Below are positions 1 through 64,000 of a stretch of DNA of 64,000 bases, in pieces; the stretch's first letter is position 1, and every line of letters starts with the position of its first letter. The notes below the pieces were generated by a model, which was not told the DNA's origin, made no database searches, and was given only the letters and a program-made list of their open reading frames with translations. Made by a program: the position numbers and the translations under genes. The stretch comes from a virus (taxonomy: Duplodnaviria; Caudoviricetes): IMG/VR virus record IMGVR_UViG_3300030330_003913; one strand, written 5' to 3'.

Positions 1-87
1 AAGACAATGGTCTACTATCTTATCTGATATTCTATCACAGATTTTATCAGGATGTTTTGGTGAAACAAACTCCGCTGTTCTATACAC
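1..87 (-). CDS. metK: S-adenosylmethionine synthetase, N-terminal fragment (runs off window)
   Basis: Hand translation from GTG at 87 after AAGGAG: MYRTAEFVSPKHPDKICDRISDKIVDHCL, matching the MetK HPDKxCDxISD signature; not in ORF track. Confidence 0.9.
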   Translation of the reverse strand, partial: MYRTAEFVSPKHPDKICDRISDKIVDHCL

Positions 88-99
88 CCTTACTCCTTA

Positions 100-177
100 T
101 TATTTCTGTTTATCTTTATATACTAAATAACCAACACCAAGTAGTGTTAGTATGTGGACTAAAAACATTAATTTCAT
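100..177 (-). CDS. 25-aa single-TM microprotein
   Basis: MKLMFLVHILTLLGVGYLVYKDKQK, GGAG RBS, fills the gap between neighbouring genes. Confidence 0.65.
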   Translation of the reverse strand: MKLMFLVHILTLLGVGYLVYKDKQK

Positions 178-186
178 TTTAATCTC

Positions 187-369
187 CTACTTAGTTGATG
201 CTACTGATTCTTTACGATATTCAGTAACAAGTTTCTTAATCTCTCCAATCGCCTTACGAGCTCTTCCTGCAGCCGCCTTGTTACCTTTTTCTACATAGGT
301 CTCATGGTTAGCTGTGAACTCATTAAATAAATTAGAAATCTCTGTAAATAACTCATCTACTTTTGCCAT
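187..369 (-). CDS. Histone H1-like (Hc1-family) small basic protein
   Basis: GNKAAAGRARKAIGEIKKLVTEYRKES motif typical of this family. Confidence 0.8.
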   Translation of the reverse strand: MAKVDELFTEISNLFNEFTANHETYVEKGNKAAAGRARKAIGEIKKLVTEYRKESVASTK

Positions 370-379
370 AACTATCTCC

Positions 380-874
380 TTAATATGTTATTACTGATTT
401 AACTTTATCTTTATTGAGAAAACTTAGATTGATTAGATAGACTTCATCTATCACTTTGTATCCAGCCTCCTCACATAATTCTCTTGTGGCCTTTGCAGTA
501 CCACCTGTGGCATATACATCATCCACAATAACTACTCTACCCTTACCAGGTTTAATCTCTAAGGTATCTGTACCATATTCTAATTCATAATCTCTACTGA
601 TTACTGGTGGTGGAAGTTTACCTTTTTTTCTAACTGGTACAAAACCTAATCCCATTCTCTTTGCAAGATAGGAACCAAATATAAAACCTCTTGCCTCACA
701 TCCTACGATGTAAGAAAAATTATTTGTATCTAATAATCCTCTCATCAATAATGTGGAATGGTTTAAGGCGTTTGCATCTTTCAACAATGGTGTGATATCC
801 TTAAACACCACTCCCTCTTTAGGCCAATCTGGCACATCTAATATGTAATCTTCTAAATTCATAATATCCCTCAT
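380..874 (-). CDS. apt: Adenine phosphoribosyltransferase
   Basis: DWPKEGVVFKDITPLL, EARGFIFG, RKKGKLP, YELEYG, VDDVYATGGT PRPP loop. Confidence 0.95.
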   Translation of the reverse strand: MRDIMNLEDYILDVPDWPKEGVVFKDITPLLKDANALNHSTLLMRGLLDTNNFSYIVGCEARGFIFGSYLAKRMGLGFVPVRKKGKLPPPVISRDYELEYGTDTLEIKPGKGRVVIVDDVYATGGTAKATRELCEEAGYKVIDEVYLINLSFLNKDKVKSVITY

Positions 875-1539
875 ATTTTAAAATCGTTCTCGTTCTTCTG
901 ACCGAATTCCCACCTTTGAGAATAAATATCCTCTATGAATAGGTTCTGAACTGATTCTACTAAATTTAAATTTAATGAATATTCCATTCTCTGATAATAA
1001 TTAACATAATTATAATCTTTTGCTTTATGTTCATGTGGTAAGTCAGGACAATCAATATTGAATTTGTTTCTGAATGTATCCCAACCTTCATTGATTTTAT
1101 CGTAGTTAATAATCATATCCCACCAACAACCTTTCTCATTTATCCTATCGGTCATATCACCAACTGATAATGTTTTTATCCACGCCATGTTACTATATTT
1201 ATCAAACAACATATCGTTCCATCTATACTCACCTGTCTTGATATAATCCTCAAAGGTTAATACTTTTTCATCATCTCCAAAATAACCTTTTCTTTTTTTA
1301 TACAAATACATACTTACCATTCGTTCCCATGGATTTCTAAAACTAACTAATCGTATTGCATTCTCAACAATATCTTTAGGTAACATATGTTCCAATATAC
1401 AAAATGGTATGTGTTCTCTATTTTTAATTCCCAATGCCTCATTCATAGATTTACTGGCACTCTTTGGAACATTAATTAATATAACATTATGTTTTTCACT
1501 ATAACATACTAAATCACTTTTCATTAATAACCTTTTCAA
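871..1539 (-). CDS. Sulfotransferase family 2 protein
   Basis: 5'-PSB INVPKSASKS and 3'-PB FRNPWERMVS. Confidence 0.8.
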   Translation of the reverse strand: MKRLLMKSDLVCYSEKHNVILINVPKSASKSMNEALGIKNREHIPFCILEHMLPKDIVENAIRLVSFRNPWERMVSMYLYKKRKGYFGDDEKVLTFEDYIKTGEYRWNDMLFDKYSNMAWIKTLSVGDMTDRINEKGCWWDMIINYDKINEGWDTFRNKFNIDCPDLPHEHKAKDYNYVNYYQRMEYSLNLNLVESVQNLFIEDIYSQRWEFGQKNENDFKI

Positions 1540-1795
1540 GTTGTGATGGTGATAGACATTTATCTCCTTTAATCTCTAACTTAGTTGGTATCTCCATACA
1601 CCAACATTCACCATCTGGTTTACATTCCCAAATTTCTATTGTTTCTTTTTCATGTGGTGGGTCATAAGGACAATTCTTACATTCACTCCCACAACAACAA
1701 CCACGATTAATTAAGAACTCTCGTGATAAAGGTTTAGAGACCTTTACCATAATTGTGTTTAACTCTCCATTCAAATGGTTGTCTATTTCTTGCAT
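1514..1795 (-). CDS. Cys-rich small protein (DUF5522-like plus CWC motif)
   Basis: RGCCCGSECKNCPY; CWCM...CL. Confidence 0.65.
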   Translation of the reverse strand: MQEIDNHLNGELNTIMVKVSKPLSREFLINRGCCCGSECKNCPYDPPHEKETIEIWECKPDGECWCMEIPTKLEIKGDKCLSPSQLEKVINEK

Positions 1796-1916
1796 ATTGT
1801 TTCATTGACTCATGAATATCATTTGTCATTAACTCAACCATTTCTACATTATCACCTTTTTTATCATGTGCATATTTAATCTCTATAATGTATCTCGTCT
1901 TTCCATCCTTACTCAT
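1734..1916 (-). CDS. Hypothetical protein
   Basis: ORF tiling on coding strand. Confidence 0.55.
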   Translation of the reverse strand: MSKDGKTRYIIEIKYAHDKKGDNVEMVELMTNDIHESMKQYARNRQPFEWRVKHNYGKGL

Positions 1917-1917
1917 C

Positions 1918-2277
1918 TTACTCTCCTACTACATTTGTTATCTGAATTAAAATAATGGCCAATGCCAATAATATACATATAATTGTTTTAAGTGTTGGTA
2001 TTTCCTTTAGTAACACGAATGACATTAAACCAAATATTATAGTTCCCATACCAAATCCTATCATTCTAATGTTCCATGTGAAACCAAAGTGTTCATATGA
2101 TAATCGTGTTGCCTCAAAAAATAAATAACCTATTGGTAATCCAAATACAGCCATCCAAGTAGGTGATGTCCAAAACCAATGAGTTTTGTATCCTTCCATA
2201 AACTGAGTTTGCATTTGAAACCAATGTAAGATATGTGCCATACACATTATACCAATACTTAAAAGTAACTTACTCAT
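1918..2277 (-). CDS. 4-TM membrane protein (SMR/DMT-like)
   Basis: Four hydrophobic segments; LLKEIPT..I pattern. Confidence 0.55.
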   Translation of the reverse strand: MSKLLLSIGIMCMAHILHWFQMQTQFMEGYKTHWFWTSPTWMAVFGLPIGYLFFEATRLSYEHFGFTWNIRMIGFGMGTIIFGLMSFVLLKEIPTLKTIICILLALAIILIQITNVVGE

Positions 2278-2917
2278 TTGTTATCTCACTATATAAAAGT
2301 TTTGAAAATTGTTCTGCACACCATTGATTTGGATGATGGTCTGACTTAGATATAAAAGCCTTATCACCTTTATCTTGTATCCAATTATAATAATTTAACT
2401 TTGAGTATTTCTTTATTTCATTTTTCATATCAAATAATTCTTGTGGTATGTAGTGTTCCTCTATTTTACATTCATCCATTGTTGTGTTAATTGTATCTAA
2501 CATTAAATAATCATATCCATAATTTTCTAAAAACACATAGACACCAATAATATTTTTTAGAACCTCGTAATAAACTAAGTTGGTGTTTGATAAATAATAA
2601 CTCAACTCTTTATTATCAACTTGGTCTGTATCTGGTCTGTATGTGAGATAAACTTCATCATCAATAAAAATCTTTTTTCTAAATCCTTGTGTCCATCCAA
2701 TAACTATAAAAGTATCATTGGGATTAATATCACCTCGTTGATGTGAAGTAATTAATCTCTCGTAAATTAAATCATTACCAATACCACAATCAGATTTATT
2801 TATCCAATTCCTATTCATTAGTTTTGATAAATGATAGGTAGTGGAATATGTTTTATCACATCCACCTTTACCATTATAACCATATAAAAAACTACATCCA
2901 AATGATGCAAGATTCAT
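2270..2917 (-). CDS. SGNH/GDSL-like hydrolase or acyltransferase
   Basis: FGCSF..G, G.GN, C-terminal DHHP. Confidence 0.7.
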   Translation of the reverse strand: MNLASFGCSFLYGYNGKGGCDKTYSTTYHLSKLMNRNWINKSDCGIGNDLIYERLITSHQRGDINPNDTFIVIGWTQGFRKKIFIDDEVYLTYRPDTDQVDNKELSYYLSNTNLVYYEVLKNIIGVYVFLENYGYDYLMLDTINTTMDECKIEEHYIPQELFDMKNEIKKYSKLNYYNWIQDKGDKAFISKSDHHPNQWCAEQFSKLLYSEITNE

Positions 2918-3145
2918 CTAATACTCTTCTCCATATAATGAATATTTTTTAATTGTAGGTGGTTTCTCTTTACCATCCTCTACATGAACTTCACCTTTAT
3001 TTGCATCAATATAGAACTCTGTTATTTGAGTTTCCATAAAGATTGCATTTAGTAATTCAGTAAGTGAAGAATAGATTTGGTCATCACCATCTACCATTGC
3101 CCATCTATCACCAGGTGGTACTCTATTTGCCTTTAACTCTTTCAT
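2918..3145 (-). CDS. Hypothetical protein
   Basis: ORF tiling. Confidence 0.6.
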   Translation of the reverse strand: MKELKANRVPPGDRWAMVDGDDQIYSSLTELLNAIFMETQITEFYIDANKGEVHVEDGKEKPPTIKKYSLYGEEY

Positions 3146-3591
3146 ATTTTTATTCCTTGAATTTCTCTATGTTCTTTAAAATATTTTTTTATCCTATCTT
3201 CATCATCTACGAAATAAAACTTTTCAAAATCAATAAAGTAAAATTCTCTACTGAACTCACTCATTAATATATTGAATTCTGTTGGTAGTATTTTTAAATA
3301 AATACATACATCTTCAAATTTATTTAAGTTATTTTCGTACTCAACCTTCAACTCTTTATTGATGTTATGATATATAACTTCACTTCCACCATACTTATAA
3401 GTTATTTCACCTAACTCATCATCAGTATTTGTAATATCACACATATTGATTTTCCACTTATCCATATGTAATAATGATTTTAACTTATAGTAAACAGATA
3501 ACTCATTATAATAATCTGTTAAATTACTAAAAGTTTTTACTACCTTTCGTCTATTATGACCAGTTGAATGTATAGTTGTTTGGTTAGCCAT
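3142..3591 (-). CDS. Minimal protein-kinase-like fold protein
   Basis: VVK..., NE helix, NIL and FIDFE motifs; catalytic HxD not evident. Confidence 0.4.
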   Translation of the reverse strand: MANQTTIHSTGHNRRKVVKTFSNLTDYYNELSVYYKLKSLLHMDKWKINMCDITNTDDELGEITYKYGGSEVIYHNINKELKVEYENNLNKFEDVCIYLKILPTEFNILMSEFSREFYFIDFEKFYFVDDEDRIKKYFKEHREIQGIKI

Positions 3592-3838
3592 TTAGTAATT
3601 CTTTGGTATCTTGTCCATCATAATCTCTTGGGAAGTATATGTCTATTACTTCTAACAAGTCATGATACTTTGCTATCTGCTCTAACTCTTTTTCAATCGT
3701 ATCCATCACATCAGGATGTTCCGCAACACCACGAGAGTTCTGAAGTAAGTTCTCTACATTCACACGATGTTTTTCTATGTGTGCTTCAAAGTGTATCTTA
3801 CTCGCCTTTATCAATTCATTTCTTAAGTTTACCGCCAT
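3584..3838 (-). CDS. Conserved phage hypothetical protein
   Basis: GVAEHPD..DTIEKEL; GGAG RBS. Confidence 0.6.
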   Translation of the reverse strand: MAVNLRNELIKASKIHFEAHIEKHRVNVENLLQNSRGVAEHPDVMDTIEKELEQIAKYHDLLEVIDIYFPRDYDGQDTKELLNG

Positions 3839-3847
3839 TATTGTCTC

Positions 3848-4654
3848 CTACTTGTATGTGTAACTCTTAGTACTTGGGATACCCTTTTTATCAGATGATT
3901 CCCAATCCTTTTTTATTTTTAATCTGTCTCTCCAATCATCACCGACATCTTCAATGTTATCGGTTGCCAAAACTTTATAATTTAATTGATGACCAATTGA
4001 AGTTGGGTCTTTTCTATTTATCTCTACGAGTTTATCATACAAAGACCTACCATCATCATTCCATGGGTCAATCCATATATTAGGAATAAAGACTTCCATC
4101 TTACGAATATATTCTGGGTCTCTTTTATTATCTTTATCCCAATTCAATTCATCAAACATTTCAAACACTTCACCCTTAATCACATCAGGATTACCACCCA
4201 TATTAATCTTATACCAATAAAGTGTGTTCACTAAATAACTATCGTTTTCTAAAAAAGTATTCATATCTTTTTTATATTGGTCTTCTTTTTTAAAGTACCA
4301 ATCATCTTCTAACCACATAACACAATAATTATCATGACTTAAACTTTTCGTAATAATATCTGACTTTACTGCCTCGGTTAATGTTCTGAATGCACCATAG
4401 AAACATGGTTCATCACTTATGTTAATATAAGTTTCAGTTCGTTTAAAATCAACTGATGCATCCATAAAGTTTTGTCGTGTTATATCAGATGATTCAAACT
4501 CATAATCTTTACTTGTGGTCTCATCAATATTGATAAACCATTGTATATTATCAAAGTGGTCACAAGTATCCAAGAACTTTACTGCCTTGATTACACCTTC
4601 ATTATGTAATTCACTTCTTGGTATGGCTGGTGTCTGAATATATAATGTGTTCAT
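3848..4654 (-). CDS. Putative GT-A glycosyltransferase
   Basis: WLEDDW acidic motif; glycan gene context. Confidence 0.5.
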   Translation of the reverse strand: MNTLYIQTPAIPRSELHNEGVIKAVKFLDTCDHFDNIQWFINIDETTSKDYEFESSDITRQNFMDASVDFKRTETYINISDEPCFYGAFRTLTEAVKSDIITKSLSHDNYCVMWLEDDWYFKKEDQYKKDMNTFLENDSYLVNTLYWYKINMGGNPDVIKGEVFEMFDELNWDKDNKRDPEYIRKMEVFIPNIWIDPWNDDGRSLYDKLVEINRKDPTSIGHQLNYKVLATDNIEDVGDDWRDRLKIKKDWESSDKKGIPSTKSYTYK

Positions 4655-5232
4655 ATATGTTGCAATGTTGTGAAGTAATCACTTACCTCTGGTTTAAAAA
4701 TTTCTAATTCAATATCTTTAAAGTAATTATCAGTATCTAAATAATCTATACCACCTTGTCCACTAATATACTTTGTTCCTTTTAATTCTTTACATATATT
4801 ATATAGTAGTTCTGTTTTATTTCCCTCTACTTCTAAATCAGAACTATAATAAATGTCCACATCATCTATCCCCAAGTGATGTGCACAATATTCAATACTA
4901 TCCATATTAATATCTAATAAATTATCATAATCGTAAATATTACTAATGTCATGTTTTGGAAACCTTTGTGACAATTGTTTCTTAATCTTTTTTCTCCACA
5001 CACCATCTTCAACTTTGATTTCATTTATCAACATACTATTTGATTTCTTACTAACAGGTATCGTGAACCACTCTTCTTTTTCAGTATGTGGATTCAAATA
5101 CTTATTACGATTCTGAAAGTTATTCTTCTTAAACTTTACATTATCCAATATAACAAACACATCACACTTACTCATCTTCTGAAAGAATCCTAAATATGGA
5201 AAGTGTTCAGGTTGATGTATTCCTATTATCAT
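4651..5232 (-). CDS. WbqC-like protein
   Basis: IHQPEHFPYLGFFQKM, DVFVILDNVKF, FQNRN, YISGQGG..YL. Confidence 0.9.
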   Translation of the reverse strand: MIIGIHQPEHFPYLGFFQKMSKCDVFVILDNVKFKKNNFQNRNKYLNPHTEKEEWFTIPVSKKSNSMLINEIKVEDGVWRKKIKKQLSQRFPKHDISNIYDYDNLLDINMDSIEYCAHHLGIDDVDIYYSSDLEVEGNKTELLYNICKELKGTKYISGQGGIDYLDTDNYFKDIELEIFKPEVSDYFTTLQHI

Positions 5233-5882
5233 GATATCTCACTATTAACTTTTTTACAAATACCATTGTGTAGTAATTCCATTTCATTCCTACATATTAA
5301 TTCATCATCATATGTAAAAGTCTGTTCTACTTCCTTGTTCTTATCGTCAATTATTATATCTGTTTGTAATGATATATTATTCAAATCTTTTGTTGGTATA
5401 CGACCATCAACTATACCAAGATAACTATTCTTTATATCTAAATCCATCTTACTAAAAACATGCCAGTTGATACCATAAAACATATCTGCATTTACATAAT
5501 GCCAATGTTCATCATAATGTTTCACACTTAAAAAGTCATGATTTGGTAAACTACTTATACTCTGTTCAAAGTATATATCTTGTTGTGATGTTAATACATA
5601 ATCATATTCAAATCTATGCCATAAGTCATCTCTTACTACATACCTTAAATAATTTAATCCTTGTGATGTCCCAAGATAATGATAGTCTGATGTCATCAAT
5701 CCTTTTATGTGATTCTGTATACCATCCAATATAATACCATTAAAATCCTTTGGTGGTTTGAATGTATTACTATTATCTACAATTATAAAATAGGTATTTG
5801 GATGATACTTCTTTCTATTCTCAAATAGTCTTGATAAATTATCAGTAGATTTATAATGTGATATTATCTCTATTATTTTCAT
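5229..5882 (-). CDS. Putative glycosyltransferase-like protein
   Basis: IIVDNS, YDYVL..QQD; context. Confidence 0.4.
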   Translation of the reverse strand: MKIIEIISHYKSTDNLSRLFENRKKYHPNTYFIIVDNSNTFKPPKDFNGIILDGIQNHIKGLMTSDYHYLGTSQGLNYLRYVVRDDLWHRFEYDYVLTSQQDIYFEQSISSLPNHDFLSVKHYDEHWHYVNADMFYGINWHVFSKMDLDIKNSYLGIVDGRIPTKDLNNISLQTDIIIDDKNKEVEQTFTYDDELICRNEMELLHNGICKKVNSEIS

Positions 5883-6529
5883 TTCATCATTTTCAATACA
5901 TTAAATGCTTCTGCAAACTTTACTCCACATTGATTACCACGATATCGTGCCATAACTTCTAATCCATCTATGATATCAAATCCACTCTTCTTATATTTTT
6001 CTATTTGAGATACATGACATTTAGATGCCTGTATCTTTTTACTAAATGGTACACCTGTAATATCAACAAAATAATTTGCAACAGGATATGTTGTAGTTAC
6101 TCTTGGTAGTGGAACTTGTTCATAACATAAGACATTCTTGACATTACGACATGCACTTAAAGTAGAGTTTAAAGTATTGATGTGGTCTTGGTGAGTGTCA
6201 CCTGCCCAATGAGTATATACCATATCTATATCATGTGTATCAACTAATCGTTCTATATCTGAAATAGTTTCACGACTAAATGGAACCGCAGTGTCTTGAT
6301 AATTAAGATGTACTATATCTTCAATACCAATCAAACTCATTGCCTGTTCTGTTTCTAATTCACTTCTTGCAGGTGTTCTAATTACCTCATCATTAACTGA
6401 ATGTTTTAATGCACCATTACTCATCACTACAATGACAACCTTATCATTGTTTTGTCTGTGACGAGTTAGTGTACCGAAACAACCAAACTCTATATCGTCA
6501 TGATGTGCACCTATGGCCAATACATTCAT
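5879..6529 (-). CDS. PIG-L/LmbE family N-deacetylase
   Basis: AHHDDIEFG, DTHQDH, HVSQ, AEAF. Confidence 0.9.
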   Translation of the reverse strand: MNVLAIGAHHDDIEFGCFGTLTRHRQNNDKVVIVVMSNGALKHSVNDEVIRTPARSELETEQAMSLIGIEDIVHLNYQDTAVPFSRETISDIERLVDTHDIDMVYTHWAGDTHQDHINTLNSTLSACRNVKNVLCYEQVPLPRVTTTYPVANYFVDITGVPFSKKIQASKCHVSQIEKYKKSGFDIIDGLEVMARYRGNQCGVKFAEAFNVLKMMK

Positions 6530-7110
6530 ATTATCTTTACCTCTTCATCACTTAAGTTTACCAAACCTGTTCCTGTTTCATGACCTATATCCGATAAGTC
6601 ATATTTTTCTTCCTCAATATTGTTCCAAAAGTTATACATATCAGTATTAAGTTTTATATCATCTAACAACACAAAACCTTTATAACTCTCTTTTAATATA
6701 TTATATAATTCTAATTCTTGTACACCATCATGTGGATTAACATCTATAAGGACAAACTTATAATAGTCAGGTTGATACTTACCTAAACCTACAGATACAT
6801 CAGAAGTATATGGTGTTATGTTATCATATCTATGTCTTAATATTTCAAATGTAGAATATCTATGTAAGTCCCATGTATCAACTTTATTACTTCTGTTCTT
6901 TGCAAAAGACACAGCACTGAATCCATATTCTGTTCCTATATCTAATATATTTGTATCTTGATATTGGTTAGTTAGATATTCATATAACCTATATGGTTGG
7001 TATCCTAAAGTTTCTTCATACCAATGATTTAATTCAGATGTTTCTATTAGTTCAATATCATCTTCATAATAAACATCCCAATCTCTAATTATTTGTTTAT
7101 CAATAATCAT
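6526..7110 (-). CDS. Class I SAM-dependent methyltransferase
   Basis: LDIGTEYGFSA motif I; LLDDI. Confidence 0.8.
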   Translation of the reverse strand: MIIDKQIIRDWDVYYEDDIELIETSELNHWYEETLGYQPYRLYEYLTNQYQDTNILDIGTEYGFSAVSFAKNRSNKVDTWDLHRYSTFEILRHRYDNITPYTSDVSVGLGKYQPDYYKFVLIDVNPHDGVQELELYNILKESYKGFVLLDDIKLNTDMYNFWNNIEEEKYDLSDIGHETGTGLVNLSDEEVKII

Positions 7111-7610
7111 TTGAACTTTGTTAAACTCCTATATGATAACTTCTTTTTCTTTTTAACATTACTTCTTAACATAACCTCTGAGTTAGTTTTTAATCTATGA
7201 CATGGTTTACATAATGTCTGTAGATTATCTAATGAATAATAACTCCAATCTAAATCTTCTTCCTTTACACCTCGTTGTTCCACTAAAGGTTTAATATGGT
7301 CAACATCCCATTTATGTGAATACTTACCACAATGATTACAAACACCTTTATCTCTCTTTCTAAGTTGTGCTCGTTGTTCACGAGAGTGATATATAATCAT
7401 ATACTCAGTTGCACACTCTTCGTGCCAACTCTTTCTCTCATTGATTGTACCATCATCATTTACAATCATATTACTACACCATCTACATTGTCCTTTTATT
7501 TTGGTGTAGTATGAATCTGGTTTAGGTGGTTTACGAAAATCACCATCCCATTCCTCTTTATCTTTTCCAAATGTTCTTTCGTGTCTTCTACTAAAACGAC
7601 TTAATGGCAT
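7107..7610 (-). CDS. HNH endonuclease
   Basis: CNHC..DVDHIKP..NLQTLCKPCH. Confidence 0.9.
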   Translation of the reverse strand: MPLSRFSRRHERTFGKDKEEWDGDFRKPPKPDSYYTKIKGQCRWCSNMIVNDDGTINERKSWHEECATEYMIIYHSREQRAQLRKRDKGVCNHCGKYSHKWDVDHIKPLVEQRGVKEEDLDWSYYSLDNLQTLCKPCHRLKTNSEVMLRSNVKKKKKLSYRSLTKFK

Positions 7611-7907
7611 TTAGTCCTCTACTACGGCTACGATATCTCTCTCGGCAACTACAAAGTATTCTTCACCATCGTGTTGAACTTCTGTTGCAGAGAACTTAGT
7701 GTATACAATAGTTTGACCAACATCAATCGGTATAGGCATAAACTCACCTGTAGTCATATTCCTTGAACCTTGACCAACTGCCAACACAACACCAAGTGCA
7801 GTTTGTCCTTGTTCATTTACCGTATCAGGTAATATGATTCCACTTGCTGTCTGTTCTTCTCTTTGTGGTTTCTTTACCACTACTCTTGCATCAAAAGGTT
7901 GTAACAT
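7611..7907 (-). CDS. groES: Co-chaperonin GroES
   Basis: LQPFDARVVV, TASGIILPD, AVGQG. Confidence 0.95.
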   Translation of the reverse strand: MLQPFDARVVVKKPQREEQTASGIILPDTVNEQGQTALGVVLAVGQGSRNMTTGEFMPIPIDVGQTIVYTKFSATEVQHDGEEYFVVAERDIVAVVED

Positions 7908-7920
7908 ATTTTCTCCTCTG

Positions 7921-8460
7921 TTATAAGTAGTTTTTCTTTTTTACAAAACTTAAAATTTCTTCACTAATCCATTCGTGTCCATCTTGATTTGGATGTTGGT
8001 CTTTATTACTTATAATAAGATTAGGGTCATTAGTCCACTTAATACCACAATCATATTTATCATACCAATCCAAATTCAAATGACTGAAATCTCTCCATGA
8101 CCAAAACACCATAGGACAATTAAAATTAAGAGACGATAATCTATTCCAAGTTTTTTCCATTAGTTCTTTTTCTCGTTCATCCCAATGATTAGAATAATTT
8201 ACACCATCTCCTTGTTCATCTTCATCATCACGAAGTGGAGCAGTCCATTGAAATATAAATAAATCACTTAATTGTAGAATCATTTCAAATTCCTCAAGTC
8301 TATCCATCATGAAAAAATTAGTAGATGTTACATAAGGTGTGGACAACATATCTTGTCTGTTTAGATTTACAACCTTTGTATTTAATTTTTCTTGAAGTAA
8401 ATCACACCATGGTGTATAACCAACACCTGATGTGAAACTATCTCCTATAACTGATATCAT
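7921..8460 (-). CDS. SGNH/GDSL-like hydrolase
   Basis: GDSFTSG; DQHPNQDGH. Confidence 0.75.
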   Translation of the reverse strand: MISVIGDSFTSGVGYTPWCDLLQEKLNTKVVNLNRQDMLSTPYVTSTNFFMMDRLEEFEMILQLSDLFIFQWTAPLRDDEDEQGDGVNYSNHWDEREKELMEKTWNRLSSLNFNCPMVFWSWRDFSHLNLDWYDKYDCGIKWTNDPNLIISNKDQHPNQDGHEWISEEILSFVKKKNYL

Positions 8461-9179
8461 TCATCCTCATATAACTTTGTATGAGTGTACTCGTTGGTTT
8501 TATAAATACTACGATGTGGTGGGTCATTTGGATTGTAAGTAGAATTACTCTGATAATAAAACCATCTAATAGAAGTTCTCTGTAATCCTTTAGGTGCCTT
8601 TACTGGTTTAACTGAATGAACTGGCCCTTTGACTAAATTACCAAACACAACCAACCTATTAAACAATGGTGCAATCTCTGTTGCAACCTTTGCATTCTTT
8701 TTCTCGTTTGGATTACCATCCCAAAACTGAATGTGACCACCATACTCGTCTTTCCATTCTGGTGTCAAATATAAGAAACAACTTAATCTTCTATGTAGTT
8801 TTAATCTATCGTTCCAATTAAAATCGTAGTGTGGTTTTAAATCACTACCTGGTTTGAATCGTGAGTATCCTGCACCAACTAAGTGTGGGTCAGGCATTAA
8901 TCCTACCATGTCGGTAAGTTGTTCTAACTCATAACACATCTCACCACTATGCATTAAATCATAAGTAATCTTATGACCCTTATCACAATACACCAAGTCG
9001 TTATACTCTTCCATATTGGAACCTGCTCTTGTGAAGTTTGTCCAACCACCTCTTGGTGCACCCTCAATACATTCATCATATAATTTTAGTGCAGTCTCTT
9101 CGTCTAAAAAATTATCTATAACGATATGTGGATAACCTTTTTGTAAGGTATCATTCCATTGTTTTCTTTTCCATAACAT
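8457..9179 (-). CDS. 2OG-Fe(II) oxygenase
   Basis: HYD...H(SV)...R.S facial triad; PLFNRLVVF. Confidence 0.9.
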   Translation of the reverse strand: MLWKRKQWNDTLQKGYPHIVIDNFLDEETALKLYDECIEGAPRGGWTNFTRAGSNMEEYNDLVYCDKGHKITYDLMHSGEMCYELEQLTDMVGLMPDPHLVGAGYSRFKPGSDLKPHYDFNWNDRLKLHRRLSCFLYLTPEWKDEYGGHIQFWDGNPNEKKNAKVATEIAPLFNRLVVFGNLVKGPVHSVKPVKAPKGLQRTSIRWFYYQSNSTYNPNDPPHRSIYKTNEYTHTKLYEDE

Positions 9180-9210
9180 CTATCTTGTTCCCATACATTG
9201 TTAATATTTG

Positions 9211-9283
9211 TGGAGCTGACAGGGATTGAACCTGCGACCTTCGCAGTGCAAGTGCGACGCTCTCCCAACTGAGCTACAGCCCC
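9211..9283 (-). tRNA. tRNA-Ala(UGC), CCA not encoded
   Basis: Reverse complement folds as cloverleaf GGGGCTG...CTTGCAC loop...TTCAATC...CAGCTCC-A, with G3:U70 Ala identity pair. Confidence 0.97.
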
Positions 9284-9312
9284 GGCCCTCGGACTTTTCT
9301 TCAGTTGTATAT

Positions 9313-9343
9313 AATATAATAAATTTATTTCATGTTGTCAAGC
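9313..9343 (-). promoter_or_regulatory. Sigma70-type promoter for tRNA-Ala and downstream genes
   Basis: GCTTGACA-N17-TATATT. Confidence 0.8.
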
Positions 9344-9344
9344 T

Positions 9345-9431
9345 TTATTTTTTATTAACATAATTAAATAACCATCTCCAATACAATATAACAATTATAA
9401 ATATTATTAGTTGGATTTCAAGTTTTTCCAT
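9345..9431 (-). CDS. 28-aa single-TM microprotein
   Basis: MEKLEIQLIIFIIVILYWRWLFNYVNKK with AAGGAAG RBS. Confidence 0.6.
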   Translation of the reverse strand: MEKLEIQLIIFIIVILYWRWLFNYVNKK

Positions 9432-9472
9432 GTCTTCCTTTCGGAATCCATAACATTAGTTATATATAAATA

Positions 9473-9841
9473 TCATATAACTTCTTTAAAATACAAAAAA
9501 ATTTCATGAATGGTATAGGCCGATACAATACCTAATAGATTATAAACCATATCGTGAACACTAAATCCATCTGACTTACTATGTGGTGTGGACTGATATA
9601 ATTCATAAACTAAACCCACGCCAGTGGATGATAACATAGCGTGTAGTGGTATAGAGATTGTGGTATCCATGGGTAAAAGAGAATCGGTATACATAGTGTA
9701 GAAAAAGAAATACAAACCAAATGAAGTTGTGTAGTGTGCTGTCTTATCTATTTGAATACTGAAGTTATCCTTAGCAATAGTAGTGTTACTATGTAGAAGA
9801 GTTAAAGGTAAGAGTAATAATATAATCCACAAGTAACTCAA
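9473..9841 (-). CDS. VanZ/YfiM-like membrane protein
   Basis: DKTAH...GLVYELYQ...GFSVHDMVYNLLG. Confidence 0.65.
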   Translation of the reverse strand: MSYLWIILLLLPLTLLHSNTTIAKDNFSIQIDKTAHYTTSFGLYFFFYTMYTDSLLPMDTTISIPLHAMLSSTGVGLVYELYQSTPHSKSDGFSVHDMVYNLLGIVSAYTIHEIFLYFKEVI

Positions 9842-9845
9842 CGAA

Positions 9846-10493
9846 CTATTCCTTAATCAAACATAACCAAACCACATCACAAAACCCTTGGTAATATTCT
9901 GAAGATTTACTTAATCCATATTGTTCCATAGTGTTATCTACATCACTATCTATTAACTCTAACCAATTCCAAACTTTACCTTTGTGGTGTTGTTGGTGAT
10001 ATTCTTTAGATGGAGAGTAGTCATGTCCCATGATATAACTACCACTTTGTAAATACTCTGAATAGATTTTTATCTCTTTGGGTTTATCACCACCATCACA
10101 CAATACCAAACATTTGTTATTCTTTAGTATAGTGGAGATTTCATCTATAGTGTCTTGGTGGAAAACATCTTTATCTCTAAAGTCAAACTTTAACTCACCA
10201 TCCCATAAGTTTTTTAAATCATTTCGTCTACCACTCCACATACCATTCTTGAACTTTGAGTAATCATAAGTAATGAAGTTAAAATCATGGGTAATACTTT
10301 GTTCATATAGATACAGACTAAACCCACCAAAACTTGTACCTATCTCTATAACGAAATCAAATTGATTTTCATTAAAGAATTTATCAAACATCTGAAATGC
10401 ATTGGGATTTTGTTGTGCTCTAATACCCTTGTGTCCCTTTGGTAGTAAAGTGCTTTGAACTCTGTAGCGAGACTCACCTGTCCATTTAATCAT
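9846..10493 (-). CDS. Class I SAM methyltransferase (CmcI/Methyltransf_24-like)
   Basis: IEIGTSFGGFS; CDGG; GHDY. Confidence 0.75.
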   Translation of the reverse strand: MIKWTGESRYRVQSTLLPKGHKGIRAQQNPNAFQMFDKFFNENQFDFVIEIGTSFGGFSLYLYEQSITHDFNFITYDYSKFKNGMWSGRRNDLKNLWDGELKFDFRDKDVFHQDTIDEISTILKNNKCLVLCDGGDKPKEIKIYSEYLQSGSYIMGHDYSPSKEYHQQHHKGKVWNWLELIDSDVDNTMEQYGLSKSSEYYQGFCDVVWLCLIKE

Positions 10494-10601
10494 TTATACT
10501 CCTAATAATTTACTTATAAGTAATCCAACTATTAGTAATGATATAATATATAAAAATACTAATATACTTGTTGGTACTTTTTCTATTAACCAATTAATCA
10601 T
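10494..10601 (-). CDS. 35-aa single-TM microprotein
   Basis: MINWLIEKVPTSILVFLYIISLLIVGLLISKLLGV, abuts both neighbours. Confidence 0.6.
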   Translation of the reverse strand: MINWLIEKVPTSILVFLYIISLLIVGLLISKLLGV

Positions 10602-10602
10602 A

Positions 10603-11133
10603 TCAATCCATTAAAAATATTTCCATAGTATCCACTACTACATTATTAATTTCCCACCACACTCTGGCAAAAGAACCATTTCTAAAATTAGGTGGTGGAC
10701 AAGTAACACACCCTTGCATTGTCCAAGATGGTTGTAGTAACATTTTGAATTCACCATTCTCATCTACGATACTATAATCTTCAACAATACTAACATGTCT
10801 TGAATTTAATTTATATCTATAAGTAGTGGTATCTTTAAATACATCATACCACTTACCATACAACTCACCATCTAGCATTTTCAAGTATCCACTACTATCT
10901 CTAATATCCCAATACATATCAGAGTACCATTTAACTTTCATGCCAGTTACATCAACATCATCAGATGAGATGTTACCAAAAACAATATGTGGTGTTAACC
11001 AAACTGAATCCATAATCTCAATACGAATAGGATTACCTACAAAGAGTTCATAGGTATATGTTGGTAATTCGTAATCTCTAACATCCTCACAACTAAGAAA
11101 GAATGCAAAACATAATAATAATCTATAAATCAT
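10603..11133 (-). CDS. Lipoprotein (paralog of 22780..23403)
   Basis: Signal peptide with lipobox FLSC. Confidence 0.7.
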   Translation of the reverse strand: MIYRLLLCFAFFLSCEDVRDYELPTYTYELFVGNPIRIEIMDSVWLTPHIVFGNISSDDVDVTGMKVKWYSDMYWDIRDSSGYLKMLDGELYGKWYDVFKDTTTYRYKLNSRHVSIVEDYSIVDENGEFKMLLQPSWTMQGCVTCPPPNFRNGSFARVWWEINNVVVDTMEIFLMD

Positions 11134-11134
11134 T

Positions 11135-11212
11135 TTAATCCATCCAGAAAAATATATCCATTAGGAAAAGGGTAATACAAATCACACATACTGACATAAA
11201 GATATATTCCAT
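11135..11212 (-). CDS. 25-aa hydrophobic microprotein
   Basis: MEYIFMSVCVICITLFLMDIFFWMD; coupled TAA-ATG. Confidence 0.5.
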   Translation of the reverse strand: MEYIFMSVCVICITLFLMDIFFWMD

Positions 11213-11311
11213 TTAATTATCCATATAGTCCCATGCGAGTAACGCAATGATTATAATTAATACAATCATTAAGAAGTGTATGTCTATTCCTATGGTGTTG
11301 AATTCATTCAT
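11213..11311 (-). CDS. 32-aa single-TM microprotein
   Basis: MNEFNTIGIDIHFLMIVLIIIIALLAWDYMDN. Confidence 0.5.
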   Translation of the reverse strand: MNEFNTIGIDIHFLMIVLIIIIALLAWDYMDN

Positions 11312-11435
11312 AATACTAAATATCATGACCATGCATTAAAGTAAAGTGCTTCATGGATTTTGTGACACAAATAAAACTATCATTAAGTGCTATAGGTGCA
11401 TTTTTTGTCGTGGCACGAAAATAAGTCCGAGCCTA

Positions 11436-11451
11436 TGACAAAATGACATAC
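11436..11451. repeat. TGACAWAATGACATAC copy 1 (copy 2 at 12508..12523)
   Basis: 15/16 identical direct repeat. Confidence 0.6.
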
Positions 11452-11685
11452 TTTTCTATGGTTTTCGGGTTAATGCGTGGGGTAGCGTAGTGTGTGTAGT
11501 TTTGTCATACATTCTGGTGTAGTTATTTCCTTAGTATATTAGTATGTGCTGTATACCCTACTATAGTACTTGCAGACCCTTCGGGTGTTGTTGCATTATT
11601 TTTTAGTGCATCCGCCTTCAAAATCCATGTCCATCAGGTGACCAATCCAACCACTTTTACCTGGAATGACCAAGCGTACCCATAT

Positions 11686-11717
11686 AATATACGAAAAAAA
11701 ACATATATGAGTCAAGC
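11686..11717 (-). promoter_or_regulatory. Sigma70-type promoter firing into non-coding DNA
   Basis: GCTTGACT-N18-TATATT. Confidence 0.75.
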
Positions 11718-11821
11718 TTTTTCTTAAAAAAAATGAAAATAATTGTATTTTTTTTATCAATTAGGGTATATCAGGTGGGGAATCCAAGAGATTTTGAGGG
11801 AAAATCAAGCCTTTTCTCGCT

Positions 11822-11853
11822 AATTTACGAAAAAAAAGTGGTAAATGTCAAGC
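11822..11853 (-). promoter_or_regulatory. Sigma70-type promoter (tandem with 11686)
   Basis: GCTTGACA-N18-TAAATT. Confidence 0.7.
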
Positions 11854-11858
11854 TTTTT

Positions 11859-12488
11859 TTAGTCATTTCCTAACATTTTTTGGAAGTTTTCAAAGGGTAT
11901 GAACTCTAAATCTTCGGATTTGGGTTCTATATTACCTTGTGGGACATCAGGCTCCGCCTGTATCACCTTGGGTGGGACATCATCATATGCCTGTACAATA
12001 GGATTATCTCTATGTCTATACCAACCTTTCGGTGTGTGGTGTAATTCATATACACAATTAAAACATAATACGCGTATATTCTCTTGTTTAGTGTTTTGTG
12101 GGTTAGTATCCAGAAAGTCTATTATGAGTGGTGGGAGTTTCTTACCTGTAATATGAGAGTAGTCCGCGTTACAATTACTACAACATGCCTTAAAATATCC
12201 TTCTCGTATACCTTTCATCAATAAAGTACTCTCTCTGAATGGACTTGGATGTTCTCCGCGGAGTATTTTACCTATATCATGAGTCAACCTACCACTATGA
12301 CTCCTGCGTATACCTTTACTACTTGTTCTTGGTGCCCATAAGTCGTATTGTTTTGCATATTTACTAAATGCATTATAACTTACATTAAGATAGTCGGCTG
12401 CCTGTCTCATGGATTGAGTGGACTCAATAGCCCATTTGATTCGTTGGGGTGTGAGATTACTCAAGGATGGTCTACCACGCTTCTTCAT
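11859..12488 (-). CDS. HTH plus degenerate HNH/Zn-finger protein
   Basis: Start reassigned to MKKRGRP (GAGGA RBS); SMRQAADYLNVSY HTH; CSNC...DFLD.N..N...ENIRVLCFNC. Confidence 0.7.
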   Translation of the reverse strand: MKKRGRPSLSNLTPQRIKWAIESTQSMRQAADYLNVSYNAFSKYAKQYDLWAPRTSSKGIRRSHSGRLTHDIGKILRGEHPSPFRESTLLMKGIREGYFKACCSNCNADYSHITGKKLPPLIIDFLDTNPQNTKQENIRVLCFNCVYELHHTPKGWYRHRDNPIVQAYDDVPPKVIQAEPDVPQGNIEPKSEDLEFIPFENFQKMLGND

Positions 12489-12507
12489 TATATTATCCTC
12501 TATAGTG

Positions 12508-12523
12508 TGACATAATGACATAC
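12508..12523. repeat. TGACAWAATGACATAC copy 2
   Basis: 15/16 identical to 11436..11451. Confidence 0.6.
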
Positions 12524-12732
12524 ATAGGGTTGCATAAATACTATGCAAAAAAGTATGACATATAGACACACAAACTTATATTATTTGACTTTAGATAAGT
12601 GTATCAATTAATCTTATCTGTATCAATAAATATAATAAAGTGGTAAAAGTGGTTAATTGTGGGTTGAAATCCCTATATAAAATCGGTCTATGAATCTCAG
12701 AATGATTCTACGAAGTAGACCTTTAGGTAAGT

Positions 12733-12942
12733 TTATTTAGTGGTTAAATCTATGCCTGTCACCTTATCCCATATCCACATAACCACTACGATAATTAATA
12801 TTATAGGTAACATCATTATCAATATACATAACAATGCAAGTCTTTCCAATAGGGTATCATCCTCATATATACCATTATGTACTTTTTTATTATGTTGCAT
12901 TATATGAGTGGGGTTTAATCTCTTCTTTTGTTTACTACCCAT
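12733..12942 (-). CDS. Small membrane protein
   Basis: Long C-terminal hydrophobic stretch. Confidence 0.6.
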   Translation of the reverse strand: MGSKQKKRLNPTHIMQHNKKVHNGIYEDDTLLERLALLCILIMMLPIILIIVVVMWIWDKVTGIDLTTK

Positions 12943-13025
12943 TAAAAGTTTCTCCTAAATACATATCCAATTATAAATCCATTAATCAAACCCATAGTAT
13001 AAAAATATATTCCAAATTCTTCCAT
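12942..13025 (-). CDS. 27-aa microprotein
   Basis: MEEFGIYFYTMGLINGFIIGYVFRRNF, TAATG overlaps at both ends. Confidence 0.6.
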   Translation of the reverse strand: MEEFGIYFYTMGLINGFIIGYVFRRNF

Positions 13026-13261
13026 TATGATATGGCCTCCTCATCAAACTCATTCCAATCCATGTTACTCACTTCTACTTCATCAAGGGTCTTTAATAAA
13101 TAATAAAACATACCCATCATGATTATTCCTATCACCAATACCACACTTAACAATATATTAAACAAACTCACTTTCTTCCCTTTCTTCTTTTTATTTTTTT
13201 CTCCCTTATAATAGTACGAGCACTTATAGTTCCTCTCATATCCATTTTCTTTATACACCAT
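13025..13261 (-). CDS. Small membrane protein (true start probably the internal GTG at VSLFN)
   Basis: TM segment plus acidic tail. Confidence 0.5.
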   Translation of the reverse strand: MVYKENGYERNYKCSYYYKGEKNKKKKGKKVSLFNILLSVVLVIGIIMMGMFYYLLKTLDEVEVSNMDWNEFDEEAIS

Positions 13262-13274
13262 CTATCCATTACCA

Positions 13275-13394
13275 TTACCTTACTCCTCCATATTTATCGG
13301 CATTCATTAATGCCCATAGGGTAAAACTCAATAACCCTATACCATATAATCCATACCCAAAATAATCTAAGTTTATCTCTATTAACCATTCCAT
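13275..13394 (-). CDS. 39-aa single-TM microprotein
   Basis: MEWLIEINLDYFGYGLYGIGLLSFTLWALMNADKYGGVR; GGAG RBS. Confidence 0.6.
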   Translation of the reverse strand: MEWLIEINLDYFGYGLYGIGLLSFTLWALMNADKYGGVR

Positions 13395-13398
13395 CTCT

Positions 13399-13674
13399 TC
13401 ACTCCTCTATCTCATCCATCATACCATCATATGTGATTATATCATCCATTGGTGTTGGGGTGGTTTCATCATCATCAATTGTATATCCACTATTCACACT
13501 ACCAAATGTCTCACCACCATTCCATATACCTTTCTCTTCCTCTTGGGGTAAGTCATTATCCTTCCATATAACCACTACACTATCCCAAATATCCCTACTA
13601 TAACTTCCCACCATCCTCACCAATGAGATGATGATATCAAACAAGTTATTCACTATATTGTTTAACTTACTCAT
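13399..13674 (-). CDS. Hypothetical acidic protein
   Basis: ORF tiling. Confidence 0.55.
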   Translation of the reverse strand: MSKLNNIVNNLFDIIISLVRMVGSYSRDIWDSVVVIWKDNDLPQEEEKGIWNGGETFGSVNSGYTIDDDETTPTPMDDIITYDGMMDEIEE

Positions 13675-14032
13675 AAGGGTCTACCTCAATCTCTACTCGT
13701 CTCGGCTCTACATCATAGGGACTTGGGACTTGGATTTTAACCAATATATAATTCTTTCCACCTCTACGAAAATCTCTCTCGTGAAATCCTATCTCTCCCG
13801 TTTCCCTTTGGACTACTAACCGATTCAACATATCCATTATCTCCTCATCATTACGAAGGGATTCCGGCAATCCAATAAACTCTATTTCTAACCAACACCC
13901 ATAACCCACATCCTGACTTGGGACTAACCTGTATGGTATTAATTCGGTTTGTTGTCCATGCAACTTTCCCATAAACAAAAATGTCATCATAACTAATATT
14001 ATATGACCTCTACTCCATTTGTTAATTATCAT
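13667..14032 (-). CDS. Putative secreted protein
   Basis: N-terminal signal-like segment ending LHG-QQ. Confidence 0.55.
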   Translation of the reverse strand: MIINKWSRGHIILVMMTFLFMGKLHGQQTELIPYRLVPSQDVGYGCWLEIEFIGLPESLRNDEEIMDMLNRLVVQRETGEIGFHERDFRRGGKNYILVKIQVPSPYDVEPRRVEIEVDPYE

Positions 14033-14202
14033 TATAACTTCCTTATTTTAATAGTTCAAAATTCCGATAGTGTTTCGTGTTTTTCGGTGAAATCTTTGAT
14101 TTCATCCGAAGTGACACGCGTCTTTGTTCGGCGTCTTTGATTTTCAACACCTCTTATCAATATATATAAATATATTAAATTTTATTTCATTATTTCCTTA
14201 TT

Positions 14203-14961
14203 TTATTTAAAATTTATGGGCGGAACTATACATTTTATATATTGTCTTTGTCTTTGTATCCATTCCGACCAAGTACTCAATCCCATGATGAACTCCTCAC
14301 TATGTAGTAGGTGAAATAAATCAAGGGCTTCAACTTTACTAAAAGGGAACACACCATGTTTTGAGTGATTCTTCTTTCTTACATACTCATTAATAACATC
14401 AAACTCTTCCCATAACCATTTTGTTTCTTCCCATGTTCCATCTGTACTGATATAGAACTTTTTATCTTTATACTCATTCATAGTAGTTCTGTAGTAATCA
14501 TCATCTATCATAGGTTGTATTCCATGTCCACCATGATTAGGATTCATCTCATCAACTACATCACCTCGTCTTATATGAACACCTATTACATCTTTCATTT
14601 TGAGTTTTATTTTGTCCTCTAATGATTTATCTTTTAGTGTTATTGGTTCATCAATCCTATATTCTTCACCTCTTAACTCACTATATAGTTTGACGGCATA
14701 ACTTCCTATCTTGTAGTCTTTACTTGTATCAATATCCTCAAGTGATTTAATTATTGGTGTTGGTTTCATATCACCTTGTTTCACATAGGGAAAGTCCAAA
14801 TACTTCACTTCAGGAAAGAACTGAGTATCCATGATTATATCCCACGGATACCCAAACTTCTTATTGATTTGATAGGAAATTTCATATGACCACATCCTAT
14901 TACCAAATCCACCCATTGGTATCAAGTAGAGTTTTGGTTTACTCAAACTCGTCTTCATCAT
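14203..14961 (-). CDS. Alpha-1,2-fucosyltransferase-like (GT11)
   Basis: GGFGN, GVHIRRGD, FYISTD, STWS; start trimmed to MMKTS. Confidence 0.8.
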   Translation of the reverse strand: MMKTSLSKPKLYLIPMGGFGNRMWSYEISYQINKKFGYPWDIIMDTQFFPEVKYLDFPYVKQGDMKPTPIIKSLEDIDTSKDYKIGSYAVKLYSELRGEEYRIDEPITLKDKSLEDKIKLKMKDVIGVHIRRGDVVDEMNPNHGGHGIQPMIDDDYYRTTMNEYKDKKFYISTDGTWEETKWLWEEFDVINEYVRKKNHSKHGVFPFSKVEALDLFHLLHSEEFIMGLSTWSEWIQRQRQYIKCIVPPINFK

Positions 14962-15190
14962 AGGTGTTAGTGAATGAACCTTCACCATGTACCGATTCAG
15001 CTGCCTCAAGTGAACTATAATTGTATATTACAGCCCCAGGTATCTTTTCATAATCATCTGTCTTATTACCTCTTTTCATATCGTAGGGTAATTGAATGAA
15101 CCTATGTTTAACTTTAGTTACCTTACCAGTTGCATGACACTTTCGTCTCATATCTGGTATTGGTAATGGTTTTTTTCTTGGTCTTGGCAT
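14939..15190 (-). CDS. Hypothetical protein
   Basis: GAGG RBS, tiling. Confidence 0.55.
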   Translation of the reverse strand: MPRPRKKPLPIPDMRRKCHATGKVTKVKHRFIQLPYDMKRGNKTDDYEKIPGAVIYNYSSLEAAESVHGEGSFTNTYDEDEFE

Positions 15191-15214
15191 ATTATATCCT
15201 CTCGTGTTTAATTG

Positions 15215-15754
15215 TTAAAAGATACCTTCATGTATCATGTAATCTGTAAATTGTAATCCTTTTGATTTACTTAATTTCTTAAATCTATCATGTGTTTTTT
15301 TATTCAAAATAGTTTTACCAGTTTTATAACCATCGTCTATCATTTTTTTCCATTTAGGCATAAATTTGGTTTCCAAATATTTTTCATCATGGTTCTCATT
15401 CATTACTTCACCAGTTAATTGATAAAACATATCATAATAAAGTTCTCTTAAAGTAGAATAGAACCACTTATAATATAATAATCCTGGTTCAAATCCATAC
15501 ATGTGTTCAGATTGTGTATGACATCCACCACATAACAAATGTAAATTTTCTACTGAATCAGTACCACCATCACATCTTGCCACTATATGACATCGTTCTG
15601 TATATCCTTCTTCACCACATTTCCAACAAGAATCCAATGGTAATTCTGTCCAACCCATATCACCAATGAATCTGATTCTACAATCTCCATTACTATCTTT
15701 GTCCCAATATTTTTTTATTGCCTGTTTAGAAGGCATATTTCTTTTTTGTCCCAT
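15215..15754 (-). CDS. HNH endonuclease
   Basis: CWKC..ERCHI...GG.DSVENLHLLCGGCH. Confidence 0.85.
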   Translation of the reverse strand: MGQKRNMPSKQAIKKYWDKDSNGDCRIRFIGDMGWTELPLDSCWKCGEEGYTERCHIVARCDGGTDSVENLHLLCGGCHTQSEHMYGFEPGLLYYKWFYSTLRELYYDMFYQLTGEVMNENHDEKYLETKFMPKWKKMIDDGYKTGKTILNKKTHDRFKKLSKSKGLQFTDYMIHEGIF

Positions 15755-16251
15755 TATATCCTCTCGTGATTTAGTTTCATTTCAATCTGAACATCATGTA
15801 TTCCCTTTTGTTCTAACTTTTTCTTAAATCGTTTATACATTTGGTTCAGAGCCTTCTTTTGTTTTATTGATAGTTTGGCAGTTCTACCAACATAATCCTC
15901 AACACTATTCAAAAATTCTTCACTACGACCTACATACATTGGTCTGTAATCACAACTCAGTAATAGTGTTCTAATTAAATTTATCTTTGCCTTAGTGGTC
16001 TTAACAAACTCTTCTTTCTCATACTTTGATAACTTGTTACCACTCTTTAAATACTTCTTGTATCCCATGATAACTTTATCCATTGACATTTCCATTCTCT
16101 TGGTAACTTTCCTACTACCAATAGAATTATGCATACTTGTAATAAATTCTCTGTAACCCTCATTCATATAATAACAATCATCATTCAATATATGTTTCAA
16201 TTGTCTTTTGATTTTATCAAGTCTGTTTTCAGGTGACTTTATTTTACTCAT
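15754..16251 (-). CDS. Hypothetical basic protein
   Basis: ORF tiling. Confidence 0.55.
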   Translation of the reverse strand: MSKIKSPENRLDKIKRQLKHILNDDCYYMNEGYREFITSMHNSIGSRKVTKRMEMSMDKVIMGYKKYLKSGNKLSKYEKEEFVKTTKAKINLIRTLLLSCDYRPMYVGRSEEFLNSVEDYVGRTAKLSIKQKKALNQMYKRFKKKLEQKGIHDVQIEMKLNHERI

Positions 16252-16442
16252 AATATAGTATGTCCTTGTTTATTGAGTTTATCAACTTCTGTTACTAACT
16301 CTTTTACTAAAGTTTCTGCTTCATTCATGTAGTATAAACCATCAGAGTTTGCCTGATATTCAGGTGTAGTATGATAGGCATTTCCTACTGAACTTTCTAT
16401 TTCTCTTAACTTATCTAAAATTTCTTGTAATGTAATTTTCAT
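16248..16442 (-). CDS. Hypothetical protein
   Basis: AGGAG RBS. Confidence 0.55.
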   Translation of the reverse strand: MKITLQEILDKLREIESSVGNAYHTTPEYQANSDGLYYMNEAETLVKELVTEVDKLNKQGHTIL

Positions 16443-16598
16443 TATGCAACTCCTATGTTATTGGTTAAAAAACATGCCTCCATCAAGGTTATCTCAGGTT
16501 GTTCATTGACCACCCAATGTTCTATCATGTCTATCATGAATAGTATCATATCAGGTGTTAAGTGACTTGATAATTCCCAATATGGGTCATTCTGTATA

Positions 16599-17183
16599 TT
16601 AGTCATTTAGGAACTCATATAACTTTCGTGTCATTGTGTATTTGTGAGACTCAAGATTAGGTGACACATAAACTTTCTTGATGTCTGAATCCTCAAAATG
16701 TACATAACTAAATGAGGCTGACCTAACATATCTATTTGGTTCATCACCATTAGGTAATAACCTTGAGAGTTGGTCTTCAATTCTTTTGATAAAGGTTGGA
16801 TGGTTATAATCAAACTCCAATACATAAACTAATTTACCATTATTGAATCCACTTACTGACATCACTACTTCATCTTTTTGATACTTCTCATGTCGTGACC
16901 AAGTAAAGTCTGTGAACTGACCACCACAATTTAACTTGGACTTACCACTAAAATTTTTAGGTTTGATTTCAATGTTTTCATCATCTACATCATAACCATG
17001 TTTACCTTCAGAGGCTTCTCTACCTGATACAAAGTTAGTTGCGTCTTCCCTAAACTTGGAAGAGTTACTATCGTTAAAACCTTCATGAAGTAAGTTATAA
17101 ATAATTGAATCTTTATCATCAAGATTCTCAGGTATAGTATCAAGTGTATAATTTAACTTGTACTCTTTTAACATATCACTCAT
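16599..17183 (-). CDS. Putative PD-(D/E)XK restriction-endonuclease-like protein
   Basis: HGYD...IEIKP motif. Confidence 0.5.
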   Translation of the reverse strand: MSDMLKEYKLNYTLDTIPENLDDKDSIIYNLLHEGFNDSNSSKFREDATNFVSGREASEGKHGYDVDDENIEIKPKNFSGKSKLNCGGQFTDFTWSRHEKYQKDEVVMSVSGFNNGKLVYVLEFDYNHPTFIKRIEDQLSRLLPNGDEPNRYVRSASFSYVHFEDSDIKKVYVSPNLESHKYTMTRKLYEFLND

Positions 17184-17385
17184 CTATATTTTCCTCAAGT
17201 TCTTCAAATTGTTCTTCTAAGACTTCATCAATGATATTATTAACGAACTCTTCAGTTAACAAATCAAAGTCTTCATTGTGAACACCCATATCACCAAGGG
17301 CTATCACCTTAGTTCCATAACCAATATCATTGGTATTATGTTTCTTACTCATTTCTGTATCCTTTGTTTTTTCTCTAAATGTCAT
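17176..17385 (-). CDS. Hypothetical acidic protein
   Basis: Directly after promoter. Confidence 0.5.
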   Translation of the reverse strand: MTFREKTKDTEMSKKHNTNDIGYGTKVIALGDMGVHNEDFDLLTEEFVNNIIDEVLEEQFEELEENIDE

Positions 17386-17390
17386 GTGTT

Positions 17391-17422
17391 AATATACTCA
17401 TAAAATATAATACGAGTCAAGC
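17391..17422 (-). promoter_or_regulatory. Sigma70-type promoter
   Basis: GCTTGACT-N18-TATATT. Confidence 0.75.
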
Positions 17423-17429
17423 ATTTTCT

Positions 17430-17681
17430 TTATAATTTTAATAAATCATTTAAATTATCAGTAGATGCAACTCCACCAATATATGCATCACTAACTGAAT
17501 AAGGTCTTTCAGAATACTCAAAGTTATCATTGATTGCCTTTGGTATCTGTGAACATATCTCATTTGCAAACCATTCTGCATCTCTGTTCTCATTCTTGAT
17601 GGATTTCTCACCAAGACCTTGGTCAGGAACATGAATATCTATATAAACACTCATTCTATATCTTTTAGTTTCATTTGTCAT
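17430..17681 (-). CDS. Hypothetical protein
   Basis: GGAGG RBS. Confidence 0.6.
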   Translation of the reverse strand: MTNETKRYRMSVYIDIHVPDQGLGEKSIKNENRDAEWFANEICSQIPKAINDNFEYSERPYSVSDAYIGGVASTDNLNDLLKL

Positions 17682-17692
17682 AATTTTCCTCC

Positions 17693-17917
17693 TTACATTT
17701 TGAAAGATTCAATATATTCATCAATTTCTTCAGGTGTCATCCTACCATCCTCTTCAAGAGCAAATCTCCAATCCTCATCTGTCATAGGTTCATTATTATT
17801 ATAGGTAGGGCCTATACCTGTTTCATTTTGGAACTCAATATCATGTTCTGGTAATCTACCAGCATCTCTATTTAATTCATAATTCATACAACCCATAGCA
17901 AAAGTTCCAATATCCAT
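17693..17917 (-). CDS. Hypothetical acidic protein
   Basis: AGGAG RBS. Confidence 0.6.
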   Translation of the reverse strand: MDIGTFAMGCMNYELNRDAGRLPEHDIEFQNETGIGPTYNNNEPMTDEDWRFALEEDGRMTPEEIDEYIESFKM

Positions 17918-17955
17918 TTTTTAATTTCTCCTTATCATCATTATCATTATACAGC

Positions 17956-17986
17956 AATTTAGTAAATATAATCGCCAATGTCAAGC
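17956..17986 (-). promoter_or_regulatory. Sigma70-type promoter
   Basis: GCTTGACA-N17-TAAATT. Confidence 0.7.
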
Positions 17987-18474
17987 TTTTTTTTCATTTT
18001 TTTAAACTTTTTTTTCATCTTTAGGTATTTGGTGTCTTCACGAGCCATTTTCCAATAAGATTGAAATATCTCACTTGATTCTAAAAATCTTGTTTCAGTT
18101 CTGTCAAAAGGTAATACTTCCCATTCACCATTTTCTTTAGTCCATTTAGTACCACTACTATGATTATAATATCTACGAGACCTTGTGAATCCCATATGTA
18201 AATACTTCTTTGCCATATCGGCACCTACAAAATCATCCTCTTCCAAATACTGAAAAAATTTATTAATAATCTGTAAGGCTGATAATTGTGCCTCTTCAGG
18301 TGTCTTGAATCTCCATAATGGATGTAGTTCTGATTTATAAGGTTCACAAGTTAATACACCTTGTTGTCCTCTACCTATTTCATATAGGTTTGGATTTTCT
18401 CTATAATCTATATTTGGTTTCCACTTATAATTTTTGTGGTCAAAATCTATATATGTTGGTTTTTCAATACCCAT
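17959..18474 (-). CDS. DUF4385-family protein
   Basis: GRGQQGVLTCEPYKSELHPLWRFKTP, DFVGADMAKKYLHMGFTRSRRY. Confidence 0.85.
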   Translation of the reverse strand: MGIEKPTYIDFDHKNYKWKPNIDYRENPNLYEIGRGQQGVLTCEPYKSELHPLWRFKTPEEAQLSALQIINKFFQYLEEDDFVGADMAKKYLHMGFTRSRRYYNHSSGTKWTKENGEWEVLPFDRTETRFLESSEIFQSYWKMAREDTKYLKMKKKFKKMKKKLDIGDYIY

Positions 18475-18974
18475 TTTCTTTTCTTCTTTGGTAGTAATTG
18501 TAGTGATGTAATATCATTTACAATTTTAGTTTTTGTCATTAATGTAATTTTATCTTTTTGGTATAATTCCTTAACGAAGTCTAAGGCTGGTTCATAACCC
18601 CATTTATCATAATAATCAATACAAGTATCAACAACCATATCATATGGTCTTGATTTATTTTTAAGTGGTTTACCTTTAGGGCCGATAACTTTCTTAGGTT
18701 TAAACTTACCACTATTATAATCTTCTAACCACCTATCCCAAGAGTTATCAGAATAAATACCCTTTGCGATACGAGTACCACCAACACTTCGTCTATCCAT
18801 TCGTTTAATATTATTGGATGTAGTCTCTGATACTGGTTGTACAAATGCACCTGTTTTATGTGGATACACTACATGTGCAGAATACTTTTCTGTTTCACTA
18901 CAATCAGTACACTCGGTGTAACCCAAGTGATATCTATAATCATCTACCTTGTTTTCACACTTGGTACATTTCAT
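18447..18974 (-). CDS. Zn-ribbon hypothetical protein
   Basis: CTKC...CTDC. Confidence 0.55.
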   Translation of the reverse strand: MKCTKCENKVDDYRYHLGYTECTDCSETEKYSAHVVYPHKTGAFVQPVSETTSNNIKRMDRRSVGGTRIAKGIYSDNSWDRWLEDYNSGKFKPKKVIGPKGKPLKNKSRPYDMVVDTCIDYYDKWGYEPALDFVKELYQKDKITLMTKTKIVNDITSLQLLPKKKRKWVLKNQHI

Positions 18975-19502
18975 TTAGAAATCACCTGGGGCTACTTGGA
19001 ATGTATTAAGACCTAAGTCTCTCCACATCTTGACAACTTTATCCCTATCGTCAACCACAAGAAAAACATCGTTGATATCTACAAAAGTATCTAACATCTT
19101 TTTCTTGAGAATTTCATCAGGCATAAACCTCATATCAAAAGTGGCAGGATTACCATCGGCAATCGGCCAAGACTTATCTTTGAACTTATCTGGTCTAAGA
19201 ACCAAAAGGTCAAATGGTACATCATGTTTCTGTAACCATTCCTGAGTCGCGAAAAAACCTCTGTCATTCCTACCACTAAAGATAACAACTCTGAATCCAT
19301 CTTTGTGGAACATTTGTGCCATCTTTATGACTGGATGATTTGGTTCATCCCAATGAAGAATAGAATCTGGTGATGCAAATAAATCCCAATTAAGTTTACC
19401 ATTTGGTTTAGTGGAATTATCTCTCCTAACATCAATATTAGCGAGAGTACCATCTAAGTCAAATATAACCGTTTTCTTGTTCATAATATCTCCTTTTAAC
19501 AT
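18975..19502 (-). CDS. HAD-family polynucleotide 3'-phosphatase (PseT phosphatase domain-like)
   Basis: DLDGT, SGR, DEILK, DDRDKVVKMWRDLGL. Confidence 0.85.
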   Translation of the reverse strand: MLKGDIMNKKTVIFDLDGTLANIDVRRDNSTKPNGKLNWDLFASPDSILHWDEPNHPVIKMAQMFHKDGFRVVIFSGRNDRGFFATQEWLQKHDVPFDLLVLRPDKFKDKSWPIADGNPATFDMRFMPDEILKKKMLDTFVDINDVFLVVDDRDKVVKMWRDLGLNTFQVAPGDF

Positions 19503-19507
19503 ACCTA

Positions 19508-19539
19508 AAGATACGAATAAAATACTATGTAAGTCAAGC
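19508..19539 (-). promoter_or_regulatory. Sigma70-type promoter
   Basis: GCTTGACT-N18-TATCTT. Confidence 0.7.
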
Positions 19540-19540
19540 T

Positions 19541-19918
19541 TTATTTTCGTTTTTTCTTATTTTTTTTCATTGATTTTCTGTAGTATAGATATTTGAGTAT
19601 CTCATACTTTGCCTCGGAACCACGAACTCCTGCGACTGGTGTGATTTGTTCTACTTCATAGTAGACATCAGTAACCTCTTGGATTTCTTCCCATTCATAA
19701 TTATCCCAAAGGTTATCAAGGTCAAGAGACAAAGTATCCTCTACCTCTTGACCCATTAAACTACTGAGTGAGAAGAGTAGGTAATTCTGATAAATAAAAT
19801 GTCGTAGAATCATATTCATAAAAGTAAATGTCATCATTCTTTCTATGATGATATATTCTTCCATTACCTGCATCATCATAATCAACCTGCCACTCATCAT
19901 CCTCATCAGGTATACCAT
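19541..19918 (-). CDS. Small protein downstream of the pilins (true start internal)
   Basis: C-terminal half acidic then PVAGVRGSEA; N-terminal half overlaps the pilin gene. Confidence 0.45.
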   Translation of the reverse strand: MVYLMRMMSGRLIMMMQVMEEYIIIERMMTFTFMNMILRHFIYQNYLLFSLSSLMGQEVEDTLSLDLDNLWDNYEWEEIQEVTDVYYEVEQITPVAGVRGSEAKYEILKYLYYRKSMKKNKKKRK

Positions 19919-20201
19919 ACTCTAAGTTGACTTTTACATTACGACTCCTACCAATAATAGTTAGTGGATGTGTAGGCCAACTCTCAATACCAGTTGCGAG
20001 TAATCTTTCAGATGCCTCTTGTTCTAATCCTGCCCATATCATATCAACGAATGCCTTTTCTGCTGCATTCTCTGCATTATTTAATGTATCGGCGTATCTT
20101 GGTATCGCGACTGCTGCGAGTATCCCTAAGATTATTGTTACCATTACTAACTCTATTAGTGTGAACCCTTTACTTGTTTTCTTCATGATTTTCCCTTTCA
20201 T
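19761..20201 (-). CDS. Type IV pilin / pseudopilin (class III signal peptide)
   Basis: KG|FTLIELVMVTIILGILAAVAIPRY: G-1, F+1, E+5. Confidence 0.9.
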   Translation of the reverse strand: MKGKIMKKTSKGFTLIELVMVTIILGILAAVAIPRYADTLNNAENAAEKAFVDMIWAGLEQEASERLLATGIESWPTHPLTIIGRSRNVKVNLEYGIPDEDDEWQVDYDDAGNGRIYHHRKNDDIYFYEYDSTTFYLSELPTLLTQ

Positions 20202-20204
20202 GTG

Positions 20205-20831
20205 TTACGGTTGAAGTTTCTTATGTAAGTCTGTTGGATTTTCTAAATCTGCCACATACAAGATTGGTGAGTATGATGCAGTTCCTGCACCACCACCTGG
20301 TATTACTATGAAAATATAGTGTCCATCCTGAAATGGTGATTTGATTGCGTTTCTACCGAATTGGTCTAAGAATTCTTCTGCCCCTACTGATACATTATAG
20401 AAGTCATCAAAATTATCATCTTCAGATGTAGAGATATTGTGTCCACTTGGTGCAGGTGCAGTGGGATGATTAGTACTAAATACTGATACCCAATTCGTAC
20501 CCTCAACATTATCATATGAACCAAATCCTTGTATCGCACTTAATAAAGCTTCTTCTGTTTGGTATCCACCAACTGCCTCATCATACTTTACTTGACCAGG
20601 AAACCTACCTCTACCCTCACGAACTACCATATCATTATAGAAGTTCATAGCAGATTGAGTTATCTTATCTATATCGGCCTCTGTTTTTCTTTCCTTTGCT
20701 GCCTCACCCACTCCACTAAATCTTGGAGCTGCGGTAGTTGCCAAGGTTGCCATCATTGCAGTAGTGACTGCAAACTCTGCGAGAGAATTACCTCTCTTAC
20801 TTTTTATTTTTTTCATTAGGTTTTTAAACAT
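20205..20831 (-). CDS. Type IV pilin-like protein with atypical N+1
   Basis: KRG|NSLAEFAVTTAMMATLATTAAPRF: G-1, E+5, P+22. Confidence 0.8.
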   Translation of the reverse strand: MFKNLMKKIKSKRGNSLAEFAVTTAMMATLATTAAPRFSGVGEAAKERKTEADIDKITQSAMNFYNDMVVREGRGRFPGQVKYDEAVGGYQTEEALLSAIQGFGSYDNVEGTNWVSVFSTNHPTAPAPSGHNISTSEDDNFDDFYNVSVGAEEFLDQFGRNAIKSPFQDGHYIFIVIPGGGAGTASYSPILYVADLENPTDLHKKLQP

Positions 20832-20867
20832 TATTCTTCTCCTTTAATGTTATTCTACTATATATGT

Positions 20868-20884
20868 TACAAAAAGCATACCAA
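20868..20884 (-). promoter_or_regulatory. Sigma54-type -24/-12 promoter of pilin genes
   Basis: TTGGTATGCTTTTTGTA: GG-N10-GT (canonical GG-N10-GC). Confidence 0.6.
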
Positions 20885-20976
20885 ACTGCGTTATTTTTAA
20901 AAAATAATTTAATTTATTTTTAAGTCTGTATATATGTGAAGTTAGAGATGAGAAATTTTAGATAATATTAGGCAAT

Positions 20977-20999
20977 AAAAAACCACCGAGTTGGTGGTT
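20977..20999 (-). terminator. Intrinsic terminator
   Basis: AACCACC-AACTC-GGTGGTT followed by U-run. Confidence 0.75.
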
Positions 21000-21008
21000 A
21001 ATTATTTG

Positions 21009-21057
21009 TGTCTTGTTTTGATACATGAAGTGTCACATATGTGTTCAAAATGTTACA
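21009..21057. promoter_or_regulatory. Candidate enhancer (bEBP UAS) pair
   Basis: TGT-N11-ACA at 21009-21025 and TGT-N10-ACA at 21042-21057. Confidence 0.45.
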
Positions 21058-21340
21058 CTCCTTTAAACATGTCCCAAATATGTTTGAACAATAACCCTAC
21101 GAAACCTGTTCCAATAACACCTCTCCATTTTTGTGAGTCTTTTCTGAATTGTGAATTGAGTTTTGTTTCCGCCCATAATCCTTCATGTGGATTGAATAAG
21201 TTTTCCTTGATAAAACTGAGAGATTCATCTGTTTTTTGATGTGCAGTTTCCATCTCTACTTTTAAATCCTCAATAGATTGTGTAATGTGGTCAATCTTAT
21301 TATGGATTAGGTCAAATTCTGTTCTGTCTTTTTGGTTCAA
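21053..21340 (-). CDS. Coiled-coil protein with C-terminal TM (XhlA/holin-like architecture)
   Basis: TTG start after GGAG; C-terminal WRGVIGTGFVGLLF. Confidence 0.5.
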   Translation of the reverse strand: MNQKDRTEFDLIHNKIDHITQSIEDLKVEMETAHQKTDESLSFIKENLFNPHEGLWAETKLNSQFRKDSQKWRGVIGTGFVGLLFKHIWDMFKGV

Positions 21341-21392
21341 GGTAATTCTCCATAGTTTGTATTCTACTATAAATATCAAACTTCTAAAAAAC

Positions 21393-22136
21393 TTATATGG
21401 AAAATAACTCGTTAAAAAAATTATTTTTTCTACTGATTTTTGTAATTCTCTTTGTGATAAATCTATTTTTATTATTGTGTTCAATGTATTCAAAAACTTC
21501 CATAGATTTCTTCATATCTTCAATATATTTTTTAGTAACTATATTATCCATAAAATCTATTTTTTTAAATCTTTCATCATGTATTAAAAAAGTTTTTAAT
21601 GTACTTACTTCATTTTTGTGACTTGGTACATCATCATAATTACTTTTCCAATAAAAATTTTCAATTTGTTTAGACAAAAACCATTGTATATAATAACTCC
21701 AATGTTCTTTTAGATTAATAAAATGAACTTTATTTAAATCTTTAAATCCACCAAGTACATGTATTCTATTGTGTAAGTCTATAACTGAATGGTGATGGCC
21801 AATAACTTTATCTTTTTTCTCTGTATAAACTTGATATAATCTATCAACTAAATCTGGTCTCCTTTCAATTATCTCATCATGCCATATATAACCCTCAAAA
21901 TATCCTCTCAAATCTTGGACTTGACCAGATAAAAACCTTTCAAGTGGATTTCTATATATAAATACTTTTAAGTAATCTTCATATTTTTCATAATCAATTT
22001 CATCACTCGGAAAGTGTTCATAACTGACATTTTTTAAATAAATGTTTCTTATATTACTTGAACCAAGTTTGGCACCAGTATATATCATTACTTTACTTTT
22101 AGGTATTGTAAATACTGATGCCTGAATGGGAACCAT
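21393..22136 (-). CDS. Sulfotransferase-like protein
   Basis: AKLGSS and YRNPLERFLSG PAPS-binding motifs. Confidence 0.6.
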   Translation of the reverse strand: MVPIQASVFTIPKSKVMIYTGAKLGSSNIRNIYLKNVSYEHFPSDEIDYEKYEDYLKVFIYRNPLERFLSGQVQDLRGYFEGYIWHDEIIERRPDLVDRLYQVYTEKKDKVIGHHHSVIDLHNRIHVLGGFKDLNKVHFINLKEHWSYYIQWFLSKQIENFYWKSNYDDVPSHKNEVSTLKTFLIHDERFKKIDFMDNIVTKKYIEDMKKSMEVFEYIEHNNKNRFITKRITKISRKNNFFNELFSI

Positions 22137-22384
22137 TATTTTTTATAATTTTTCTTATAAGGTCTTCTTTTTCTTGATTGTGGTTTACCTTTTTTGGTTA
22201 ATTTAAAGATTTCTTTTTTCAATAACTCTCTTTGAGTTCTTAAATCCTCTACCTCACCATTTAAGTCACTAATATCATCTCTTAGTTTGTTATCTCTATT
22301 GATACTAACTAATCCTAATATTAATATACCTAATGTTATACCTAAAAATATTCCACAACTAAATGCAATCCATACTGCTTCCAT
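22136..22384 (-). CDS. Membrane-anchored coiled-coil protein
   Basis: N-terminal TM, coiled coil, basic tail. Confidence 0.55.
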   Translation of the reverse strand: MEAVWIAFSCGIFLGITLGILILGLVSINRDNKLRDDISDLNGEVEDLRTQRELLKKEIFKLTKKGKPQSRKRRPYKKNYKK

Positions 22385-22493
22385 TATCTTATATCCCTTT
22401 CAACATCTCTGTATTGTTCAAAAATATCTTTATCTAATTCTACATTTAATCTGTAAAATACAATACAAAAAACTATTGTTATTATTGTTTCAA

Positions 22494-22769
22494 TCATCCT
22501 AATCCATCCTTACCACTTAAGGCATCATCTGTTTCAACTTTATCTTCTTTCCACCATTGATATGGTGTTACTGATGATGGTTTTCTATTTGTTGCCTCAA
22601 ACTGAGTATCATATTCTTGTCTACTCATCACTTTCCATAGTTTATCAAATTCGTGTACTTCTATTTGTTTTCTACCAACAAAATAAGTCTTTGCTCCATT
22701 TAATCCCACATCACTCATGTCTACTTTATCAACTATTTCATCTAATTTATTCACTAAAACATACTGCAA
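22494..22769 (-). CDS. Hypothetical protein
   Basis: AGGAG RBS, TTG start. Confidence 0.55.
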   Translation of the reverse strand: MQYVLVNKLDEIVDKVDMSDVGLNGAKTYFVGRKQIEVHEFDKLWKVMSRQEYDTQFEATNRKPSSVTPYQWWKEDKVETDDALSGKDGLG

Positions 22770-22779
22770 CTTTACTCTC

Positions 22780-23403
22780 CTATTTTAATATTATACCAAA
22801 GGTTTTGTCCTTGTAATTGTTATGCCAGTCTGTAAATGATACATTGACCCATGCAGTATCACTTACCATTGTTTGGACTGGTGCAAACATTGTATTGATT
22901 TCACCTGTACCATCATCTTTGATAGTTGGATAAGATGCAGAATTAATTGTTGGAACTTCTTGTCCACTAAATCCTGTGACATATGTAGTATCATAAGATA
23001 CATATTCAACATCATCAGTATAATCATATTTTACTATATATCCAAGTGTATCTCCTAACACCCAATATAAATTAGAACGCCAATGTATCTTTAATGATTC
23101 CATATCATTTCGTTCCCAAGACTCATAGTCTGTTTTACTACTGATGACTCTACCCTCTAATCTTTGGATAGTTTGCCAGTTTTCATTATCTAACTCAAGA
23201 TGGTAGTATCCATTCTCATCTTGTGGTAAATCAATTCTTAATTCTAAATCAAATGTGGGATAATCTGACGATGAGTAACCACTACCAAATGTATCATATA
23301 GTTGTTCCCATGTAGATTCACACCCTACAAATATTAATAAACTAATTCCTATTAGGATGTTTTTTGTTAAATTTATTACTTTGTTTTTTATTGAGTTCAT
23401 CAT
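22780..23403 (-). CDS. Lipoprotein (paralog of 10603..11133)
   Basis: Lipobox FVGC. Confidence 0.7.
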   Translation of the reverse strand: MMNSIKNKVINLTKNILIGISLLIFVGCESTWEQLYDTFGSGYSSSDYPTFDLELRIDLPQDENGYYHLELDNENWQTIQRLEGRVISSKTDYESWERNDMESLKIHWRSNLYWVLGDTLGYIVKYDYTDDVEYVSYDTTYVTGFSGQEVPTINSASYPTIKDDGTGEINTMFAPVQTMVSDTAWVNVSFTDWHNNYKDKTFGIILK

Positions 23404-23515
23404 AACTTTTTTTCTTCCTTTTTGGTTTTATTTTTGGTTGTATTCTTTCACGAAAAGTCTCTTCTTCAAGTTCTTCCCATTCATTCCAATCATACTTTGG
23501 CATTTGTAACTCCCT

Positions 23516-23547
23516 AATATACTAATTTATTATGATACGAGTCAAGC
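23516..23547 (-). promoter_or_regulatory. Sigma70-type promoter
   Basis: GCTTGACT-N18-TATATT. Confidence 0.75.
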
Positions 23548-23784
23548 TCTTTTTATCTTTAATTTCTCAACAATATCAAGAAATTCTGTCATAGAGTACT
23601 TCTGTCCCTTTTCATCAAGTATCATATAGTTCTCTAATGATTCAGGACTCGTGTTTATCATATTGTTTAGTGCCATCCACCCTTGTTCAGGATAAAATGA
23701 ACCTAAACTTTCTTCACCCAATATATTACTACTGAACATTAAGTTTTCTTTTGACTCTTTTTTATTGAGTATGAAATATGTCAT
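23542..23784 (-). CDS. Hypothetical protein
   Basis: GAGG RBS. Confidence 0.55.
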   Translation of the reverse strand: MTYFILNKKESKENLMFSSNILGEESLGSFYPEQGWMALNNMINTSPESLENYMILDEKGQKYSMTEFLDIVEKLKIKRA

Positions 23785-24436
23785 GTATATCCTCTGATAC
23801 TATTTTATATCCTTTTGTTGATGGATGTGCTCTTCCTTTTACAAATGGATTGGTTTTATCCAATCCTCTTTCAAATAACTCTGAATCTTTTTTGTTTAAT
23901 AACATATCAGTAATAGAACTATCTGTATATAAATAGTTTTCTTTTTTTACAAAATCAGGTTTTTTATAACTTTCTACCGTATTTATAAATACATAACCCT
24001 TTACATTTGGTGTATTATCAAGTATATGTTTTACTTCTAACAACCAAATTTTACATAATGTATTAAAATATTCATCATTATAACAATAAATTAAATAATC
24101 TTCCCATAGTTTATTATCTTGTGGTTTTATAAGATTAGGATGGTCGTATTTGTCCTCTTGAAGGATATTTCTACCCCATGAAGATGCAAAACCTAACCAT
24201 GGTAAATTTTCTCTCAAAAATGATGTTACACCCACTACACAAAAACACTCTTCATTAAATGGATTTTCTTTGATAGAAGATAATACTTCAGTATTATTTG
24301 AACCTGCATACCCATAATTACTAACACTCCAACCTTCTTCACTTAACCAATAATCAATACCCATTCTTCTACCATCCTCATGGTGGTCTGCACAAGAACC
24401 ATATATAAAACTATCTCCAAATAAATTAATTATCAT
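23762..24436 (-). CDS. SGNH/GDSL-like hydrolase
   Basis: FGDSFIYG, NYGYAGSNN, AHPSTKGY. Confidence 0.75.
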   Translation of the reverse strand: MIINLFGDSFIYGSCADHHEDGRRMGIDYWLSEEGWSVSNYGYAGSNNTEVLSSIKENPFNEECFCVVGVTSFLRENLPWLGFASSWGRNILQEDKYDHPNLIKPQDNKLWEDYLIYCYNDEYFNTLCKIWLLEVKHILDNTPNVKGYVFINTVESYKKPDFVKKENYLYTDSSITDMLLNKKDSELFERGLDKTNPFVKGRAHPSTKGYKIVSEDIHDIFHTQ

Positions 24437-25613
24437 TTTTAATTAACGACTCCTCTGAAGTTTGTAGATTAGTAATTCTAATTTTTAATATACCTAATTC
24501 AAATGAACCAAAGTCTCCACTATCTTTTATTATATCAGGTAACTTTGTAATGTATTGGAAGTTCTCACTATTTAATCTTTCACCATCAACCCTAACCACA
24601 ACACCATTTTTAGGATATGCCCTATCACGATGAACTCTTCTTCTCAATGGATAATCAGTTCTTGGTTGTTCATTCTTAATATACTCCTGTATGTAACCAC
24701 CATCTGGTACAAAAATATTACTACACCATGGTTCACAATTGGATAAGATATTGTAATCACAATAATTCTCAATCACAATACCAATATTGTATTTAGGTGA
24801 GACTATCGGTTTCATGTATTCATCATGTTGAACTGCAGTTCCCCACTTTCTTATGAAGTTTCTCATATTTTTAGTTGTTGTCTCAATCCATTCAGGACTA
24901 TCTTTACCTGGTGCACCACCTGCAGATGGATTAAATCTTGAACCTCTACAAGTCATATGATAAACATAACCTTGCCAAGTCTGTATAAACTTAACATCAT
25001 TTAAATGTAGTCTATTGAATATATCTGAATCTTCTTTACTTTGTGGTCTGAATAATTTATCATGTCCACCAACATTTTGGAAGTCTTCCTTGTATATTGC
25101 CCAAGGTGCAAACACACCCTCTGTAACTCTATCTTCACCTTGTTTGTCTTCTTCAAGAAACTCTAATAATCCTTCTTCATCAAACTCTTCAGGTTCTATT
25201 CCAAAGTCCTTCAATACTTTTTCTGGCCCATCAGGATGTAATGGTGGTTCTATTCTTGTAAGTGATACAACCTTACCTTTTTCTAACAATCTATCTATTT
25301 CTTTATCTGCATTTGGACACAAATACATATCGGAATGAAAGAACACAACTCTATCATTGGTTGCATACTCATTCACTAATTTATCATATAGTATTGTAAG
25401 TCCTTCTCTTTCGGGGCCTTTGTTTACATGAAGTTTGATATTTTTATCTCTCTTCATCCAAACTAATATATGTTCTAATGTTCCATCTGTTGAGGCATCA
25501 TCTGCAAAACATATTTCATGTTCTACTGACGAGTTCTTACGAATACTCTCGTAACACCACTTCAGATAAGTTAGATTATTTCTACTTGGTATTATAAAAC
25601 TAATCGGTTTCAT
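24426..25613 (-). CDS. GT2 glycosyltransferase
   Basis: SFIIPSRN, DDASTDGT, HSDMY, EDSD. Confidence 0.85.
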   Translation of the reverse strand: MKPISFIIPSRNNLTYLKWCYESIRKNSSVEHEICFADDASTDGTLEHILVWMKRDKNIKLHVNKGPEREGLTILYDKLVNEYATNDRVVFFHSDMYLCPNADKEIDRLLEKGKVVSLTRIEPPLHPDGPEKVLKDFGIEPEEFDEEGLLEFLEEDKQGEDRVTEGVFAPWAIYKEDFQNVGGHDKLFRPQSKEDSDIFNRLHLNDVKFIQTWQGYVYHMTCRGSRFNPSAGGAPGKDSPEWIETTTKNMRNFIRKWGTAVQHDEYMKPIVSPKYNIGIVIENYCDYNILSNCEPWCSNIFVPDGGYIQEYIKNEQPRTDYPLRRRVHRDRAYPKNGVVVRVDGERLNSENFQYITKLPDIIKDSGDFGSFELGILKIRITNLQTSEESLIKNDN

Positions 25614-26613
25614 TTTCTTTTAACCACTCTCTTAAATGTTCTAATCGTTTCTCTTCACTTGGAAATGCACCTTTGTTACATTTTCTACACATTCTAAGTT
25701 TATCTCTATGTCCTTCTTTTAGTGTCTCTCTGTAATGAGTATATGAATCATTAATCCATACTTCTTCAATTCTTTCATTCAATACATTACCATGTATCAC
25801 TTTATATTCCCAATCACAACAACATAACAATGCATCTCCATTCCATTTGATATACATTTGTGAACTTGGAAAATGACAATCTTTTTGTGGAACTGGCATA
25901 TCAGGATTTACATTTGTTAAACCACCACGATTCCAAAATGTAAATGGGCCGAAGTGACTATCCTTTGACATACCCTTTTTCATTTGTGTCACATTGTAAT
26001 TTGATGACAATGTAATAAAACATTTACCATTAACACCTTGAAATGGTTCTAATTGTTTTAGTAATTTAGTGGCATATCTATCATCAAAATAATCATCTAT
26101 TTGTATTGAAGTTAGTCCTGCATCAATCATATCACCAAGAAGTTCTGTAGTTAATCCTGTTCCATTTGTATTAATTTTGATTGGATTTTTTGGTAAATAT
26201 TTTCTTGTTATTCCAATTATCTCTACCATTCTATCTTTATCCATTAATGGTTCATTCATAAGATAAGGTGAAACTCTACCAGTAAAATTTAAGTCTGCCA
26301 AGTTCTTTACTATTTTGGTATAGTTTTCAATAGACATTATATTATAAGGAATACCTTTTTTCTTTCCCTCTAACCTATCCCATATCATATAGTGATTAGG
26401 ACAAAAGTCACATTTCAAATTACAAAATTCTATTGTTTGAATTTGTATCTGACCAAATAATGGAAATCCTTCTATTTTTGGTGGTTCATAACCTAATGAT
26501 AAGTGTGGATTAACTGCGTCATGTGTTGCAACATCTTCTGATGGAACACCAATTAGTATATCTCTAATTGGATAAAATTCTATGTGTTTGTTTGGTTCCA
26601 ATGTTTTAACCAT
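25600..26613 (-). CDS. Radical SAM/SPASM protein
   Basis: CNLKCDFC; NEPL; C-terminal CC.D...C..C. Confidence 0.9.
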   Translation of the reverse strand: MVKTLEPNKHIEFYPIRDILIGVPSEDVATHDAVNPHLSLGYEPPKIEGFPLFGQIQIQTIEFCNLKCDFCPNHYMIWDRLEGKKKGIPYNIMSIENYTKIVKNLADLNFTGRVSPYLMNEPLMDKDRMVEIIGITRKYLPKNPIKINTNGTGLTTELLGDMIDAGLTSIQIDDYFDDRYATKLLKQLEPFQGVNGKCFITLSSNYNVTQMKKGMSKDSHFGPFTFWNRGGLTNVNPDMPVPQKDCHFPSSQMYIKWNGDALLCCCDWEYKVIHGNVLNERIEEVWINDSYTHYRETLKEGHRDKLRMCRKCNKGAFPSEEKRLEHLREWLKENETD

Positions 26614-27488
26614 GCCTCCTCTGTATAATAATCATTAAATCTTTTCAATGCAGTCTCACTACATAATTTATAAAACTTCTCATCCTTTAGTTTCTTACCC
26701 AATTCAACTGCTTTGTCTAAATCACCAACCTCAACTGAAGTCAATGGATGGATTAATTCTTGTGTATCTAATCCCTTATATCCGATACAAGGTATTCCAT
26801 GAAACCCACAATTCATACTAAAGGTTCCTGCAGCGTGTGTTCTCATTAAATGAACACCTATATTATATTGTGATAAACTATTTACCCAATCTCTCCAACT
26901 CATATAAGGTAGATAATTTATGTCCTCTATTAAATCTTCTTGTTCTTGTTTTCTACCCATTGATGGACAACTAATAGGATTACCTATCTGTCTCGCAACC
27001 ATATAGGAATCAAATCCACCATACCAACTACAAAAGTTACCACCAATCATTGTACCATCACCCCACTCACTTCTTGGAAGTAAACCATCAGTAATCATTA
27101 AACTTCTCATCACTCGTACATCTTTACACCCTAATCCAAGATAATAATTTACATCACTTTCATTATGACAATAAACCCAATCTGCGTCTATCAATGCATT
27201 ATAATACTGAAATTGTTTATCAATAGTATAATCTTGAAAATACCAATTAGGGCCTTCTTGCATTACTGCAACCTTATCACAATAACTTCTGAATGTCTGT
27301 ATGTTTATATTAGGATTGTTCTTTGGTATTATTACAATACCCAAATCACATTTATCTCTTGGTGTTTGTCCTATTGGACACCACTCTGCATCTAATGCAA
27401 TACTCCAACCAAACTCTGTACGAGCGTTCTCAAAATCTCTTGGAACTTTACCTCTAACTTGACTCTCTGAAAAAAATACTATCTTCAT
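26580..27488 (-). CDS. GT-B fold glycosyltransferase-like protein
   Basis: AAGTFSMNC..GIPCIG acceptor-domain pattern. Confidence 0.6.
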   Translation of the reverse strand: MKIVFFSESQVRGKVPRDFENARTEFGWSIALDAEWCPIGQTPRDKCDLGIVIIPKNNPNINIQTFRSYCDKVAVMQEGPNWYFQDYTIDKQFQYYNALIDADWVYCHNESDVNYYLGLGCKDVRVMRSLMITDGLLPRSEWGDGTMIGGNFCSWYGGFDSYMVARQIGNPISCPSMGRKQEQEDLIEDINYLPYMSWRDWVNSLSQYNIGVHLMRTHAAGTFSMNCGFHGIPCIGYKGLDTQELIHPLTSVEVGDLDKAVELGKKLKDEKFYKLCSETALKRFNDYYTEEAWLKHWNQTNT

Positions 27489-28159
27489 AAATCTGAAATC
27501 GTTTTGAACTCTATTGTGAATTGTGATAATAAATAGTCTAAGATTCTCTGAAAGTAAATAAAATTTTCTTCATTCCATGTATTATCATTCCAATCTCCTT
27601 GTATATGTGATTGGAACATAAATGTGTTTCCATATAATTTTACATCATCACTTTGATGAATACCATCTGCACCCCAAAATAACTTAGTGTCAAATCGTAT
27701 ACCTTGATTGATTTGTTCATGTTGTGCAACCCACTCAAAGTTTTCACTAACTACCTCTGCTGCCTCTTGTGATATTCCCCAACCTGGTGCTCTGAATCCT
27801 TTTGGTTTGTGTCCACATTGTTCCCATAGATTTAAACTATCTCTAACTCTATCAATCGCCTCATCCTTATTTAATTCTAAGAATTCTTGTTCACCTATTT
27901 CTTCTTTGGTATATTTCTTGACATCATGATAATGTCCATGATTACTCAACTCCACCCAATCAAATTGTTTCCAATATGACACCCAATCTTTTGTTAATGG
28001 ATATTCATTATGATAATAACTTGGACAAAATAAATTGAATTTAACTCCATATTTTTTATTGAGTTCTTTTAGATACTCTACTTGAATATCACCTTCACAA
28101 CCCCAACCTTTCTGTGGATGTAAATCATCTATTGCAACTATTAAATTCGTTTCTGTCAC
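27485..28159 (-). CDS. Polysaccharide deacetylase-like (DUF2334/NodB fold)
   Basis: IDD, HGHYH, GFRAPGW. Confidence 0.8.
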   Translation of the reverse strand: MTETNLIVAIDDLHPQKGWGCEGDIQVEYLKELNKKYGVKFNLFCPSYYHNEYPLTKDWVSYWKQFDWVELSNHGHYHDVKKYTKEEIGEQEFLELNKDEAIDRVRDSLNLWEQCGHKPKGFRAPGWGISQEAAEVVSENFEWVAQHEQINQGIRFDTKLFWGADGIHQSDDVKLYGNTFMFQSHIQGDWNDNTWNEENFIYFQRILDYLLSQFTIEFKTISDL

Positions 28160-28160
28160 T

Positions 28161-28409
28161 TTATCTCCAAGGTAACATAGTCATACCGACTAAATTAAGT
28201 AGACACTCTATAATAATTACAAATATAATACCACCGACTATTTGATATGTCCACCATTTCCAACCTTCTAAACTATCAACCCATTTACGAGACTTTGAAT
28301 TTCTTGCCTTATCATATAGACCACTCTCTTCACCTATCTTATTTGCCCAATAGTTTGGGTCTACCCAATCTTTTATTTTACTTAATATTTTAATTAACAT
28401 TTCTTCCAC
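28161..28409 (-). CDS. Small membrane protein
   Basis: C-terminal TM. Confidence 0.55.
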   Translation of the reverse strand: MEEMLIKILSKIKDWVDPNYWANKIGEESGLYDKARNSKSRKWVDSLEGWKWWTYQIVGGIIFVIIIECLLNLVGMTMLPWR

Positions 28410-28596
28410 TCCTTATTTTATTCCATACTCTTTCATGAAAATAAAAAAATATCATTCCTAATATATTCATAATCACTGCATTCCAAAATGGTATTTCAGT
28501 TATACCTAATGCCAGTACCATCCATGAATTACTAAATGCAATCAATCTCCATGTGATTGTTTTTTGTGTTGACCTACTTCTTGTTTCTTGGAACAT
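28390..28596 (-). CDS. DUF2061-family membrane protein
   Basis: ET..RS..KTITWR...YFHERVW. Confidence 0.8.
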   Translation of the reverse strand: MFQETRSRSTQKTITWRLIAFSNSWMVLALGITEIPFWNAVIMNILGMIFFYFHERVWNKIRSGRNVN

Positions 28597-29005
28597 CCCA
28601 ACTCACTTCCCAATCTTTAAATTCAGATGCAATACAATCTACCTTGTAGTCTTTTCTACCACCAACCACTTCCATGATTTTATTTACTGCAGTATTTCTA
28701 ATTCCATTTAATCCATGAGTTAACATTAGATTATCACTACCCTTTTCACCTTTACGAACTTGTGATTCATTATACCAAATATGTGCGTTCATTTGTGATA
28801 ACACTATAATGGCTCTGATTACTTCACCTGTAATTTCACCTTTGTGTTCTTTTAATATTAAATTAATATCATGAACTATGTCATTCATTTCTTGTGCATA
28901 GTTCTCCTTGTTCTCAGGTATAAATACTTCTTTTAATTGATGAATACTTAATCTATCTATTAACTCACCTAATGTTGGTAACCATCTTCTATTTTTTGAT
29001 TTCAT
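28574..29005 (-). CDS. DUF4254/DUF6165-like helical protein
   Basis: TLGELIDRLSI..LK, N..IW..E, N..RN; start trimmed. Confidence 0.6.
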   Translation of the reverse strand: MKSKNRRWLPTLGELIDRLSIHQLKEVFIPENKENYAQEMNDIVHDINLILKEHKGEITGEVIRAIIVLSQMNAHIWYNESQVRKGEKGSDNLMLTHGLNGIRNTAVNKIMEVVGGRKDYKVDCIASEFKDWEVSWDVPRNKK

Positions 29006-30011
29006 CTTTAAACTCTCCATATGTTTTAAATTTAACTTGTCCACCAAATAATTTATTTAAATTTCCTTTACTCATTTTTGTGATTGTCTGATACCAATTA
29101 TTGTCTCTTCTTTTAAAATGAGTAGACTTAGATTTATCTTCATCCTTAACATAAAGTCTTTTTCTTGGATGGTTTCTATTATGAACCTTTAATATATTCT
29201 TAATAACAAATTGTCTATAGTCATCACCCATTAACTTCTGACACATTGCCATAAAACTTGTATCATCACCCACCATTGATACTGCAGGTGGTAAATTAAC
29301 TCCACCTCTTACTAAATCTGAACTCATTACTAAACAACTACCATCAAATTTAGGTGAAGTAATTAATTGAACATCAAGTTCTTCTGTCTTGTCATTTACT
29401 TGTTCCATCTCATCTTGACTCATAGTATATCTAATACTCCATGGTGAGTTTAGTGCCAACTTGGTGTCTTCTTCTGTATCCATGTCATAATATGGTTTAT
29501 TAGTAAACTCTGGATGTTCCAATATTCTCCAACTTTCATCCCACATTTTTCTCAATGCAAATGTTAATGTATATCTGTATATTTGTTGAGAGTTTGCATA
29601 TTCTTTTACACCCTCTAATACATGAAAGAATTCCCTTGGTAATAAACAATCACTTTCACCCCATACTAAATAATCAACTACATTACACCACTTATAGTTA
29701 AAGTCTCTTCTGTAGTCTGCAATACAATAAGGTTTGTTTTGGTCATAGACTTGACTTTTAACTAACACTCCAAGTTTGGATATTTCTGAACACTTACTAT
29801 TAAATTTCTTTATTAGTTCTTTCTTAGTAGTAGTCTCAGTATCTATCTCTTCAAAAAATTCTGATATATTGAAAAACAACTCAACAATAATATTCTCAGG
29901 ATTCTCTACTATCTCAACTGCCTTCTTTACTGAATTTAAGTATTCATCTAATATTTCTATTTCATAAAACATTACATGACAACCTATCGCATATTTATTT
30001 TTTATCTTCAT
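28989..30011 (-). CDS. GT-A fold glycosyltransferase-like protein
   Basis: WGESDCL, GDDT; start trimmed to MKIKNKY. Confidence 0.55.
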   Translation of the reverse strand: MKIKNKYAIGCHVMFYEIEILDEYLNSVKKAVEIVENPENIIVELFFNISEFFEEIDTETTTKKELIKKFNSKCSEISKLGVLVKSQVYDQNKPYCIADYRRDFNYKWCNVVDYLVWGESDCLLPREFFHVLEGVKEYANSQQIYRYTLTFALRKMWDESWRILEHPEFTNKPYYDMDTEEDTKLALNSPWSIRYTMSQDEMEQVNDKTEELDVQLITSPKFDGSCLVMSSDLVRGGVNLPPAVSMVGDDTSFMAMCQKLMGDDYRQFVIKNILKVHNRNHPRKRLYVKDEDKSKSTHFKRRDNNWYQTITKMSKGNLNKLFGGQVKFKTYGEFKDEIKK

Positions 30012-30222
30012 CAAATAACTCCAATTGATTTCTGTCCTTTGGATATGGATTAAACCATTCACCATATTCATCTACCCACAATTCCCATCCACGAAGATTC
30101 TCTCTTTTACTATCTTTTTCATCGTACATAAGATTTAATTGTATGGTATGTAACATTTCAGGTGTTAATCTATCAGAACTTTCTAATGTTATTGCCAATT
30201 TACTATGTCTAATTTTCTTCAT
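29995..30222 (-). CDS. Hypothetical protein
   Basis: AGGAG RBS. Confidence 0.55.
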   Translation of the reverse strand: MKKIRHSKLAITLESSDRLTPEMLHTIQLNLMYDEKDSKRENLRGWELWVDEYGEWFNPYPKDRNQLELFDEDKK

Positions 30223-30961
30223 AATTCTCCTTGACTTGATTCCATACTTGCATCATTAACTGATTCCTTTGTGTCTTTTCAAATCCATTAAAGTGCCATA
30301 CATGACCAACTTCCCACATAGGACATAATCCACCCAAAACACCTCTTAAATGTAATTGTGATAAGTTAAACCTTTCATCAAGATATTTTAGTTCATGTTC
30401 ACTCGCACGAATCATGTAGTTGATTGGTGTTTGGTCTGACCCTTTTTTGAGAGTTTCATGTTGTCTCTTCCTAAGTTCATCTTCATTCTCAAGATAAAAG
30501 TCTATAATCTCTTTACATAAATCTTTGTGTTTTCTACTCATCACTATGAATCCACAATTAAAATAACTTGTCCAATCAAACTTAATATTAGGCCAGAAGT
30601 CTTGATACCCTTTAATACTATTATGTGTCCATTCAATATTAAATTTATCCATGACTGCACTGAACTCACCATCTGTTTGTTCAAAGAAGTTAGGACAATT
30701 CCAATGAACCATTGTGTCTACATCCACTAATGCAACTTGGTCATACTTTATCTCATTGGATTCAAGTATTTCATGTACCCACCATCTCTGCCATGTTGGT
30801 TTCATAATTGACTTGTCTCTTATCTCTTGGTCAAGTACAAATAATTCTACATTATTTTTTTTACACCAATAGTCCCATGATTTGAAACACCATTCTTTAT
30901 AATCTAATATATCAGGTGCCCCATCCATACATGTCATAAATACTACATTTTTTCTGTCCAT
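30209..30961 (-). CDS. GT8/GT34-like glycosyltransferase
   Basis: VDVD, YFNCGF, DQT..NY, WHFNG. Confidence 0.85.
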   Translation of the reverse strand: MDRKNVVFMTCMDGAPDILDYKEWCFKSWDYWCKKNNVELFVLDQEIRDKSIMKPTWQRWWVHEILESNEIKYDQVALVDVDTMVHWNCPNFFEQTDGEFSAVMDKFNIEWTHNSIKGYQDFWPNIKFDWTSYFNCGFIVMSRKHKDLCKEIIDFYLENEDELRKRQHETLKKGSDQTPINYMIRASEHELKYLDERFNLSQLHLRGVLGGLCPMWEVGHVWHFNGFEKTQRNQLMMQVWNQVKENYEEN

Positions 30962-31824
30962 AAGACTCTTACTCCTTCAATGTAATCTAATAAATCAACA
31001 CCAGGTTTCCAACCCAATAATTCTTGTGCCTTTGTATCTGTACAAAGTGTTTCTCTAACTTCACCTGGTCTCTTTGGTATGTAAGTGTATCCCCAATCAA
31101 ATGATTGTGCAACCACATTGATTGAGAAGTTTTCACCTCTACCCAATTCAAATATCTGACCATTTGACTTTTCTATTTGTTCTCCACACTTTACAATTCC
31201 ATCTACGATATCAAATACATGTGTAAAATCTCTTCTCTGTTCACCATCACCTGTAATGGTTAATTCTTTACCCTCTTTGAATTGTTTCTCAAAGATACCA
31301 ATTACGGTACAATATTCACCTTCAGTTAATTGATGTGGGCCGTATACATTGTAAAACCTACATATACTCATCGGTATATCATATGTTTTATGATACATCT
31401 GAATCACCTCTTCACCCTGCCACTTTGTAAAGGTATATGGATTTTTATATACTCCACCATGAAAACTACTTGACCCTGCATATATTATTGGTATCTTTTC
31501 TTCTTTATTTCTAATCCATTCTAATAAGTTTAGTGTTCCAAGTACATTTGCCTCAAATGTTATTGCAGGAAACTCAAATGATGGTTGGATTCTTGGTAGT
31601 GCGGCGAGATGATAAATTATATCAGGTTTCTCCATGAAGAAATCAAAGTCAACTGCATCTCTTAAATCTACATTATAATATGTAACATTTTTATTATCTA
31701 TTTCATTCTCTTCTCTACCTGTAGAATAGTTATCCAAACTAACAACCTTATGACCATCATCCAATAATCTTTCAATCAAATTAGTTCCTATAAAACCTGC
31801 TCCACCTGTTACTAATACATTCAT
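30943..31824 (-). CDS. NAD-dependent nucleotide-sugar epimerase/dehydratase
   Basis: GGAGFIG, HLAA, SSS, YxxxK, RFYNVYGP, RDFTHV. Confidence 0.95.
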   Translation of the reverse strand: MNVLVTGGAGFIGTNLIERLLDDGHKVVSLDNYSTGREENEIDNKNVTYYNVDLRDAVDFDFFMEKPDIIYHLAALPRIQPSFEFPAITFEANVLGTLNLLEWIRNKEEKIPIIYAGSSSFHGGVYKNPYTFTKWQGEEVIQMYHKTYDIPMSICRFYNVYGPHQLTEGEYCTVIGIFEKQFKEGKELTITGDGEQRRDFTHVFDIVDGIVKCGEQIEKSNGQIFELGRGENFSINVVAQSFDWGYTYIPKRPGEVRETLCTDTKAQELLGWKPGVDLLDYIEGVRVLWTEKM

Positions 31825-31833
31825 CTTTTTCTC

Positions 31834-32514
31834 CTATATTTTGTAAGTCTCAAATTTAGTTCCCTCTAATCTCAAGTTTATAAATGGATTAAGAGAACAA
31901 ATATTCACATCATTAAAATTTAATAATTGTTTTAGTGCAATTGTTTCTTTTTCCATGTTGTTTAAAAATCCTTTTATACCATCCCAATTACTTGCAGACT
32001 TCCAATCTTTTTCTACATATTCGTGGTAGTACATCTGACCATCAATCTCACCACCATCATGTCCACATAGTATGATGTTCTTTGCACCCATATAATATGC
32101 AATGTGGACTGCAGTGGTTACGGTTGAACGACTAACAATAATTTCCTCATCAATATCAAGTTCCATCAACTCCATATCAAAATCTTTTTTTCTTGGATTG
32201 TGTTTAAACATATAAGAATTAGGATTATCACAATTGTTCAATCCCTTTTCTTCATAACCTTTATAATACTGACTATAGATTAATGGTATGTCTTTTTCTT
32301 TAAGTTCTTGTACTAACCTTGGAAATCTTGGTTCCTCGTTACAATCTTTTACAACTACATAATCACAATCAAAATATCTGAATATATCATTTACTCCAAG
32401 TACTATTTTATTTTCAAAAAAACTCTTATCTATATGATTAAGTGAAGGGCCTCCACTAACAATCCATATATCTTTGTCTTTGTGTATATTCTGTAATGAT
32501 TTAAAGTCTTTCAT
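31834..32514 (-). CDS. Maf/DUF115-like (6-hydroxymethylpterin diphosphokinase-like fold) transferase
   Basis: IVSGGPSL, GVN, STV..A...AYYMGAKNIILCGHD. Confidence 0.75.
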   Translation of the reverse strand: MKDFKSLQNIHKDKDIWIVSGGPSLNHIDKSFFENKIVLGVNDIFRYFDCDYVVVKDCNEEPRFPRLVQELKEKDIPLIYSQYYKGYEEKGLNNCDNPNSYMFKHNPRKKDFDMELMELDIDEEIIVSRSTVTTAVHIAYYMGAKNIILCGHDGGEIDGQMYYHEYVEKDWKSASNWDGIKGFLNNMEKETIALKQLLNFNDVNICSLNPFINLRLEGTKFETYKI

Positions 32515-32759
32515 AATCTACCTCCTAAATTACCTTCCTCGTCCAAATCTAACTCATCTATTTTGTTCTTTTTTTTCGGGTTTGCGTCATCTTGGTTTGG
32601 AATAATATTCAAATCCTCATTATCTATTATTTTGTCCATTGCGAAATGAAATATACCAGTTATGACAAATATTGGAAACATAATAAACCAAGTCATTACA
32701 TATCCGATAAGTACGACTACTTTACGGTTTAACTTTGTTATATTTGAATGTGGTTTCAT
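32511..32759 (-). CDS. Small membrane protein
   Basis: TM segment. Confidence 0.5.
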   Translation of the reverse strand: MKPHSNITKLNRKVVVLIGYVMTWFIMFPIFVITGIFHFAMDKIIDNEDLNIIPNQDDANPKKKNKIDELDLDEEGNLGGRL

Positions 32760-33145
32760 AATCTATCCATATCTTCTAATGTTTGTTTCCAATTTGTAAA
32801 TCTAATACCTTTATCATCAATATAAAACTTTGCGTTAGGTTTTCCCCAAACAACCCTATCTACAAATTTATACATATCGTGTTCTCTTAACCACTCTTCA
32901 ACTAACTCAACACCTGTCTTTTCATTAACCTTTGGTCTGTTAGGATTTGCCTTACAAGTAAAAAGAACTATTTTGTATTTCTTACTTATCTTCTCTAATG
33001 ATTCATAACTTCCTTCAATGACATCATCATAGATTGTACCATCATGAAAACCTTTACTATTTTTATGAATCACTCCATCAAAATCAATCGCGATGGTATT
33101 TTTTTCATCTTGATTAATTCTTTCTATTTCTTTATTAATGTCCAT
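32756..33145 (-). CDS. HAD-family phosphatase
   Basis: DFDGV, FTC, GKP, YIDDK. Confidence 0.85.
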   Translation of the reverse strand: MDINKEIERINQDEKNTIAIDFDGVIHKNSKGFHDGTIYDDVIEGSYESLEKISKKYKIVLFTCKANPNRPKVNEKTGVELVEEWLREHDMYKFVDRVVWGKPNAKFYIDDKGIRFTNWKQTLEDMDRL

Positions 33146-33806
33146 TGTTTAATCTCTTGTATAAAAACTCTGCGAAGTCAAAGTCAAGTGGTGTATCAAT
33201 ATCAACTGATTCTAAATCATCCATTACATAAAATAGTGGATTCTTTCCTACTACATTTTTATATTTTAACATGTTTTCTTTACTGATGATTGATATTCCA
33301 AAAGTTAAGTTATAAATTTCTGGTAAATCTTGTGAGTTAGGAACATTATCCAAATCATAATTCAAGGGTTTATTATCTAACCATAAATATTCTTTTACCC
33401 TTGATACTGAATTGTAACTATCGTGTCCCAAATCTAAACAATTATTAAATCTATTAATAAAATCATAATAAGTTTCAACCTTTACCAATGGTGCAGTACA
33501 TGGTGTGTGCATTATATAATCTGTATCTGTAGTAAATGCTAAGTTTTCCCAATGTTCTGTATTGGTACATTCATTACTTGCATAATACTCTTCTCTTCTG
33601 AAGTAACTAACACCATACTCTTTTGATATTTCAATCGCCTCATCTGAATTAGTGTTAACAACTATATCATCTATAGTATCAACTTGTTTTAGTGTTTCTA
33701 ACTTTAGTTTTAGTAATGTAGTATCACCAAAAGGTCGGAAGTTTTTGTCTATAACTCTTTGAGAACCAACTCTTATTGGAACTACTGCTGTAATTTTCTT
33801 TCTCAT
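33135..33806 (-). CDS. CMP-ulosonic acid synthetase (NeuA-type cytidylyltransferase)
   Basis: PIRVGSQRVIDKN, TAPL, SQDL, DIDTPLDF. Confidence 0.9.
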   Translation of the reverse strand: MRKKITAVVPIRVGSQRVIDKNFRPFGDTTLLKLKLETLKQVDTIDDIVVNTNSDEAIEISKEYGVSYFRREEYYASNECTNTEHWENLAFTTDTDYIMHTPCTAPLVKVETYYDFINRFNNCLDLGHDSYNSVSRVKEYLWLDNKPLNYDLDNVPNSQDLPEIYNLTFGISIISKENMLKYKNVVGKNPLFYVMDDLESVDIDTPLDFDFAEFLYKRLNNGH

Positions 33807-34555
33807 AGTCTATCTTTTATTTCCTTTGCTCTTGTATTGTACTCATTAGAAAATCTTTTGTAATGTAATGACTTACTCTCTAACCATAAGGATTCCCACT
33901 CCAACATCAATGAAATTATCGTACCCAACTTACTAATATTATTTTTATTTAATCCTAAGATTACATTTCGTGTCTCAATACAATCTAAGAATCCCTTATC
34001 AAATAAGTCTTGGATGAACTCTATACTCTTAGTACCAATATTACCACCCATATAGGTTTTCATTCCTAATTTTTTTGATTCTTGTAGGATATAAGTTACT
34101 ACTCTACAAATCTCATCCGACATTACATCTTGTTTTCCATAACCAAATGACTTTGTTAAATCAGAACGACCCACCACAACACCACTTAACATTTTACTTG
34201 TGGGTGAATCTAATATATCATTTAAGTTTTTATATGCCTGTACACTTTCAATGTTGATAAACTTATTACCATCATAAGGTAGTTTAGTAATAGACTCTGA
34301 AAACTTTTGTAGTGCAAACCTTGATTCAATCATTGGTGCAACTATACCATCAACTTCTAAATCAATACAACGATTTATATCAGAAATGGCTTCACACCCA
34401 CCAATCTTTACACTCAACTTTAAATCCAAGTCTCTACATATTTTAGATATCTTCCAAAGGTCTAAATCCAATACTCCTTCATCTTCAAAAGATTGTTTTA
34501 TACCTATGACACCTTGGTTCTTAAGTTCATCTAATAATTTTACTATATAACTCAT
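33803..34555 (-). CDS. HpcH/HpaI aldolase family protein
   Basis: IVAPMIES, NIES, VGRSDL. Confidence 0.75.
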   Translation of the reverse strand: MSYIVKLLDELKNQGVIGIKQSFEDEGVLDLDLWKISKICRDLDLKLSVKIGGCEAISDINRCIDLEVDGIVAPMIESRFALQKFSESITKLPYDGNKFINIESVQAYKNLNDILDSPTSKMLSGVVVGRSDLTKSFGYGKQDVMSDEICRVVTYILQESKKLGMKTYMGGNIGTKSIEFIQDLFDKGFLDCIETRNVILGLNKNNISKLGTIISLMLEWESLWLESKSLHYKRFSNEYNTRAKEIKDRL

Positions 34556-35153
34556 TTTGTTTTTCTTGTTTCTCTATTGTCTTTGGATGATATATACATA
34601 ATTCTTCATGTGGTGGTAGATGTGAATATGTTTTACAACCTGTAATTCTTTCATGTACAGGACTTTCCCATCTTATATCATCTCTGTTTCTAAAAACCCT
34701 ACTTTGATAGTCAGGAAAGTTTACCCAACCTTGTTCTGTTACTACCCAACCCCATTTTTTAATATGGTCTTGTGTAATTCCATCTACGGTATTGATTCTT
34801 GGAATCCATATTAAATCTACATCATTTATTTCTAATATTTGTTTTAATTGTGACATCAGAACTTTGTGTGGTATCTCATCTGCATCTAAATGAAATATGT
34901 AGTCACCTGTTGATTTCTCTATAACTGAATTTTTCTTTTTTGCAAAGTCATTATTTAATTCTTGTTCGTAAAAAACTATGTCAGGATATTGTCCATGTAT
35001 GTATTCATCAAACACTCTCCAACATTGATAATCAGAGTAATCATCACATATAACAATTTCATCACCCTCATCACGATGTTCAACAAGAAACTCAAGTAGT
35101 TTCTTTATCTCTTCGTGTTCATTATGAACGGTTATCCCATAAGTAATTTTCAT
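34527..35153 (-). CDS. GT2 glycosyltransferase
   Basis: ITVHNE, LDADE, PDYQ.R, VHE. Confidence 0.85.
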   Translation of the reverse strand: MKITYGITVHNEHEEIKKLLEFLVEHRDEGDEIVICDDYSDYQCWRVFDEYIHGQYPDIVFYEQELNNDFAKKKNSVIEKSTGDYIFHLDADEIPHKVLMSQLKQILEINDVDLIWIPRINTVDGITQDHIKKWGWVVTEQGWVNFPDYQSRVFRNRDDIRWESPVHERITGCKTYSHLPPHEELCIYHPKTIEKQEKQNELYSKIIR

Positions 35154-35635
35154 AATTCAAAATCAAATTCATTTATTTGTTGTTCTAAAAGTAAATCATC
35201 TATAGAATCTTTTGGTAAGAAACGATAATCATCTTCAAGATATACTCTTCTTTTCCTACACTCCCTTAAATTATAAGTTCTAAATATTTTATATTTTTCT
35301 ATAAAGTCTACTAAGGTCTTATATAATATTTTAATATCTGATTGTGATATATTATCTTCAAAGTTACCAATCTCTGTTGTACCTTTATCTTTACTTAGTC
35401 CACCAAATTGTTCAATCAGTGCCTGAAATCTTGATGCAGTTATTGGTCTTGTGACTGCAGTGTCTAATTGTAACCCAACAAAAAAGTATGTAAGTCTACC
35501 ATTCTTTTTTCTATATGGATATCTTGGACTCAAACACATTACGGTTCTTTTAATTCCTTTTGTCTCACCTTTACTTTTATAGATAAAAGATACTATTTGA
35601 CCTGGTTGTACTTTTGTCCATGTAGTGTTTTTCAT
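35150..35635 (-). CDS. Hypothetical phage protein
   Basis: ORF tiling. Confidence 0.55.
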   Translation of the reverse strand: MKNTTWTKVQPGQIVSFIYKSKGETKGIKRTVMCLSPRYPYRKKNGRLTYFFVGLQLDTAVTRPITASRFQALIEQFGGLSKDKGTTEIGNFEDNISQSDIKILYKTLVDFIEKYKIFRTYNLRECRKRRVYLEDDYRFLPKDSIDDLLLEQQINEFDFEL

Positions 35636-36075
35636 TCTTTAATAATTCCCATTTCTTTACATGCATTCATGAATTCATGTTGTCCAAATGCCTGTGCATT
35701 ATCAACATCTAATTTTTCTGTATGTCCTTCATATTGTGGGTCTTTTAATTCTTCAGGTGTTAATTTAGTTACTTGTGCAAACTTCCACATCCAATTATTT
35801 TTAGTTCCATCTGGATAAATAACTCCAAACTTACCCATATTTAATACTGATGGAAACCAAGTAATCTTTCTATCATAATCAAATACTGATATTTCATTCA
35901 TCAATTGTGTTGATGATTCAACTGCCTTTTCAAGTTCCTCTGTACCATTTTTATAATATGAATTACTTGTGAATCCACATTGAAAACAAATATAGGAAGT
36001 GAAATGTTCATTAGATTCCTCAAAACATTGGTCTTTACTAAAACAATTTGGACAATTTGTTTTTACTTCTGCCAT
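35632..36075 (-). CDS. Zn-ribbon hypothetical protein
   Basis: CPNC...CFQC. Confidence 0.6.
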   Translation of the reverse strand: MAEVKTNCPNCFSKDQCFEESNEHFTSYICFQCGFTSNSYYKNGTEELEKAVESSTQLMNEISVFDYDRKITWFPSVLNMGKFGVIYPDGTKNNWMWKFAQVTKLTPEELKDPQYEGHTEKLDVDNAQAFGQHEFMNACKEMGIIKE

Positions 36076-37397
36076 TATATTTTCCTTAACTTCGGTAAAC
36101 CTTTTTCTACTTTCTTTTCTTCCTTTTTCATATTAGGTAATTTAATATCAACTTGTTTTGGAAGTGTATCTAATTGTTGGTCAATAATTTGTTCTAATCT
36201 ATCTTTCATTTTATCATGTGTGAATTTTTTTCTATTGATTAACATTAGTTTCTTTCCTTTTACTGCATATTTAGTATAGTTTTTATATACATCTCTAAGT
36301 ATTTGAGATGCAAGTCCATAATTTACACTAAACCATTCACATGTTTCAATGAAAAATTCTTTTGGAAATGACCTTTCAGGTACCTTTACATACTGACCAT
36401 TTAGTTTTACGGTATTATTCTCATCAAGAAAGTCTTTTTGACCTGTAGCGACAGGTGCAATAACTGGTTTACCACTAAATGACGCCTCTAATAAAGGTCT
36501 TCCAAATCCCTCTCCATGTGTGAATGATAAATGTGCCTTTACTTTTGGATGATTATATAGTCCATTCATCTCATCATCAGTTAAGTCACCATGTAGTAAC
36601 CAAATCTTTGGAAGTATTTTTGCCTTAACTTCTGATTTAATATAATCAACTTTTTTTCTAATCTCTTCTCTATCAACAACTGAGAATCCTGCACTACTTG
36701 TTTTTAAAATAAGTCCTGGTGCATCTTTTTTGTTTTTGAATGATTCTAAAAATACTTTAATCATCATACCAACATCTTTTCTATCTTCACCAAGACCACC
36801 TTGTAACCAATGTCCTGTGTATAAAAAATTCCAATCAGTTGTTATCTTATTAAACTCATCAACAAGTTGTTTTGAAAATTCATTTGTTTCTTTATAAATA
36901 TCTGGGTCTGCACCTTCAAACAATGTAGTTAGTTGACTATTAACTTTTAATTGACCTATGACATTACCACCTTGGTCTTTTTTATCATATGATACATTTT
37001 TAAAATTAACCGCACTCCATTCTGATGTTATGATATTAACATCCATACGATTTAAACCCTCAACCCATGGTGCAGGTGGTATTGTGTGTTCAATACCTGC
37101 AGTTACACCTATGTTCTTTTTTGCAATTGGTTGGAATTCATTTGGTACACTAATCTGAAGATGTACTTCAGGTTGTCTTTCAATATTTGGTTGTCTTAAA
37201 ATTCTTTTGTGAATCTCTTTGTGTATTGGATTATGTTCTTCCAATGCATTCATTGGTGTATTACCCCATCTCATTGATTGTATTCTAACATCATATTTAT
37301 CTAACTCAATCAACGCTCTACAAATATCTCTTGTGTGATTACCATATCCACTTCTTGTGGCAACTGGTCCTGTAACTAATACTATTGGTTTACTCAT
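36075..37397 (-). CDS. GT4 glycosyltransferase
   Basis: SGYG, RKD, EGFGRPLLEA..GKPVI. Confidence 0.9.
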   Translation of the reverse strand: MSKPIVLVTGPVATRSGYGNHTRDICRALIELDKYDVRIQSMRWGNTPMNALEEHNPIHKEIHKRILRQPNIERQPEVHLQISVPNEFQPIAKKNIGVTAGIEHTIPPAPWVEGLNRMDVNIITSEWSAVNFKNVSYDKKDQGGNVIGQLKVNSQLTTLFEGADPDIYKETNEFSKQLVDEFNKITTDWNFLYTGHWLQGGLGEDRKDVGMMIKVFLESFKNKKDAPGLILKTSSAGFSVVDREEIRKKVDYIKSEVKAKILPKIWLLHGDLTDDEMNGLYNHPKVKAHLSFTHGEGFGRPLLEASFSGKPVIAPVATGQKDFLDENNTVKLNGQYVKVPERSFPKEFFIETCEWFSVNYGLASQILRDVYKNYTKYAVKGKKLMLINRKKFTHDKMKDRLEQIIDQQLDTLPKQVDIKLPNMKKEEKKVEKGLPKLRKI

Positions 37398-38818
37398 ACT
37401 TCATGTACCTCATAACTTTTTCTTGGTGTCCATTTTTCCCATGCAGTTTCCATATGGTCTTTGAATAGTTGACACATATGTCTTGTACTCATCATTCCAT
37501 CATCACTTGTTACAAACTCGTGTCCAAGTCTACCTGCTTCAGTTCTCTCTTCAGGTGTCTTATCATACCAATACCTTAATGCATCTGCAACATCAACCCA
37601 ATCACATCTATCATCCATAATGTATGGTGTTGGAACTGAACCTTGAACTGAACGAGTTCTCGGCCATACTGGTTTTACCCACTCTCCGTGAGTTAAGTCT
37701 TTGTTGTTTTCCCATTTTCTCCAATCGTGTAGTGACTCAATCTTTCCATAATCTTTATAAGTTAAAAGGTGGTCTCTGAATGTAAATCCACATTGGTCTT
37801 GCATACCACCTGTAACATTTACAATAATTGGTGTTCCACACATCAAACTTTCACAAGTTCCTAATCCAAATCCCTCATTGGATGCAATATTTACGGTAAG
37901 GTCAACTGCATTATATAAATGTCTCATCCCTTCATTGTTTAGTTTTTCCCTTGAGAACACTACATTTAAATCAGGACATAACTCTTGTACAACTGCAGGT
38001 AAATCAGTACCATTACTATCAACTGGTTCAGTATGTAGAACAAATCCTATCTTCTGTCTTTGTTCTTCAGTTAATCCATCCGCAAATGTTTTGAATGCCA
38101 TGATTAAATCTGAAGTCATTTTTCTTCTGATATTTCTATTGATAAAGAGAATAGTAAAATCTACTTCTTTACCTTTGAATAATTCATTTCTAACTTTGTT
38201 CACCTTGAATGTTTCATCTTCATCTACAACAGGATAAAAATATTTTTCATTGATTCCATGTGGAACATAAGTAGAGTCCCAATCTGTTCTTGGTTTGTTC
38301 TGACATACATTCTGAACGATATTGTGAGTTTGTTTTGAAATGTTCATAATTAAATCACAAGATTCATAATAAGGTTCGTTCCACCTTGGATAAGGTAAGT
38401 TATCCCAAATATTATAATAAAAGATAGGTATGTTTTGTCGTATCTCGTGTTCCATTTGATATAACCAAATCCAAAATCTTGGGTCTGTGTAGTGTAGGAT
38501 TGCATCTGGTTTTTCAATCAACAATAACTCTCTTACTAACTCTTGACTTCCATAACCACTAATGGGATATATTTTTAAACTGGCATCCTCAACACCTGTA
38601 TCTTCTCTCACTGCCTGATTCATATCAACTATCTTTCCATTATCAGGATGTTTGATAGCTCCACCGACTTGAACCCAATCATATTTATCTATAGTCCCAA
38701 AGACTATTTCTCTTGACATAGTACCGACACCACTATGCATTCTTAAATCATCTGACAACAATAAGATTTTCTTCTTTTTTGGTTTTGAAGAAACCTTTTG
38801 TAGTTTTGGTAATTGCAT
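37394..38818 (-). CDS. GT4 glycosyltransferase
   Basis: PHG, RN.RRK, EGFGLGTCES..GTPII. Confidence 0.9.
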   Translation of the reverse strand: MQLPKLQKVSSKPKKKKILLLSDDLRMHSGVGTMSREIVFGTIDKYDWVQVGGAIKHPDNGKIVDMNQAVREDTGVEDASLKIYPISGYGSQELVRELLLIEKPDAILHYTDPRFWIWLYQMEHEIRQNIPIFYYNIWDNLPYPRWNEPYYESCDLIMNISKQTHNIVQNVCQNKPRTDWDSTYVPHGINEKYFYPVVDEDETFKVNKVRNELFKGKEVDFTILFINRNIRRKMTSDLIMAFKTFADGLTEEQRQKIGFVLHTEPVDSNGTDLPAVVQELCPDLNVVFSREKLNNEGMRHLYNAVDLTVNIASNEGFGLGTCESLMCGTPIIVNVTGGMQDQCGFTFRDHLLTYKDYGKIESLHDWRKWENNKDLTHGEWVKPVWPRTRSVQGSVPTPYIMDDRCDWVDVADALRYWYDKTPEERTEAGRLGHEFVTSDDGMMSTRHMCQLFKDHMETAWEKWTPRKSYEVHEV

Positions 38819-38828
38819 CTATAACCTC

Positions 38829-39023
38829 TTAATATTTAGAACCACTTGTTTCTAAGTCACTATTCTTTAGAACTTTTTCCTTAAAATCTTCATCATACAC
38901 AAATAAATGTAAACTACGATTTACTAATTTTTGTAACGAAAAGTCCTCAGAGATAGATTTCTCCTTGAACTTACGATATAACTCATCAATAACTTTTACT
39001 GATGTTAATTTGTCTTCACTCAT
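38829..39023 (-). CDS. Small ribbon-helix-helix-like protein
   Basis: LTSVKV strand then two helices; first gene of the GT operon. Confidence 0.5.
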   Translation of the reverse strand: MSEDKLTSVKVIDELYRKFKEKSISEDFSLQKLVNRSLHLFVYDEDFKEKVLKNSDLETSGSKY

Positions 39024-39073
39024 AATAATCTCTTTTGTTAATTATCTATATATACATATATATAAATATCTTG

Positions 39074-39478
39074 TTAATCAAAAATAATAACTTTTTTATC
39101 AATTTTTTTAGAATACTTTAGTGCAGAACCTGTACCATTTGTTACCTTACCTTCGGTACAAAATGCAACTACATTATCACTATACTCAACCAAATCTTTA
39201 TTTCGTTTATGGTAATTACCAACACTATATTGTTTACCATATCTAAATGCACCATGTACACAATGTATATTATGTGGTTCATGGTATGGTGGAAACTCTG
39301 AATAATTTATATCAAAGTCAAGTGAGAATTGTTTTGCATATTTATCAGCACCCTCTTTTGCACCACCACTTACTATTTCTAAATCACTACCAACTTTTTC
39401 TTTTAGTTTGAAAATAAAGTCTTTTATTTTTCGTTTGTTGGTGTAAGTTCTACTACCTATGATTGCTACTTTCATCAT
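39074..39478 (-). CDS. SLOG/DprA-like (DUF2493/YspA) protein
   Basis: IIGSR, VSGGA.GAD, RN, GT; start trimmed. Confidence 0.8.
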   Translation of the reverse strand: MMKVAIIGSRTYTNKRKIKDFIFKLKEKVGSDLEIVSGGAKEGADKYAKQFSLDFDINYSEFPPYHEPHNIHCVHGAFRYGKQYSVGNYHKRNKDLVEYSDNVVAFCTEGKVTNGTGSALKYSKKIDKKVIIFD

Positions 39479-39917
39479 CGTTTCTTTTTTGTTTCCTTGG
39501 TTTTCTTTCTGGGTCTCTTGATACAAAGTCCCAAGTCTTTTTAAAGTTTTTAATACCCTCAACTATACCTGTACTTGGGTCACTATATAACCAACTAAAT
39601 CTTGAATACTGAATGTAATTATTTTCATGTATATCTCTTGGTATCACATCATACCAAATAAAAAATACTTGTTTATCAAAAAACTCTGGTCTAATAATTG
39701 TCTTTTGTGGTTTCTTAGTTTCAGTTTCTCTTTGTTTTAAAAATTGACTCAACCTACTTAAATCTATTTTCTCAGTATCTCTATCGTACCAAAAATAAAT
39801 TGTGAATTGGTTTTGAAATACTTCATTTCCTACATTGGCCAACTCATCTAATACTTCTTGTTCCCATGGTTTGTCAATAAAATCTGATAACTTTAATCTT
39901 AATGTTGGTGTAATCAT
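39453..39917 (-). CDS. Hypothetical protein
   Basis: ORF tiling. Confidence 0.55.
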   Translation of the reverse strand: MITPTLRLKLSDFIDKPWEQEVLDELANVGNEVFQNQFTIYFWYDRDTEKIDLSRLSQFLKQRETETKKPQKTIIRPEFFDKQVFFIWYDVIPRDIHENNYIQYSRFSWLYSDPSTGIVEGIKNFKKTWDFVSRDPERKPRKQKRNDDESSNHR

Positions 39918-40750
39918 TATAAATCCTTACATAATCTACATTTTTTGTGTTTCTCACACTTTTGATAATCTTTGTCAATAATATTACCATTTTCATCATA
40001 ACACTCAGACATAAATTCGTCTAATCTTGTCATAACCTTATTTATACTTGGTTTTCCACTTGCAGGTGTGAATACTTGGATTCTCTTTTGTGGATATGCG
40101 ATGTTCTCGTATAATCTTCTCTTTAATATTAAATATTCAACATCTATTTTATCCATTGGAATTTCTGTTTGGTCTGAGAAATATTTCTTGTATAATAATA
40201 ATTGATTAGTTTTGTTCTTGTCGGCTTTCATATATTTGTTCCAACCCATAGTTGCAGTCTTGATATCAATAATCTTAATACGACCTGTAGTCTTGTTGTG
40301 TATAACCACATCCATATATCCAATAAAAGTTAGTTTATTATCTAATTTCTGATTTAAGTCTAACTCAATACCAACTAATTCTGTATTCTTCTTAGGAAAG
40401 TAACTACTCTTTCTTTTTAAGAACTCATCAATAATATTAATACCATCTTGAAAAAACTCTTTCATATCTTCTAATGAAACATCAAAGTCATCACCATGTT
40501 GTTCCTTAGATTTCTTATAGTTCTCTTCCATTCTGTATTGTAGTATATCATGTAGTGGTAGAGAATCTGCATATTTGATTGTCTTATTGTAGTATGCAAC
40601 TAAGTATGCCTGTATGGTTTCATGTATGGCAGAACCAAATAAGGTATAAATATTACCATAAAATGTTGTTTGTTTGTCTACATAATCAAGTTTCCATGTG
40701 TATGGACATTTGTCCCACTTGGCAAACTGACTATAACTTATTCTACTCAT
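39917..40750 (-). CDS. PD-(D/E)XK exonuclease (Cas4/RecB-like)
   Basis: SYSQ...CP, FGSAIHE, GYMD...IIDIKT, Q...Y, terminal Cys cluster. Confidence 0.85.
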   Translation of the reverse strand: MSRISYSQFAKWDKCPYTWKLDYVDKQTTFYGNIYTLFGSAIHETIQAYLVAYYNKTIKYADSLPLHDILQYRMEENYKKSKEQHGDDFDVSLEDMKEFFQDGINIIDEFLKRKSSYFPKKNTELVGIELDLNQKLDNKLTFIGYMDVVIHNKTTGRIKIIDIKTATMGWNKYMKADKNKTNQLLLYKKYFSDQTEIPMDKIDVEYLILKRRLYENIAYPQKRIQVFTPASGKPSINKVMTRLDEFMSECYDENGNIIDKDYQKCEKHKKCRLCKDL

Positions 40751-41585
40751 CTATAATAGCTCTCCCTTTCATTTCTTCCCAATTACGATTATTACGAACT
40801 TGGTCATTGACATATTCTACTGCCTCCAATAACCCATAAGTTTCAAACTGATTAATAATCGCACTTAAATCTTTTGGTAAACAATGTCCACCATAACCAT
40901 AATCACCATCAGGACCAGGTACTGCCCAATGTGATTTACCTAACCTCTCATCATAGGTTGCATACTCTACAACTTTATCATAATCAATATCAATCTGTTC
41001 ACACACTTTATACATTTCATTTGCAAATGATACTTTAGTTGCCAAGAAGTTATTAATAAAATACTTTGTCATCTCTGCAGTTTTACTACCTGTCTTTACG
41101 ATAGTTGCCTGTGGAAATACTTTGGAATATATTTGTCTGAGTTTATTAGTTCCAATTCTATTACCACCTAATATAATTCTATTCTGATTCTTGAAATCCT
41201 CAAGGAAGTTTTCTTCTGTTAAGAACTCAGGATTAAATATTACAATAACATTTGAATAACTTTTATTAAACTTATCAGTAGTACCTGGTGGAATAGTTGA
41301 CTTAATCACCACAATAGGTTTATCCTTATCAGTATCTACATTATAATCAATTTCTTTAATTACCTCTTCTACAATACCTGTATAACAAGTTCCATCTTTT
41401 TTCATTGGTGTTGGAACACATACAAATATCACCTCACATTTATCAACCAAGTCTTTTAAATTAGGTACGGTAGACTTTGAAATATCAAATTTATCGTAGG
41501 TGTGTATGTAATCATAATGTGGTTCAAATCCAACCTTGATTGCAGTCCCAACATATCCTTGTCCTACTATTCCTATATTTTTCAT
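40743..41585 (-). CDS. UDP-glucose/GDP-mannose dehydrogenase family, short form
   Basis: GQGYVG, CVPTP, KSTIPPGT, NPEFL, GYGGHCLPKD; no C-terminal UDP-binding domain. Confidence 0.9.
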   Translation of the reverse strand: MKNIGIVGQGYVGTAIKVGFEPHYDYIHTYDKFDISKSTVPNLKDLVDKCEVIFVCVPTPMKKDGTCYTGIVEEVIKEIDYNVDTDKDKPIVVIKSTIPPGTTDKFNKSYSNVIVIFNPEFLTEENFLEDFKNQNRIILGGNRIGTNKLRQIYSKVFPQATIVKTGSKTAEMTKYFINNFLATKVSFANEMYKVCEQIDIDYDKVVEYATYDERLGKSHWAVPGPDGDYGYGGHCLPKDLSAIINQFETYGLLEAVEYVNDQVRNNRNWEEMKGRAIIDE

Positions 41586-41800
41586 ATCTTTTCAACTGAA
41601 TGTAGTGGTAGTGTCCATATCTTACCATCATTATCTTTTAATTTATATAATGTAGGAAAGTGTGCAATACTATCTAATACTAATTCAGTTCCCTCGTTTA
41701 AATCACCATTAACTTCATGATGATGTTTTATTGTTCTAAATCTATCACCTGCTTTAACACCAAAGTGTTCAGTAGATGTTTTATTGAATCTTCTTACCAT
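41582..41800 (-). CDS. Hypothetical protein
   Basis: ORF tiling. Confidence 0.55.
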   Translation of the reverse strand: MVRRFNKTSTEHFGVKAGDRFRTIKHHHEVNGDLNEGTELVLDSIAHFPTLYKLKDNDGKIWTLPLHSVEKI

Positions 41801-42055
41801 TTAATCACTACTCGTCAATGTATGAATATCAGATATTAAATGTTCATTACCATTCATATCTGTAAACTTAGTAGGTAAATTATCATATTGACCACCTGGT
41901 ATCTTACCATGGTCTGTCATTGAACCTCTTTCTCTTTCTGGTGGTAATCCTTCTAAATCACAAGTATCCCATTGAATGTATTCATCTGAATCATCCACTT
42001 TGACTAATGGTTTACTTCTATTTAATGAATATAATTGATGTAGTGGAAATCTCAT
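41801..42055 (-). CDS. Hypothetical protein
   Basis: ORF tiling. Confidence 0.55.
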   Translation of the reverse strand: MRFPLHQLYSLNRSKPLVKVDDSDEYIQWDTCDLEGLPPERERGSMTDHGKIPGGQYDNLPTKFTDMNGNEHLISDIHTLTSSD

Positions 42056-42444
42056 TTAGCCCATTTACCTCTCGCAACTACTTGTGCCATTACTCCATAG
42101 TTTGATATATCTGAATAACTATCTATCAAACCTTCATTCTCTAAAGAACCATCATCACCTCTCATGATAAGAGTTTTGATTCTCTCTACTTTATCATTAA
42201 TCCTAAACCAAATACCCATTAAGGACAATCTCTTATCCTCATCATTTTTCAGTGCAGTACCAACTGCAATATTTTGTGGGCCGTAATCATGTTGTTTGTG
42301 TAAGAACAACTCATATTGGTCTTGTTGGATTTTCTTAAACTCTGATGTCATTTGTGGGTATTTTGTTTCCATATACTCTATGACATCCACATTCTGTTTG
42401 TTACCCTTAGGCGTATCCTTGATAACTTTCATATTATTCTCCAA
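42052..42444 (-). CDS. DUF1599 / nucleotide-modification-associated domain protein
   Basis: KQHDYG, R..DK..R, DSYSDISNY. Confidence 0.8.
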   Translation of the reverse strand: MENNMKVIKDTPKGNKQNVDVIEYMETKYPQMTSEFKKIQQDQYELFLHKQHDYGPQNIAVGTALKNDEDKRLSLMGIWFRINDKVERIKTLIMRGDDGSLENEGLIDSYSDISNYGVMAQVVARGKWAK

Positions 42445-42457
42445 TTTATCATATGTT

Positions 42458-42489
42458 AATATACAAAACTTTTACTATACTTGTCAAGC
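42458..42489 (-). promoter_or_regulatory. Sigma70-type promoter
   Basis: GCTTGACA-N18-TATATT. Confidence 0.75.
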
Positions 42490-42492
42490 ACT

Positions 42493-43053
42493 TTATACAA
42501 TTTTATCAACAATTCCATATTCTAAACATTGTTCTGAATCAAAGTAAGAATCATTTCTTCCTGATAACTCCCAAAACCTTGCATCTTTATTTGTAACTTC
42601 ACCAAGTATCTCATTGATATCTTTTTGTAAATCTTTTAAGTGGTCAACACCTTTCATCACATCTGTAGTTTTACCTGCCTCAAATGCTGAACCCTCATGA
42701 ACCATTACGGTTCCATGTTTTGTCATTGTTCTTAAACCTGTACCACATGATAATAATACTGATGCAGCACTCATACAAGTTCCAACACAATGTGTATTAA
42801 CTTGAACAGGTAATCCTCTGATATAATCTACCAATCCCAACATAGCATAAACATCACCACCATATGAGGCAATATTCAAGTTAATAGATGTATTTGGATT
42901 AACTCTTTGTAGGTAATCAAGTTTGACAATTGTTGAGTATAGTGAATCAATATCAAACTCATAGTTCATATAGGTGGTATTGGTTTTTGAATTAACACCC
43001 CACTCCATTTCCTTCATATAAAATGATTCTTCATTTCTAAAATTCTTTCCCAT
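42493..43053 (-). CDS. clpP: ClpP-family protease
   Basis: SYGGDV, CMSAAS (Ser), MVHE (His), D.YF (Asp), YGIVD. Confidence 0.85.
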   Translation of the reverse strand: MGKNFRNEESFYMKEMEWGVNSKTNTTYMNYEFDIDSLYSTIVKLDYLQRVNPNTSINLNIASYGGDVYAMLGLVDYIRGLPVQVNTHCVGTCMSAASVLLSCGTGLRTMTKHGTVMVHEGSAFEAGKTTDVMKGVDHLKDLQKDINEILGEVTNKDARFWELSGRNDSYFDSEQCLEYGIVDKIV

Positions 43054-43484
43054 TATTTACTCCATATTTTTTTTAGTTGTTTATCTTCTACACCAAATTT
43101 CATTATAATTGTTTCTACTTGTTGTGGTGTTAATATTTCCAAGTAATCATCTACTTCCTTTGAACTACATTCAAAATATTCACACAAATATTCCATAACC
43201 CAAGTGTTCACTTTAGACTTATGTTTTGATTTTGTGTATTTAAGAAATGTTCTACCTTTTGGTAATACATCAATATAAAACTGATACACATTCTTAGGAG
43301 CCAACTCCCAATACTTTTGTATCTCATTCACTACTTGAATCCATTCTGACTTCATACTAAGAAATCTATGAATCATATAGTTACTCCATGTCTTTTTATC
43401 ACCCTCACTTAATGTATCCCAATATGTAGGACTCTGTACATTTGTGATTTGTTTTACATGGTCAAATAAAGATTTAGTCTTCAT
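43053..43484 (-). CDS. Clamp-loader small subunit (T4 gp62-like)
   Basis: LFD...I, YMIHRFLSM, VNE, F.KY.K. Confidence 0.75.
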   Translation of the reverse strand: MKTKSLFDHVKQITNVQSPTYWDTLSEGDKKTWSNYMIHRFLSMKSEWIQVVNEIQKYWELAPKNVYQFYIDVLPKGRTFLKYTKSKHKSKVNTWVMEYLCEYFECSSKEVDDYLEILTPQQVETIIMKFGVEDKQLKKIWSK

Positions 43485-44163
43485 TTTTTACTACTTTCCA
43501 ACCTGACTTTTTAATAATATTATCACTTCTACCTTTCCAATAAAAGAACTCACCATCAAATGTAAAAATATCTTTTGTATCATAATAATCTTTATCATGA
43601 TTTGATAACATAGACTTACCTCTTAAATGTAAGGTTTTATCCAACATGATATCCCAACCACTAATAAGTCTCATTCCAAGATGTATATCATCACCATCAG
43701 TAAAGTTAGTTCCCATAACTACTGGTATACATTCTGTAGAACCATAACCATGCATTACTTTTTGTACACCCAACTCTAACATAAACTCTATATCCTCTAT
43801 TGATGTTTCTTCCGCACCTATCAACATGTGTTCTATATAACTACAATTAGGTCTTAGTCCACTTTCTTTTAACATTCTTACCATTGTAGGTATTAATATT
43901 AATTTTGTGGGTTTTAAATTTATCATTTGTTCAAACACATTAGGTGAAAACTTATCACTATATATAGTTCCACCAATTTGTTCCATAGGTCTTGCCATAA
44001 TATATGACCCAATTGTATGTCTTGGTATAAAATCTAATAGTATATCTGACTTATTCAAGTTAAATACTTCTATATTTGAGTTGATTGAATGTTGTAAAGA
44101 TTCTTCACTATGTAAAACTTCTTTTGGTTTTCCTGTAGAACCTGTTGTATTAAATTTGTTCAT
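43474..44163 (-). CDS. Minimal adenylate-forming (ANL) enzyme
   Basis: TTGSTGKPK, YGSTE, TKD, GRSDNIIKKSG; only 229 aa. Confidence 0.8.
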   Translation of the reverse strand: MNKFNTTGSTGKPKEVLHSEESLQHSINSNIEVFNLNKSDILLDFIPRHTIGSYIMARPMEQIGGTIYSDKFSPNVFEQMINLKPTKLILIPTMVRMLKESGLRPNCSYIEHMLIGAEETSIEDIEFMLELGVQKVMHGYGSTECIPVVMGTNFTDGDDIHLGMRLISGWDIMLDKTLHLRGKSMLSNHDKDYYDTKDIFTFDGEFFYWKGRSDNIIKKSGWKVVKNED

Positions 44164-44602
44164 TCATAACTCTCTCTATTAATTTATTAAAGTCTGACCA
44201 AAATAGATAACATGGTGCATTATCTCTGAAACCAAATCTATTTGGATTATTTTTTTCTATAACTTTATTTTCATGTAACATTTCTGAAATTTTTATTGTT
44301 GATGAATTAAGAGTGGTTGACCACCAAAGTGTTTTTGTATTTGGATGTAACCTCTTTGTTAACAATAACAATTCTTTTATTAGAACTTTAGTGAGATTTT
44401 TATTTCTCTCTTGTTTATAAATATAAAAGTTTCTTGTGTTAATGACATTTTTTTTACACCAAATATTAATTAATCCAAGTGGTCTATCTTCAGTACTAAA
44501 TTTAAAAAATCTCATCCCTTCTTCATAAAAAACTTCAGAATTATCTTCTTGTATATCTTTAAATTCAGTATACTTTATTTCCTCTACCAATATGCATCGC
44601 AT
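44150..44602 (-). CDS. GNAT-fold protein
   Basis: FYIYKQERNKNLTKVLI, degenerate motif A. Confidence 0.5.
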   Translation of the reverse strand: MRCILVEEIKYTEFKDIQEDNSEVFYEEGMRFFKFSTEDRPLGLINIWCKKNVINTRNFYIYKQERNKNLTKVLIKELLLLTKRLHPNTKTLWWSTTLNSSTIKISEMLHENKVIEKNNPNRFGFRDNAPCYLFWSDFNKLIERVMNEQI

Positions 44603-46005
44603 GTTATAACCGAATTATTACTTTCACCTGCATGATATCTATCTTCTGTCTCTAAGTCTAATGAATAATACAAAGACTCTGAAGTTGTTAATGATATTGA
44701 TGATACTGATTGTGTTGTGAATCCATTCACTACAAATGTATCATTAACTTTGACATCTCTTATAGGTTTAAATTGATATTTTGAACCACTATAAACCATA
44801 ATTTGGTCTTCAGGATTCACTCTTGTTGAATTATTTAATTCATAATAACCCCAACTTGGTACTACAACCAAACTATTTACTGAACTTGTTGATTCACTTA
44901 AGTCACTTATAGAGCCTGTCCAATTACCTTTATCAAGAATAAATTGAGGCCAAGTTACATTGGTCGTTGATGATTCAAATGCAGTGTTTCGTTTTGGATA
45001 ATTGTTAATCACTACACTCTTTACAACTTCACCTGAACTAACATCACTAATTCTTTTTACCGAACCATTTGACATTGATACTGGTGTATTACCTTCAAAA
45101 TGTCCTGTTTGCCATATCCTTACATTATTAGAATCATAAATATTAGTATTTTGTGAACCAATAGTAGTTGAACCACTTGGTTGTCCAAATTTTCTATAGT
45201 TAGTTACATAGGTTTCATTTCTTGTAAGATATTTTACACTACCACTTCCAATCAATACTATACTTCTAAAAATTCTATATCTGTCATTATCTATTTCAGG
45301 TTCTATATATTGTTCTACATAATTAAAGTTATTATAAATTTGATTCCTATCTTCTGTAAAGTCTGTAAAGGATACACCTACTCCCATATCTTCAGTTGGG
45401 TCTTTGATAACAACATCAGGTATATTTGTTGGGTTACCAAATGACGATGAGATATTATTACCAAATGCAGGGAAGAAATCTTCACCTAAACTACCTGTTA
45501 TAAAATTACGAAAAGTAGTCTTGTTCTCACATAATACATCAACATTATGATAATTTAAATGTCCTTGTCTTAATACATAATGTGTTGAAGATGGTGTTGG
45601 TATAACCTCATCCCATAAATTATACTCATGTGTAAATGTACATCCTGAAGATGATAAACTTGAACTTAGGTGTTGTCTAAAAATATCTAAAGTATCTTCA
45701 ACTCTTTGTGGTTCTATATTGAAGTTTAGATAGTCCTCGTAGTAAGTACAGGTAGTATGACCAGAACTTGTAATATGACTGACTAACTCAGGAACATCAA
45801 ACATTACTTTCATTTTACCACTTAATCCAATATTAGTGTTCATTTCTAATAGTTTTATTGAACCACTTTGTGGTATCCAATCCATGGCATATATCATACC
45901 CTCATGTTCACTATCCCAATAGTCACTACCAGTAAACAGATTTCCTACCTGTAAACTTTTTTCTTTTAATAAATTTGCGTAATTTTGTCTTTGTGAATCA
46001 TTCAT
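44584..46005 (-). CDS. Circularly permuted ATP-grasp ligase fused to degenerate Hint domain
   Basis: D..LLEMNTN precedes VIKDP...GVGV and EQYIEP; C-terminal NTPVSMSNGSVKRISDV..GE / YSLDLE..DRY Hint blocks. Confidence 0.65.
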   Translation of the reverse strand: MNDSQRQNYANLLKEKSLQVGNLFTGSDYWDSEHEGMIYAMDWIPQSGSIKLLEMNTNIGLSGKMKVMFDVPELVSHITSSGHTTCTYYEDYLNFNIEPQRVEDTLDIFRQHLSSSLSSSGCTFTHEYNLWDEVIPTPSSTHYVLRQGHLNYHNVDVLCENKTTFRNFITGSLGEDFFPAFGNNISSSFGNPTNIPDVVIKDPTEDMGVGVSFTDFTEDRNQIYNNFNYVEQYIEPEIDNDRYRIFRSIVLIGSGSVKYLTRNETYVTNYRKFGQPSGSTTIGSQNTNIYDSNNVRIWQTGHFEGNTPVSMSNGSVKRISDVSSGEVVKSVVINNYPKRNTAFESSTTNVTWPQFILDKGNWTGSISDLSESTSSVNSLVVVPSWGYYELNNSTRVNPEDQIMVYSGSKYQFKPIRDVKVNDTFVVNGFTTQSVSSISLTTSESLYYSLDLETEDRYHAGESNNSVITCDAYW

Positions 46006-46020
46006 ATCTATAAATATTGA

Positions 46021-47433
46021 TTATTTGAGAAAGTTTTCATTTTCCATCCAATTGTAACCAACATATCCCATCTTCTTATGTATACTGATTGCCTTGTTGT
46101 TCCAACCATCAACATATGCCAAGTCATATTTTATATTCTTTCTAATAAGATAGTTTGTAATATAAGTGTAGAAATGTTCTATTAGTTTACCATGTTTTCT
46201 TGAAGTTCTGTATTTAGGTAAACATGCCCAATATCCACCATAAGAATGGTCTTTAGGTAAGTTCATATCAATATTCCACTCGTGGTCATAAAAAGTAAAT
46301 TCACCCATAAACCACCAATTCCATTGTATCATTTTACCATCGTGAAACATTGCACACAAATTGTGTCCATCTTTTATTCTTTTCTTTGCAGTTTCTAAAT
46401 CCCATAACCAAGTTTTTCTTGTCTCTGTGGTAATCCAATCCATATTCAATCTGTCCCATTCTTTGAGACCTTGTAGAATTTCCCATGTCCACCCATCAAG
46501 TTGTTCAAGTGTATCAATGTCTTCATAGATAACCTCACCAATATCTGGTGTTTGGATTTCATATTCATGTATAGGTTTTCTACCAAACCAATAAGTTTGA
46601 TGGTCATCAGATAACCAACCATCATTACCATCAATTATATTTTTTCTAACTTCAGGTATAAAAGTGTTATCAATATTGAAGTTAAAGTTGATTTTGGTTT
46701 CATCTATGGTTTTGTCATACTTACTTACAACATCTACAAATCTTTCTAATCCCCAACCAAAACATGCAGTCATCTCTGAGTCTTGTATATTAAATTTATC
46801 AACAAACTTTCTACCATGTAGATTAAATGAACCTATTGCAACATGTCTATTTTCGTTAGGAATCCATGCTCTAATCTCAATCTTAGAACCACTATTGATT
46901 TGTACTTTTCTTTTTAACTCTGATTTATCACCAAAGAATGGGTCTGATGCAACTTCATAAAAATATTTGATACCAAGTTGGTCTAACATTTGTGATGTTA
47001 AAGTCATTGCCTTACTTAGATTATCCTCACAATATTTCTCAGTACCAACAAACACTATCTCTGATATAGTGAAGTTAAACATTCTTTCTAAATCATTACA
47101 TTCTTCTTCTATTCGTGTACATTTACTTGTCATTACATAAGATTTATCTGTAACACTTTTATCTTTTAAGAAACTATAACAATGATAACATCCTGTAGGT
47201 GAACACATTCCTTTTTCTTCACCATGGTATGAATTAATTATAGATGCCTGATGTGAGAATGATTCCATATATCCTGTCTTATAGGCATTATCCATGGAAA
47301 GATGAGATGGTGTCCATAGTCTTTCAGAGTTGAATTCGTCTGACATCTTGTATGTTAGATTTTCTAAACCAACTAAACTCTTAACTATGTCACCACTTAT
47401 TACTTGTAGTCCATCTCCAACTTTAGTATACAT
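46021..47433 (-). CDS. SerRS-like amino acid:[carrier protein] ligase fused to GNAT
   Basis: PTGCYHCY, CTRIE..RMFNF..SE, ASDPFFG, SFNLH, TACFGWGLER; C-terminal PKYR..G / N.KAI..HKKMGY. Confidence 0.8.
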   Translation of the reverse strand: MYTKVGDGLQVISGDIVKSLVGLENLTYKMSDEFNSERLWTPSHLSMDNAYKTGYMESFSHQASIINSYHGEEKGMCSPTGCYHCYSFLKDKSVTDKSYVMTSKCTRIEEECNDLERMFNFTISEIVFVGTEKYCEDNLSKAMTLTSQMLDQLGIKYFYEVASDPFFGDKSELKRKVQINSGSKIEIRAWIPNENRHVAIGSFNLHGRKFVDKFNIQDSEMTACFGWGLERFVDVVSKYDKTIDETKINFNFNIDNTFIPEVRKNIIDGNDGWLSDDHQTYWFGRKPIHEYEIQTPDIGEVIYEDIDTLEQLDGWTWEILQGLKEWDRLNMDWITTETRKTWLWDLETAKKRIKDGHNLCAMFHDGKMIQWNWWFMGEFTFYDHEWNIDMNLPKDHSYGGYWACLPKYRTSRKHGKLIEHFYTYITNYLIRKNIKYDLAYVDGWNNKAISIHKKMGYVGYNWMENENFLK

Positions 47434-47663
47434 TACTCACTCGGTTGAATTTGACTCATCATATTTTTTGGTATTGTACCACAATTACCACATGCAAATA
47501 CTTGAATCGGAACTATTGCCTCTTTACCATTTGGACTCATCAATGCAGATATTCTTTTCAAAAAGAAAGATTGTATGAAAGATGCGTTTCCACATTCCTC
47601 ACATTGAATTGTATCTGCCTTTGAAATATCTAATGGTTCTTGATATGTTCTTTCATCATTCAT
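47433..47663 (-). CDS. Zn-ribbon protein
   Basis: CEECG...CGNCG. Confidence 0.65.
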   Translation of the reverse strand: MNDERTYQEPLDISKADTIQCEECGNASFIQSFFLKRISALMSPNGKEAIVPIQVFACGNCGTIPKNMMSQIQPSE

Positions 47664-48583
47664 TTTATTTTTCCTATTATTTCTATGAACATTGCCATAA
47701 TGTTTATCTCTTTATCCACAACTACTGCATCACTCTGTTGATATTGTGATAGAATCAATATACATTCTGCCACATGTCCTCTACCCCAATCATCTACGGT
47801 ATCAAATAATAATCTGAATAAATCAGAGAAATCTGTTACCTTTGAATCTGCAAGTACTTGTCTTATGTTTTTAAACGAATTCTTTTTATCTTGTGTCTTG
47901 AGTATTTCTAACACTTTAACTTTGTAATCATTCTGAATACTCATTCCCTCATCAATAACCAATTCACCATTGACAACTTGTCTCTGTGCACCATTGATTA
48001 CTCTTCTCAAATCAGGAAACCCACTATTAACTATTGTTACTATATCTTCAATATCTGACTTGATTCCTTCTTTTGTTAAGATAGTATTTAGATGAACTGC
48101 AACTTGTTTTCTATCTGGTGGAACTATTTGAAATGATTGACACCTTGATTGTATTGGGTCTATGATTCTCTCAACATAATTACAAGTTAAAATAAACCTA
48201 CAATGTTTTGAAAATGTTTCCATAAGATTACGAAGTGCGGCCTGTGATGCAGGTGTAATGTAATCTGCCTCATCAAGTATTACAACTTTCATATTGGAAA
48301 ACCCAATAGTAGATGCAAAGTTCTTTACTTTGTCTCTGACCATTTCAAGTTTCCTTTCATCAGATGCATTGATATATAGATAATCACATTCTATATTATT
48401 AACGAGTAGTTTTGCGAGAGTGGTTTTACCTGTACCAGCCCTACCAAACAATAGAAGGTGTGGTAAATCTCCACTCTCAAGATACAACTTGACTTTACTC
48501 TTTAGGTGTTCATTACCTATATATGTGTCAAGCGATGTAGGTCGGTACTTTTCTACCCATAGGGAATTTTTTATTTCATCCAT
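47660..48583 (-). CDS. Clamp-loader ATPase subunit (T4 gp44/RFC small-like)
   Basis: WVEKYRP, GRAGTGKT, NASDER, DEAD, SRC. Confidence 0.95.
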   Translation of the reverse strand: MDEIKNSLWVEKYRPTSLDTYIGNEHLKSKVKLYLESGDLPHLLLFGRAGTGKTTLAKLLVNNIECDYLYINASDERKLEMVRDKVKNFASTIGFSNMKVVILDEADYITPASQAALRNLMETFSKHCRFILTCNYVERIIDPIQSRCQSFQIVPPDRKQVAVHLNTILTKEGIKSDIEDIVTIVNSGFPDLRRVINGAQRQVVNGELVIDEGMSIQNDYKVKVLEILKTQDKKNSFKNIRQVLADSKVTDFSDLFRLLFDTVDDWGRGHVAECILILSQYQQSDAVVVDKEINIMAMFIEIIGKIK

Positions 48584-49803
48584 TATAACTTTCTCCAAAT
48601 CCAAATTGGTTCACAAAATCTTTTATCTTTAGTCTCTTCTGCCTTTTGTATTGTTGAGTCTTGAAACCTCTCATCAGATGCTCGTGCCATTCCTGCACCA
48701 CCACTATTTGGTCTCTTTGCCATCTCCATACCAATACAACCTTGATATTCTGAATCACTAAAGGTACTTATAAAATCATTCATAGGATTACAAATCTCTA
48801 CCATGTTTCTTTCACCTGCAGTTCGTGCAAATACATCTGCAATGTTCACTAATAAATATCCACCACTCTTGATAGAAGGCCATATTTTTTTTATTGATTT
48901 CTGTAGAAAGTTTTTATTCCAACTATCAATGTCTTTATACCTAACCCAACTTTGTGTATCATCATAACTATATCTTTCAACACTAAAGTAAGGTGGTGAT
49001 GTGAATACGGTATCATACATATTTTCTTTGTACTCAAAATCCTCTGCAGGTGATTCTATCATTAGACTTCTCTTATTAACTTCAAACATAGTTCGGTGTT
49101 TTTCATAGAACCATTTTTGTTCTTCATAGATTGGATGATTTTCTTTTCGTGGGTCTATCCCAAGATAAAACTCACCTGTCTCACTCGCATAGAATCCTGC
49201 AAGTCTATCACCCCAACCTGCACTAAAGTCTAAGATACTCTTACTCTCTAACTTATCGTATAATACCTTGGCAATATTTGGTTTGAATTGAGAACAAATA
49301 TACTTTCTCAATCCAATCATTACACGAAATGCACTCTTATCAATCTTAGGTAACTTCAGAGAGTATGCAGACCCAATCAAGGTAGTCATAAACTTATGAC
49401 TTTCCCATGTTCTATGTGGGCCTGGTGCAATAGTTCCATCAACACTCCAACGATTCTTTTGTTGGAAGTAATTACTTGCATCGTTACCTGTATTGTTTCT
49501 TTTGAAGTATTGTTGTTTACCCTCAAAAGTTAAATCATATCTATATTCTGTACCCTCACGAGCAAACCATTCTCCTTCAACTAAAATTTCATTATGTCTC
49601 ATTCCTTTTAGTTTCTGAAGTTGTTTTAATGCATCCTTCTCGGTGATGTCCATGTATGGTGGTGGGTAAGACATCGCAACCTTTGCAAGACTTTCTCTTA
49701 CATCTTGTTTATCAAAGGTTTTTTTGATGTAGTCCCACTCTTCCTCATCTATGAAGAGATAAGGTTCCATATCATAGAATTTGTCAAAGTACGATAGATA
49801 CAT
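48583..49803 (-). CDS. DNA amino-methyltransferase (m4C/m6A)
   Basis: LDFSAGWGDR motif I; FTSPPY motif IV. Confidence 0.8.
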   Translation of the reverse strand: MYLSYFDKFYDMEPYLFIDEEEWDYIKKTFDKQDVRESLAKVAMSYPPPYMDITEKDALKQLQKLKGMRHNEILVEGEWFAREGTEYRYDLTFEGKQQYFKRNNTGNDASNYFQQKNRWSVDGTIAPGPHRTWESHKFMTTLIGSAYSLKLPKIDKSAFRVMIGLRKYICSQFKPNIAKVLYDKLESKSILDFSAGWGDRLAGFYASETGEFYLGIDPRKENHPIYEEQKWFYEKHRTMFEVNKRSLMIESPAEDFEYKENMYDTVFTSPPYFSVERYSYDDTQSWVRYKDIDSWNKNFLQKSIKKIWPSIKSGGYLLVNIADVFARTAGERNMVEICNPMNDFISTFSDSEYQGCIGMEMAKRPNSGGAGMARASDERFQDSTIQKAEETKDKRFCEPIWIWRKL

Positions 49804-50534
49804 TATGTATTAGTTTGTGTTGATACTAAATAATACTCGGACTCATAGTCATCTATTGAGAAGTTAATCTTAGATATTCCCGCAGATGATACTTTCATAG
49901 TTGCATTTTGACACTCTTTATTAGCACTTAATATGTTTGAGAACATTTCAGCACTGAATGAAATAGGTTCAATGTCTGAATAGTTATCTACACTAACAGG
50001 TATTGTAACTCTATTTGATGCAATGTTTGAGAATCCAATCACGATATTTACTTTATCATTGTCTGCAATGATTGTAAATGTTTCAGTTTCAGGTAGTGCA
50101 CCTTTACCATTAATAAATGTACTGATGAAATATGAATCTAATTTTAATTCTAATTCAAATTCACTTGGTAAGTTTTTCAATGGTGGTGGTGTTGGTATAA
50201 CACTTAAGTCACTCAACATGTATTTTGATGTTGTTCCATAACTTGAGTCTTTCATCTGTAATGATACAAATTTTCCACCCATATTATCTATAGTAAAATC
50301 TACATCGTTACCAACTACTGAAAGTAGTGATAATAATTGTGAAGTGTTATACACTCCAATTTCACTTGGGTCAAATGCATCAAACTTTTCCATTTTAACA
50401 CTACCAACAAGTGACTTATCACCTGATATGAATCGTGTTAATAGTGATTTACCATCTGATTCAATCTTAGTAGACTTGATTTCTCCACCAAGATGATACT
50501 TGTTAATAAATCCAACTAATTTACTTTTATCCAT
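49803..50534 (-). CDS. Sliding clamp (T4 gp45-like)
   Basis: Size, EIGVYN..QLL, C-terminal SEYYLV; position between PolB and clamp loader. Confidence 0.7.
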   Translation of the reverse strand: MDKSKLVGFINKYHLGGEIKSTKIESDGKSLLTRFISGDKSLVGSVKMEKFDAFDPSEIGVYNTSQLLSLLSVVGNDVDFTIDNMGGKFVSLQMKDSSYGTTSKYMLSDLSVIPTPPPLKNLPSEFELELKLDSYFISTFINGKGALPETETFTIIADNDKVNIVIGFSNIASNRVTIPVSVDNYSDIEPISFSAEMFSNILSANKECQNATMKVSSAGISKINFSIDDYESEYYLVSTQTNT

Positions 50535-50593
50535 TTGTCATTCTCCTATTGTTAATAATCTCTATATATACATATATACGAAGACCTTCAAAA

Positions 50594-51034
50594 TCAAAAA
50601 TATTTTTCAATTTTTACTGGTTCTCCGAACATTTCTTTTAAAAATTCTTGAAATTTGTCTTCAGGATAATTAGACCTACCAAGATTCATAAATCTTGTAG
50701 TAATAACAAAATTACCCTTTACATAACCACCCTTTGGGTCAGGCCATCTATCAACTGATGGTGCCTTAATTGAATGTGGTACAAATATTTCATTTAAATC
50801 AATCCTATAATGTGGCATCCAATAGTCACAACCATTTTGTTTATTGAATTGTTCTTCTAAATCATCTCTTGTTATACCAACTTCAAGTTGTTTTTTGTAT
50901 CTGTAGATTCTACCCTCTTTACTTACTGCCAACTCTCTCTTCAGTTTTGAATTTAAATTACCTCTTGTACTACCTTGATTCTGTGATGACATGTTTACAT
51001 TTGACATCATCTTTTTAAATGGGTCTCGTGCCAT
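50594..51034 (-). CDS. His-Me/HNH-like endonuclease
   Basis: PSVDR..P.GGYVKGN......N..R. Confidence 0.6.
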   Translation of the reverse strand: MARDPFKKMMSNVNMSSQNQGSTRGNLNSKLKRELAVSKEGRIYRYKKQLEVGITRDDLEEQFNKQNGCDYWMPHYRIDLNEIFVPHSIKAPSVDRWPDPKGGYVKGNFVITTRFMNLGRSNYPEDKFQEFLKEMFGEPVKIEKYF

Positions 51035-53541
51035 TAGAAAAACCTCTCTATACTTTTTGTTTTATCTACTACATTGTCCCATGACATTGCCTTGTAGAAC
51101 ATACCAATTTTCTTTGTCATTGCCTGTTCAAACATTCTGTCATGGTCAATGTGAGTCTTAATTAATTCTAAAATCTGTGGTGGGTCTTCATAACCTTTAT
51201 ATGCAATCGTATCAAATCCAAACTCATTGTTCTTTAGATACACCCATTTAATCTTACTACCATTTATAATCTTTTCGTATTTCCTACCCTCATACCAATA
51301 TTCTAATAATGAGTTATAATTGATTGATGCCTTAACATGAACAGGTGTTCCTTTTTTATATGTACTGAATGGTGAGTCTTCTTCTTTCACTTCATACTTA
51401 CCAATACCTTTTACACCAATTGGATTTGCCATAACATCATAATGTAAGTTAACCATGTTTCTTTTAAACAATGATATCCTCTCATCAATCTTTTCCTTTG
51501 GAACATCTGCCAAGATATCATCCAATACATTACCCAATAATTCCTTCATCGCAACTGCAAAGTTACTACGAACCGTATCCAATCCTTTAACATGAATCTT
51601 ATTTACCTTACGACCTGCATCATTGATAATTCTTAATCCATATCGTTTCTTCGTAATGAACAACCCACTCTTTGCAACCACCTCTTGTTTAATATCAAAC
51701 ACATGTTTTTCTTTCTCTACATTACAGAACTTCTTACCAAAGAAATTATAACTTTCATTTAGATAATCTTGTACCTCACTACAAATCTCCATAATCCTTT
51801 GAGTCATCATTGTATCACTTAGTTTTTGATTTGGAAATCTCTTCTCAACCAATGGAATAGCAGAGGCAAAAATAGAATCAGTATCTATGTATATCACATA
51901 ATCATCATCAGTACCGAGCTCTTTATTATAAAAATGATTCGTTATCTTCTTACTGAACTTAATTAAGGCTTGACCAGTTAGAGTTGTCGCCTCTGCATTA
52001 TCCAAATCGTAAAATCTAAATACTGATAGACCCAATACACCATACATGGAATTCAAAATAATCTTTTGTATGTATTGTCTTCTATCAAAGTAATCTTCTA
52101 ATTCTTTATTACCTTCATCATGATACTTCTTCACAAGTTTTCTCATCTCAACTCTTTCGTTGAACCACTTAGTTAGAAGTGCAGGAATCAATCCTTGTTT
52201 ATCTGTACGATATAAAACACCATTAGATGCAATACTAATCTCATTGGTTAATAGATAGTTTTCTAATTCACCATTTGTAAACTTACCAATTTCTTTTTCT
52301 TTCTTATCTATCATGGTATATGTTTTTACCAAGTCCTTTTTTAAGAACTCCTCTGCATCCCAACCCTCAACCTTACCTAACTTAGTCTCAGGTGATATGT
52401 TTAATGAACGAATCACACTTGGATACATACTTGTGATATCCAAGTCATAAACCCAATCATGTTTACCTGCCTGTGGTCTCTGTACATATGCACCTGCAAA
52501 CTTATCATCTTCAAATGTTTTTGGTCTTGGTGGTTTGTTGGGGGCAACAATACCAAGTTTTTTCAGATAAACTAATATTGCACCCTCAAGATATCTTGAA
52601 CTCATAAACACTTCTTCATAAGGTATGTGTCCAAGGTGTGCAATACCTCGTGATATCTCAATCAAATTTAATTTCTTATCCAACTCAACTAATATTTTTA
52701 CATCTCGGATGTTGTAATCAATGAATGTCTGTAAGTCATTTTCATACAAGTCATTAAGTGTTCCCTCGTAATCAACCTTTTTCATACCGACTTCTACTTC
52801 ACCAATGTAATCTAATCTATAACTTGATTGTTGAGAGAATGAAAACTTTCTATATAAAGATAGATAGTCTAAACAACTAACTCCTGCAATAACATATCTC
52901 TTTTTAAATTCATTGTAATATACTTCCGAGATAGGTGATAACAAGTTTGCCACACTAACACCCAATACATTTACTGCCCTATTATATAGATAAGGAATAT
53001 CAAAGAAGTCTGAGTTCCAACCACTTAATATTGTTGGTTTGATTTCTAAATACTTTTGGAAAAACTTGTTTAACATTTCATACTCGGTATCATATACCTC
53101 TACAACTTTATTATCTTTTGTATATGATTGAAGTCTTTTCTTTGCATCAAACACATATGTAAAATATGTTTCTGTCATGAAATCATATAGTGCAATAGAA
53201 GTGATTACATTATTTGCCTTCATCACATCAGGAAAACCATCTGTAACCTCTACCTCAATATCAAAGAATACTTTTCTATGTCCATCTGAAACTTCATCTG
53301 AGTCTGTATATTGGTCAACTAAAAATCTTGTTGTTGGTGGGACATCTGATTCATGTAGTGTTGGGTCATCTTTATCATAATTAAATACTTTCTTTACTCT
53401 ATCACCATATAGTGAAACATGTTGACCATTTGTATTTTTTACATAGGCATACTTTTTATATGGAATAATCAAGTATCCCTTTTTGTCATCCCAAAGATGC
53501 ATTTTTTGTTTTCTTACATCAAAGTATATGTTCTGATACAT
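51034..53541 (-). CDS. Family B DNA polymerase (gp43-like)
   Basis: DIEV, FDIPY, DITSMYPS, K...NSMYG, YIDTDS, KKRY. Confidence 0.97.
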   Translation of the reverse strand: MYQNIYFDVRKQKMHLWDDKKGYLIIPYKKYAYVKNTNGQHVSLYGDRVKKVFNYDKDDPTLHESDVPPTTRFLVDQYTDSDEVSDGHRKVFFDIEVEVTDGFPDVMKANNVITSIALYDFMTETYFTYVFDAKKRLQSYTKDNKVVEVYDTEYEMLNKFFQKYLEIKPTILSGWNSDFFDIPYLYNRAVNVLGVSVANLLSPISEVYYNEFKKRYVIAGVSCLDYLSLYRKFSFSQQSSYRLDYIGEVEVGMKKVDYEGTLNDLYENDLQTFIDYNIRDVKILVELDKKLNLIEISRGIAHLGHIPYEEVFMSSRYLEGAILVYLKKLGIVAPNKPPRPKTFEDDKFAGAYVQRPQAGKHDWVYDLDITSMYPSVIRSLNISPETKLGKVEGWDAEEFLKKDLVKTYTMIDKKEKEIGKFTNGELENYLLTNEISIASNGVLYRTDKQGLIPALLTKWFNERVEMRKLVKKYHDEGNKELEDYFDRRQYIQKIILNSMYGVLGLSVFRFYDLDNAEATTLTGQALIKFSKKITNHFYNKELGTDDDYVIYIDTDSIFASAIPLVEKRFPNQKLSDTMMTQRIMEICSEVQDYLNESYNFFGKKFCNVEKEKHVFDIKQEVVAKSGLFITKKRYGLRIINDAGRKVNKIHVKGLDTVRSNFAVAMKELLGNVLDDILADVPKEKIDERISLFKRNMVNLHYDVMANPIGVKGIGKYEVKEEDSPFSTYKKGTPVHVKASINYNSLLEYWYEGRKYEKIINGSKIKWVYLKNNEFGFDTIAYKGYEDPPQILELIKTHIDHDRMFEQAMTKKIGMFYKAMSWDNVVDKTKSIERFF

Positions 53542-53573
53542 TTAGGTTGTAATATCCCTCATTGTTATAACTA

Positions 53574-53605
53574 AATTTAATAATAAAACCATATAAAAGT
53601 CAAGC
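53574..53605 (-). promoter_or_regulatory. Sigma70-type promoter of polB
   Basis: GCTTGACT-N18-TAAATT. Confidence 0.7.
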
Positions 53606-53616
53606 TTTTTTTTTAA

Positions 53617-53645
53617 TAAAATGGGTGGTATATTTCAACCACCCA
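53617..53645 (-). terminator. Intrinsic terminator after TonB-dependent receptor gene
   Basis: TGGGTGGT-N8-ACCACCCA followed by U-run. Confidence 0.8.
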
Positions 53646-53653
53646 AATTACAA

Positions 53654-56389
53654 TTAGAAATTAATAGACACTCCAATGTTTGCGTATCTTGGTGTTCCCA
53701 AGAATACTTCTGCATTGTGTGGTAAGTGTTCCTTAGAACCAAACCCATTGTATCTACTATTATCTACAGCATCTTGTACAAATACTTCATCAAGTGCGTT
53801 GAATACATGAGCAGTTAAAGAAATGTCATGTCCCTTGATAGGAAGTTTATATGATGCATGTAAGTCAAGTTTTGAGTAACCTGGGGCTTCCCAAACTTGA
53901 GCTCTATCTGCTTCTCCATCCTCAATCTCTCTTGCGGCTGGACTCCAATCAGAATAGTTTTTATCATATGTTTTGTATAATGCCTGTAGTCTTAATCCTT
54001 TAACTGGTTTAAGTGTAACACCTAAAATATAGGCGGTTTGTGGCATGTCACCAACATATAAACCATCAAGTGCATATGAATATTCGGTTGATGTTTGACC
54101 AATTACTTGACCTTCATCATTATATTCCATTTCTTGGTAAGTACCATTGGCATCACCATCAAATTTCCAATTACCGAATGACGCGATTAAATCAAGTTCA
54201 ACCAACTCATTTGGTTTTACTTTAGTTTCAATCTCTAAACCTTGATGTTTTTGATTAACACCTTTTAGGAAGATAATATCAGTATCACCTGATGAACCTT
54301 GACCTGTCTCTACTGATTTAGTCAAGTTTCTATCTAACCAATCGGTATTGTATGCACTAACTCTAACTCCAAGTTTGTTAGTACCGAAGTTTGCACCAAT
54401 CTCATTATGTAAGAATTTCTCATTGTCTGGGTCTGATGCTACGGTTCCATCGTAGTAGATAACATTATCTAATATAGGAGCCTTTTGGACATATCCTGTA
54501 TTTAGGAATACTCCAAGATTCTCGTTTACATTATATAATGCACCACCTTTAACTTGGTATGTTGAGATTGGGTCTGCTTTAATTACAGCATCCTCAATAG
54601 TGAAATGGTCTTGGTAAGAATACTCAATAGAAGAAACACCACCCATACCATATAGGTTTAGTTTTTCTGTTGTGTAGTTACCTTGTACGAATCCACCAAT
54701 CCAATCTACGGTTGTTTCATTGAAGTATGCAATCTCGTCACCGAGTCTTACGACTTTACCTTCTTCAAAGTTGTCGTCTGCATAATCAACATAGTAATCA
54801 CCACCTAATAAATCACGAACTTCACGAGCGTGTTCTATACGAGCAGTTCTCCAATCCAATCCAACTTGTAGTTCTAATGCATCACTAACTTCATAGTTTA
54901 ATTTACTAATCAAACCATATGTGTTTTGACGATTTATAGAATTACGAAGAATTCCTGTTGAACGATTTTCTGTTGTTGAGAAGTTCTCATCAATGTTATC
55001 AGAATTTTGAGCAATCTCTGCATTCCAATCCCATTGCCAAGGTGAAGATGCATACCATCTTTCTCCCTCAACTGCAGGTTTTCTACTTACACTACCATAA
55101 GTTCCTGTACCACCACCTGAACCACCACTCCAATATAAAACAGAACTTAATCTTGTTTTATCATTGATGGTTAAGAAGTGATTTAAATTCACTAATGGTT
55201 TGTGGAAGAAGTTTTCTCTTTCGTTCAAGAAGTTCTTGTTGAATCTACTTGTAGTGTTCGCTCCATACATATACCAATATTGTTTACCTGTATATGATGG
55301 GTCAATAGGTGCGACATTTTGATTGAAAAATCTACCAGCTTCAGTTTCAAACTTCTCACCCTCTGAAAATGCAGTAGTATCATATCCATCAATACTACCT
55401 GCCAACTCTTGAGAGTAAGTTGCGATATTCTGTTTGTATAGATTTTGTCCATGTCGTTGTGGAGCACCGATGGCATACAATTCAAATCGTTGGTCTTCAC
55501 TTACTGCATAACTACCACCAAAGTAGTATGCCCAAGCATCAGTCCATGTACCATCTATAATTCCATCACCAGTTTTACGAACAATAGTTCCACTTAAAGC
55601 CAACTTGTCATTTAATAATAGACCAGTATTGTAGTTGAAAGTAGTTTTAAGAAAACCACCATCTCCAGCTTCTTGTTTGAACTTCCCACCTTTTTCAAAA
55701 GATGTAGGGTCGGTTATGATGTTCATAGTTCCACCAATAGAAGGTGTCGCTAAATTAACAGCAGATAGACCTCTTTGAACCTGAATTGAAGATGTAGCAT
55801 CACCTACTCCATCCCAATTAGACCAATAAACCCATCCATTCTCCATGTCATTTTGGGGAACACCATTAATCATCACTGCAACATTTCTTTGATTAAAACC
55901 ACGAATGTTGATACGAGCATCACCCGCACCACCACCTTGTTGTGTTGCATATACTGATGGTGTTGTGTTAAGAATCATTGGAATGTCTTGTGAACCAAGT
56001 CTTACTTCCATTTCTTCTTTACTAACATTAGTATAAGCCACAGGTGTTGTTTCAGATGCACGAGATGCTAACACCTCAACATCTGATAAGGAAACCACAT
56101 CAAAATCCAATACGAAGTTTAATGTAGCGATACCCTCAACAACTACTGATTTAGTTATTGAAGAGTAACCAATGAAAGAAGCCACTACATCATAGGTTCC
56201 ATTAGAAACATCAATAGAAAAAGCACCATCTTTATCTGATACTCCACCTAAATCTGTTCCAAGAACTACAACATTAGCTCCCTCAAGTGGTTTTGAGTCA
56301 ACATCAACAATAGTTCCAACAATAGATTGTGCGAACAATCCTGTCATCAATACCATTGATGCTAATAGATTACGATATTTCATAATCAT
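53654..56389 (-). CDS. TonB-dependent outer membrane receptor with N-terminal carboxypeptidase-regulatory-like domain
   Basis: Signal peptide; PLEGANV..G/SFIGY; plug IRGF...INGVP, GGTMNIIT; terminal F. Confidence 0.93.
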   Translation of the reverse strand: MIMKYRNLLASMVLMTGLFAQSIVGTIVDVDSKPLEGANVVVLGTDLGGVSDKDGAFSIDVSNGTYDVVASFIGYSSITKSVVVEGIATLNFVLDFDVVSLSDVEVLASRASETTPVAYTNVSKEEMEVRLGSQDIPMILNTTPSVYATQQGGGAGDARINIRGFNQRNVAVMINGVPQNDMENGWVYWSNWDGVGDATSSIQVQRGLSAVNLATPSIGGTMNIITDPTSFEKGGKFKQEAGDGGFLKTTFNYNTGLLLNDKLALSGTIVRKTGDGIIDGTWTDAWAYYFGGSYAVSEDQRFELYAIGAPQRHGQNLYKQNIATYSQELAGSIDGYDTTAFSEGEKFETEAGRFFNQNVAPIDPSYTGKQYWYMYGANTTSRFNKNFLNERENFFHKPLVNLNHFLTINDKTRLSSVLYWSGGSGGGTGTYGSVSRKPAVEGERWYASSPWQWDWNAEIAQNSDNIDENFSTTENRSTGILRNSINRQNTYGLISKLNYEVSDALELQVGLDWRTARIEHAREVRDLLGGDYYVDYADDNFEEGKVVRLGDEIAYFNETTVDWIGGFVQGNYTTEKLNLYGMGGVSSIEYSYQDHFTIEDAVIKADPISTYQVKGGALYNVNENLGVFLNTGYVQKAPILDNVIYYDGTVASDPDNEKFLHNEIGANFGTNKLGVRVSAYNTDWLDRNLTKSVETGQGSSGDTDIIFLKGVNQKHQGLEIETKVKPNELVELDLIASFGNWKFDGDANGTYQEMEYNDEGQVIGQTSTEYSYALDGLYVGDMPQTAYILGVTLKPVKGLRLQALYKTYDKNYSDWSPAAREIEDGEADRAQVWEAPGYSKLDLHASYKLPIKGHDISLTAHVFNALDEVFVQDAVDNSRYNGFGSKEHLPHNAEVFLGTPRYANIGVSINF

Positions 56390-56412
56390 CTCCTTGTTTG
56401 TTTACTTGTGAA

Positions 56413-56448
56413 CAGCACATTTTTATTCTGGTGTGCTTTCTGCCAGGG
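56413..56448 (-). ncRNA. Candidate H-type pseudoknot in the receptor leader
   Basis: CUGG-CAGAA-AGCACA-CCAG-AAUAAAAA-UGUGCU. Confidence 0.5.
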
Positions 56449-56460
56449 TATGTGAAATTT

Positions 56461-58485
56461 TTAACCATTCGTATACTCTTGGTCATCATTATCACCTGCG
56501 GTTGGTGTGATTTCTTCAACATCACAGAAGTCACCATCACAGAATTTCTCTATGTTTGCTTCTTCTGCCTTAATAACACCGAATGATAACTTACCAAGTT
56601 TTTTAATTTGTTTGTTATATTCTTTCTCATCTATTGCCTCATATGGCATTTGTGGATATGCACCCCAATCATGTCTTGGTAGTAGTGATATACCCTTTAG
56701 ATGATATTGGAAATAATTCAATACATTTGGTATTTCATCTCCTTCTGTTTCAGGATTGAATGTAACCGTACAACTTACTTGATTATCCGCCCAATGTCTT
56801 TGTAGGAACGCTGCAAGTGAGAATTGTTCCCATATACTTAGGTCTGCAGCAGTTCTGATTCCTTCACCGACATCAACTGGTATCTCTACCACCAATGTAG
56901 AATCCTCAGAACCAAAAGCAGGTTCAATTTTGTAACCTGCTTTCGTTAGTGGTTCTACCAATTCGGAATTAACTGATAATCTTATTCTTCTTATATAAAA
57001 TCTTGATTCGGGATAATGTAAACCTGGAGTACTACCAGCCAATAATGAAACGGTACCACTCGGTTTAACTGATGTAGTCTTGATTGACTTTGGTATAGCA
57101 AACCAATCAGAATATACATCATCCCATTCTTGTATGACATCATATCCATCATTTAACCATTCCTTTAGTTCGTTTAAACCTCTATGTGTTATGAATTGTG
57201 CAACACCACTAACTGAACAACCGATTCTTCTGTTTCTCAACATCACTCTGTTTGTATCACTCCAATGAGTTCTACCAAGAGTTACGGTCTTTGCATATAA
57301 GTATGCATATTTTAGTGTTCGTGCATAATCTTCAAAGTCATCATGGTTATCTGGAAATGTTTCTACTAAACAACATAACTCATAAGACTCTAATGATTGT
57401 TCTAAACATGGATTACCACCCATTACTCTATGGTCTTTGTTATCACCACCATTTTTCATACGAGAATACTTTCTCATATTATCTAACCATGCAAGTCCTG
57501 GTTCTCCATTATCTACTATTCTTTTTGAAACCTCAGTATAATCCATTCCCATCTCTGCAAATATACTATTGTTACTTGTCCAACCATATTGGTCTCTATG
57601 TGGATTTACTTTGTAATTCTTTAAATCTAAATACTCTTCTGAATTAGGGTCACCAAATACAATCTCGGCAGTTCTTCTTACATTACCCGCCACAACACAT
57701 TTACCAATTAGATTCATAATATCTACAATGGTTGTGATTGTGATTGGATTACCAGAATTACCCTCTAATACTTTTCTGATATCTTCGTGAACTTCTTTCA
57801 ATGGTTCTGGTCCTGATGATACTCCACCAAACCCTTTAATTGGAACACCTGCCTCTCTAATTTTACTATAATCAAATTTTACTTTTGGTTGTCCGTGAAA
57901 ATAACTTTCCAATAATAATCTTAATGATTCTACCCAACCCTCACGAGTATCTGGTATTTCATATGTTGTTTCTCTTTCTTCATCAATACCTTTAACAAGT
58001 ATTTCACCTGCTCCTTTGGTATCAAATCCTACACCAACTCCTAACATTGATGCGTCCATTAAGAAACAAAATGGTTTAGAATAATCGTCTTTGATTGTTT
58101 TTGTTGATACAAATGCACAATTGTTTAGTGCCGCGTATAAACCTTTTTCTTCAGTTATTGGTGTTCCCATAGCCCATAAACCACGACCTGGTGGTAAGAA
58201 CTTCATGTTGAAGATTCTCTCATACATATCTTGTGCTGACTTTTGAGCTTGCCATGGATTCCAACCTAATTGATGAGACTCAATGTGATTCATTTGCATA
58301 GAGTAAGTTCCCTCTACAACCCTTTGTACGGTTTCCCACCATCTCTCATTCTTTCCATCTTCCTTAATTCTTGAGTAGGTTCTCATGTATACGAGTTCAC
58401 CTAACCCATTGAAACCAAATGGTGGTTTCTTTCTTTTGTACTTATTTATAAAATTCTCTGATAACTTAAATTTGTGTTGTCCCAT
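56461..58485 (-). CDS. nrdJ: Class II (adenosylcobalamin-dependent) ribonucleotide reductase
   Basis: RTYSR, PPGRG, LNNC, GGNPCLE, LCCLVE, TSVKPSGTVS, C-terminal CDGDFC. Confidence 0.92.
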   Translation of the reverse strand: MGQHKFKLSENFINKYKRKKPPFGFNGLGELVYMRTYSRIKEDGKNERWWETVQRVVEGTYSMQMNHIESHQLGWNPWQAQKSAQDMYERIFNMKFLPPGRGLWAMGTPITEEKGLYAALNNCAFVSTKTIKDDYSKPFCFLMDASMLGVGVGFDTKGAGEILVKGIDEERETTYEIPDTREGWVESLRLLLESYFHGQPKVKFDYSKIREAGVPIKGFGGVSSGPEPLKEVHEDIRKVLEGNSGNPITITTIVDIMNLIGKCVVAGNVRRTAEIVFGDPNSEEYLDLKNYKVNPHRDQYGWTSNNSIFAEMGMDYTEVSKRIVDNGEPGLAWLDNMRKYSRMKNGGDNKDHRVMGGNPCLEQSLESYELCCLVETFPDNHDDFEDYARTLKYAYLYAKTVTLGRTHWSDTNRVMLRNRRIGCSVSGVAQFITHRGLNELKEWLNDGYDVIQEWDDVYSDWFAIPKSIKTTSVKPSGTVSLLAGSTPGLHYPESRFYIRRIRLSVNSELVEPLTKAGYKIEPAFGSEDSTLVVEIPVDVGEGIRTAADLSIWEQFSLAAFLQRHWADNQVSCTVTFNPETEGDEIPNVLNYFQYHLKGISLLPRHDWGAYPQMPYEAIDEKEYNKQIKKLGKLSFGVIKAEEANIEKFCDGDFCDVEEITPTAGDNDDQEYTNG

Positions 58486-58603
58486 TAAAACTGACTCCTA
58501 TATTTTAGATTCTTTTTTCTCTTTAATTAAGTATAATATATACGGAGAATAAATGCACTTTTATTATTTTTTTAGAAGTTTTAATAATTTTTTCTTAGAA
58601 GTT

Positions 58604-59971
58604 TTATTCAAATCCTTCTGAGTCAAAATCCTTTTTCTTCTGTGCCAAGGTTTTACGAATATACTCATCTGCATTATTCATTTTACCTTGTACTTCTCTT
58701 CCACCTTGTGTGTTGGTTTCGTAAATCTGAATGAAACCTGTATTGGTATTAATAGTTGCTGGAAAGGTTATCCCATCAGGCCCAAATCTATTTTTAATAA
58801 CATGGAATCTACCTGTGTTTGCAATCTTATCTTCCACTTTTCTACTCATACTCATGACAAAATCTGAAGTCATGACTTTACTATAATCTTCACTAACCTT
58901 TTCAGCACCAATCACATCTTCTTCTAACGATGAACGATTTGCCTGTGATGCAGTCCATACAGGTATATCAAATTCACCTGCCATACCTCTTAACTCTTCA
59001 TACACATGACCTATCTGATGTCTTTTTTCACTAAAGTGTTGTGTGGATTTCATAATGTCTGCATAATCCACAATCACTAAATCTGGTTTGAGTCCCTGCA
59101 TCTCACATTGTTGTAAATGTGCAGTAAGTGTATTCACACTTGCAGTTCTTGTTGGATAATATTTTATTATCAACTCACCCTTTAGTTTTGAAATCTTATT
59201 TTGTACTTCATCTTTATAATATTGTAAGTTACCTGTTGGTTGTCCACTTATAATGGTATCATATCTCAGTCCAACATATTGTGCATTTAACTCTAATGTA
59301 TAATGTATTACGGTTTTACCTTGTTTGACTGCATGTGCACCTAATGCCTGAAGTGTCCACGATTTACCAATACCAGCAGGTGCAACAATCACACCCAACT
59401 CACCACCTGCAAGTCCACCATCCATCAATTCATTTACACTATCCCATTGTGTTGGTAATGTATTTCTTGATTGTTGTGTTAGTCGTTCTTCCAAACCTGT
59501 AATATAATCATGACCAATGTCTCTCTCTACACCTGCTTTCATTGCATTATCTATAACACCTTTTATCTCATCATACTTTTGATTATCTAATAACTCAACT
59601 GATTCCATAATGGCACTTTTGATAACTTGATTCTTACAGAACTCAAGTGATTTTTCTTTTACAAATTCTAAATCAGGTGATTCACGATGTTGCCATGCAC
59701 CTCGTAATGAATCAATAATACTTGTCTTTAGTACATCATTTTCCACATCATCAATGACAACTTTTAATGCCTCCATTGTTGGTGGGGATTTATACTTTTT
59801 AAAATAATCTATTATTGATTTTACAAGAAACTTGTTTGAATCAGAATCAAAATAACTTACTTCTAAAATGTCACCGATAGTTTTTATAAACTTCGTATCA
59901 ACTATTAAAGATGTAATAATTTTACTCTGAAAAGATGTTCCATATTTAATTAAAGATTCACTCATAACCAT
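58604..59971 (-). CDS. DnaB-like replicative helicase (gp41-like)
   Basis: APAGIGKS, YTLEL, VDYAD, TASQANR, KNRFG. Confidence 0.93.
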   Translation of the reverse strand: MVMSESLIKYGTSFQSKIITSLIVDTKFIKTIGDILEVSYFDSDSNKFLVKSIIDYFKKYKSPPTMEALKVVIDDVENDVLKTSIIDSLRGAWQHRESPDLEFVKEKSLEFCKNQVIKSAIMESVELLDNQKYDEIKGVIDNAMKAGVERDIGHDYITGLEERLTQQSRNTLPTQWDSVNELMDGGLAGGELGVIVAPAGIGKSWTLQALGAHAVKQGKTVIHYTLELNAQYVGLRYDTIISGQPTGNLQYYKDEVQNKISKLKGELIIKYYPTRTASVNTLTAHLQQCEMQGLKPDLVIVDYADIMKSTQHFSEKRHQIGHVYEELRGMAGEFDIPVWTASQANRSSLEEDVIGAEKVSEDYSKVMTSDFVMSMSRKVEDKIANTGRFHVIKNRFGPDGITFPATINTNTGFIQIYETNTQGGREVQGKMNNADEYIRKTLAQKKKDFDSEGFE

Positions 59972-59980
59972 TTATAATTA

Positions 59981-61111
59981 TCATTTAGTTTTCGGAAACA
60001 CACGATTTATTTTATCATTATAGTTTTTTATTTCCTCGTAGTCTCCACTTTCTGTTCCCATAAATTTTAGGATATTATTTAACTCCACTTTTGTTTTTTC
60101 TGTAACTTTATTCATATTTTTTTCAAAAGTATTTGTAACTTTAAACTTTTCTCTCTCATGTAGATTCTGTATACATACTCCATCAGGTGCCCATGCATAA
60201 TGAAATGATATATCATCGGTACTCTTAATAATACCTAAATCAAGGAATTGTTCAATTGATTCAAATATATGATGTATGTTATATGTAGATACGGTATATT
60301 GAATTCCATAGTGAATATCATTTTCTTTTAACTTTTCTATATTCTTTACGAACTTATCATGATTGAAACCTACTCTAATATATTCACCCAAGTCATATAA
60401 CCCATCACAAGATACTGCAATGTAGATAGTACCTTTTTCTTTAATCTTGTTCCAATATTTAAATAATGATTCCTCTTGGTATCTTAATGTAGACATGTTA
60501 GAATTATAATGTAAATGTAACTTTAGTTCTTTATCAGTAACAAATTTTAAGATTTCCATGTGTTCTGGCATAATCAAAGGTTCTCCACCTGCAAAGTATA
60601 TCTTCTTAAGTTTACCCAAATGTTTTTTAAGATTTTCCATAAAGTTATTTTCTACTTTAATAACTTTATTTACATCAGGTGATATACCACCTAATAACAT
60701 TTCAGGTTGATACCAAGATGATGAGAACTCATGACAACATGTCCTACATTTAAAATTACATTGATTTGAAAATCTAATATCAATATACTGAAACTCTAAT
60801 GGAACTTCACCATCAGTAGTTTTTGGTATTTCAAATTCATTGTTATCTGGTTCTAAAAATCCTTGTCGTGCACTAACCTCACCTCTGTCTTCTGCAAGGT
60901 AACAAATATCACATAATTTATTTCTTTCCCCATTCAACATATCCATACGAAGTTTTTTCATTTCTTCTGAATTAAATACTTCACCTATGGATTCTCTGTT
61001 TAAATTATGTGAGTATATAGTTTCTGCAATACAACAAGGTTTCACATGACCTGATGGTTGTGCATATAAATGTACAAATGGTAAGGGACAAAATGTTTTA
61101 CTATTACTCAC
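59981..61111 (-). CDS. Radical SAM protein with N-terminal twitch/SPASM domain
   Basis: CPLPF..KPCC...CDIC; CNFKCRTC; GGEP. Confidence 0.88.
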   Translation of the reverse strand: MSNSKTFCPLPFVHLYAQPSGHVKPCCIAETIYSHNLNRESIGEVFNSEEMKKLRMDMLNGERNKLCDICYLAEDRGEVSARQGFLEPDNNEFEIPKTTDGEVPLEFQYIDIRFSNQCNFKCRTCCHEFSSSWYQPEMLLGGISPDVNKVIKVENNFMENLKKHLGKLKKIYFAGGEPLIMPEHMEILKFVTDKELKLHLHYNSNMSTLRYQEESLFKYWNKIKEKGTIYIAVSCDGLYDLGEYIRVGFNHDKFVKNIEKLKENDIHYGIQYTVSTYNIHHIFESIEQFLDLGIIKSTDDISFHYAWAPDGVCIQNLHEREKFKVTNTFEKNMNKVTEKTKVELNNILKFMGTESGDYEEIKNYNDKINRVFPKTK

Positions 61112-61293
61112 TCAATGTTTCCATACATATCTTGTACTTTCTTATCGTAAAATTCTTTTCTCTTTTTCTCACGATATTTTTGACGAGCCTTTGCTCTTAT
61201 CTCTTCTGCATTTCTTTTGTAGTGTTCCATCTGCCACTTTCGTTGGGCGTCTCGTTTTTCTTTATCTGAGAAATATTTTCGTTTTCTACCCAT
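61108..61293 (-). CDS. Small basic protein
   Basis: K/R-rich helix. Confidence 0.55.
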   Translation of the reverse strand: MGRKRKYFSDKEKRDAQRKWQMEHYKRNAEEIRAKARQKYREKKRKEFYDKKVQDMYGNIE

Positions 61294-62338
61294 GAGTTTT
61301 CTCTGCCATAAAATTTAATCTATTAAATGTATTTGCTAACCAACTCGTCAAGTTTGGTAAGGCAGTATACATTTTATCTTCAAGAAACATTTTTTGAAAT
61401 TTATGTTTAATCATTCTTTGGATTGGTTGTGATATAATATTCTGTACTTTTAGTTTGCTACTACCACCCATAATACCATCATCTAAATCCATTAGTCTTC
61501 TGTTCATCAACATTTGTTCTTCTGAATTACAAATGTTTTCACATAACTTTACTTGTTTTCGTTTTTTAGATGCACTCTTTAATAAATCATTGATGGTATA
61601 CTTAACATCTTCACTTAACCATGGAAAGTTTTTGAGTAATGTTTTTAATCCTACCCCATGAACACCAGGTATACCATCTGATTTATCTCCATCTAAAACT
61701 CTATACAATAAAAAGTTTTTAGAATTGATACCAAATTCTTCTTTGATTCGTTCTTCATCGTACATCTTCTTTTTTGTAGGTGAGTAAACTTGAATCCTTT
61801 CATCTACTAATTGTAAGAAATCTTTATCAGTAGACATAATAGTAACTTTGTCTTTGAAGACATGTTTACTACAATAACCAATGACATCATCTGCCTCAAT
61901 ATTATCCATATTGATTATGGTTAAAGGTAGACATTCAAGATACTCAACAACACGATTCAACTGATGAATCATCATCTTTTGTTCGTCTTCACGAGTCAAA
62001 AAATCATTTGCTCTATTCAAACGATGAGACATCTTTCTTCCCATTTTGTATTCAGGAAAGATTTTCCTACGGCGGTTAGACCCACCTTTACCATCAAATA
62101 CAATAATGGTTCGGGTAGGTCTTACCATATTTATAGTGTAACCAATTGACCTTAAAAAACCAACTATTCCACCAATGTGAACCCCATCATCATTAGTAGT
62201 TGGTATTGCTGAAAACACTCTAATAAAAGTGTTCAGACCATCTATTAGTAAAACCGAGTCGTTTGGTTTTCCACTATCTACTTTACCGCCAGATTTCTTT
62301 ATCTCATCAAGTATTGAAAGATATCGTTTGTTAGTCAC
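61286..62338 (-). CDS. 5'-3' exonuclease / T4 RNase H-like flap nuclease
   Basis: IDG.N, FDG, YK..R, EADD, DKDF.QL, GDKSDGIPGV.GVG.KT; start trimmed to GTG. Confidence 0.92.
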   Translation of the reverse strand: MTNKRYLSILDEIKKSGGKVDSGKPNDSVLLIDGLNTFIRVFSAIPTTNDDGVHIGGIVGFLRSIGYTINMVRPTRTIIVFDGKGGSNRRRKIFPEYKMGRKMSHRLNRANDFLTREDEQKMMIHQLNRVVEYLECLPLTIINMDNIEADDVIGYCSKHVFKDKVTIMSTDKDFLQLVDERIQVYSPTKKKMYDEERIKEEFGINSKNFLLYRVLDGDKSDGIPGVHGVGLKTLLKNFPWLSEDVKYTINDLLKSASKKRKQVKLCENICNSEEQMLMNRRLMDLDDGIMGGSSKLKVQNIISQPIQRMIKHKFQKMFLEDKMYTALPNLTSWLANTFNRLNFMAEKTHG

Positions 62339-63428
62339 CGAGAACCTCATCTGTGAATTCCACATCATCAATACCAAGTTTTTCTTTGTATTGTAATATA
62401 ACCTTATCACAAATGATTTTGTATACATACTCTCGTAGTTCATCATTTTCGGTGATTAAATCTTCCCAATCTTTAGATAGGAATTTATGTTCTTCACCAT
62501 TTTGGTCTACTAATGTATACCATGCTCCACCAGTCTTTACTAACTTGTGTTCTTTCAATACGGTTAACCATGCACCATAATTATCTATACCTCTATCAAA
62601 GTACATATCATAATCTGCATGTCTCAAAGGTGGGCCTAAACGATTCTTAATAATCTGTGCCCTACACTTCATACCTAATACATTCTTACCTGTATCTTTG
62701 ATTTGTCCCATATTCTTCAATCTAATTCTTGTAGATGAATGGAATGGTAATGCCTTACCACCACTTGTTGTCCAAGGGTCACCAAACATTACTCCAAGTT
62801 TCTGTCTTAATTGATTTGTGAATACGAGTGCAATCTTTTCTCTACCAATAAGTTGAGTGATTTTTCTCATCGCCTTACTGATAATGATTGCCTTGGCAGT
62901 TGCCCAACCATCTTTATCAAAGTCTGCCTCTAACTCTACTTTAGTAGATGCGGCGGCGAGTGAGTCAACCAAGATAGTTACTAACCTATCTTTGTCACTT
63001 TCTCTAACTTTTGTTACTATTTCTTCAATTGCCTCAAAGATATCTTCTACGGTTTCTAAATGTAAATATAACATTTTATTTAAATCTAAACCAATAACTT
63101 CCATGAACTCTTGAGAAACTGAAGTTTCAGTATCTATATAAACTGCAACTCCACCTTTCTTCTGAGTCTCTGCAAGTATGTGTGCACCAAGTAGTGATTT
63201 ACCACTTGATTCTAATCCATTGATTTCTGTAATTCTACCAACTGCAATACCACCATTAGGTCTGTTGGATATTGCCAAGTCTAACATTGAAGAACCTGTA
63301 GAAACAAATTCTTTAATGTCTGTTGGTGTGGAATCACTTCCATCTAAAAAGTATGCAACTTTAGTGTCTTTAAACTTTTTATTCAGACTACTTGCCAAAG
63401 TATCGGCCAATACATCATTTACTGACAT
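62331..63428 (-). CDS. recA: RecA/UvsX recombinase
   Basis: GLESSGKS, IDTE, VDS, NQLR, GGKALPF, KNR. Confidence 0.93.
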   Translation of the reverse strand: MSVNDVLADTLASSLNKKFKDTKVAYFLDGSDSTPTDIKEFVSTGSSMLDLAISNRPNGGIAVGRITEINGLESSGKSLLGAHILAETQKKGGVAVYIDTETSVSQEFMEVIGLDLNKMLYLHLETVEDIFEAIEEIVTKVRESDKDRLVTILVDSLAAASTKVELEADFDKDGWATAKAIIISKAMRKITQLIGREKIALVFTNQLRQKLGVMFGDPWTTSGGKALPFHSSTRIRLKNMGQIKDTGKNVLGMKCRAQIIKNRLGPPLRHADYDMYFDRGIDNYGAWLTVLKEHKLVKTGGAWYTLVDQNGEEHKFLSKDWEDLITENDELREYVYKIICDKVILQYKEKLGIDDVEFTDEVLGD

Positions 63429-63448
63429 TCATTTTCTCCTAAGTTAAA

Positions 63449-63514
63449 ATAGTGTGTAGTTAGGGAATACAATAACACCCATCTCTACTTTTCTTGTATG
63501 TTACCACACACTAT
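63449..63514 (-). other. Intergenic stem-loop upstream of recA
   Basis: ATAGTGTGTGGT pairs with ACTACACACTAT (12 bp, one G-U). Confidence 0.55.
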
Positions 63515-63525
63515 ATTGTTATAAT

Positions 63526-64000
63526 TTATGAATTAAATAATTCATCAAAAGCTTCTGAAGTGTCTTTCACTTTAGAAGACTCTAATTCAGAACTTGTTAC
63601 GGTATCTTGAGTTTCTGATTCACCCTCTGATTCCTCTGATGGGTTCAACCATTCATTCAATACACCTGACAAGTCGTCATAAGATAACTCTTGATAAATC
63701 TCACGAATGTCCTGTTGTTCTTTGACCTTTTCTAAGATTTCAGGTTCATCTGAAATTGGTGTTTGATTAGGTTTTACTCTAATCTTTGTTGTAGGATAAC
63801 TAGCTCCTGTTTCCTCTGCGGATATGAACTCAACTACAACATCACGACCATTAACTGGGTCTGTAATATCACCATAATCAGGGTCAGCGATTACAGAAAG
63901 TAATTCTTGGTATACGGTTTTACCGAATCCCCAAAATTTTACTCCTTGTTTCTCTTCACCTCTTACGATAACAGGTGCAAAAGTTCTCATTTTTGCCTCT
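63526..64000 (-). CDS. ssDNA-binding protein (gp32-like), C-terminal part
   Basis: VKFWGFGK.VY, DITDP..G.D, acidic tail FDELFNS. Confidence 0.85.
   Translation of the reverse strand, partial: EAKMRTFAPVIVRGEEKQGVKFWGFGKTVYQELLSVIADPDYGDITDPVNGRDVVVEFISAEETGASYPTTKIRVKPNQTPISDEPEILEKVKEQQDIREIYQELSYDDLSGVLNEWLNPSEESEGESETQDTVTSSELESSKVKDTSEAFDELFNS

What the first reader, a model, noticed from the sequence alone, without database searches (positions are those of the whole stretch)
56390..56460. Compact H-type pseudoknot in the receptor leader: candidate riboswitch or translational operator
Seen: P1 CUGG/CCAG, L1 CAGAA, P2 AGCACA/UGUGCU stacked with no L2, and A-rich L3 AAUAAAAA, ending about 20 nt before the AAGGAG RBS. 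Known: preQ1-I and SAM-II riboswitches and the T4 gene 32 operator use this topology, but I cannot match their conserved residues, and it is far too small for a cobalamin riboswitch. Inference: an unknown cis-regulator whose ligand might reveal the receptor substrate.
Basis: partly seen in the sequence, partly recalled or inferred. Interest (0 to 1): 0.7.

Follow-up and report, generated by a model that had tools for sequence, protein, structure and literature searches.

The report
Pseudoknot leader of phage TonB receptor
A 33-34-base RNA pseudoknot just upstream of an outer-membrane importer gene carried by uncultured marine T4-like phages is real, is kept by selection in every relative examined and matches no catalogued RNA family, so it is a new gene-control element whose trigger is still unknown.

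Summary
On the minus strand, 56446-56414 reads CUGG-CAGAA-AGCACA-CCAG-AAUAAAAA-UGUGCU. It lies between a class II ribonucleotide reductase gene (nrdJ) and a TonB-dependent receptor gene, 18 nt before AAGGAG.

One sequence alone proves little: about 36 comparable arrangements occur by chance in this window. Comparison is decisive. Every related phage contig with the region intact carries one copy at the same place (67 distinct cores). 97% of cells pair, six of eleven pairs show compensatory changes, and each arose 4-19 times independently on a gene tree. Stem P2 has G-U but no A-C pairs, which points to sense-strand RNA.

The distance to the Shine-Dalgarno (SD) site is held at about 15-18 nt, while the distance to the nrdJ stop varies from 5 to 39 nt. 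Rfam 15 has no match. The nearest non-phage receptor homologues lack the motif. I found no anti-SD or terminator platform, no conserved upstream ORF and no recoding geometry. A second conserved hairpin holds the start codon.

My best reading (about 0.45) is a stably folded translational operator or standby structure for the receptor cistron, built like the T4 gene 32 leader. A riboswitch remains possible (about 0.2).

This scan had already reached the same conclusion on related phage DNA.

The parts
56461..58485 (-). Upstream cistron: adenosylcobalamin-dependent ribonucleoside-triphosphate reductase (class II RNR, nrdJ/RTPR type)
   Evidence: Pfam RNR_Alpha, RNR-II_ins_dom, Ribonuc_red_lgC; NCBIfam TIGR02505 RTPR 359 bits, above its cut-off
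56448..56456 (-). UUCACAUAC box just after the nrdJ stop codon; conserved in many but not all relatives; role unknown
   Evidence: Seen in the leaders; the only exact copy in the window; absent from e.g. L072 and L074, so not essential to the pseudoknot
56443..56446 (-). P1 5' strand (CUGG; 5 nt, mostly ACAGG, in most relatives)
   Evidence: pairs 2 and 3 covary (C-G/U-A, A-U/U-A); the two G-C pairs next to the junction never vary
56438..56442 (-). L1 (CAGAA); CAG nearly invariant, last two bases free
   Evidence: C 112/113, A 112/113, G 107/113
56432..56437 (-). P2 5' strand (AGCACA)
   Evidence: pairs 1, 2 and 4 covary; pairs 3, 5 and 6 are invariant
56428..56431 (-). P1 3' strand (CCAG), directly abutting P2 (no L2)
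56420..56427 (-). L3 (AAUAAAAA); the five A before P2 are invariant
   Evidence: A24-A28 113/113; L3 is 7 nt in nearly all relatives
56414..56419 (-). P2 3' strand (UGUGCU)
56396..56413 (-). Single-stranded, G-poor A/C-rich spacer between pseudoknot and SD; its length is conserved, its sequence is not
   Evidence: P2 end to SD is 15-18 nt in 55 of 67 distinct cores; column profile
56390..56395 (-). Shine-Dalgarno AAGGAG of the receptor gene
56368..56387 (-). Start-codon hairpin GAUUAUGA-AAUA-UCGUAAUC; the AUG (56383-56381) lies in the 5' arm and the 3' arm is the Arg-Asn-Leu codons
   Evidence: -6.8 kcal/mol, z -2.6 in the window; mean z -1.7 over 103 distinct relatives; the register differs between clades but a 5-8-bp stem is always kept, including ACGUUU/AAACGU versus ACUUUU/AAAAGU
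53654..56383 (-). Regulated cistron: 909-aa TonB-dependent receptor (CarboxypepD_reg + Plug + barrel)
   Evidence: Pfam, NCBIfam; start set by alignment with relatives
53622..53645 (-). Intrinsic terminator closing the nrdJ-receptor unit, followed by a sigma-70-like promoter before polB
   Evidence: 8-bp stem with 5 G-C pairs, then UUUUAUU; no terminator between nrdJ and the receptor gene

Best explanation
The element is a selected RNA structure. It is a compact H-type pseudoknot (P1 4-5 bp, L1 5 nt, P2 6 bp stacked directly on P1, A-rich L3 of 7-8 nt) in the intercistronic leader of a bicistronic nrdJ-receptor mRNA of an uncultured marine T4-like phage lineage.

It most likely acts on translation initiation of the receptor cistron. 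It sits at a fixed distance (about 15-18 nt) 5' of the SD. It bounds a roughly 25-nt single-stranded A/C-rich landing pad whose other end is a hairpin that holds the start codon.

I read it as a stably folded operator or standby structure rather than a metabolite sensor. Either a trans-acting protein nucleates on it and spreads over the open stretch to block the 30S subunit (the logic of the T4 gene 32 operator), or the folded knot itself docks at or insulates the 30S platform and so sets how much receptor is made relative to NrdJ.

Shown: the structure, its conservation, its covariation, its uniqueness, its fixed spacing to the SD and its position inside an operon.
Inferred: that it acts on translation, that it folds without a ligand, and what the partner is.
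For: Structure:
- 97% of cells pair, 6 of 11 pairs carry compensatory changes, and no shuffle out of 500 reaches the covariation score.
- The top mutual-information pairs are the pseudoknot pairs.
- On a tree of 131 distinct receptor sequences the pair states changed at least 6 and 4 times (P1) and 8, 19 and 13 times (P2).
- P2 holds 11 G-U and no A-C cells, so the fold is read on the mRNA strand.

Tertiary constraint:
- The loop bases CAG and A5, and the pairs flanking the helical junction, are invariant in 113 distinct leaders while the flanks vary freely. Loop lengths are almost constant.

Link to the ribosome binding site:
- P2 to SD is 15-18 nt in 55 of 67 cores, while nrdJ stop to P1 is 5-39 nt.
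- A conserved hairpin holds the start codon.

Operon:
- There is no terminator or convincing promoter in the spacer. In some relatives the spacer is nothing but knot + pad + SD. A terminator follows the receptor gene.
- One 384-nt contig from an RNA library bridges 56282-56665 (weak).

Stability:
- Each hairpin alone is -4.4 to -4.7 kcal/mol. Helix stacking is about -9 and -10.5. My estimate with coaxial stacking and a pseudoknot penalty is about -11 kcal/mol at 37 C, and lower at sea temperature.

No switch platform:
- The core shows no excess complementarity to the SD/start region or to the upstream 45 nt.

Phage-specific:
- One copy per contig of 80-132 kb. It is absent from the nearest non-phage receptor homologues. 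In prokaryote genomes it appears only on four phage-like contigs.

Precedent:
Against: - No trans-acting factor is identified. A membrane receptor cannot autoregulate by binding RNA as gp32 does.
- This lineage's own gene 32 has a different leader (a hairpin plus a long AU-rich run).
- No RegA homologue was found in five partial contigs, although that search's control also found nothing, so it is uninformative.
- The knot does not touch the SD or the AUG, so an effect on initiation is inferred from spacing alone.
- The stability estimate rests on generic pseudoknot penalties, not on a pseudoknot-aware program or on probing.
- Recombination between phages could inflate the count of independent compensatory events.
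- The RNA evidence is one low-depth contig from a library that may contain DNA.
Confidence: 0.45

Rival explanations
1. It is a new, very small riboswitch. A metabolite linked to what the receptor imports or to NrdJ chemistry (a corrinoid, a nucleotide or nucleobase, or another nutrient) binds at the helical junction/triplex and changes ribosome access to the receptor cistron.
For: It has the size and topology of the smallest riboswitches: a 5-bp P1, an A-rich L3, coaxial stems, 33-34 nt (PMC11625349). Invariant unpaired bases cluster at the junction, as in ligand pockets. It sits before a transporter gene, the commonest riboswitch context. It matches no known class, so it would be a new one.
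Against: There is no terminator, no anti-SD and no conserved alternative pairing. The SD lies 15-18 nt outside the knot. P2 is six Watson-Crick pairs with no L2, so the fold should be stable without a ligand (plus inference). It is confined to one phage lineage and one gene, and is absent from the nearest non-phage receptor homologues examined. Riboswitch classes normally span many taxa and several related genes.
Confidence: 0.2
2. It is an mRNA processing or stability element. An endonuclease cuts in the A-rich spacer and the knot, now at the 3' end of the nrdJ segment, blocks 3'-5' exonucleases. This uncouples the lifetimes of the two cistrons.
For: It has an intercistronic position in an operon with no internal terminator. 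It is a compact triplex-type fold of the kind that resists unwinding. An A-rich single-stranded spacer follows it. In T4, RNase E processing around gene 32 is well known (PMC3014915).
Against: Its position is fixed relative to the downstream SD and not relative to the nrdJ stop. Simple hairpins do this job elsewhere, and the invariant loop bases suggest a more specific recognition. One RNA-library contig runs through the site uncut (weak).
Confidence: 0.15
3. It is a recoding signal (programmed -1 frameshift or stop-codon readthrough) for the nrdJ gene.
For: H-type pseudoknots with A-rich L3 are the classical stimulators. In a few relatives P1 starts 5-8 nt after the stop.
Against: The knot lies after the stop codon at 5-39 nt, far too variable. 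No slippery heptamer is conserved before it. All three frames downstream are used or closed at random. The receptor has its own SD, start and signal peptide.
Confidence: 0.02
4. It is a DNA-level site (protein-binding palindromes, promoter) or a chance arrangement without function.
For: The single window sequence is not significant on its own. L3 is loosely reminiscent of A/T-rich -10 boxes.
Against: Two interleaved inverted repeats covary independently many times. G-U is tolerated but A-C never is, which marks one RNA strand. L3 varies at the positions a TATAAATA-type box would need. The GG...GC spacing does not fit a sigma-54 site (the sequence shows this directly).
Confidence: 0.03

Closest known systems
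Translational operator of gene 32 mRNA in T4, T2 and RB69
   Same: It is in a T4-like phage. An H-type pseudoknot of two coaxially stacked stems lies at the 5' edge of an unstructured A-rich stretch that runs to the ribosome binding site, inside the replication gene block (PMC3014915).
   Different: It precedes a TonB-dependent receptor, not the ssDNA-binding protein gene. The knot ends about 31 nt, not about 40 nt, before the AUG. There is no sequence likeness. Gene 32 of this lineage has another leader. No repressor is known.
preQ1-I riboswitch (RF00522)
   Same: About 34 nt, an H-type pseudoknot, a 5-bp P1 ending in G-C pairs, an A-rich L3 able to lie in the P1 minor groove, and the string ACACC at the P2/P1 junction, as I recall it in the B. 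subtilis aptamer (from memory, not checked against a stored sequence; review PMC11625349).
   Different: There is no Rfam hit even at E 10 in a 96-nt search. There is no L2 and no unpaired specificity C before the P1 3' strand. P2 is six Watson-Crick pairs instead of 3-4. L1 is CAGNN, not U-rich. The SD is not part of P2. No queuosine genes are nearby.
Luteovirus-type frameshift pseudoknots (for example BWYV)
   Same: A compact knot with a short L1 beginning with C, an A-rich second loop and invariant G-C pairs at the junction, which suggests a base-triple-rich fold (my own knowledge).
   Different: It lies outside any reading frame, at a variable distance after a stop codon, with no slippery site.
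E. coli rpsO (S15) and other ribosomal-protein operators with pseudoknots
   Same: A pseudoknot in a leader that acts at the 30S platform or standby stage (named in PMC3014915).
   Different: Those knots include the SD and start codon and are bound by the encoded protein. Here the knot is separate from the ribosome binding site, and the encoded protein is exported.

Membership tests
preQ1-I riboswitch (RF00522) | Scores against the family covariance model | tested here: not met
   cmscan of Rfam 15 with E up to 10 on 1.1 kb and on 96-nt leader windows of the window and L048: no preQ1 hit
preQ1-I riboswitch (RF00522) | Unpaired specificity cytosine (AC or UC) immediately before the 3' strand of P1, in loop L2 | tested here: not met
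   P2 abuts P1 with no L2. The base before the P1 3' strand is an invariant A paired to U. Criterion taken from PMC11625349.
preQ1-I riboswitch (RF00522) | H-type pseudoknot with A-rich L3 over a short P1 | tested here: met
preQ1-I riboswitch (RF00522) | Association with queuosine synthesis or transport genes | tested here: not met
   Always nrdJ - motif - TonB receptor
Other pseudoknot riboswitches in Rfam (SAM-II, SAM-V, preQ1-II/III, fluoride, guanidine-III, NAD-II) and the cobalamin riboswitch | Scores against the family covariance model | tested here: not met
   No hit to any of them at E up to 10. At 33-34 nt it is also far shorter than cobalamin aptamers.
T4 gene 32 translational operator | Lies in the leader of the phage ssDNA-binding protein gene and is bound by that protein | tested here: not met
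   The gene downstream is a TonB receptor. gp32 (PF08804) is encoded elsewhere on each contig, with a different leader. Binding is not testable here.
T4 gene 32 translational operator | 5' pseudoknot followed by an unstructured A-rich run reaching the ribosome binding site | tested here: met
   criterion from PMC3014915
Programmed -1 frameshift / readthrough signal | Knot 5-9 nt after a slippery site or stop codon, with an open frame beyond it | tested here: not met
   Stop to P1 is 5-39 nt; no conserved heptamer; frames downstream are not conserved
DUF2815 RNA (RF03084) | Score at or above the gathering threshold of 41.2 bits | tested here: not met
   17.9 bits on L048 only. The model gives 10-18-bit noise all over five contigs, and none of the hits is at the leader.
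Riboswitch (generic) | Expression platform: terminator/antiterminator or SD-sequestering alternative pairing | tested here: not met
   No terminator. Longest complement between the core and the RBS region is 5.96 against 6.12 for shuffled cores.
Riboswitch (generic) | Specific ligand binding | not testable with these tools
   Needs in-line probing, SHAPE or ITC

The most novel reading that the evidence does not exclude
The knot is the aptamer of a new riboswitch class, among the smallest known and so far carried only by phages. It would sense a nutrient or cofactor tied to the phage-borne receptor or to NrdJ, and gate receptor synthesis during infection.
Probability: 0.17. Interest if true: 0.9.

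Novelty: new variant of a known kind. Interest (0 to 1): 0.6.

Why it matters
Conserved pseudoknots in bacterial or phage mRNA leaders are rare, and those studied so far have taught a lot (T4 gene 32, ribosomal-protein operators, the smallest riboswitches). This one is well supported by covariation, belongs to no catalogued family and is present in several hundred contigs of an abundant, uncultured group of ocean phages.

It controls, or at least accompanies, a most unusual phage gene: a full-length outer-membrane importer placed next to a B12-dependent reductase. Finding what reads the knot would show how these phages time or dose a membrane protein that could harm the cell if overproduced. 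If a small molecule reads it, that would also point to what the receptor imports. The knot is small enough (34 nt) for direct structural and biophysical work.

Tried and rejected
- **Nested folding of the leader.** No better than shuffles. ViennaRNA cannot score pseudoknots, so this says nothing against the knot.
- **Known RNA families.** None found in Rfam 15. The sub-threshold DUF2815 RNA hit is noise.
- **More copies.** None in the window, in five long contigs or within any locus.
- **The motif in cellular genomes.** Of 27 pattern matches, 23 are chance with poor pairing. The four real ones are phage-like nrdJ-motif-receptor contigs binned into taxonomically discordant MAGs.
- **Inheritance with the receptor from cells.** The three nearest non-phage homologues (44-49% identity) have no such leader.
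- **UUCACAUAC box as an alternative partner for the P2 3' strand.** It changes in step with P2 in one lineage only (L055), stays unchanged in the other TGCGTC lineages, and is absent in many relatives.
- **Repeated promoter box.** UUCACAUAC is unique in the window.
- **Upstream ORF from the invariant AUG at the L3/P2 border.** All three frames and lengths from 3 codons upward occur, so it is not conserved.
- **Anti-SD or other alternative pairing.** None above shuffles.
- **Extension of P2 by L1 bases with the spacer** (GUU/AAC, GUA/UAC). Seen only in some clades and not consistent.
- **Sigma-54 or T4-late-type promoter inside the knot.** The spacing and the variable positions do not fit (the sequence shows this directly).
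- **RegA homologue as a candidate repressor.** No match, but the control search also found nothing and the contigs are partial, so this is uninformative.
- **DNA search of isolate phages.** No match. The best PolB relative is Microcystis phage Mel-JY01 at 44%. No isolate carries this receptor.
- **RNA libraries.** Only contigs were available, so transcript ends, strand and level could not be read.
- **Literature.** No paper describing this motif was found.

Full report
**What is there.** The window is phage-like. All genes lie on the minus strand and include a T4-type replication set: family B polymerase, clamp loader, DnaB-type helicase and 5'-3' exonuclease. The finding lies in the 71-nt gap between a class II, adenosylcobalamin-dependent ribonucleotide reductase of the RTPR type (56461-58485) and a 909-aa TonB-dependent receptor with CarboxypepD_reg and Plug domains (53654-56383). 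On the minus strand the gap reads CUGG-CAGAA-AGCACA-CCAG-AAUAAAAA-UGUGCU, then 18 nt of G-poor sequence, AAGGAG and the start codon. The only corrections are that the true start is the second ATG and that P1 has five pairs in most relatives.

**Is it more than chance?** Not from this sequence alone. Shuffled leaders rarely contain a 4+6-bp H-type knot (16 of 20000), but the same definition finds 36 cases across the two strands of the window. The nested fold is unremarkable. The case rests on comparison.

**Comparison.**
- The receptor has about 320 relatives in IMG/VR, all at least 64% identical.
- In every locus where the region is intact the same knot lies before the receptor gene, once per locus. 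There are 67 distinct cores and over 110 distinct leaders.
- A sequence-pattern scan of the viral collection, blind to gene content, returned only nrdJ-motif-receptor loci.
- The two exceptions (L171, L184) have lost the receptor gene down to a 27-codon stub, yet keep the knot, the SD and the start.
- On 54 distinct sequences the stated pseudoknot pairs in 97.0% of cells. Three pairs in each stem carry changes on both sides. The covariation score is 0.259 against 0.115 in shuffles (0 of 500 reach it). Sliding the partners by 1-3 columns drops pairing to 18-52%.
- The highest mutual-information column pairs are the knot's own pairs.
- On a tree of 131 distinct receptor 5' regions, the paired states changed at least 6 and 4 times in P1 and 8, 19 and 13 times in P2. 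The signal is therefore not one inherited event, although recombination could inflate these counts.
- P2 shows 11 G-U cells and no A-C cell. That marks the mRNA-sense strand and argues against a DNA site.

**Anatomy that points to function.**
- L1 begins with a nearly invariant CAG. The five adenines of L3 next to P2 are invariant, and so are the two G-C pairs of P1 and three pairs of P2 around the helical junction. The neighbouring positions and both flanks vary freely. Loop lengths are almost fixed. This is the pattern expected of a base-triple-rich knot, with L1 in the P2 major groove and L3 in the P1 minor groove. That step is inference.
- The knot is tied to the downstream ribosome binding site, not to the upstream gene. 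P2 to SD is 15-18 nt in 55 of 67 cores. The nrdJ stop to P1 ranges from 5 to 39 nt.
- Past the SD there is a second structure. The bases between the SD and the AUG (in the window the AUG itself) pair with the Arg-Asn-Leu codons. In the window this is GAUUAUGA/UCGUAAUC, -6.8 kcal/mol, z -2.6. The mean z over 103 distinct relatives is -1.7. Different clades use different registers but always keep a 5-8-bp stem. One Arg-to-Ser codon change (CGU to AGU) is matched by the complementary change in the 5' arm.
- The receptor's initiation region is therefore an open, A/C-rich stretch of about 25 nt carrying the SD, bracketed by the knot and a start-codon hairpin.

**Operon context.** No terminator and no better-than-chance promoter lies between nrdJ and the receptor gene. 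A strong intrinsic terminator and a sigma-70-like promoter follow the receptor gene, before polB. In some relatives the whole gap is just knot, pad and SD. One 384-nt contig from a marine RNA library spans the receptor start, the leader and the nrdJ 3' end. This is weak support for one bicistronic mRNA, because such libraries can contain DNA.

**What it is not.**
- Rfam 15 has no match, even in 96-nt searches at E 10. An 18-bit DUF2815 RNA hit is noise.
- It is not a preQ1-I aptamer. The topology, size and A-rich L3 agree, but there is no L2 and no unpaired specificity cytosine before the P1 3' strand, which is the defining feature given in PMC11625349. P2 is a full six-pair helix.
- It is not a recoding signal.
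- It does not start a conserved upstream ORF.
- It was not inherited with the receptor gene from the non-phage homologues examined. The nearest ones (44-49% identity) have unrelated leaders.
- In 185,579 prokaryote species genomes the true motif occurs only on four phage-like contigs binned into discordant MAGs.
- It is single-copy in contigs of 80-132 kb.

**How it most likely works.**
- Each hairpin alone is worth about -4.5 kcal/mol. The two helices stack for about -9 and -10.5. With coaxial stacking and a standard pseudoknot penalty I estimate about -11 kcal/mol at 37 C, and more at sea temperature. The knot should therefore form by itself.
- I found no alternative pairing with the SD/start region or the upstream flank above shuffled controls.
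- A stable, stand-alone fold at a fixed distance from the SD, confined to one phage lineage and one gene, fits a protein-read or ribosome-read translational operator better than a metabolite switch.
- The nearest precedent is the T4 gene 32 leader. There a 5' pseudoknot nucleates cooperative binding over an unstructured A+U-rich run that covers the ribosome binding site (PMC3014915).
- That is a likeness of design, not membership. The gene here is an exported receptor, and this lineage's gene 32 has a different leader.
- My probabilities are: operator or standby element about 0.45, new riboswitch about 0.2, processing or stability element about 0.15. The remainder goes to minor or unforeseen roles.

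**Earlier notes of this scan.** Look-ups show that the same knot was already followed up on related phage genomes, with the same verdict (real, uncatalogued, mode open). They also show that the receptor was traced by others to SAR406-type bacteria. I did not test that origin. One of those notes mentioned a start-codon hairpin, which I tested here. My scores rest on the tests above.

**Verdict.** It is a new variant of a known kind (a leader pseudoknot operator). Interest 0.6.

Noticed in passing
L171:5122-6764 and L184:7887-9529: Two related contigs have lost the receptor gene. Only a 27-codon stub (MKNRNLISLAVF...) remains behind an intact knot, SD and start. It is followed by an unrelated 483-aa ORF with no detected likeness to the receptor.
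   Followed up: partly
L312-L316 (gene 32 loci of five related contigs): The gp32 genes of this lineage have their own leader: a conserved hairpin (for example GUAUCAAG...CUUGAAUAC) followed by about 45 nt of A/U-rich sequence up to the SD. This may be their version of the gene 32 autoregulatory site.
   Followed up: no
window 56448-56456 (-): A UUCACAUAC box directly after the nrdJ stop codon is conserved in many relatives, unique in the window and absent in others. In one lineage (L055) it reads UUCGCAUAC where P2 reads GACGCA/UGCGUC, but this is not general.
   Followed up: partly
L032, L048 and most of the family, the 4 nt before P1: A GCGG (or CGUGGG) box immediately 5' of P1 is conserved in most of the family but not in the window's clade. 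No partner was found for it.
   Followed up: no
L204, L207, L216, L222: Phage contigs carrying nrdJ-motif-receptor are filed in public MAGs of a Flavobacteriales bacterium, a Methanobacteriota archaeon, a Candidatus Pelagibacter and an unclassified bacterium. These look like binning errors, so such labels are no guide to the host. L216 is 93-96% identical to the window at the protein level.
   Followed up: partly
L299, about 1000-1030: One relative has L3 shortened to four adenines (CCUGU-AAAA-UGUGUC). This is either a degenerate copy or an assembly error in the A run.
   Followed up: no
window 56389 versus 56383: The longest-ORF start (911 aa) begins at an ATG that abuts the SD. Alignment with relatives shows the real start is two codons later (909 aa).
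   Followed up: yes
window, all genes: 52 of 91 ORFs have an AGGAG-type SD at the proper distance. The host therefore probably uses SD-led initiation, which is worth weighing against a Bacteroidota-type host despite the SusC-like N-terminal domain of the receptor.
   Followed up: partly
window 53574-53645 (-): A strong intrinsic terminator lies after the receptor gene, followed at once by TTGACT-18-TAAATT before polB. This marks the nrdJ-receptor pair as a separate transcription unit inside the replication block.
   Followed up: partly
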